A stretch of DNA of 63,184 nt, counting the filler, from Collodictyon triciliatum (Eukaryota), in the NCBI GenBank assembly GCA_043381765.1. It is 14 parts of 14 records of this genome, joined end to end, with 100 filler letters (N's around TTAATTAATTAA, not from the genome) between each part and the next. Parts side by side here need not be neighbours in the genome. Positions count along the whole stretch, not along the records: positions 31,666 to 36,085 come from JBHJMP010006120.1; 13 more parts are not named here. One strand, written 5' to 3'. Shown piece after piece: positions 1 to 63,184 of the stretch. Below the pieces are notes generated by a model. That model was not told the DNA's origin and ran no database searches. It saw only the letters and a list, made by a program, of their open reading frames with translations. Numbering within the stretch: the stretch's first letter is position 1; the number at the start of each line of letters is the position of its first letter. The position numbers and the translations under genes are program-made.

Positions 1-29224: not shown

Positions 29225-31373
29225 TGCCAATGCCAATGCCAATGCCACCATCACAATCAACGCCAATGCCGCCATCATCATCGCCATCATCAATCCCAAT
29301 GCCGCCACCATCATCACAACCATCACACGGCGTGTGGGACCTGAGTGGAGAGCTGCAGATGGGCAGCGGGCCGTGCATCTGGACAGAGGCTGCCGACATG
29401 GACGCGGCAACCCACGCGGCCTTTGCAGCGAGCGTGCCCCACGCCGTGCAGCTGCATCTGCGCCAGGCCGGGACGCGGCTGGTTGTGTGCGTGGACGCGA
29501 CAGGGCGGGCGAGCGGGGCCGAGCGACGCAGCGGGACGCAGCAGGAGATGCAGCGGGCGGGCTTTGCAAAGGCGGCGCCGCATGCCGGGGCGGGGCTGCT
29601 GTTCCGCATGACGGGGCTGGCTGCGCATCTCTACGCGTCGCACGCGGCACGGCCGGCCCTGTGGCTGCTGCTGCTTGCGCCGGCGGAGCTGCTCTCGGGC
29701 GCGGCCATGGACCACTTCCGCTCCCTCTTCCTGGCCCGCTGGGACCTGCGCCGCGGATGCCTCTTCCCGGCTGACGCCTTTGCCGCCCCGCCAAGACACA
29801 CCCACACCCACGCCCTGGCCCTGACCCTGTGGACCGTCCAAAGCGCCCCACCTGCGCTCGTGCCCATCGCCTGCGCCTGCATCGCCCTGCCTGTGGCCCG
29901 CCCTGCTGCCCCGGGCGCCCCGCCGCGGATGACGCGCGCCACAAAGGTCCTTGTCTACCGCGCTGCGTCCGGATCTATGTCTGCATCTGGGCATAGATCC
30001 GCCCCGGCCTCCCACTGGCTCCGCGCCGCAGCCCCGCCCCATGCGCTCGCCCGCGTCCCGTCTCTCAATCTGGCGGCCGCCCTGCGTCCGACGCTCGGCC
30101 CGACGCGCAGCCCGGCACATGCCTTTGGGTATCTGCATGCAAACGCAAACAATGTGGCGCAGTCGCACGACCTTGTCGGACTCTATTCGGCTCCGTTCCG
30201 GTCGGCTCATGGCGTCGCTGTCTCGGCGGATAATGTCCTCCGTGCCGTCGCGCTCTTTGCCGCGCGCAAGGCTGTCCGCAGGTCTTGGCTCAACTACTTT
30301 GACGAGTTTGCTGCCCCGGATGACACGCATCCCTTCTTCTTTCGCTGGAATTGTGATGCCCTTGTCTACACCCTCTTTCAGGTCTGTCTCTTGCACCTAT
30401 GTTTTTGTTTATGCCCTTGAAGTTATTTACATTCATTCATTTAATTGTTTTGTCTTATATTGTTTTGATTTCATTTGATTTCATTTGATTTCATTTGATT
30501 TGTTTTGTTTTCGTGATGATTTTGCATCAGGATAAGTCCCATGTCTCAAGTCTGAGAGATATTGTGCTCGACTCCAACAAGCATGGAAAGCAAACGACGC
30601 ATGCCCAAGATGTCCCAGATTGTATCGTCAATCATTTCTTTTTCATGAGCAGGCTTGATATGTACAGGCTGGCTCTTATCATCGATTTCCATCAACTCGC
30701 TGCTGATTGTATCACACCACGTTCTCAAGATAGCACTCCTTTTCTGATTCCAAAAGAGACCTCCCTACCACATCTCCTCACCGATTCTCCTGCACAATAT
30801 GTCCACATGAGTATGACCATCCAGTTACACATCTCTCTTCGAAGCTTCTCATTTTATTAGCATTCACAGTTGCTTGGTTTTGATGCCATTAGTGTACAGA
30901 TTGTTTTTCTTTCTTTCATTCTTTTACCCTCATATTTCATTTATTGGTTCGTATTCGTCAGTATTATCAAAACATCAACATCTACACACCATTATTTGTT
31001 TTCCTTTTGAATTATAAAACATCAGCACATTCGCACAATTTAGGGCAGCACCACGATGGAAACTTGACTAAAGATACCAGCAACCCCTTATCCGAAAGGT
31101 CAGGTTCCAATTCCTCAGACGAAGACTTCACGCTTATGGAAACACAATCCCAAAGAACCGTGAAATGTCCAGTCTCTGTTATGCTCGCCCAATATAATCA
31201 TCTTCCAGTGCAAGACACCCCCGAAATTGAACATCATCCCATTTTGTGCAACGAACGGTTTATTTTTCGCTTATTGAAGGTAAAAACCTACGCTACCAAA
31301 CTCGCACTCTTTTTTTAAAAAAAATTTTTTTTTCTAGGAATGTCGCCGAGCATTTCTTATTTTATCACCCCTC
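29056..31373 (+). CDS. Intron-containing homolog of prokaryotic/phage type IIG-like N6-adenine methyltransferase plus target-recognition region; probably catalytically inactive and 3' incomplete
   Basis: Exon 1 (29056-30381) joins in phase 0 through a GT-AG intron (30382-30530) to exon 2 (DKSHVSSLR...VNHFFFMS). A later exon gives NERFIFRLLK. Motif order matches my recollection of a bacterial/phage RM family (see finding). Confidence 0.65.
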
Positions 31374-32426
31374 CTTGTATCATCTGTAAATATATATTTT
31401 TATATGTCCTTAAGTAGTCCAATTTTTTCTTTCAGTTAAGAAATAGAGAAAAGGCACAATGAAACAAAATAAATTCTTGTCTTTTCATAATAAAATATAA
31501 TGGGAAATTGAATGAACACCCCAGCCACGCCCCACCGCCGCCGCACCCACCCCCAACACCCAGCCNNNNNNNNNNNNNNNNNNNNNNNNNNNNNNNNNNN
31601 NNNNNNNNNTTAATTAATTAANNNNNNNNNNNNNNNNNNNNNNNNNNNNNNNNNNNNNNNNNNNNTTTTCTTTTGTCTATCTCCCACACATCCCCACCTA
31701 CTTTGGAACTACTTGCCTGATGGTTGAATGAAAGATTGTTGAGACGGGCTCAACAGCTAAGACTTTAAGAATAAAAAAAAATAAAAAAAACTGCGAAGAA
31801 GAACTGGAATATATGAAACCGAAAGGAAATTCAAAAAAAAAGGTGTATAAATGTCTCATATATTAAGAATGCAATCGCTCAGAAAGCAAACAAATCGTAT
31901 TCTTGACAAGGGACTTTAACAGCGCTAAAAATCTACTCAAGAAAGTTCATTTAATCCTTTGAAAAGTGCATACACCTTTCCCCAAAAAAAAAAAAAAAAA
32001 GGCTGTTAGGTCTTTCCTGGCAAGCTTCGCCACTACACAACCTCTGCGAAAAAAAGTGGTGGGACCTTGGGTACTAACGCACCAGGTTAACCAATCGAAA
32101 GGTGGTATACTCCTTCTAGTCAAGTATATAAATAAATGCAATATTTGTCATAAAGAGAGGAGAGAAACCAAGAAATAAAAAAAATTGGGTATGTGAATTG
32201 TATTGAGGGGTTATTATAAATTTGTCAGTTCATACTGCTGCTATTCAGTTTATTTCAGAGTGGAAAGAAAAGGAGAGGGAGAAGGAGGAGAAGGAGAAGG
32301 AGGAGAAGGAGAAGGAGAAGGGAAAAGAGTTAGGGTTCAAAAAAAGTTTTATCAGAATGCCAGACTAGAATCAGGCGTTATATTGTTTTCTTTCTTCGGC
32401 ACGGCAATTAGGTTATTATATTAAAA

Positions 32427-34978
32427 CTAAGCTGCATCCATAGAATCATTAGGCGTAAAATAGAACATAGAGAAATGTTGAAGGAGGTCTGGGTGTCCAA
32501 GGAATAAGTCTTGCACTTTTGTGTTTAGATCAGAAAGAGTCAAATCTCCGCTTTTGTATTCTTGCAAGGACATGAAAAACGCCCGATAGATGTGTGGCTC
32601 CTCCCGAAAGCGTGCCTATCAAAGTTTTCAAGATGAAATCACATCCAAATCTTTATGTGGTGTTATCTATAGTTAATTTGCAGTGAATTCTTATTTGCAA
32701 AGTGGGGTTGCAAAAGAAAAACTACCTTCACAAGATGCACATACTCTATAGCCTTACCGTACTCGCCGTTTGCTGTGGATTCACTTTTCCCATCAGTCTC
32801 TCGAACCTGCACGTCATCGCCGTCACTTTTGTTTTCCTGGACTGGGGATTCGTTATTGGAATCCTTGTTTACTGGGCTTTCTTGAATAAAAGCCTCAAAG
32901 TCTTTTGATAATCGAGGTTCATCGGAGAACAAAATAGGGATGATTGAGGATAGCTCTTTGAATCCGATGCTGAGTGGGTTTGCAATTGTTTAAAAAATGG
33001 GGGAAAAAAGGGAGCGGCAATCAAGTCAACTGAAAAGGATTATATTAATATAAGAATTTCAATAATATTTGAATTAAATCATAAATGCATAGTTTTAAAT
33101 CAGATAAAGAGGGGAAACAAATATTTAAACTCTATATGTCTACCTTTGTTCTTTATATTTTTTCATCACTCCGAGAAATTCAAAGTACGTTTCTGGTTTT
33201 TTCTCGTATGCAATTTTGACCTTCACATTAAGAAAAAGTGGAAGAAATAAAAAAAAAAAAAAAGTACTTATCGAAAGATGAGCCTTTGTTCATTTGGGGG
33301 AAGAGAAAACGAAAAGGTCATGTGGAATATTGAAAATATTATTTCATTCGTTACCCTCTTTAAAAATTGTCTCGCTTCGTCGATATGACCGTCTTGCATT
33401 ATGTTGTGTCTGTTTCCAATTATTGTTGAAATAGTTGACAATTGTTTGGTAACCAAAGCAAGCGTGTAATGTATAAAATTATTTAAAGAATTGAGAGTGC
33501 CATAATTTGCACAGCGAGTTAATCAATTCAATGTTAGATAAATCATGATATTACGTTTTTTTATTATGAAATTAATAGGGAAACAATAAGTGGTTAGAAG
33601 TGAATGACTAAACAATTGAGAAGTACCTGATAGTCGGAACCTGTGCAGAATCGGATATGGGATTTATGTCAGAGTCGGGAGTGACCCCCGAACCTACCTC
33701 GCTCTTGGACAACCCGTCTGAATGGCCCGCATGATTGCGATGCTGTCCTGAAGGACCCGTCAATATTGAGCTGTTCTGGGTCTGTTGTGCCGCAGACTCT
33801 GCGCAATTTGATTGCGTTGCATCGTGTGTAGAACTTGATTCTCTTCTTGGGAGTTTGCTGGCGCTGTAAGAATGTGTAGTATTTTTGTAGTGCTGAGAGT
33901 GGATGATATGAGAACGGTTGCTTTGAAAATGGCTGTGTGGCATATGTTTTTCATCGGTATTATTGGCTGATGAAGAGGAGGCGTGATGGTGATTGGGAAG
34001 AGACGAAGATGAGGACGAGGACAACGGGGATGACGGAGTGATTTGCGACATGCTTAGTAAAATCCCTTTCAGTTGGGATATAATATCTTTGACACTCGGT
34101 CGGCTGAGTGGTGGGTTGCATATCAAATCTTTTGCCAGGGCTACAAGAGGGCGTGATATGTTTTGTTCCCATGAGCCGGCGAATGAGTCCAAATGAATAT
34201 CATCAGTGCTGTTTTCATTCTTCCCACTTAAGAAATCCCATGATAGAACAGACTTTCTCGTCAGCATCTGAAAAAAATATACATTGAAGATAGGGGAGAT
34301 AAAAATGAAGTAGATTGTGGGGATATGAATAAACAATCTAAATATGTGAGGAATACAAAAGTATATACTCAGAAAATATCCACGCTTCAAAAGTTGCCAA
34401 ATACAATTTACTGTTTATCATGAATTTTTTTCCTTATTGCTTCATGAACATACCTCGATTATCAGCACACCGAAGCTGTAGAGATCTAGTGATGGTTGGA
34501 CATGCCCTGTGGCGATGTAATGAGGGCAAGTGTAGCCAACCGTCCCAACAATTCGCCGATTCCATCCAGTTTCATCATTTGTATATTGTATTAAAGCCGA
34601 AACGGCCGAATGGGAAATTCGAGCGAACGGGGCATCGATTGAACCTGCGAGCAAGATATTTCCTGAGCTGAGATGCCGATGAACCAAAGGCGCTCCTCTT
34701 GCAGGGTGGTGCAAGTGCTCCAGCCCATATGCAACTTCCAGCAACAATCGAATGCGTGTTGGGATGTTTAACCCGTGAGGTTTCTGTGCAAGGGCAGAAC
34801 GAAGACAACCATATTCATGAAACTCCTCAACTATCAGGCAAGCTTCGTCCGCACGGCCAGGGATTCCCAAAGCAATCACAGGAGCGATGTGGCTGTGCTG
34901 CAATCTAAAAGCACCGATAAAATAATCAATTTTTTCATGACGAGCTTTGAGCTATAGGTGGGATGATTTCATTTCTAA

Positions 34979-35053
<75 letters not shown>

Positions 35054-35465
35054 ATATTCATTTTTCATTTTTCATTTTTCAGAGAAAAGCAGATTTCATA
35101 ATATAGATGTATAAATATCTTGTTCGTCGACTAAAAAAAGGAAGTAAGAAAGGGAAGGGAATAAAAAAAAACCTTGAAATTAGTCCGGACCACTTAGACG
35201 AATCGTCTGCTGCAGGTGCAATAGACAGAGGCTGGTGTAAATATAGGGACTTCACAGCAACGGATCGAGAGTTTAGCGTCGCGTGGCTGACTGAGCCGAG
35301 TGGCCCGTGGCCCAACAATCGCTCGGCTTTGTCTCCTGTCTCTAATAATATCGCCTCCAAAGCGAAGCTGTTTGTAATTAACTCGAAGGGGGTTTGCGCT
35401 GCAGTCACAGCAGGCGGGACAGCCTTGACGGGGGCTTCGACACTCATCCTTTCTGCTTCTTGCAT
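32427..35465 (-). CDS. Pelle/IRAK/RLK-like (TKL) pseudokinase with two C-terminal PAH (Sin3-type) domains, about 7 exons
   Basis: Kinase: LGHGPLGSV, VAVK, VAYGLEHLH, LVHRHLSSGNILL, ARISHSA, IVGTVGY, DLYSFGV. PAH1: ARQFLKR|VKIAYEKKPETYFEFLGVMKKYKEQ|SIGFKELSSIIPILFSDEPRLSKDFEAFI. PAH2: AIEYVHLVK|ARFREEPHIYRAFFMSLQEYK...VQDLFLGHPDLLQHFSMF. Stop at 32427-32429. Confidence 0.8.
34978..35054. repeat. (AATA)n intronic microsatellite
   Basis: Perfect tetranucleotide array. Confidence 0.95.
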
Positions 35466-35905
35466 GGGTTGTCTATTTTAGATTTCTTGTGGTTTTCTGA
35501 CCAGGCGGGGTGCGCAGTAAGACGGCGGCCTTTCCACGAGCTTTTGGAGGATCACCTGAGTGTGTGTGTGTGTTTTTTTTTTTGTTTTATTTTTTACATA
35601 AGAACATAAAATAAAATAAAAGGGAAAGAATATGGAACGGGAAAATGAGAAAGGAAAAAAAAGTGACAAGGAAAAGGAAGAAGGAAGGAAAACAGCCTGG
35701 AAAGAGAGTTTGGTCGCCAAAGGAACAGATGAATCAGCTCGTGTGCGCTTCATAAAGACTGCAGAGACTTGCAAGGCGAGTGAGCAACGCAGAGAGAAGG
35801 TTTGGTGATGAGTACTTTATACTAGGAGATGAGTTGGCCCCATGTTAACAGATGAACAGGAAAGAAATAACTTAACACAGCAGGAAAAGAAAAAAGAAAA
35901 AGGAA

Positions 35906-35975
<70 letters not shown>

Positions 35976-36306
35976 AAAAAAAAGAAAGAAAAAAAAAAAA
36001 AAAAAGGAAAAAAAAAAAAAAAGGCTGGATGAATCCTGCAGCGCCACCACGCAAGGTTAGTTCTGGCAGAGCAAAAAAAAGTAAANNNNNNNNNNNNNNN
36101 NNNNNNNNNNNNNNNNNNNNNNNNNNNNNTTAATTAATTAANNNNNNNNNNNNNNNNNNNNNNNNNNNNNNNNNNNNNNNNNNNNAAAAAAAATTTGAAA
36201 AAAAAAAAAGGAAAAGAAAAAAAAAAAAAAAAAAGAAGAAAAAAAATCGGAAAAGGTCTTTAGAGTGTGCCGATCGTGCCATCTATATTCATGTGCAAAC
36301 TGAACT

Positions 36307-38583
36307 ATGGTAACTCACAGATCCTCTCTGCCGTCCTATTCTTCACTAACAGATAAGTTTAAAGAGCTTTTGAACACCATCCAAACAAAACAACAGCAAA
36401 TGAACCCCTTCGACGAACATGATCTTTTCTACACGGTACGTCCAACTAGCTTACAAACTTTTTTCTTTTCCTCCTCTGGGCATCATGCTCACTTGTGTTT
36501 AGTTTCTTTTTTTTTTTTTTTGATCAATTCCTCAATATCTCTCTTCACTCCCAGATGGACAACTTCCAGAACTTCCTGGCAGGACTTCAATCCAGCCCAA
36601 ACTTCCACGATGCATTCCTCTGTGGGCGCAGCGGGAACTCCCCCATCGAAAGCCCGAACAAGCGCCACAAGTATGACACTCGTGACTATGCCGGCTCTGC
36701 TCAAACTTGCAAACTCGCAGACGATATCAGGCATGCGAACCAGCTTTCGCCCCCAGCGCACCCAGGCGTGTTGTCGCCTGCCCAGTTTGCAGAAGTTGCG
36801 AGTGAGAGGCGATCCTCTATACAGACTCGCCTGCAAGGCCCTGCAGCCCCCCTCCAAGCCTATGAGTCGGATACAACCTGTGAGCATTGCTTCCGGTGCA
36901 AATTCTGCTCCATGGAACTCCCTCCAAACTGTGTGCTCTTGGCTGTCGGCAACAACTCAGAACTGGGACATTTTGTCGAAAACACTGGGTTCATCAAGGA
37001 GGAGCTTATAGACGTACCTTCAACTAGCATACCTGCGCAGGAGCTGACCAGTGGTGACTCTGCATCGATCCCCGCATACCAGAATAATCAAACTCTACAG
37101 TTTTCCCCACGCCCATGGTCGTTGGACGGAGATAATAGCAACCAACATTCCTTGGGCACATTGCAGCGAACACAGCTGGCTGAATATGACCTTGGACGAC
37201 AGATTGATGAACTGAAGAGTCAGATAAGGACGTTTTCGTCTGGGTGCCATGAAACTGGCTCCCTGCCAGTGCTGCAATCCTCTTATGTCGAACCACAAAA
37301 GAGCATGGAAAATATTAAGGTACCCTTGTCTTTTTTTTTTTCCTGTGTATCCTATAACACCTGCTAGGGTTAGAAAGATAGAATTTTCCACTTGCGTGCT
37401 TAATATTATATGGTTGTCGTCTCAAGGGAAACCCATGAAGTATGGGTCTATTGAAAGTAACGTTGTCTACTATAGGCCATGAACCTGGATTCTGATTTTG
37501 ATTGGAACTGTGTCGATTCTTTCAACAGGTTTGTTTTCCCCTCCTTTTTGTATGAACATACGTTGTGTATCCTACTATCCTATTGATTAGAGCGGGTGCA
37601 TCCGTAAATATGAAAACATATCACAAAATCAATAAGTTCTTACCCCATGAAATTGCTAACCCATTAGGAAGGAATACGTCAAGTATCTCAGTTTTCTCCG
37701 GTACGGAGAATACGTTCACGTCAAGAAAAATGTTGTCAAGGTCGATCTGAGACTATCTGATGAATGCAGAATATTAAAGGCCAAGGTAATCATAATATCT
37801 GGGAACAGAAGTACAAATGGATGGTGTATTATTAGTGATTCTGTGAGGATGGAAAAAGAAAAGAGAAGGACATTTAAACTCATTAAGAACACGACACATC
37901 ATAGGCCATCGCCACACCGTATCGGAGATTTGATTCACTCTCTCAACTCGTTTTCAGCGACGATAGCTTATGGTTCCGAAACAGCTTTGAATTCAGTAAG
38001 TTTCAGATCGCATTATCATGAAAAACTAATGTCGTTACCATGCAGCGTACATCTTAGCTGTTTGATATTCTTCTTTTCTCTTTCTTATTACGTCAAGTTG
38101 AGTTATTTGCTTTGTTGTTTATTTGGTTTTTTTTTTTAAAAAAAAAAAATGAACATTTTGATATCGCAGAAGTCGTGCCTCCAACAGGCCGAAGTAGTAC
38201 TTGGTGCTTGAAGCTGTCTAGTGCAGAGTCCATCCATGTGTTCAAAGAATTTTCATCAGAGACTCCAGTGCAGATTATTATTGCTCTTCAGTTATCGGTA
38301 ACCATTTTTTTAATTTCATTTTACAGATAATATCGAGGGAGAACTTGAATGAATGCCAGAGTGCGCATATAGTTATCTCTCTCCATTTCCCTCCCTTCAC
38401 ATCTTTATTCTGGTATTCCTTCCGAAGCTCAATGTGAAACTCGGTTTGATAGGTACCTGAGAAAGGCATATGCTGGGAGACATCAACCCTGGAGCCTTTC
38501 TGTACTGTGACTCATATTCGCTATACTCCACAAGCATTGTTTGGCTTTGGCTTCAAGCATCAGGAACTCCGATGTGATGTACG

Positions 38584-38614
<31 letters not shown>

Positions 38615-39889
38615 AATCATATATTTTCTTTCATTTTCTGTATCTCTTGCCATATTCATTCGGTGTTAATTGGCTTGTGAACTTTAGCCAATCTCTTATA
38701 CTTTATACCCACATAGTCGGATATTATCCCGTTTGTATTTGACACGCTAATAAAGTCGAGGAATGTAAGCAAGCAAATGACCCGGAGTTTGCAGGAGGGT
38801 GATATTGAATTCTTGCGGTCTGGTATCATCGGAGCGGCATATCGCCCAAGTAAATGTCCACTTTATCATTTTCTTTTGAATTTAAGTTTCCATTTTGTAA
38901 TAATTTTGTAAGAGGCCGGTCATCGTCATTTTACATTTTCATCTTTTTGTAAATGAGAGAAGGGCATACAAATCCATAGAAATATGAAGGAAAATCATGT
39001 CGAAGATCTCCGTTTTATTTCCTGTAACATCTTGACATATGCTTATGAAGAAATTTTTTTTATTTTTTACAAAAAAAAAAAAAAAAAAAAAAGCCAGTAG
39101 ACCATGATTTATTTGTACGCATATTTCTCTGCTAAAAAAACACAATTAATAGACATTCATGTGGTTAACATGGTTGCCGGGAAGAAATTCGATAAGCTCA
39201 ACGCATCAAACGAATGGTTGTCTAGACTGGCTGACTTGTTTACCATCGAGGAAGTGATGCATATGTGGGAGAATGGAAGGTAATATATTTTTAAATTGCA
39301 GCTTCTCTAATCATCTTTCTATTCTCACCCCTAATCGACCACCCACGATGAACGAATGAATGAACACATAAATTAAAGAAACGCTCACCCACGAGACAGA
39401 GAGAATTCTTTGCAAAGCACACATCACCATTAGTAATTTGTTTTGGTATACTAAAGGCGACCCTATTATCCTAGAATCGATGGGTTTGTCACTTCGTCCA
39501 TGGCTGAGCTGATTTTGCAAACGTCACCAGGGAGGAAGATAATCCACTTCAACGACGACAAAAAGTGTCCGCTGAGCCTAGTAGTTTCTGGGGCGGTGAA
39601 CGGATTTATCTACCAGTTCCTGATAAGCATCGAGAAGGACAAGACAAAGTCCAAGCTCTGCGATAATCCACTCTCATACGTCATCACAGTTGCAAATCAA
39701 AGGTGAGTGACTCTCCGATTGCCATGGGCATGTTGTCTTTTGCGGAAATTACCGCATCCTTTGGTGGCTGCAAAGTCTGACAGGCGTGGTAAATAGCAAG
39801 CGTCTCACCAGCTCTACTTGTTTAGGTTGGCCCATGACTCACTGGAGGGAGCAGTCCAGTCTGCATTGTCCCTCTTCTCTCAACTATGA
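36307..39889 (+). CDS. STAT-like protein with C-terminal linker and degenerate SH2 domain, multi-exon; alternative start at 36400
   Basis: In-phase exons 38717-38849, 39153-39279 and 39475-39702 read TRSLQEGDIEFLRSGI...NEWLSRLADLFTIEEVMHMWENG|RIDGFVTSSMAELILQTSPGRKIIHFND, which aligns with the STAT pattern LWxxGxIxGFxS...A..L....GTFLLRFS. Predicted stop TGA at 39887-39889. Confidence 0.55.
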
Positions 39890-41469
39890 CGCGTCCCTTC
39901 CCTGCAATCTAGTTGGTTCATCTCCCTTCCTCTTTCGTTTCCCTTTCTGTACTTCCTCTCCCACTCCCTCTTTTCTATTCTATTCGCATATCCTCCTCCT
40001 TGACCACATTTGCTTGTGGGTGATTGGAAGGAAGATGTGCCCTTTGTACCACATTCGCGCACGGATATATACACACATACACATCCTTCTCCTCATCACC
40101 ACCACCACCACCACCACCATCTTTCTCTTTTTCATCTAAATTGTTTTTTTTTTTTTGTTTTTGTTTTTTGTATTAATAAAGCTGAAAGCATCTTGGTATA
40201 CCACTACCGCATATCTTTTTGGCATGCTTTTTCACCGAGAGGAAGCACGACTGCTCTTATGCAATACCACTCGGCTGCCTTGCCATACAATCACCAGCCT
40301 TGGCCTCACCATTTTTCCCGCTTCCTTCCTTGCTTGCTGGCGGCACCCTCTATTCTCGCTGCGCCGATCTGCACCCGCACTTTTTGCCACGAAGCTCCAT
40401 AAGGAAGAGAACAGCCTCCTGTTTGCTCCCTCGCCATTCCGTAGCGCCACAAACAGAGCATCCTTTCCCTTTTTTTTTCTTCCTTTCTTTTTTTCTTTTT
40501 TTCTTTCTTTTTTCTTCTTTTTTCTTTTTTCTTCTTTTTTCTTCTTTTTTCTTCTTTTTTCTTCTTTTTTCTTCTTTTTTCTTCTTTTTTCTTCTTTTTT
40601 CTTNNNNNNNNNNNNNNNNNNNNNNNNNNNNNNNNNNNNNNNNNNNNTTAATTAATTAANNNNNNNNNNNNNNNNNNNNNNNNNNNNNNNNNNNNNNNNN
40701 NNNGCAACAAACATACTCTAAAGACCGCTCTGCGGTCTGGAAGGAAGTGCGTAAACTATGCAGAGAAGTTGTCTTTGCACTCGACCTAGTGCCTTTCTAA
40801 CTCAATGCGAACTTCTCCTGCCCACCATCCTTTCAACACCTTGCGCCACCAAAGTAGTATTCCCATCCTCTTCCACTCCCCTCTAAACATAATCAAGCCC
40901 GCTACTTTCCCTCTCCCAAGGACTTCACCACAAGTCCTATCCTGAAAGGAATCGTTGGGCCTCTTATCAAGCCCCAGGGTCTTTACCTCCTTTCCTATTC
41001 CTCTTCATCATCTTTTCTCTTTTCTCTATTCCCCATCTCCATACTCCTCTGATGGCACATCCGCCTTCACTTTCCCCTTTTTACCTCGGAATACTTGCTT
41101 GGTGAATGAAAAAAGATTGTTGGCATGGGCGCCAACAGCAAAGTCTGTCGTGAATAAAAAAAAAAAAACTCATCCGTAACTGGAATACCCATCTCCATTC
41201 CGAGAAAGGAATCCCGCTCAGTTCCAAGAACTCTCGCAATATATGTACGGTACTCGCATTCCTGTAACGACATCCATATTTGGATTTTGATGAAAGCAAT
41301 GTTCCGTTCTACCCTTTTTTTTTTTTCGTGTTTGTTGCTTTTTGTGTTTATTGTGTTTTGTATGTTGATTATTTTTTTCGTTTTTATTTTTAAAGGCCTT
41401 GCGTCGAAAAATGGCAAAGGAAAAATATCAGGAAAAGGAGTGAGCCTTTCCGGTGTCTCCAAGATGCAT

Positions 41470-44203
41470 TTATGCGTAGTATTGGAGCGAGGCCTTCTTC
41501 TTCGCCTGGACTTGGGCGATGCCCTCCATAAAGTCTTCGTGCTTGACCTGTATCGAGCCTGACTCAGTATACACAGAGAGGGAGAAGGGAAAGCCGCGAT
41601 AACAACGCAGTAAGGCAACAGACGTGACTGTTTCTTTATCAAATAAAGAGTGAAGGAGTAGACCGAATAAGGGCCTCATTGGACATAAATAACTTTGAGT
41701 CCAAATAGTGTGCACAAGACTGGAGTATAATTACGACGGAAAGAAAAATGCTAGGCCCATAAAAAGAAAAGAACGCGTTTTCGGATGTACGTATTGGATG
41801 CAGTCACCTGAGTCCCATTACGACGCAGAGCAAGCATTCCTGCTTCGACACAGACTGCCTTTAGCTGGGCGCCGTTAAAGTCATCTGTGCAACGAGCAAG
41901 CTCCTCAAAGTTGACGTCTGTGCAGTTGAAAATGAGAAACAATAGTGAGGCAGCGGATAGACAAGTTCATCATATCAACAGGAGAGAGAAAAACGCCTAT
42001 CATAGTTATGATTGCCCCGATTTACGTTCAATATTCCAATATTATTGGTTCATCGTATTCTCACCTGCTCCGTAATTCATCTTTCGGGAATGGATTTTGA
42101 GGATTTGTGCACGAGCGTCCTCTGTCGGGTGCGGAAGCTCAATCTTGCGGTCGAGACGTCCGGAACGCATGAGAGCGGGGTCTAGCACGTCAATGCGATT
42201 GGTGGCGGCGATGACCTACGGTTTAGATATACGGTGCAAGTTGAACAATACAGTATGGTGAGAGCTTTGTCACTGCGCCTGATTAATTGTTAATTCTTTT
42301 TTCATGTGTGTTCTACCTTTCTTTGATGCCTCATATGGTGCGTATCATGCCAAACGAAATGGAAGAAAAAGAAAGTGGGAGGTTTTATACAGGCTGGGGA
42401 AAAAAAAAGCATCAGACGCTACATGCACACCTTGACTTTGTCGTCCGATGAAAATCCATCGAGTTGATTAAGAAGCTCAAGCATAGTGCGCTGCACTTCT
42501 CTGTCTCCACTCACATCGCTGTCGAAACGTTTGGTTCCGATGGCATCGAGCTCATCAATGAAAATAATAGTCGGTGCCTTCTCTCGTGCGAGTGCAAAGG
42601 CGTCACGCACCATCTTGGCACCGTCTCCAATAAACATCTACAGGAGAATGACATGGATTGTCGTACATTTATGTGATGAGTGACATTACTCAACATCATA
42701 GCAAGTATGGATATGACTAAATCGAGTTCACCTATTCTTGTATGTTTCAACTAAATCAAGACAAAAAAAAAAGGGAAGAAAATGTGATATGAGATACGTA
42801 AAGGAATTTGTGTAGATATGAACGTATCAAACCTGGACGAGCTGTGGGCCTGCAAGCTTCAAGAAGGTGGACTCTGTCTTCGCGGCGCATGCACGTGCAA
42901 GGAGCGTTTTTCCAGTACCAGGCGGGCCGTACAAGCAGACACCTATTGGTCAGGACTAAATTTATTTGCAGTCTTTGCTTTCTGTATTCCTCATGTTTAT
43001 TTTCGGATGGCTATGTGGTTCGCTTCGAGAGAAATAGGTTATATTCTAGTTTTCCATTGTTCCGGTAACGTCGACGTTTTAATGAATATCACCTTTTGGT
43101 GGCTTGATGCCGATAGCGTCAAAACGTTCTTTGTGAGTCATCGGCAACACAACAGCTTCGATCAGCTCCTGAATCTGTTTTTCCAGTCCACCGACATCAC
43201 CATAGTCTTCCTTTGGCTTTTCGTCCACTTCCATGGCCTTCACTCGAGAATCGTATCTATGAAAAGTGATGAGAAATGGAAAGTTCACCAAATTGTAAGG
43301 ACAAAAAAAAAATGAAATAAAATGGCTCGTTTTTTTACTATAGACTGCTTTTGGGAGTTAAGTGCATGATTAGAAAATAATGATTTGTCACGCTTACTCA
43401 GCAGGGAGCGTATCCAATATCAGATAACTGTCTTTGTTCACCCCGACCAAGTCACCAGGTCTTAACTTTTCTGAATCCACAAGACCGACGACTGGTAAGA
43501 AGATAGTCTATGAAATAAAAACAAAAAGGTTATTTGACTCGTCTTGATAAAATATGTGAGCGAGAATTATTATAAGAAATGGGCTTAGAGCATGAATGTC
43601 ATAGAGTGACTGCATACTAAGGTACAAGCTAAGGCCTAAATTGACGAATACGAGTCCAGTAGACCTTTAATTATTAATACTCTCCAACAAAAAGAAAAAA
43701 ACCTGTCTGGTGGAAGTCTTGATCACAGCACAAGTGCCCTTTCGACCGGCATCCAGGTCCATATTACTGCCATCCTCTTCAGGCTCTTCCTCGTTCTCTA
43801 GCTTCAAAATCTGATAGGAGCCGCAGTTTATGTGTTGTGAAACCAATCCCGTTCACATCGGCTCGAGACAATGAGATATATTTACAGATAAAAAGGAAAA
43901 GGCGGGGTTTATCATGCAAGATTTGTGTTTAAGGCAAGAACCCACCTCAACCACGTTTCCAACCAAGTAGGGAAGCTGTTTGTTCATTTTGATTTTTTCC
44001 ACGTTGTCTTTGAGTTTGTGTTGCATACTGGCGATTTCATGCGTAAGACGCGTGTTTTCACTGTTCATGAAGCGGATTTCTCCTTCGATCTGCGACACAC
44101 GCCCCCGTATTTCCACTGCCGTCATTGCCGCGACCTCGTCTCCAAAATCCTGGTGTCCTTCGTCGGCACCCCAAATGGCCTGGTCTTCAAGCGTTCGGTT
44201 CAT
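41470..44203 (-). CDS. RPT5: 26S proteasome regulatory ATPase subunit 6A (Rpt5/PSMC3), 9 exons, complete
   Basis: [31 protein letters not shown], Walker A GPPGTGKT, Walker [18 protein letters not shown]...[37 protein letters not shown], and C-terminal [10 protein letters not shown] (HbYX). All introns are GT-AG. Confidence 0.98.
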
Positions 44204-45220
44204 GGTCGCGAATCGGGCTGATCGGTGCTTGGCTTTCTTTTTCTCTTTCTCTTTGCTTTGAGCCTCCTTTCTAGCTTTTCAAATCGTGACAGAAAAGCAA
44301 AATATGAAGAGGAAAAAGGGAGCGCGTTATTGCTATTAGACGAGAGGCTCTTCATACTGAGAAGAAGAAAAAGCCCTCACAGCTATTTTATCTTTGAAAT
44401 GACTCTTGAATATTGGGAAGTTGCGCGAGGAAGAGCGCCGTGGGCTTTGCAACGTGACTTTTGTACAGTTATGTATATCTTTTTAAGGTACAACCAGTAA
44501 ATAGCAATAGCAGTAATGGCTCGTAAGAGGTGAGGGATAAGTTAATAGTGATCCTTGTGTTTCTTCACTAAGGTTTGGAGAGGCTTTGCGTAAGCGATCA
44601 CAACTTTGTGGAGAGAAAGTCTCGAGAAGCGGGGTTGCACGATTGTCTGTACTTGAATGAGTTGGCTGATCGAGATTAGTATTGGGCTTTCGGAGCAGAT
44701 GAATCGAACTGATCGATGCGAGGAAGCGCGCATAGGGCAACTCGAAGATTATTCTGGTATCATTGGACTGTCAACAGCATTGGTATCACATATGAATAAT
44801 TGAATATATATTATAGTAAATAGTCATATAATTAGGCAATTTAATCGCATAAAATACAATTATTGTTACAAGAAGTCTTATTTTCCGTATTTAGATAATC
44901 GACACCTTTTTGATAGTTTCTCAGCCAATCCAACCTCGCTCTAATCGCATCTGCAGCCAGACTTCTTTGATGATCACAAGCCGGTCGCCTGTCGATCAAG
45001 GAATCTCGAAGAGCCACAATCATTCCCGATTAATGAGAAGAAAAAAAACAAAAAAACAAAAACAAAAAAACAAAAACAAAAAAAACAAAAAAAAAAAACA
45101 GAAAAAACAGAAAAAAAGAANNNNNNNNNNNNNNNNNNNNNNNNNNNNNNNNNNNNNNNNNNNNTTAATTAATTAANNNNNNNNNNNNNNNNNNNNNNNN
45201 NNNNNNNNNNNNNNNNNNNN

Positions 45221-45849
45221 GCTTTTACTTGTCGTTCGTTGTTCGCGGCTGGCGGACGCTCTTTAAGGATGCACTTTGGACACTTTTTGCCCATGACCGT
45301 AAACTTTGCAGGGAGCTGGCTCTTATGACAAAGAAGCTTCACCACGGCCGTGTCTGTGAAGAAGCCTTTGTCCTTTTTGATGTCCACATGGGTCGGTCTG
45401 AACGGCTTAAGCTCCTCACGAAGGAGTTGCGGCCACACGTCCAGCGGTAGTTGGTAGAGCATCACCGAGGTCTCTGTTGATTTACTTCTGCCGAAGCTGT
45501 TCGTAATATCGCCCAAACTTACCTGCCTCAGCTCTAGAAGCTTTCCGGTATTTTCTGCAGTGCGGAAGACAATCAGGCAAAGGCCTTCGCTGTCCGGTAA
45601 GCGCAATTGGATGGACTCTTCCCAAATCTTGTTCGCTTTCAAGAAGTAGGCGAGCACATATGTAAGCCTGCGGGCCTTGTTCTTGTTGTAAACGACTTGC
45701 TCGACCCCGTGCAAAAATATTGTCCGCTCAGACAGACTTGCAGGCGGCTTCCTTGCTCGGGTCTTCCTAGACTTACGTGAAACTCGAGTTTTCTCCGCAT
45801 CAGTGTTGGAACCAGAAGAACTGGCTGCAATCCAAGGTGTGGCTTCCAT
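45221..45849 (-). mobile_element. 5' part of a probable non-LTR retrotransposon ORF1 (L1/Tx1-like RRM-type), truncated by contig end
   Basis: Intronless, GC-richer ORF with VMLYQLPLDVWPQLLREELKPF...KGFFTDTAVVKL...LPAKFTVMGKK, resembling LINE ORF1p. The contig breaks inside it without a microsatellite, as expected of a multicopy repeat. Confidence 0.5.
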
Positions 45850-47082
45850 TCATATTTATTCCTACTGCGCCACTCTGCGGGATTGATGGCTTATCACTCT
45901 ACTGTGGCATATGTGGTTGCAGATATTGCATCTATCGACTTTTATTATCTTCATGAAGCTATGGGCACGCTTGGGCAGTATTGTGCCATAACATTTCGAA
46001 TGTACCCAATATTAGTCTGTGCCGGCTAATAGAGCAGCATCTCTTTGCGGGTCTCTTGCTGGGAAGGCACTAAATGGTTGAAGAATGTGATACACCCCTT
46101 TTGAACCATACTGTTGTCAAATCGCTCTGTTTTTTATTTTATTTCCTTGCATTCGTTTGCCAGAGTTTTAGTTCTAACGATTCTCAGTAATGAGCCGGGC
46201 CATTGTAAATTAGAGCACGTGAACAACCCGATTTACCAGGATTCGTATGGCAAAAATATTAGCGAATCCCGTCCTCCTATGTTAAGTGATTGGCGTTCGA
46301 GATTATGAACACTTTTGACTCATAATTCATATTCACGGTTGCATTATCGGGAGAAAATTCGATATGTAACGCGAAAAACTATGTGTAATAATATTGAATT
46401 ATTCTTACTTATTACTAAACCAAACATATAACAATTTTTTCTGGTTTCTTCCTTTTCTTCCTGGTAATTTTCTTGCCTCTTGAGGTTCAACGCATGACAC
46501 ATATGCTTTTTATGCATAAATGTGATACTATTTTAGCCGGTTGTTACTCCACAGAATATTTTATTTATACGATTAATAATAGACTCTCAGATGATATAAC
46601 ATGATAAGGCACAAAAATTTTTTTTTTGTTTTCGCACACAGCAAAGCGCCCCAAACGATGTGTCAGTTATTCCAAAGTCGGCTGTCAATTTTTTGGTAAT
46701 GTCAATAAATGTGGAATTTACATCATGACGTCTTAATACTCCCATCATCTGCAATATACCTTCGCATTATTCTAAAATATATTGACTAGTATATAATTTT
46801 ATATATCTAGTGTATCATTTATTACGTACTACTATTATCTCTGCAATACCAAAATATACACGACTCAGCTTCTATTGAATATCTCAGACCTTTTCAACCG
46901 CCGCAAGAAACAAAAGATAACCAAACGAAAGAAAGAAAACGGAACAAAAAAGTGCAATAAAAAAGAAAAAGAGTGAGGCTGACGATACTAGCCAATGAAA
47001 GACCCTTAGAAAATAAAGACCATAGCCCTCTCCAATATTCTTGGATACTCAAAGTAAATACGTTTTATATTTAAAGTCGAAG

Positions 47083-49113
47083 ATGAATAGAGTGACAAAC
47101 ACGAGCCTGTTCCAGCTTCAGATCGAAGATATGGATATCCTTCAAGACAGAGACAGAAATAGAGTAACGAACACACGGAAAGAAAAACCAGATGTTGCAA
47201 AAGAAATAGAGGATTATGACGAACATTGCGTTTCCGCTGCAAAGGAGAGTGAGAATCGACAGGATATACCCCATGAAAATGTTCGATACGGAATAGCACG
47301 AACCGGTCACTCTTCAACACCACAAGTACAAGGACAGCCAGAAATCAGTGATGAGATACCTGCAGGAACCATTTCAGCCAGACGTAGGGAAAACATAAAG
47401 CTTGTGCTGGGTCTCAATTATCAATTCATCAGAAAGAGAAACACGATTTACTCTAGGTTCCTGAATCCTAATATCATGGAATTCATGTACAAATGGGTAT
47501 GGAATAATAAAGTCAGTTTTTTTGTGAACCATATAATTTGGATTGTAATAACTATCATCGGGTTTCTGTTCCTGTGTAAAATCAACCTTTTACCTATGAG
47601 TGTTTACATTCCATTGCAAATGGTATTCACGGTATACTTTCTTTCCTGTCACTTTGCATTTGTTAATATCCATATTCTCAAGTATGCTGTTGTGTCATTC
47701 AACTTCTGGTATTTACTGTTCCATATGGTCGTATCCAACATCTATATGGTATACATCTGGGATGGAGATATTGGAGTTTTTATGGGATGTGTGCACTACT
47801 TTTCTAGCTGCTTGTATTTACTACTAATTGATTCATTTATGTTTAAAAGAACCACCTTCCTGATTCTAACATGCATATTTAGTATTCTAGGGTCACTTTC
47901 AATAACATCGATTATCAAGCTGTCGTATCTGTTCATGGAACTGGAAGACAAATCGCTTGTATACTCTGGTATCCAGCTGATAAACTTCAAGTCACAAGCA
48001 GTGGACAGCATGAGCGTATTAATAGTATACGCCATTCGAGTTCTTGTTTTCAAGTTGATGCGAGACCGCTCATCAATGACACTACTTGAGGACCACTACA
48101 ATATATTCTTGGCCAAGGAACGTCCCATGAACGAAATTGAGCCCTTATTCTCTCGACCATTCAAACTTGAGGCTCCATCGCCACAAAGCCCCAAACAACC
48201 AACCCGAAAAGTCTTACCAATCCCTCTTGAGCAAAATGAAGAAAATAGCGGTGCCAGAGAATTTCTCCCAGTAGAGCCAGGGAACCAAGACAATATTGTT
48301 GGAAGCATAGACACCTGTGGCCTGACCATACCACCACACGTTATGCAAAACCCTCAGGATTACATGATTTTCGGAATATACAAAGAACATACAATAATAT
48401 TGAATAGGCACCACACAATATACCACATTTACCTCCAAGACCGATTTCCATCCATCCAAAAAATCATAAGTTCAAAAGTATACTCATATAGTGGTATTCT
48501 CATCAATATGACTTCGTCAATTATGTATTTGACGATAATTATTATCGGACACAGAATTAGTCCCATCAATCAAACGGTATGTGCGATGTGGATGGCATTG
48601 TCGATGATAAACCTTATTACTCAAATCATCATCACGTCCAACATACTGATGGTCAAGAGAATGCTGATGTCTTTTGATTACTGGTATGTCACATGGCTCT
48701 CAGCTCAAGTGTGCTTCAGTGGAGGAATATTGATGAGTTTCGATTGGCGACTCGTTGTATGGATGTGGTATTTTGTGGCAGCTCAGTGGTACATGTTTAT
48801 TGACTCGTTCTCACCAAAGCTTCGGAAAATGACTTACTTTTCGGTCATTGGAATCGTTTTCAGTATTGCAACAGCCTTTCTTTGTAAGCTTGGATACGGT
48901 TCTATTTTTGAAGAGGATATAACCATTAAATGGGGAGATGTCGATATCCTCGATGTGAGGTCGACGTTTTCAGGAAGTGTATTTTCATGGTGTCTTTTCA
49001 TGACGCGCTTTCTATATGGCTTTTGGAAAAATCCTATGCGGTCGCAGTTTGTGACAAGAAAGTTCCGGATGTGCTCTGTCCAGAGTTACATCGACTCAAA
49101 TCCGCATCGCTGA
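47083..49113 (+). CDS. Intronless multipass membrane protein with two related hydrophobic halves; function unknown
   Basis: About 676-aa ORF from ATG 47083. Two TM clusters carry parallel motifs NIHILKYAVVSFNFWY...LLIDSF and NILMVKRMLMSFDYWY...MFIDSF. Confidence 0.85.
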   Translation: MNRVTNTSLFQLQIEDMDILQDRDRNRVTNTRKEKPDVAKEIEDYDEHCVSAAKESENRQDIPHENVRYGIARTGHSSTPQVQGQPEISDEIPAGTISARRRENIKLVLGLNYQFIRKRNTIYSRFLNPNIMEFMYKWVWNNKVSFFVNHIIWIVITIIGFLFLCKINLLPMSVYIPLQMVFTVYFLSCHFAFVNIHILKYAVVSFNFWYLLFHMVVSNIYMVYIWDGDIGVFMGCVHYFSSCLYLLLIDSFMFKRTTFLILTCIFSILGSLSITSIIKLSYLFMELEDKSLVYSGIQLINFKSQAVDSMSVLIVYAIRVLVFKLMRDRSSMTLLEDHYNIFLAKERPMNEIEPLFSRPFKLEAPSPQSPKQPTRKVLPIPLEQNEENSGAREFLPVEPGNQDNIVGSIDTCGLTIPPHVMQNPQDYMIFGIYKEHTIILNRHHTIYHIYLQDRFPSIQKIISSKVYSYSGILINMTSSIMYLTIIIIGHRISPINQTVCAMWMALSMINLITQIIITSNILMVKRMLMSFDYWYVTWLSAQVCFSGGILMSFDWRLVVWMWYFVAAQWYMFIDSFSPKLRKMTYFSVIGIVFSIATAFLCKLGYGSIFEEDITIKWGDVDILDVRSTFSGSVFSWCLFMTRFLYGFWKNPMRSQFVTRKFRMCSVQSYIDSNPHR

Positions 49114-49544
49114 TTACGGCCATCATTTTTTTTTATTTTACTACCAAACAATCTTCATTCTCTGAGCTTTTTTCTTGTGTCCCAAACTGTGTCGATAAAA
49201 CTTGGAAGAAATAACAATAAAAACGAAGTAAAATAAAATACCATAGATCTGGTTGTGGTACTCCAGCAAAGTCCAGGATTATCATTTTATCGAAGTGCAA
49301 CGCATTACGAGAAGTAGGAGGGCGCCACGAGCTGCTGTGTGAGAAGTGTGAGTTGGTCTTCGCTGAAGCATTGCTTGTGGATGTGCCACATGTCCTGGTG
49401 GGTCTTCCAAAAGTCTCCAAAGGCCTTCTTCACGGATGTCTGGATTAAAGCGCCGAATTACAATAACCATCTTCACCACATGAAAGATACTTTGAATCGA
49501 ATAAAGGAAAAAAAAAACCACATGAAAGATAAAAGAGATAAAAG

Positions 49545-49638
49545 AGAGAGAAAAAAAGAGAGAAAAAAAGAGAGAAAAAAAGAGAGAAAAAAAGAGAGAA
49601 AAAAAGAGAGAAAAAAAGAGAGAAAAAAAGAGAGAAAA
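49545..49638. repeat. 12-nt purine tandem repeat (AAAAAAAGAGAG)n at contig end
   Basis: Visible array. Confidence 0.9.
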
Positions 49639-50644
49639 NNNNNNNNNNNNNNNNNNNNNNNNNNNNNNNNNNNNNNNNNNNNTTAATTAATTAANNNNNN
49701 NNNNNNNNNNNNNNNNNNNNNNNNNNNNNNNNNNNNNNCGGCGATAAGCACCGACGTGGTTTGAAAGCCCGGCAGTCCAAATACACACACACACACACAC
49801 AAAAAAAAAAAAGGAGCAACCAAGCCCACAACAATGCGGGCAGGCACACTTTGTAAGAAGTGGATCCTCTAAATGTCACTCTTGGCCTGTCTGAAACATG
49901 TAGACCTTCGACTCCTCCGTTCTATGGTCTATTCTTTTCCGTCTTGTGTCTCGCCTTCTCTCTGGGGATCAGCATCCTGCAGTTTGGGTCTAAGAAGCTC
50001 ACCACATCGCTTCTAGTTCATTCGTCCTCTTAGCTCGCTGGCGAGAAGCAACATGATTCTCAGGTAAATTCAACGAAAGAAAAATAAAATTTGCAAGTGT
50101 GGCTTTTCTTATCTGGAAAAAATAATGTATTTGCCACAAAATAATTATTATTCCCATATTTTCATTGATATACATGATAAACTATATATTATTGTATTAT
50201 TGGCACAATTATAATTTTAGTTGCACTTTGCGAGGATGAACATCCCTTAGCCGTGTATATGGTGAGCGTTGAGACGGTGCATCAAGAGCTCAGCTCCAGC
50301 CGGATGCAAACGTATCTGCAAGGTCGAGGCAAGCTCTCTCTGGGCTGTGTGGGTCTTCGCTCTGTGGATAAGGAAACGACGGAAGGATCTAATCGACATA
50401 TGCATCAACAAACTTGATATCTCGGCCGATCTCTACCCGATCAATAGCACCGTATTTTTTGCACTGGCCAGGCGCAGATCTTCTACCGGGGGTTATCTGT
50501 CATGCAGAGTCATTTTCTATGCGCACCCTTGTAATTTCAGCGTACAAAGACTAAAAAAAAAACATGGTTGGGGTGGGGTAGCATTCAGGTATATTTTCTT
50601 TAATGTGTTTTGGAGTAGATCTGCATCCTTAGATTCGCACAGTG

Positions 50645-53019
50645 ATGGCCGACCAAGCTGCAGTCCAACCCAGCCCACGCGGAGAAAGCAAGGCCGTCGC
50701 ACCTGCTTCTAGCGTCCTCTACCCTGCGATCTTTGTCTCTAAGCTCTGGGATATTGTCAACGACTCGAAAAATTGGGTTTGTGACTTTTCGTTTCTCCTT
50801 GCAGTTCCGACTCATCTGTAATTTCGGGAATATTTTGTTCAAAAAACAAACAAAACAAAACAAAACAAAACAAAACAAAACAAAACAAAACAAAACAAAA
50901 CAAAACAAAACAAAACAAAACAAAACAAAACAAAACAAAACAAAACAAAACAAAACAACCCTGCGCGTTAGGATGCGGTACGCTGGACAGACGACGGCAC
51001 TACGATTAGAATTATCGATAAGAAGCTTTTTGAATCAAGGGTCCTACCAAGCTATTTCCAACATAATAAGTTTATTTCTTTTGTGAGGCAATTGAACGCT
51101 TATGGCTTCCACAAGGTGTCTAAAATAATTCATTCGTTGAGAAAACATTGCAATATTTAATTAATATTTGGACTCCTGTATGATTTATGCATGGGAAAGA
51201 GAAAGAGACACACTTTTATTGGAATCATGTTGATGATTGAATTCGAGAAAATTCGACACATGTAATTTTTTTCATATTAATGACAATAAGTATGATTCAG
51301 GTAGTAGACTCATCAGAGTATCTAGAATTTCAGCACCCAATTTTTCAGCGAAACAGACACGAACATCTCAAAGTAATTAAATATTTTCCATACATTTATC
51401 TTTATCATCATTATCAAGATTCTTTTCACTTCATCTCTTCACTTTTTATTTTCCAAAACGTCGAATTAATCATTTTTTTTTAAAAAAAAATAATTTCGGG
51501 AACAAATCGAAGTCTATTCAAAGAAAAAAAGGGGAACGGAGAAAAGGAAAGGCTGGTACAGGAAATCCAGGAGAGAATGATGAGTCTTGGGAGCAAGTAA
51601 CCATTTAACATACTTTTATCAAAGAAAATATGCATGGTTTTTTGCTCTCAACTTACCTTAAACCAAAATTAGGAGCCAAATGTACATGAGGAGACCGGAG
51701 CTGGTTCTGATTCTCATATTCTCGAACCTTATTCAGAGTACGACTCAGTCCCTACGATATATCCAACTGGCATACCCCTGAATTTGAGTCGCCCAAATAT
51801 TATACCAGCAATCACAGAAAACACTTTACAGTCGAGGCTGAACCAATTGCCAGAGTATGAACCAACCTACCATTTGCAGAAAGACTTACAAGCCAAAGCA
51901 CACAACCATTCTACATCACAGAATCAAGGACATCACAATACATATCAAACAAATTCGTCAATAAGACCGCAAAATCAAATAGTAATGTCGGTTGGTTCGT
52001 CTCCTGTTGACCAAAGCTCTGTTTATAAAACAAACGCGCAGAATCAAATCACCATTGTTTCTCAATCAGCAACAATTAATGAAGGCAATTCAAATTCTCA
52101 ACCTATTTCACCAAATATGGTTGTGCCCACACAGTTGTTAAAGAGTATTTTATTCGAAGTAATATATTACCTTTGCATTTATGCCTTCATAAAGAAATCC
52201 ACAAAACTGATATTTTATATTGAGATAAAAAAAAAGAAGAAAGAAGGCCTAGTCACCTTGATTGATATACATATTACTTACTCTGTCTCCCATGATCAGG
52301 TACAGGAGTTAAAAACTGGGATGCAAAGAATTTTAATGGATGTCAAGAAATTACAAGAGCAGAACCAAGAGACCCAACAATATATGTTTTCGATTCTACA
52401 AGAAATATTTTCACCAGCAGCAAACGCAGATACACAAAATTATCTTAATCTAGATGGGCGAGAGTATTACCAAGCTGGGAGTGGAAATGGTATTTTATCA
52501 ACTGCCTCCCCATAACTTTGTTCATTCCTAACTGGAAACATGGTATCCTCTTTATGTAATTCATGTATTCTTGATGTGGAATCGTAATTTCTTTTTTCTT
52601 GGGCGGGTTAAATAACAACAGGGCTTTCCTCTGGAAGTTTCCGATCGTCAGGAACAAGGGCACCCGGACCAACTCTCTCTTTGGAAGCCTCGATGGGCGT
52701 ATTTAGACAATCTGGAAATGTTTGACGTTTCTCGCTTTATACTGACTGGAGCTCACCCTTTAGCCTGAAATAGTTTCTAATGTTTAACGGTCTTGCTATA
52801 TAATCTGACATTTAGGACTCACAACTGATGCCATCTCCACTGCCGATTGCCAATACCCCATTCCAGCAACCTTTCATGAGCCCATATTTCCCTCAGCACC
52901 AATACCCCCGCCACACGTTGTACGCCCAACCCCCAAGCTCAATCAGCGACAATATGATGACATCACCACCAACAAGCGACATGTTGCTGGCAGGAGACCT
53001 CGCCCCTCAACCAGAGTAA
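50645..53019 (+). CDS. Heat-shock-factor (HSF) type transcription factor, multi-exon
   Basis: Spliced DNA-binding domain FVSKLWDIVNDSKNW|DAVRWTDDGTTIRIID...VLPSYFQHNKFISFVRQLNAYGFHK|...EFQHPIFQR...|SIQRKK, followed by a coiled coil VQELKTGMQRILMDVKKLQEQNQ. Confidence 0.92.
50840..50955. repeat. (CAAAA)n microsatellite in the first HSF coding intron
   Basis: Perfect pentanucleotide array. Confidence 0.95.
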
Positions 53020-54254
53020 TTTTTATGTTTTGTGAAAATTGTTCTGAAACTAATGGACAATCATGCGGTCAGATGGCATTTTTTTACTTTTTTTTTCAAT
53101 TTTTTCTTTTTTATTTTTAATTCTTGATTTGTGATCTTTGCTTGGATTATTTGATACCTAATCATGAAACATGCATAACAGCGAACATCCAAACCACATG
53201 CCAAACTCTGATCAGTTCTAAGGCTCGCCTGATATTGACACTTTAGGAATCCTTCCATTTCCTTATACTATTTACCCGAACGAATAATCTGGTATTACCC
53301 AATATCAATTCATCTTTCCTCGTTGCTATCATTATCCTCGTCTGGGTAATCCCATCCGAAAAAAAAAAGAGCCTATAAACCAAATTGCTGGTGTTTTTTG
53401 GTGGATTTCATTATGTAAGTAGTAAATTTTATGGTCCTTATATCAGGTCGCCTGTACTTTTCAATTATTATTATTGCTGTTGTTGGTGTTGTTATTATTA
53501 GTGGCATAGCTGGATAGATGTATATGGCTATATATTATTAATGCTGCATTATTTTTTTCCCAATATCACCTTATCTGTCCTGATGCAATTTGATTGCAAT
53601 TCAAAATGTTGGTACAGATTATACTTTATGTGAATGGACGCGGCTTTAATCGGCCTTTATTGACCTTTATTAAAGAAAAGTTGATGCATCACCATGATTG
53701 ATAGTTCAGGAAAGAAAGGAAAGTAGAGAAGGGGAGGTTAGACGACTGTGTATTGTTCTTTTGGCCAAGAGCTGAGTATATCGCCACTTATTTCATTCTC
53801 ATCTCCGTGAGCTTAGGTGTAGGATATGAAGGCTGCGGTGGGTTGTCAACCAAACTCTATTTCCTTCTATGTAAATCAGAAATCTTAATTCGTGCACATC
53901 TGGTTCATCTAGCCTTTATGAAAGGATGGGTGCTAGAACCCACACCACGAAACCCAGTATCCCTCATTTTTTATCTAAGCCCTCATATCTTAACATTATC
54001 AATAATGAGGGCCCACCTTGTCCCCTTTTCTCTTTTACTTTTTCTTTTTCTCTTTTTTTTCTCTTTTTTTCTCTTTTTTTCTCTTTTTTTCTCTTTTTTT
54101 CTCTTTTTTTCTCTTTTTTTCTTTTTTATTTTTTATTTCTTTTTTCTCTTTTTTNNNNNNNNNNNNNNNNNNNNNNNNNNNNNNNNNNNNNNNNNNNNTT
54201 AATTAATTAANNNNNNNNNNNNNNNNNNNNNNNNNNNNNNNNNNNNNNNNNNNN

Positions 54255-54400
54255 AAAGAATAGAAAAAGAATAGAAAAAGAATAGAAAAAGAATAGAAAA
54301 AGAATAGAAAAAGAATAGAAAAAGAATAGAAAAAGAATAGAAAAAGAATAGAACAAGAATAGAACAAGAATAGAACAAGAATAGAACAAGAATAGAACAA
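54255..54400. repeat. 11-nt tandem repeat (AAAAAGAATAG)n grading into (AACAAGAATAG)n
   Basis: Visible array with a single variant switch. Confidence 0.93.
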
Positions 54401-54449
54401 GAAAATAAATGAATTGGGGTCGCATAGTACATCATGACGAGTTCAGTAC

Positions 54450-57400
54450 CTCACATGCCGCCACAGGGCCACCTTCCGGCACGACGGATGCCAAGCTGAT
54501 TCGCAGAGGTTCTCTCTGAAATCCAAGTTTGTCATTGCATCTCGCGCGTCGCACACTACATACACGCATGTCATTCCGTTATAAGATTCTATCTTATGTG
54601 TCAAGGGGAGGGAAAAGTGTTAATGTAAATGCCCCTCATTTAGGCATCTAGATATGTATTCTTGGGTAGATAGCCAGATAACCGGATGGAAAAAAATAAA
54701 TAAAAAAGAGCATTAATCGCGAAAGTGATTTATCATAATTAATACTCCTTTTTTCCCTTTAAAAAAATAAGAAAAGAAAGAAAACGGATAAGGGAGATGA
54801 AATGCCTGTTTGCGAATATCTGCAGTTTCCATCGCCCGTTGTTTTCGAGAGGAGGTACAGGGTCTCCTGAGCCTATGAGCTGTGGAAAAATGTACAATTA
54901 GTTCATCATTGTTTGGTTAGTGCAATTATTTTCGAAAACAGGAAGAAAAAAATGCTATACCTTTGCATTCGATACATGTATTTTTTGTCCCTCAAATATC
55001 TTGTTAAGATCGACATGCTTCTGCAGGCTTTCATCCAGGATGGCGTCCATCGAGTACCAGCCATCTGTCAGTTCGATACTTATGTCCTTCACCTCTTTGA
55101 GTATTCCAGTCGGCAATTATTAGGACGATACGGGTTACAAAGTCAATTACAAATTGAGACTTATGTATCGAATTAAATTAATAATTATAAAAAAAAAACA
55201 AAAAACAAAGACACGTAAACAATTTGAAGGAATGTTTTTTTTTTTTTGTTTGCAGTTGTATGGTTGGATCACCTGCTCCATAATGAATCTTTGAAACACA
55301 CAGAATCATATGTCTCAACACAGAGTCATCCTTTTCTATGATTCGCCTCAAACAAGAGCGTTGTGCACCACATATTTCTTTTTCGTATCTAAATAAATAA
55401 GGGACATTATTGCCTTCTTTTAGAAAATATTGGGTTTAAACAGCTGACATCTTCTGATGGTTACAATTGTCAATAAATGATATCAAGTTGATATCTTTTA
55501 TCTTAAACAATTAAATACGCAAATACATTTTTGGCATAAAACTTTAAACCTTTTGTGCAGTTGCTCAAGTATAGTTTTGGGGTTTAGATAACTTGGTCCG
55601 AGTTGTGAAGGGTATCTGTAATGATTGGTATGAATTTTAGTTTATCTACATAGTGATATTGTGTTAAAAAGAATAAGAAAAAGAAAGCGATTAAATGCAT
55701 GTTGATTATTCTGAAGCAAAGCTGATGTTTTCTTTTTGAAATATAAAGAAATGAGAACAGAACCGCCTGCTCTGAGATGCAACTTTCCAAACAATCCAGC
55801 GGTAATGGTTTCTAACCCATTCTTCCGAGATAAGGCTGGGGTCTATATCATACCCTCCAAGAAAAGCATGCATTTCCTAACATGTATCGGTTTATTCATT
55901 TTTCGAAAAATAAAGATAAAGAAGAAATAGGAAACTGTCATGTTAATGATTTTACTGCGCGGCTACCTTCCACCCAACATATTCAGAGCTAGTAAATAAA
56001 CCACACTCAACACATTGGGCCTTCGTAAATTTGTAATCCTCAGCCACATGACTGTTGATGGACAAGACACTTCTAGAACTAGATATTGTCACAAAAGACC
56101 TTGCTTAACAAAAATAGAAAAAGGAAGAAAAAGAGCAAGTATAGAATTTATCTTACTATCCCATACGCAGAAGTGCCCTATCGTTCAAAAACTCTATCTT
56201 TAGCTCCGTTTTCTCTGTTTCAATAGGTTTTGTAATATAAGGATTTCATTTTTATTTCAAAAAAATTATATGAAATAGTCAGATATTGGTTCGAAGTATG
56301 TCAATTACTTTTTTGAGGGGTAAGTGGTTTTTGTGCATCGGGGAGGGAAGGTTCAAGTCCTTGGAAATCAGAGAAATCATAAAGGTCTGTACTTCTAATC
56401 ATCATTTAAAAATAAGACTTTGAATACTTTTGATGGAAACATGATAATTTTTCTCATGTAATTCTTTATTTTATCAGCAAAATATATCACCCTTCATCGG
56501 AGTTTCTTGATACAATTAATTTCTCATGCGCTAGACTCTCTTGTTTAATATCTGTTCGCGATTGCACTGGTAGCTTATCTTTTTCGACATCACAATACGT
56601 TTCTAATTTGTCAATTGGAAGGGTCAACATATTTTATTTAAATCAGAGAAGGCTAAGCAACATTTATATAAAATGATGGCATACCTTTGTGATAAACGCT
56701 TGATTGATTTTGCTTAGGAGCGTGCTGCTTGACTATGGGTGTCATAATAGGAGAGTATTTCGTATCCGCAGGTCGGCTGAGAGCCTCCTTTTTGCTGTAT
56801 CAACAAATTCATAATAAGTCAATAACGTAGGGCTAGAAATAATGAGATTGAAGGGAATGATATTCAAAATAAATCAAGAATTAGTCCACCTTGGCGTGGT
56901 GGCCATTTGGTCTGGAGGTGTCAAGTCCATGTGATTGGCGCCATTTACAGGAGATGAGTTCTTAGAGTGTGATATCGTAGACAGCGGAGACTGTGGATCG
57001 CCATCCAATTTTTTTACGGCCCGGGGAGGTTTAAACGCCTTCTTATTGCTTCCTGGCATCATTTTTGGACTTGTTTTTTGTACATCCTGGCGAGCGATTG
57101 GAGAAGGCAAGCCTGAGCTCGGAGTTGATTGTAGAGGTGGTGTCGGTGTTTTTGTTGGTGAAGATGAAGGCGAAGGGGAGGGTGACTTTGTTGTATATGA
57201 AATCTTTGCAGAACTGGGTGACCTTTCTTGGTGTGAAGGGATGTAATCATTCTTCAGGGCAGATGCCTTTTCTGGTTGCTCTGATGGAAGACCAATATCA
57301 CTGCCCTCTTCATTATCGCCCAGGAGATGCTTCGGAATGAAAATATCTTCGTCCATAAGTAGTTTCTTTCTCCACATGGCCACTGTCGAAGCAGGTGGAG

Positions 57401-58091
57401 CCTTGACTGCCTTACCAGAGCCTGTTGTGAAACCCACAATGGGTATGTCTGACTTTGTTTCACCTGCTTCTTCCGAAATTGATACACGAGGGCTCTTGAA
57501 CGACCTCGACGAATCATCTTCAATTATGCGGTCATCTAATGCTGTCGGACTAGGTCTCTTCGGGCTCTCTTTCGATGGAGACAGCGAGTCGTTTGGTTGC
57601 AAAGCTGGTGTTTTTGTCACAGATGAATCTGCCTCTGGGATACGACGATTGCAAAGTGATGTAGTTGCATGGGACTCCATCAAATCTGCATCTGCTGTAG
57701 TGACTGGGAAAATATCCTGCGCGTGGCCATCATTTCCAAGGCACTCGGATGTTTTGGTAGCTGACTCTGTTTTGGCCTTGGAAAGAGTATCGAATGGAGC
57801 AAAAGTGCGTCTTCGAGAAAATGGCCGGAAATAGGCAGCTGATGAGAATAAATGTTCCTGGTCAAGAGCCTGGACTTGGGTCGACTCCTCCATAATGGGG
57901 TGATTTGTTTGCAGCTCGGCATCTTTATTTGCCGTCGAGGCTGTTATACGTGTTTCTTGAGATAAGGGAAGATCGGCCAAGTCTGGCATGATTTGGAGGG
58001 CCCGCTTCAGCTGCTGTTGGCTGACTCCGGGGAGTTTTCGTCCGGATCCTGTGGTAAAGCCCGCAAAGGACTCCTGGGGCGCTGAGTCCAT
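54450..58091 (-). CDS. BRCA2: BRCA2 homolog (two BRC repeats, helical domain, OB1), 3' end truncated
   Basis: BRC repeats GFTTGSGRKLPGVSQQQLKRA and GFTTGSGKAVKAP; helical domain ISEEWVRNHYRWIVWKVA and EQLHK|RYEKEICGAQRSCLRRIIEKDD...MILCVS; OB1 IELTDGWYSMDAILD...GQKI, LQIFAN and GGPV. Confidence 0.95.
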
Positions 58092-58559
58092 TTGCTTGCC
58101 TGTGTCTTTCTCGTGAGCATATTTGTATTATTATTTTTACTTCTTTTTTTATTATTATTATTGTTGTTGGAATCACACTCCGGCGCATGTAGCAAAGCTG
58201 AAGCAGAAGTAATAACCTCGTCTGCATTTGTGATATCGCAACGAACGCGCTTTGTTTTCTTTTCCTTGTTTTTGCGTGAGTTATGTAGTGATTTCGTCCT
58301 CATTTTAGAGACAATTTCGCCGAAATGCGAAAGAAAAAACAAACTATCATACTTAACTTAATGTGGATTTTATGATAAAATAATAATTTAGTTAGATGAT
58401 ACTCAGATTTTTCATAAGATGCTATATTTTTAGCTCATTAAGTAAACCATATACATATATATTTTTTTGGCCAAACGACTGGAGTTTTCAATTGACTGCA
58501 GTAAAATGCGGCAAGACTGATCGTGTGATGTGCTCAGAACCATGCCGAACAGATCGCAG

Positions 58560-58669
58560 CAAAAATCAAGAATCAAAAATCAAAAATCAAAAATCAAAAA
58601 TCAAAAATCAAAAATCAAAAATCAAAAATCAAAAATCAAAAATCAAAAATCAAAAATCAAAAATCAAAA
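58560..58669. repeat. (AATCAAA)n heptanucleotide array at contig end
   Basis: Visible array. Confidence 0.93.
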
Positions 58670-58769
58670 NNNNNNNNNNNNNNNNNNNNNNNNNNNNNNN
58701 NNNNNNNNNNNNNTTAATTAATTAANNNNNNNNNNNNNNNNNNNNNNNNNNNNNNNNNNNNNNNNNNNN

Positions 58770-61700
58770 CAATAAGACGCATAAAACAGGGTCTAATTTT
58801 GGATGAGAAGTTAAGGAGGGACCAATTGATTTAACATGTATAAAACTGAATGAGAATGTTGACATTTTATTTTATAATTGAGTTATAACAAACAAAAAAT
58901 TCTCATGAAGTAAAAGTTTACTATCTTCAAGGTCGTATTGGGTGGGTACTGTTACACTGAATGAAATCTCCGTTAAAGGGTTAGTGGAATATTCGTTGTC
59001 ATCTTTCTCCAGGAAATTTAATGCTATTGTTGACGACAACAGCCTATTATATTCTCTAATTTAGTTACTCATAATTGAGAAAAATAGTGAATTTGATAAT
59101 GCTTAAGTGATTGCAATGCCGAACCTTTCAATCATATAATTTTCTTGTTGGATTTTATCAAAAATATTCATGTCAATAGTTTCAATTATCCAAAAATATC
59201 CGCATGACTTTGATATATTGGCAGAGTCTATGAGCACTTGGGTTTTATTGATCGATAGTAGCATAGGAGTACTTTCTGGCCATACTATCATGAAAATACA
59301 CAAGAGTTTCAATGAATGTCAATATCTTTATTTAATAATCGATAAGAAAATACTTGATAAATTTAAAGCTATTAAATTGAGAAAGGAAATTTTTACTTGA
59401 ATGTGCTTCCACTCGATACATTCTTCCTTCAAATTCTGATATATCTTGTCCGCATACAAATTTTGACGTCTCTGCCATGCTCACATTGTGAATGTAAGAT
59501 ATTAATTCATGAGTAAGGTCAGTACGGACACGTGAATGTGGAACACTTCTCCTAATACTATTTTCCAAAGCTCGTCGAAGTATGCCATCGAAAGATGTAT
59601 ACAATTTCTAGCCATTACGATGATATTTCAAACGATTAGGATAGAATATTGAAGAATTATGTGATTCCGTTATAAAAATTTATTTTCAATTGCCCACATG
59701 AATTCAACTTACTCTAAATATGCTGCTTGCAACTTCGCCACCCGACTGTGCAATACTCAGGGCTGAGTTTGTTAGTTCTCCAGATAGAGCATATACATTA
59801 GCAAAGTCACTCTCAGATTCTAGAAATGCATCATTTTGGGAGACAACGAATAGAATATCTGATACCGAATTCAGTGTATCTGCAAGTTTGGCCACGGTAT
59901 TCCAGGCTTGCAATGTTGAAGAGGTGATTTGTGAGAGAATCAAGGTTCTGTTCTGGACACCTAATGTGGTGGTATCAATGGTACCTAATTCAACAAAACA
60001 CGAGTTAGATTTCGTCCTATTCAATTAAATACTACAAAATTATGCATCGAATGAACATTGATGATAAATGGTAGGTACTGATGTAAATCAGACACAATTA
60101 CGATTATCATTAAAGTAAGTAGCGATTCTTGCGAATCCAAATATTACTTAGTTGTTCCAATACGATATTTGCCGTCGAAAACACGTAGTAACTATCGTAT
60201 GATTTTTTGCCTACTTCGTTCTTGATGAAGTCGATTGAGTTAGCTAGATTGGATTCTCCACCAGAAACTTCAATATCTTTGCGTCTCGTCGATGTTGCAC
60301 CATAGAGATTGCTTATTTGACAAATGATGGTAAAGTTTCCACTGGGCATGTAAGTCTCAAGAATAGGTTTGTTTGACTTAAATAAGAATTGAGTGGAACT
60401 TGTGTTATGTCTCTGATAACTGAATGAATAAGTAAGCGGTATTTTTTCTGGGTCGTCTCTCCAATCAAGGGCTTCGAAGGTGAACATGGTGGTTAATGGC
60501 TGTCCTGTGTTTGGCCGGCATGTAAACTTTCCTCCCAGTGGCGGAGGCATGGGTGTGATATCAACCGAACTCTGTCCTGTGTTACCGTATTGATCGGTGG
60601 CGCTTACTGTAATTGTATAAGATACTCCCCAGTACATTTTGTTTTCAACGATTATTAGTGTGGTATTCCCGACACCCAAAATTATGTCTCGTCCGATTTG
60701 AAGGTATTCGTTTTCAACTGACCATAAGAATTTATATTTTGCATCAACTAATTTGGTGTTACTAGCAGAAACAAACAAGAAAACCTTTTCCTCTGCTGTA
60801 ATGAATCTGATAGATGGGGAAGTTGTAATTTGTATGCGAGGTATACTCGTCTCTCTCACAGCTAAAAGGAAAACGTATCCTATGACATATCTTTGAAACT
60901 TGGAAGCAGTCACGCGAAATCTGTAGGTGCCTGGGTTTAATGAGTCAGCTGATATTTCAAAAACGGATGAATTGATTTTGCTTAACATACAAGTATAGGT
61001 AGAGTTTTGGAGACACTCCCACTTGTATGAAAAATCTCCTTGGAGTTTGTCGTAATCGATGGCGACCGCTTTAAGTGTTGCTACCGAATTTATACTAACG
61101 GTTTGATTTCCTCCAAGTACACCTATCGAAAAAGGAGTAGGAAGAATTGTAATATTGGTAAAGTAAGTTACCATGTTTCTTTCCCCAAAGTTAGATATTG
61201 AAAGATATATGGATATTGTCTCGAAGAGGTATTTTCGGAAGGCGTTTCCCCAAAACTCAATTTTGCGCTGATGACTCATCGAATCCTGGATTCCAAAGTC
61301 TGATAACTTGCTTCCATCATTAGCTCTCATTCCCCACGTGTAGTAAGGGGCAAAAATGGTTTCTCCTGAGCATAATCGTGGTGATGAAGAAGCTGTGAAT
61401 GACACTCGAGTATTTTGAGTAATTTGTGCCGATTGAGGCCCTACAATAAATCCAGTCGGGGAATCTGTGTCTGATTTCCATACACTAATAGTTTTGGAAT
61501 CAGTTTTGCCAAATATATTTGAGACCGTCAGTTTGAAAGTGTATTCTGTATTGACAGGAAGCCATGCAACAATATCATTATCGATTGGCGAAAGATTGAT
61601 AATGGGTCCCTTCTGAGAAGAAATCAGATTGCTAAGTTCAAACAATACTCTACGAGGATTCGATCCTACAAACTCCCACAAAAACTCCAGGGAAGATACA

Positions 61701-63184
61701 CCCCCATAAGAGTTACTGGCATCTAAATACAAAGATGAACACACTCCAAATGTACTACCTCCCAGTTGCACAACAGGAGAGGGCGCAGCCGAGTATCCAA
61801 CTTGAATGGAGCCACGGCTGAATGGATATATGCTACGATCTCCATCTGACTGTCCGAAAGCCACAATTGCACTTTCATTCAATGATATGGTTGTTCCTAT
61901 GGGTATGAACCTCTGCGGATAAATCCGTAATGTTTTGGAATCTGACCATATGCACTCTGCATCAGAGCCGATTCGGAGAACTGTTTCGGAATTCAAGAAA
62001 TCTTTGCACTGACTCTTCCCTGGTACAAATTTACCTTGGTCTGTGAAATCCGTGAATCTCACAGCAATATAGCTAAAGAGCTCATCATATTTTGCCGACT
62101 CAATCAGTATTGGACTAGTAAAGTAGGAAAACTGGAAGGTGCTGACAATCGAACCGAACCCTTTCAACTCGAGTTTAATCTCGTAATTTCCGGGGACGTG
62201 ACTTGCAGGCGTGACGCTGAACAAGTGTGTAGAATTGACCATTGTAAACCATGATGGTTCTTTGTTTGGAGCATAAAACAATCGCATATCTAGTGCTAGC
62301 AATGGTGAGAATCCTCTTCCAACGATAGTAACAGATTGTTGAGTCTTGTGATGACCTCTAATTGGACTGATAGAGTTGAGTGCGATAGATTCAAAAAAGT
62401 AGAAAGGGATTTTCACATTATCTGAGCCACTCAAATATATTTCCATTCTCCCTTCTCCAACTTCAAATCCGCTCAAATTTGGGACAGTTACGATATATAC
62501 GTTCTCAGATGTATGAACGTTTTCTCCTCTCAGAAAAACTTTTTGGTTGCTGATATCGGAAAGTATCACATCTAGGGAAGTACCAAAATGATGTTGCGTA
62601 GTTATGGAAACATTGAAACCTCCAAAATTACTGCCACTAATTGGCGTGATATCAGTTACTCCAAGGGAATAGTATTCAAATATTGAATAGGCATTGATAT
62701 TACTTTTCTGACCACCAACTGTCACCACAACTGATAGCTCTTTATCGGCATTGGGTCTTGGAGGGGAATAGCACAAAATGATTTCATCACTGATCCATAC
62801 TGTTGGAGTGCAATCAAGTTCTCCAATACTGACTGATTGGTCAAATTGGTAAGGTGCAAAATTTTTGCCAGTAATGGTGATAACTTGCATGCCTGTGAGT
62901 ACTGATGCAGATGGATTTGCTTCGGTTGTAATTTCTGGGCGGTTATAAGACCATATTAGGCTGTTGGAGCTCATTTCGTAGATTTTAACATATAGATAAT
63001 GTCCATCTCCAACACCTGCAGGAGAGCGTGCGATTATCATACTTTCGTTCTGGAATACAATTTGGCAGCCTGCATTACCGAGATAAACAGAAGAAAGATC
63101 GTTGCGAGATGAGCTCAGATTTGTACCAGTTATTGTCAAAAGTGTTCCTCCTTTCGTTGGTCCAGATTTCGGGAAAACGTCAGT
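58770..63184 (-). CDS. Internal part of a large IPT/TIG + REJ (polycystin-1/PKD-REJ-like) cell-surface protein, truncated at both ends
   Basis: IPT repeats (GPTKGGTLLTITGTNL, ITITGKNF, VTVGGQKS, ISPIRG...VTIVGRGF) and REJ motifs (LDASNSYG, YTFKLTVSNIFG, PPPLGGKFTCRPNTG.PLTTMFTFEALDWRDD...PLTYSF...YMPSG) in a >1000-aa exon, plus smaller downstream exons. Confidence 0.85.

Follow-up and report, generated by a model that had tools for sequence, protein, structure and literature searches.

A gene of Collodictyon triciliatum encodes a protein in which a kinase domain is followed by two Sin3-type PAH repeats, and this architecture is real and conserved in a second organism, since a transcript of Diphylleia rotans has the same layout. 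The design is apparently undescribed so far. The protein is most likely a non-catalytic adaptor or a Sin3 decoy, a reading to which we give a probability of about 0.6. PAH domains are known as the sites at which one protein family, Sin3, docks transcription factors, and in both plants and animals pseudokinases of the RLK/Pelle/IRAK type serve as signalling scaffolds. A conserved joint between the two without deacetylase recruitment would, if the reading is true, be a new link between signalling and repression as well as a natural competitor of Sin3.

Gene structure and transcription

The window, i.e. the whole stretch of 63,184 nucleotides that was analysed, consists of 14 contigs joined by linkers; therefore, sequence outside the 4420-bp contig that holds the gene (31666..36085) is unrelated to it. 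The gene lies on the minus strand from 35465 to 32427, with seven exons and six introns, all GT-AG and in phase, and a 1950-nt frame that stays intact over the seven exons and encodes 649 residues. Position 35465 is the start of the ATG codon, which an in-frame TAA of the same exon precedes by 15 nt, and 32427 is the final base of the TAG stop. The in-phase junctions quoted in the initial annotation, ATC AG/A CAC and CAA AG/C ATC, correspond to exons 3/4 and 5/6 of this model. The exons, introns and predicted domain parts are as follows.

35466..35542, minus strand: 5' UTR part of exon 1, with an AG acceptor at 35543-35544
35173..35465, minus strand: exon 1, residues 1-98, 3' end in phase 2; start codon and start of the RLK-type N-lobe
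35295-35312, minus strand: Gly loop G52-G57, in exon 1
35250-35252, minus strand: beta3 Lys K72, in exon 1
34905..35172, minus strand: intron 1, 268 nt, GT..AG, containing a (TATT)n microsatellite
34454..34904, minus strand: exon 2, residues 98-248; predicted pseudokinase core with GTVGYTCPHY and DLYSFGV
34673-34681, minus strand: HRH, in exon 2, which also holds the catalytic-loop Asn N180
34604-34612, minus strand: HSA at the DFG position, in exon 2
34268..34453, minus strand: intron 2, 186 nt
33627..34267, minus strand: exon 3, residues 249-462; last part of the kinase C-lobe, which reaches about residue 320 (34052), and Ser/His-rich linker
33355..33409, minus strand: exon 4, residues 462-480; start of PAH1 helix 1, both junctions gap-free against the D. 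rotans protein
33144..33220, minus strand: exon 5, residues 481-506; PAH1 helices 1-2, 52% identical to the D. rotans protein
32726..32969, minus strand: exon 6, residues 506-587; remainder of PAH1 (to 32879) and first helix of PAH2
32765-32878, minus strand: acidic spacer between the PAH repeats, in exon 6
32427..32615, minus strand: exon 7, residues 588-649 and TAG; PAH2 helices 2-4 and a 9-residue tail
32341..32426, minus strand: 3' UTR, as far as the cDNA contigs of X1 and X2 extend, both of which begin at 32341

A GA-rich masked repeat lies just past 32341, and the repeats at 32200-32330 were excluded from contig mapping. A search of the window against Rfam gave no match.

The gene is transcribed, and it is real and intact. 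The transcript evidence comes from two sets of contigs from near-identical strains, X1 and X2, whose RNA nature is guessed and whose contigs cannot prove a single transcript, and from a polyA metatranscriptome, X3. The X2 contigs bear SMART-type cDNA adapter ends, and one of them spans 35230-35542 (exon 1 and the 5' UTR); its 23 further letters past 35542 had no match in the window with up to two mismatches allowed. Removal of intron 1 is seen in an X1 contig that ends at 34906 and runs on with nine letters identical to 35175-35183 (the exon 1/2 junction), and removal of intron 2 in an X2 cDNA contig that joins 34267 exactly to 34454, skipping 186 nt with the ends CT..AC on the plus strand. 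Spliced support in C. triciliatum is limited to these two introns. Introns 3, 4, 5 and 6 occur only unspliced (X1 records 1-3; X2 records 9-11 and 13), and among the X1, X2 and X3 contigs, whose cover ends at masked repeats, none is spliced over introns 3-6. A single X1 contig (33175-34726) reaches from exon 5 to exon 2. Meanwhile, an X3 contig (32613-32783) retains intron 6, so that the protein from such a transcript would end within PAH2.

The kinase-like domain

The Pfam scan that had been proposed for the gene returned both of the expected families, PK_Tyr_Ser-Thr in exon 2 (59.6 bits, E 3.8e-16) and PAH in exon 7 (38.6 bits, E 8.7e-10, cut-off 21.3, profile positions 1-44 of 45). Most of the motifs named in the initial annotation are found in the translation as described: HRD is replaced by HRH (H173-R-H175), DFG is replaced by HSA (H196-S-A198, opposite DFG in an alignment with a plant RLK), and V69-A-V-K72 and IVGTVGYTCPHY...DLYSFGV are kept. 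The Gly loop, which had been counted among the changed motifs, is indeed GHGPLG (G52-H-G-P-L-G57), but this sequence still fits GxGxxG, and the loop is therefore formally intact. Beyond the motifs first listed, the alphaC Glu position is occupied by W92 and the APE Glu by H226 (CPH). The hallmark residues replaced in the C. triciliatum protein are thus the alphaC Glu, the HRD Asp, the catalytic-loop Lys, the DFG Asp and the APE Glu, and those retained are the beta3 Lys K72, the GxGxxG loop, the catalytic-loop Asn N180 and the activation-segment/alphaF region. According to the available part of PMC4718504, a pseudokinase has lost at least one conserved catalytic or nucleotide-binding motif; by this motif criterion the domain is a pseudokinase, and its inactivity is predicted. 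The dead motifs are common to the D. rotans protein (P0056), which has HGF for HRD, HSI for DFG, Met at the alphaC Glu and CPY at the APE motif, and in which the Gly loop is lost altogether (SSSIGS). Since K72, the GxGxxG loop and N180 are kept in the C. triciliatum protein, nucleotide binding or an atypical activity is conceivable there.

Among PDB sequences, exon 2 scored best with plant RLCK/RLK proteins (57.5-36 bits), followed by IRAK4 (about 35 bits) and RIPK3 (32.6 bits). In a library of 1.84 billion representatives the best single-domain scores, P0056 aside, were 74-60 bits; all ten of the next-best matches looked up were land-plant RLK/RLCK proteins, and the matches listed from the ESM Atlas (of 30) were all streptophyte kinase clusters, a ranking that the surplus of plant sequences in databases could skew. 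The fold was modelled on the ortholog P0056, not on the C. triciliatum protein, from a folding alignment of plant RLKs; the model has a pLDDT of mostly 80-97 across residues 73-372, and its best PDB matches are IRAK4, SYMRK, BAK1, BRI1 and the IRAK3 pseudokinase, with target-normalised TM scores of 0.63-0.73 for the first four. Sequence and modelled fold together support a domain nearest to plant RLK/RLCK and IRAK kinases. The label of a Pelle/IRAK-like pseudokinase is in keeping with the family matches, the fold matches and the dead motifs. Pfam detected no family at all in exon 1 and no death domain in P0056, and the stretch ahead of the kinase domain is short, at about 44 residues. In addition, no membrane helix was found in the protein (maximum Kyte-Doolittle 19-residue mean 1.26); the lack of a membrane segment and the start of the ORF 15 nt past an in-frame stop suggest a cytoplasmic, RLCK-like layout.

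The PAH pair and the Diphylleia rotans ortholog

Both C-terminal repeats gave PAH scores. PAH2 is well over the Pfam cut-off in exon 7, as stated above. PAH1 is divided over exons 4-6 by two introns, and exon 5 alone matches Pfam PAH partially and under the cut-off (14.5 bits, profile positions 1-16 of 45); the spliced repeat matches PAH1 of P0056 with 48.8 bits, and the latter spans the whole profile (1-45 of 45). The two repeats of the initial annotation are thus borne out, PAH1 through its ortholog. The Pfam PAH consensus positions are kept. Against the PDB, exon 7 matched Sin3 chains (E 2.3e-10), with yeast Sin3 and S. pombe Pst1 among the matches, and residues 490-674 of P0056 align to Sin3B 37-236, i.e. 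PAH1 and PAH2, in one stretch (E 8.2e-18). The PAH fold was modelled on P0056 only: a single-sequence model of the pair has two four-helix modules (4+4 helices) with a pLDDT of 84-90, and the top six PDB matches to it are Sin3 PAH1/PAH2 domains without exception (TM to target 0.65-0.91, Foldseek probability 1.00), although none reaches an E-value of 0.001. The Sin3 PAH1/PAH2 structures with REST, SAP25, Ume6 and Mad1 peptides superpose on this model, the three best at an rmsd of 0.8-1.1 A. When AlphaFold modelled the whole of P0056, the pLDDT of the PAH pair was near 40, and no confident contact with the kinase part was seen. Sequence matches and models thus support the C-terminal repeats as PAH domains collinear with PAH1 and PAH2 of Sin3. 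Both proteins terminate 9-12 residues past PAH2 (nine in the C. triciliatum protein), and Pfam found no PAH3, HDAC-interaction domain (Sin3_corepress) or Sin3 C-terminal domain in P0056 or in the six exon translations searched (all except exon 4, 18 residues).

P0056, the only ortholog found, was assembled from the transcriptome of a culture. Its 685 residues form a complete ORF on a single Trinity transcript of D. rotans, and the protein is collinear with that of C. triciliatum, in the same order of kinase, PAH1 and PAH2; Pfam finds in it a kinase domain and PAH (54.9 bits in two stretches). The initial annotation had considered that kinase and PAH exons might lie on separate transcripts, and in D. 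rotans both lie in one complete ORF of one assembled transcript. The N-terminus in exon 1 can be aligned with that of P0056, and the alignment is gap-free over all six junctions (exons 1/2, 2/3, 3/4, 4/5, 5/6 and 6/7). Identity is 34-46% in the domains (kinase 91/269, PAH1 28/71, PAH2 30/65) and 23% in the linker (30/130 aligned positions). Each repeat pairs with its counterpart, PAH1 with PAH1 (48.8 vs 14.7 bits) and PAH2 with PAH2 (52.7 vs 23.8 bits). Within the kinase domain, the two orthologs are most alike in the activation-segment/alphaF region, GT[VI]GY.CP.Y[IV]ATG ... DLYS.GVLI. When exon fragments were aligned to P0056 with MAFFT, the PAH exons came out misplaced, and neither folding nor profiles made use of these alignments. 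The Ser/His-rich linker reported after the kinase domain is present in exon 3, with 36 Ser and 15 His in 145 residues; no Pfam family was found in it, and it is described as disordered.

The initial annotation did not recognise the architecture, and neither the protein searches nor the literature yielded another protein with kinase and PAH domains. With the PAH region as query, P0056 was the only match among 152 proteins (E 3.8e-35; next best 0.91); the HMMER search gave 8957 hits, of which the best 150 were examined for PAH, and orthologs of lower score may therefore exist. In a word-indexed protein collection, where the C. triciliatum protein itself is absent, the latter had two matches among 638 candidates, both plant RLKs. 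The whole of P0056 had 14 matches there, with PAH in P0056 alone, and its residues 490-685 retrieved only P0056 itself among 604 candidates. The matches listed from the ESM Atlas belong to kinase-type families only, none with PAH. A metagenome scan with the two-row alignment retained three loci out of 163 pattern matches. These were rejected as orthologs because none of them matched PAH (the lowest E-value, 0.1, fell in AT-rich junk of the locus L001) and L001 is a GC-rich plant-type kinase. In the available portions of the literature on PAH with pseudokinases or receptor-like kinases, on kinomes and Sin3, and on D. rotans kinases, no kinase-PAH fusion was found.

Possible function and alternatives

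The initial annotation had suggested either a link from receptor-kinase signalling to Sin3-type partners or a PAH decoy, and both ideas are plausible. The predicted product of the gene is a three-part soluble protein made of a dead RLK/Pelle(IRAK)-type kinase fold, a linker and a Sin3 PAH1-PAH2 pair. In the proposed reading, the kinase fold would be unable to catalyse in the normal way, and transcription regulators would insert their amphipathic SID-type helices into the two PAH clefts, as they do in Sin3. Because deacetylase recruitment would be impossible, the protein may keep these regulators from reaching Sin3/HDAC or be a rival of Sin3 for their binding. Regulation would act on the pseudokinase and the Ser-rich linker, to which an active kinase would dock or which it would phosphorylate, by analogy with IRAK-family and plant RLCK pseudokinase scaffolds. 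A bolder version, which we hold to be doubtful, sees an ancient, dedicated route by which kinase signalling directly reaches chromatin control. The protein would then be a regulated anti-corepressor: an upstream kinase would bind or phosphorylate the pseudokinase, the PAH pair would capture or release SID-bearing repressors, and Sin3/HDAC targets would be switched on or off without a deacetylase of its own. If this were true, RLK/Pelle pseudokinase scaffolds and a free-standing PAH decoy would exist well outside plants and animals, in two protists whose proteins share 34-46% identity. In any case the gene is a data point on the reach of the RLK/Pelle type and of dead-kinase scaffolds outside these groups, although its practical weight is limited, as the protists are little studied, the known members number only two and any function is a matter of inference.

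The same anatomy that underlies the adaptor or decoy reading would also suit an offshoot of Sin3 acting as an alternative corepressor scaffold, in which the pseudokinase has taken over effector recruitment from the HDAC-interaction domain and couples PAH-bound transcription factors to other repressive or activating machinery. The activation-segment/alphaF surface, best conserved in the kinase domain, fits protein docking. We consider this scaffold unlikely, and present data do not separate it from the decoy reading. An atypical but active kinase, whose PAH pair recruits SID-bearing transcription factors as substrates, would find support in K72, the GxGxxG loop (GHGPLG) and N180, all kept in the C. 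triciliatum protein, and in the His residues that stand in for both lost Asp residues, of which P0056 shares that of the DFG motif; however, the alphaC Glu, the HRD Asp, the catalytic-loop Lys, the DFG Asp and the APE Glu are missing in both orthologs, and the Gly loop is gone altogether in P0056, so that any activity could not use the canonical mechanism. There is little chance that the protein is such an enzyme.

Variation between strains bears on whether the gene is functional at all. The dN/dS ratio is 0.54 against X2 (15 non-synonymous and 8 synonymous differences, p 0.12) and 0.35 against X1 (6 and 5, p 0.08), both near-identical strains, and neither value differs significantly from 1; in addition, nine of the 15 non-synonymous differences from X2 fall in the kinase domain. 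These values would agree with a decaying or lineage-specific functionless gene whose frame is open by luck. Nevertheless, the 1950-nt frame is intact over seven exons with no stop or indel among the X1 and X2 variants, the gene is transcribed, the PAH consensus positions are kept, and the collinear Diphylleia ortholog is more similar in the domains than in the linker. Decay is therefore very improbable. Hardly any weight can be given to an artefact of the gene model, in which an adjoining kinase gene and a small PAH gene were wrongly joined. It would accord with the lack, in C. triciliatum, of a spliced contig that leads from exon 3 into exon 4 or beyond, but the Diphylleia transcript holds both parts in one complete ORF with the same order and ends, the model needs no stop, start context or second promoter, the frame of exon 3 is open up to a GT donor that joins in phase, and the X1 contig 33175-34726 extends from exon 5 to exon 2.

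For the adaptor or decoy reading, known proteins offer partial parallels. IRAK3 (IRAK-M), RKS1 and LYK4 have kinase folds that lost catalytic residues and serve as scaffolds. To our knowledge, none of IRAK3, ZED1, RKS1 and LYK4 carries PAH repeats. The best fold matches include the IRAK3 pseudokinase, and the nearest sequence matches include LysM RLK4 proteins; in contrast to IRAKs, which have a death domain, and RLKs, which have an ectodomain and a membrane helix, the kinase-PAH protein has none of these. ZED1 is an RLCK pseudokinase, according to the available part of PMC6634424. Sin3A/Sin3B, yeast Sin3 and S. pombe Pst1 have PAH1 and PAH2 in the same order as the C. triciliatum protein. Unlike in Sin3, a kinase fold precedes the pair here and in P0056, and the PAH3, HDAC-interaction domain and C-terminal domain of Sin3 are all absent. 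The nearest functional analogue of a PAH decoy is the short isoform of mouse Sin3B, which in the accessible text of PMC4914931 comprises PAH1 and PAH2 without the HDAC-interaction domain and does not bind HDAC; however, it arises from Sin3B itself by splicing rather than from a gene of its own, and it lacks a kinase fold. PAH is also listed, in the portion of PMC4759884 available, among the domains that occur as fusions with NLRs in A. thaliana and Z. mays. There, too, PAH was grafted onto a signalling protein, in which it is interpreted as bait for the effectors of pathogens; the carrier is an NB-LRR protein rather than a kinase fold, and both its lineage and its presumed purpose differ from those of the kinase-PAH protein.

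Gene model and transcripts

The window consists of 14 contigs of 4415-4426 bp each, in size order and not one chromosome stretch, joined by 100-base linkers (4427-4526, 8952-9051, ... 58670-58769) made of N with TTAATTAATTAA at the centre; gene neighbourhood across linkers is therefore meaningless. The pseudokinase-PAH gene lies wholly within a single contig (31666-36085). Simple repeats of the (TATT)n or poly(A)-rich kind stand at the ends of many contigs, which is probably why the assembly is fragmented. The gene model and the repeats near it are as follows.

Exons of the pseudokinase-PAH gene and nearby repeats
35890-36030, upstream of the gene, poly(A)-rich tract longer than 100 bases
35465-35173, minus strand, exon 1
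34968-35066, (TATT)n microsatellite of ~25 units, inside intron 1
34904-34454, minus strand, exon 2
34267-33627, minus strand, exon 3
33409-33355, minus strand, exon 4
33220-33144, minus strand, exon 5
32969-32726, minus strand, exon 6
32615-32427, minus strand, exon 7

All six introns (110-268 nt) are GT..AG and in phase, and the coding length of 1950 nt gives 649 residues with TAG as the stop. The start is fixed by a TAA that lies in frame 15 nt before the ATG, within exon 1. The limits proposed in the initial annotation coincide exactly with the start and stop of this seven-exon model, and the two splice junctions that it quoted are those of exons 3|4 and 5|6.

Contigs of four public sequencing runs were aligned to 32200-35600. 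Two of the runs, X1 and X2, cover most of this region at about 99% identity, and the SMART-type cDNA adapter on loose ends of X2 contigs indicates that the latter are cDNA. One X2 contig joins 34267|34454, with intron 2 removed exactly as in the model, and in an X1 contig whose match ends at 34906 the next nine letters are those of 35175-35183, so that it carries the exon 1|2 junction. Another X2 contig ends at 35542, beside an AG acceptor (35543-35544) 77 nt upstream of the ATG, and its 23 further letters were not found anywhere in the window; this departure from the genome at an AG points to a spliced leader or to a 5' UTR exon that lies farther upstream, on another contig. All contigs over introns 3, 4, 5 and 6 in the four runs are unspliced, so that support for splicing of the PAH part comes from the ortholog alignment and Pfam and not from reads. 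Intron 6 (32616-32725) is retained without mismatch in contig 32613-32783 of X3, a polyA metatranscriptome, as well as in contigs of X1 and X2. Its retention in mature mRNA would bring in a stop 20 codons into the intron, with loss of most of PAH2. X1 and X2 show 29 coding differences from the window, with no stop or indel, and dN/dS against them is 0.35-0.54, not significantly below 1.

Domains and the Diphylleia ortholog

Pfam was run exon by exon on six translations. Exon 2 matched PK_Tyr_Ser-Thr (59.6 bits), exon 7 matched PAH at 38.6 bits (cut-off 21.3), thereby bearing out the PAH assignment of the initial annotation, and exon 5 gave a sub-threshold PAH score of 14.5 bits over profile positions 1-16; exons 1, 3 and 6 had no Pfam match. 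The linker (residues 321-465) contains 36 Ser and 15 His in 145 residues.

When the spliced PAH region was compared with 152 proteins, among them the best 150 of 8957 kinase-search matches, the one match was P0056 (E 3.8e-35; next best 0.91). This 685-aa EukProt protein comes from a single Trinity transcript of Diphylleia rotans, and its ORF is labelled complete. Pfam finds PAH in two stretches of P0056 (54.9 bits) and the kinase domain at 54.4 and 48 bits. The two proteins are collinear from first through last residues, with identities of 91/269 aligned residues in the kinase, 30/130 in the linker, 28/71 in PAH1 and 30/65 in PAH2 (34-46% in the domains), and the alignment runs without a gap across the 1|2, 2|3, 3|4, 4|5, 5|6 and 6|7 exon junctions. 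With identities this low, the window does not come from Diphylleia rotans itself. Each window PAH repeat prefers its own counterpart in P0056 (PAH1, 48.8 versus 14.7 bits; PAH2, 52.7 versus 23.8 bits). Whether kinase and PAH share one transcript had been set beforehand as the decisive point, and in Diphylleia they do.

Motif positions were read from alignments of the window model to two plant receptor kinases and to P0056. The window kinase retains beta3 Lys K72 (VAVK) and catalytic-loop Asn N180, whereas HRD is HRH, the catalytic-loop Lys is Ser, DFG is HSA, APE is CPH and the alphaC Glu position is W92. Conservation is good in the stretch from the activation segment to alphaF (RIVGTVGYTCPHYIATG...DLYSFGVLIIEMLTRK) and in the RP motif of subdomain XI. 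These alignments agree with the earlier calls of HRH, HSA, VAVK and the activation-segment motifs; the Gly loop, previously listed among the altered motifs, is still a formal GxGxxG (GHGPLG). At the matching positions P0056 reads HGF (HRD), HSI (DFG), M (alphaC Glu) and CPY (APE), and its Gly loop is also lost. Since the same fusion and the same dead positions occur in both proteins, the domain fusion and the catalytic loss predicted from the motifs are both older than the split of the two organisms.

Against all PDB sequences, exon 2 ranked plant RLCK/RLK kinases first (57.5-41 bits; ScRIPK, LysM kinases, SYMRK, CERK1, PBL2, BRI1, BIK1, SOBIR1 and BAK1), then IRAK4 (~35 bits) and RIPK3 (32.6 bits). 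An exhaustive HMMER kinase search covered 1.84 billion representatives and found 8957 matches at E <= 0.001, the best 150 of which were examined; among these, the single-domain score of the spliced kinase domain was 132 bits for P0056 and <=74 bits for the others. Ten proteins were looked up, namely nine of the next-best after P0056 and the top multi-kinase match, P0003, and all ten are land-plant RLK/RLCK, including LysM RLK4 and PTI1-like; the ESM Atlas matches listed were all streptophyte kinase clusters. The kinase is thus plant-like by match ranking, which abundant plant sequences in databases may bias, yet the sole ortholog found is labelled as from a free-living flagellate. Pfam on the window exons and P0056, together with hydropathy of the window protein (maximum 19-residue Kyte-Doolittle mean 1.26, below membrane-helix strength), showed neither a death domain nor an ectodomain or membrane helix. 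In layout the protein is a cytoplasmic kinase of RLK/Pelle type rather than an IRAK or a true receptor kinase.

Relation to Sin3 and proposed function

Residues 490-674 of P0056 align continuously with PAH1 and PAH2 of human Sin3B (37-236; E 8.2e-18), and solved PAH1 and PAH2 domains also match its two halves taken one by one; for window exon 7 itself, yeast Sin3 and S. pombe Pst1 match at E about 1e-10. Modelled by AlphaFold in single-sequence mode, the P0056 pair forms two modules of four helices each (pLDDT 84-90) with a disordered acidic spacer between them. None of the Foldseek matches of this model reached E <= 0.001; the top six were all Sin3 PAH domains (TM to target 0.65-0.91), with rmsd of 0.8-1.1 A for the three best superposed (Sin3 PAH2-Ume6, mSin3A PAH1 and mSin3B PAH1-REST). 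In contrast to Sin3, neither the window protein nor P0056 has PAH3, the HDAC-interaction domain (HID) or the Sin3 C-terminus by Pfam, and both stop 9-12 residues past PAH2.

In Sin3, the PAH1 and PAH2 domains are docking sites for amphipathic helices of transcription regulators, and solved complexes among the structure matches include Mad1, REST, SAP25, Pf1 and Ume6. IRAK-family and plant RLCK pseudokinases work as scaffolds, and IRAK3 is among the fold matches of the modelled P0056 kinase domain. The pseudokinase domain and Ser-rich linker may likewise form a regulated end, while the PAH1-PAH2 pair would bind transcription regulators but recruit no deacetylase. According to PMC4914931, Sin3 brings deacetylases via the HID, and the short isoform of mouse Sin3B, with PAH1-PAH2 only, does not bind HDACs; the window protein would resemble this isoform in being able to bind regulators without deacetylase recruitment. 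On this ground it is most likely a non-catalytic adaptor or a Sin3 competitor.

Rival readings are an alternative corepressor scaffold, and an atypical active kinase with substrates recruited by PAH. A decaying gene, or a mis-joined gene model, is unlikely because the ortholog P0056 exists.

No other kinase+PAH protein was found among the best 150 of 8957 HMMER kinase matches, in the ESM Atlas matches listed or in three metagenome loci. In a word-index search with P0056, one of 14 matches had kinase+PAH, P0056 itself, and in a second search (604 candidates) P0056 alone matched. The literature, as available in part, yielded no report of a kinase+PAH fusion; PAH fused to another kind of signalling protein is known from plant NLRs (PMC4759884). 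We rate the protein as an apparently new, conserved domain architecture built from two well-known modules.

Other features in the window

Other coding features
19608-21341, plus strand, single open frame of 578 aa that encodes a glycosyltransferase family 92 domain (75.4 bits)
23782-25299, minus strand, ArfGAP exons (69.2 bits) then ankyrin repeats (44.3 bits), ACAP/AGAP-like layout
60113-63184, minus strand, 1024-aa open frame, cut off on its upstream (5') side by the high-coordinate end of the window

The first of these open frames ends in a run of 17 Asn. Region 28000-30500 (contig 27147-31565) has 55% G+C, against roughly 38% in the assembly. Long, Ala/Arg/Pro-rich open frames of up to 478 aa overlap on its two strands, and none matches Pfam; a foreign origin or a GC-rich repeat may account for the region. 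The protist protein predicted from the open frame at 60113-63184 has a receptor ectodomain of the polycystin/fibrocystin type, with IPT/TIG repeats (97.5 bits), a REJ domain (108.7 bits) and a PKD-like domain.
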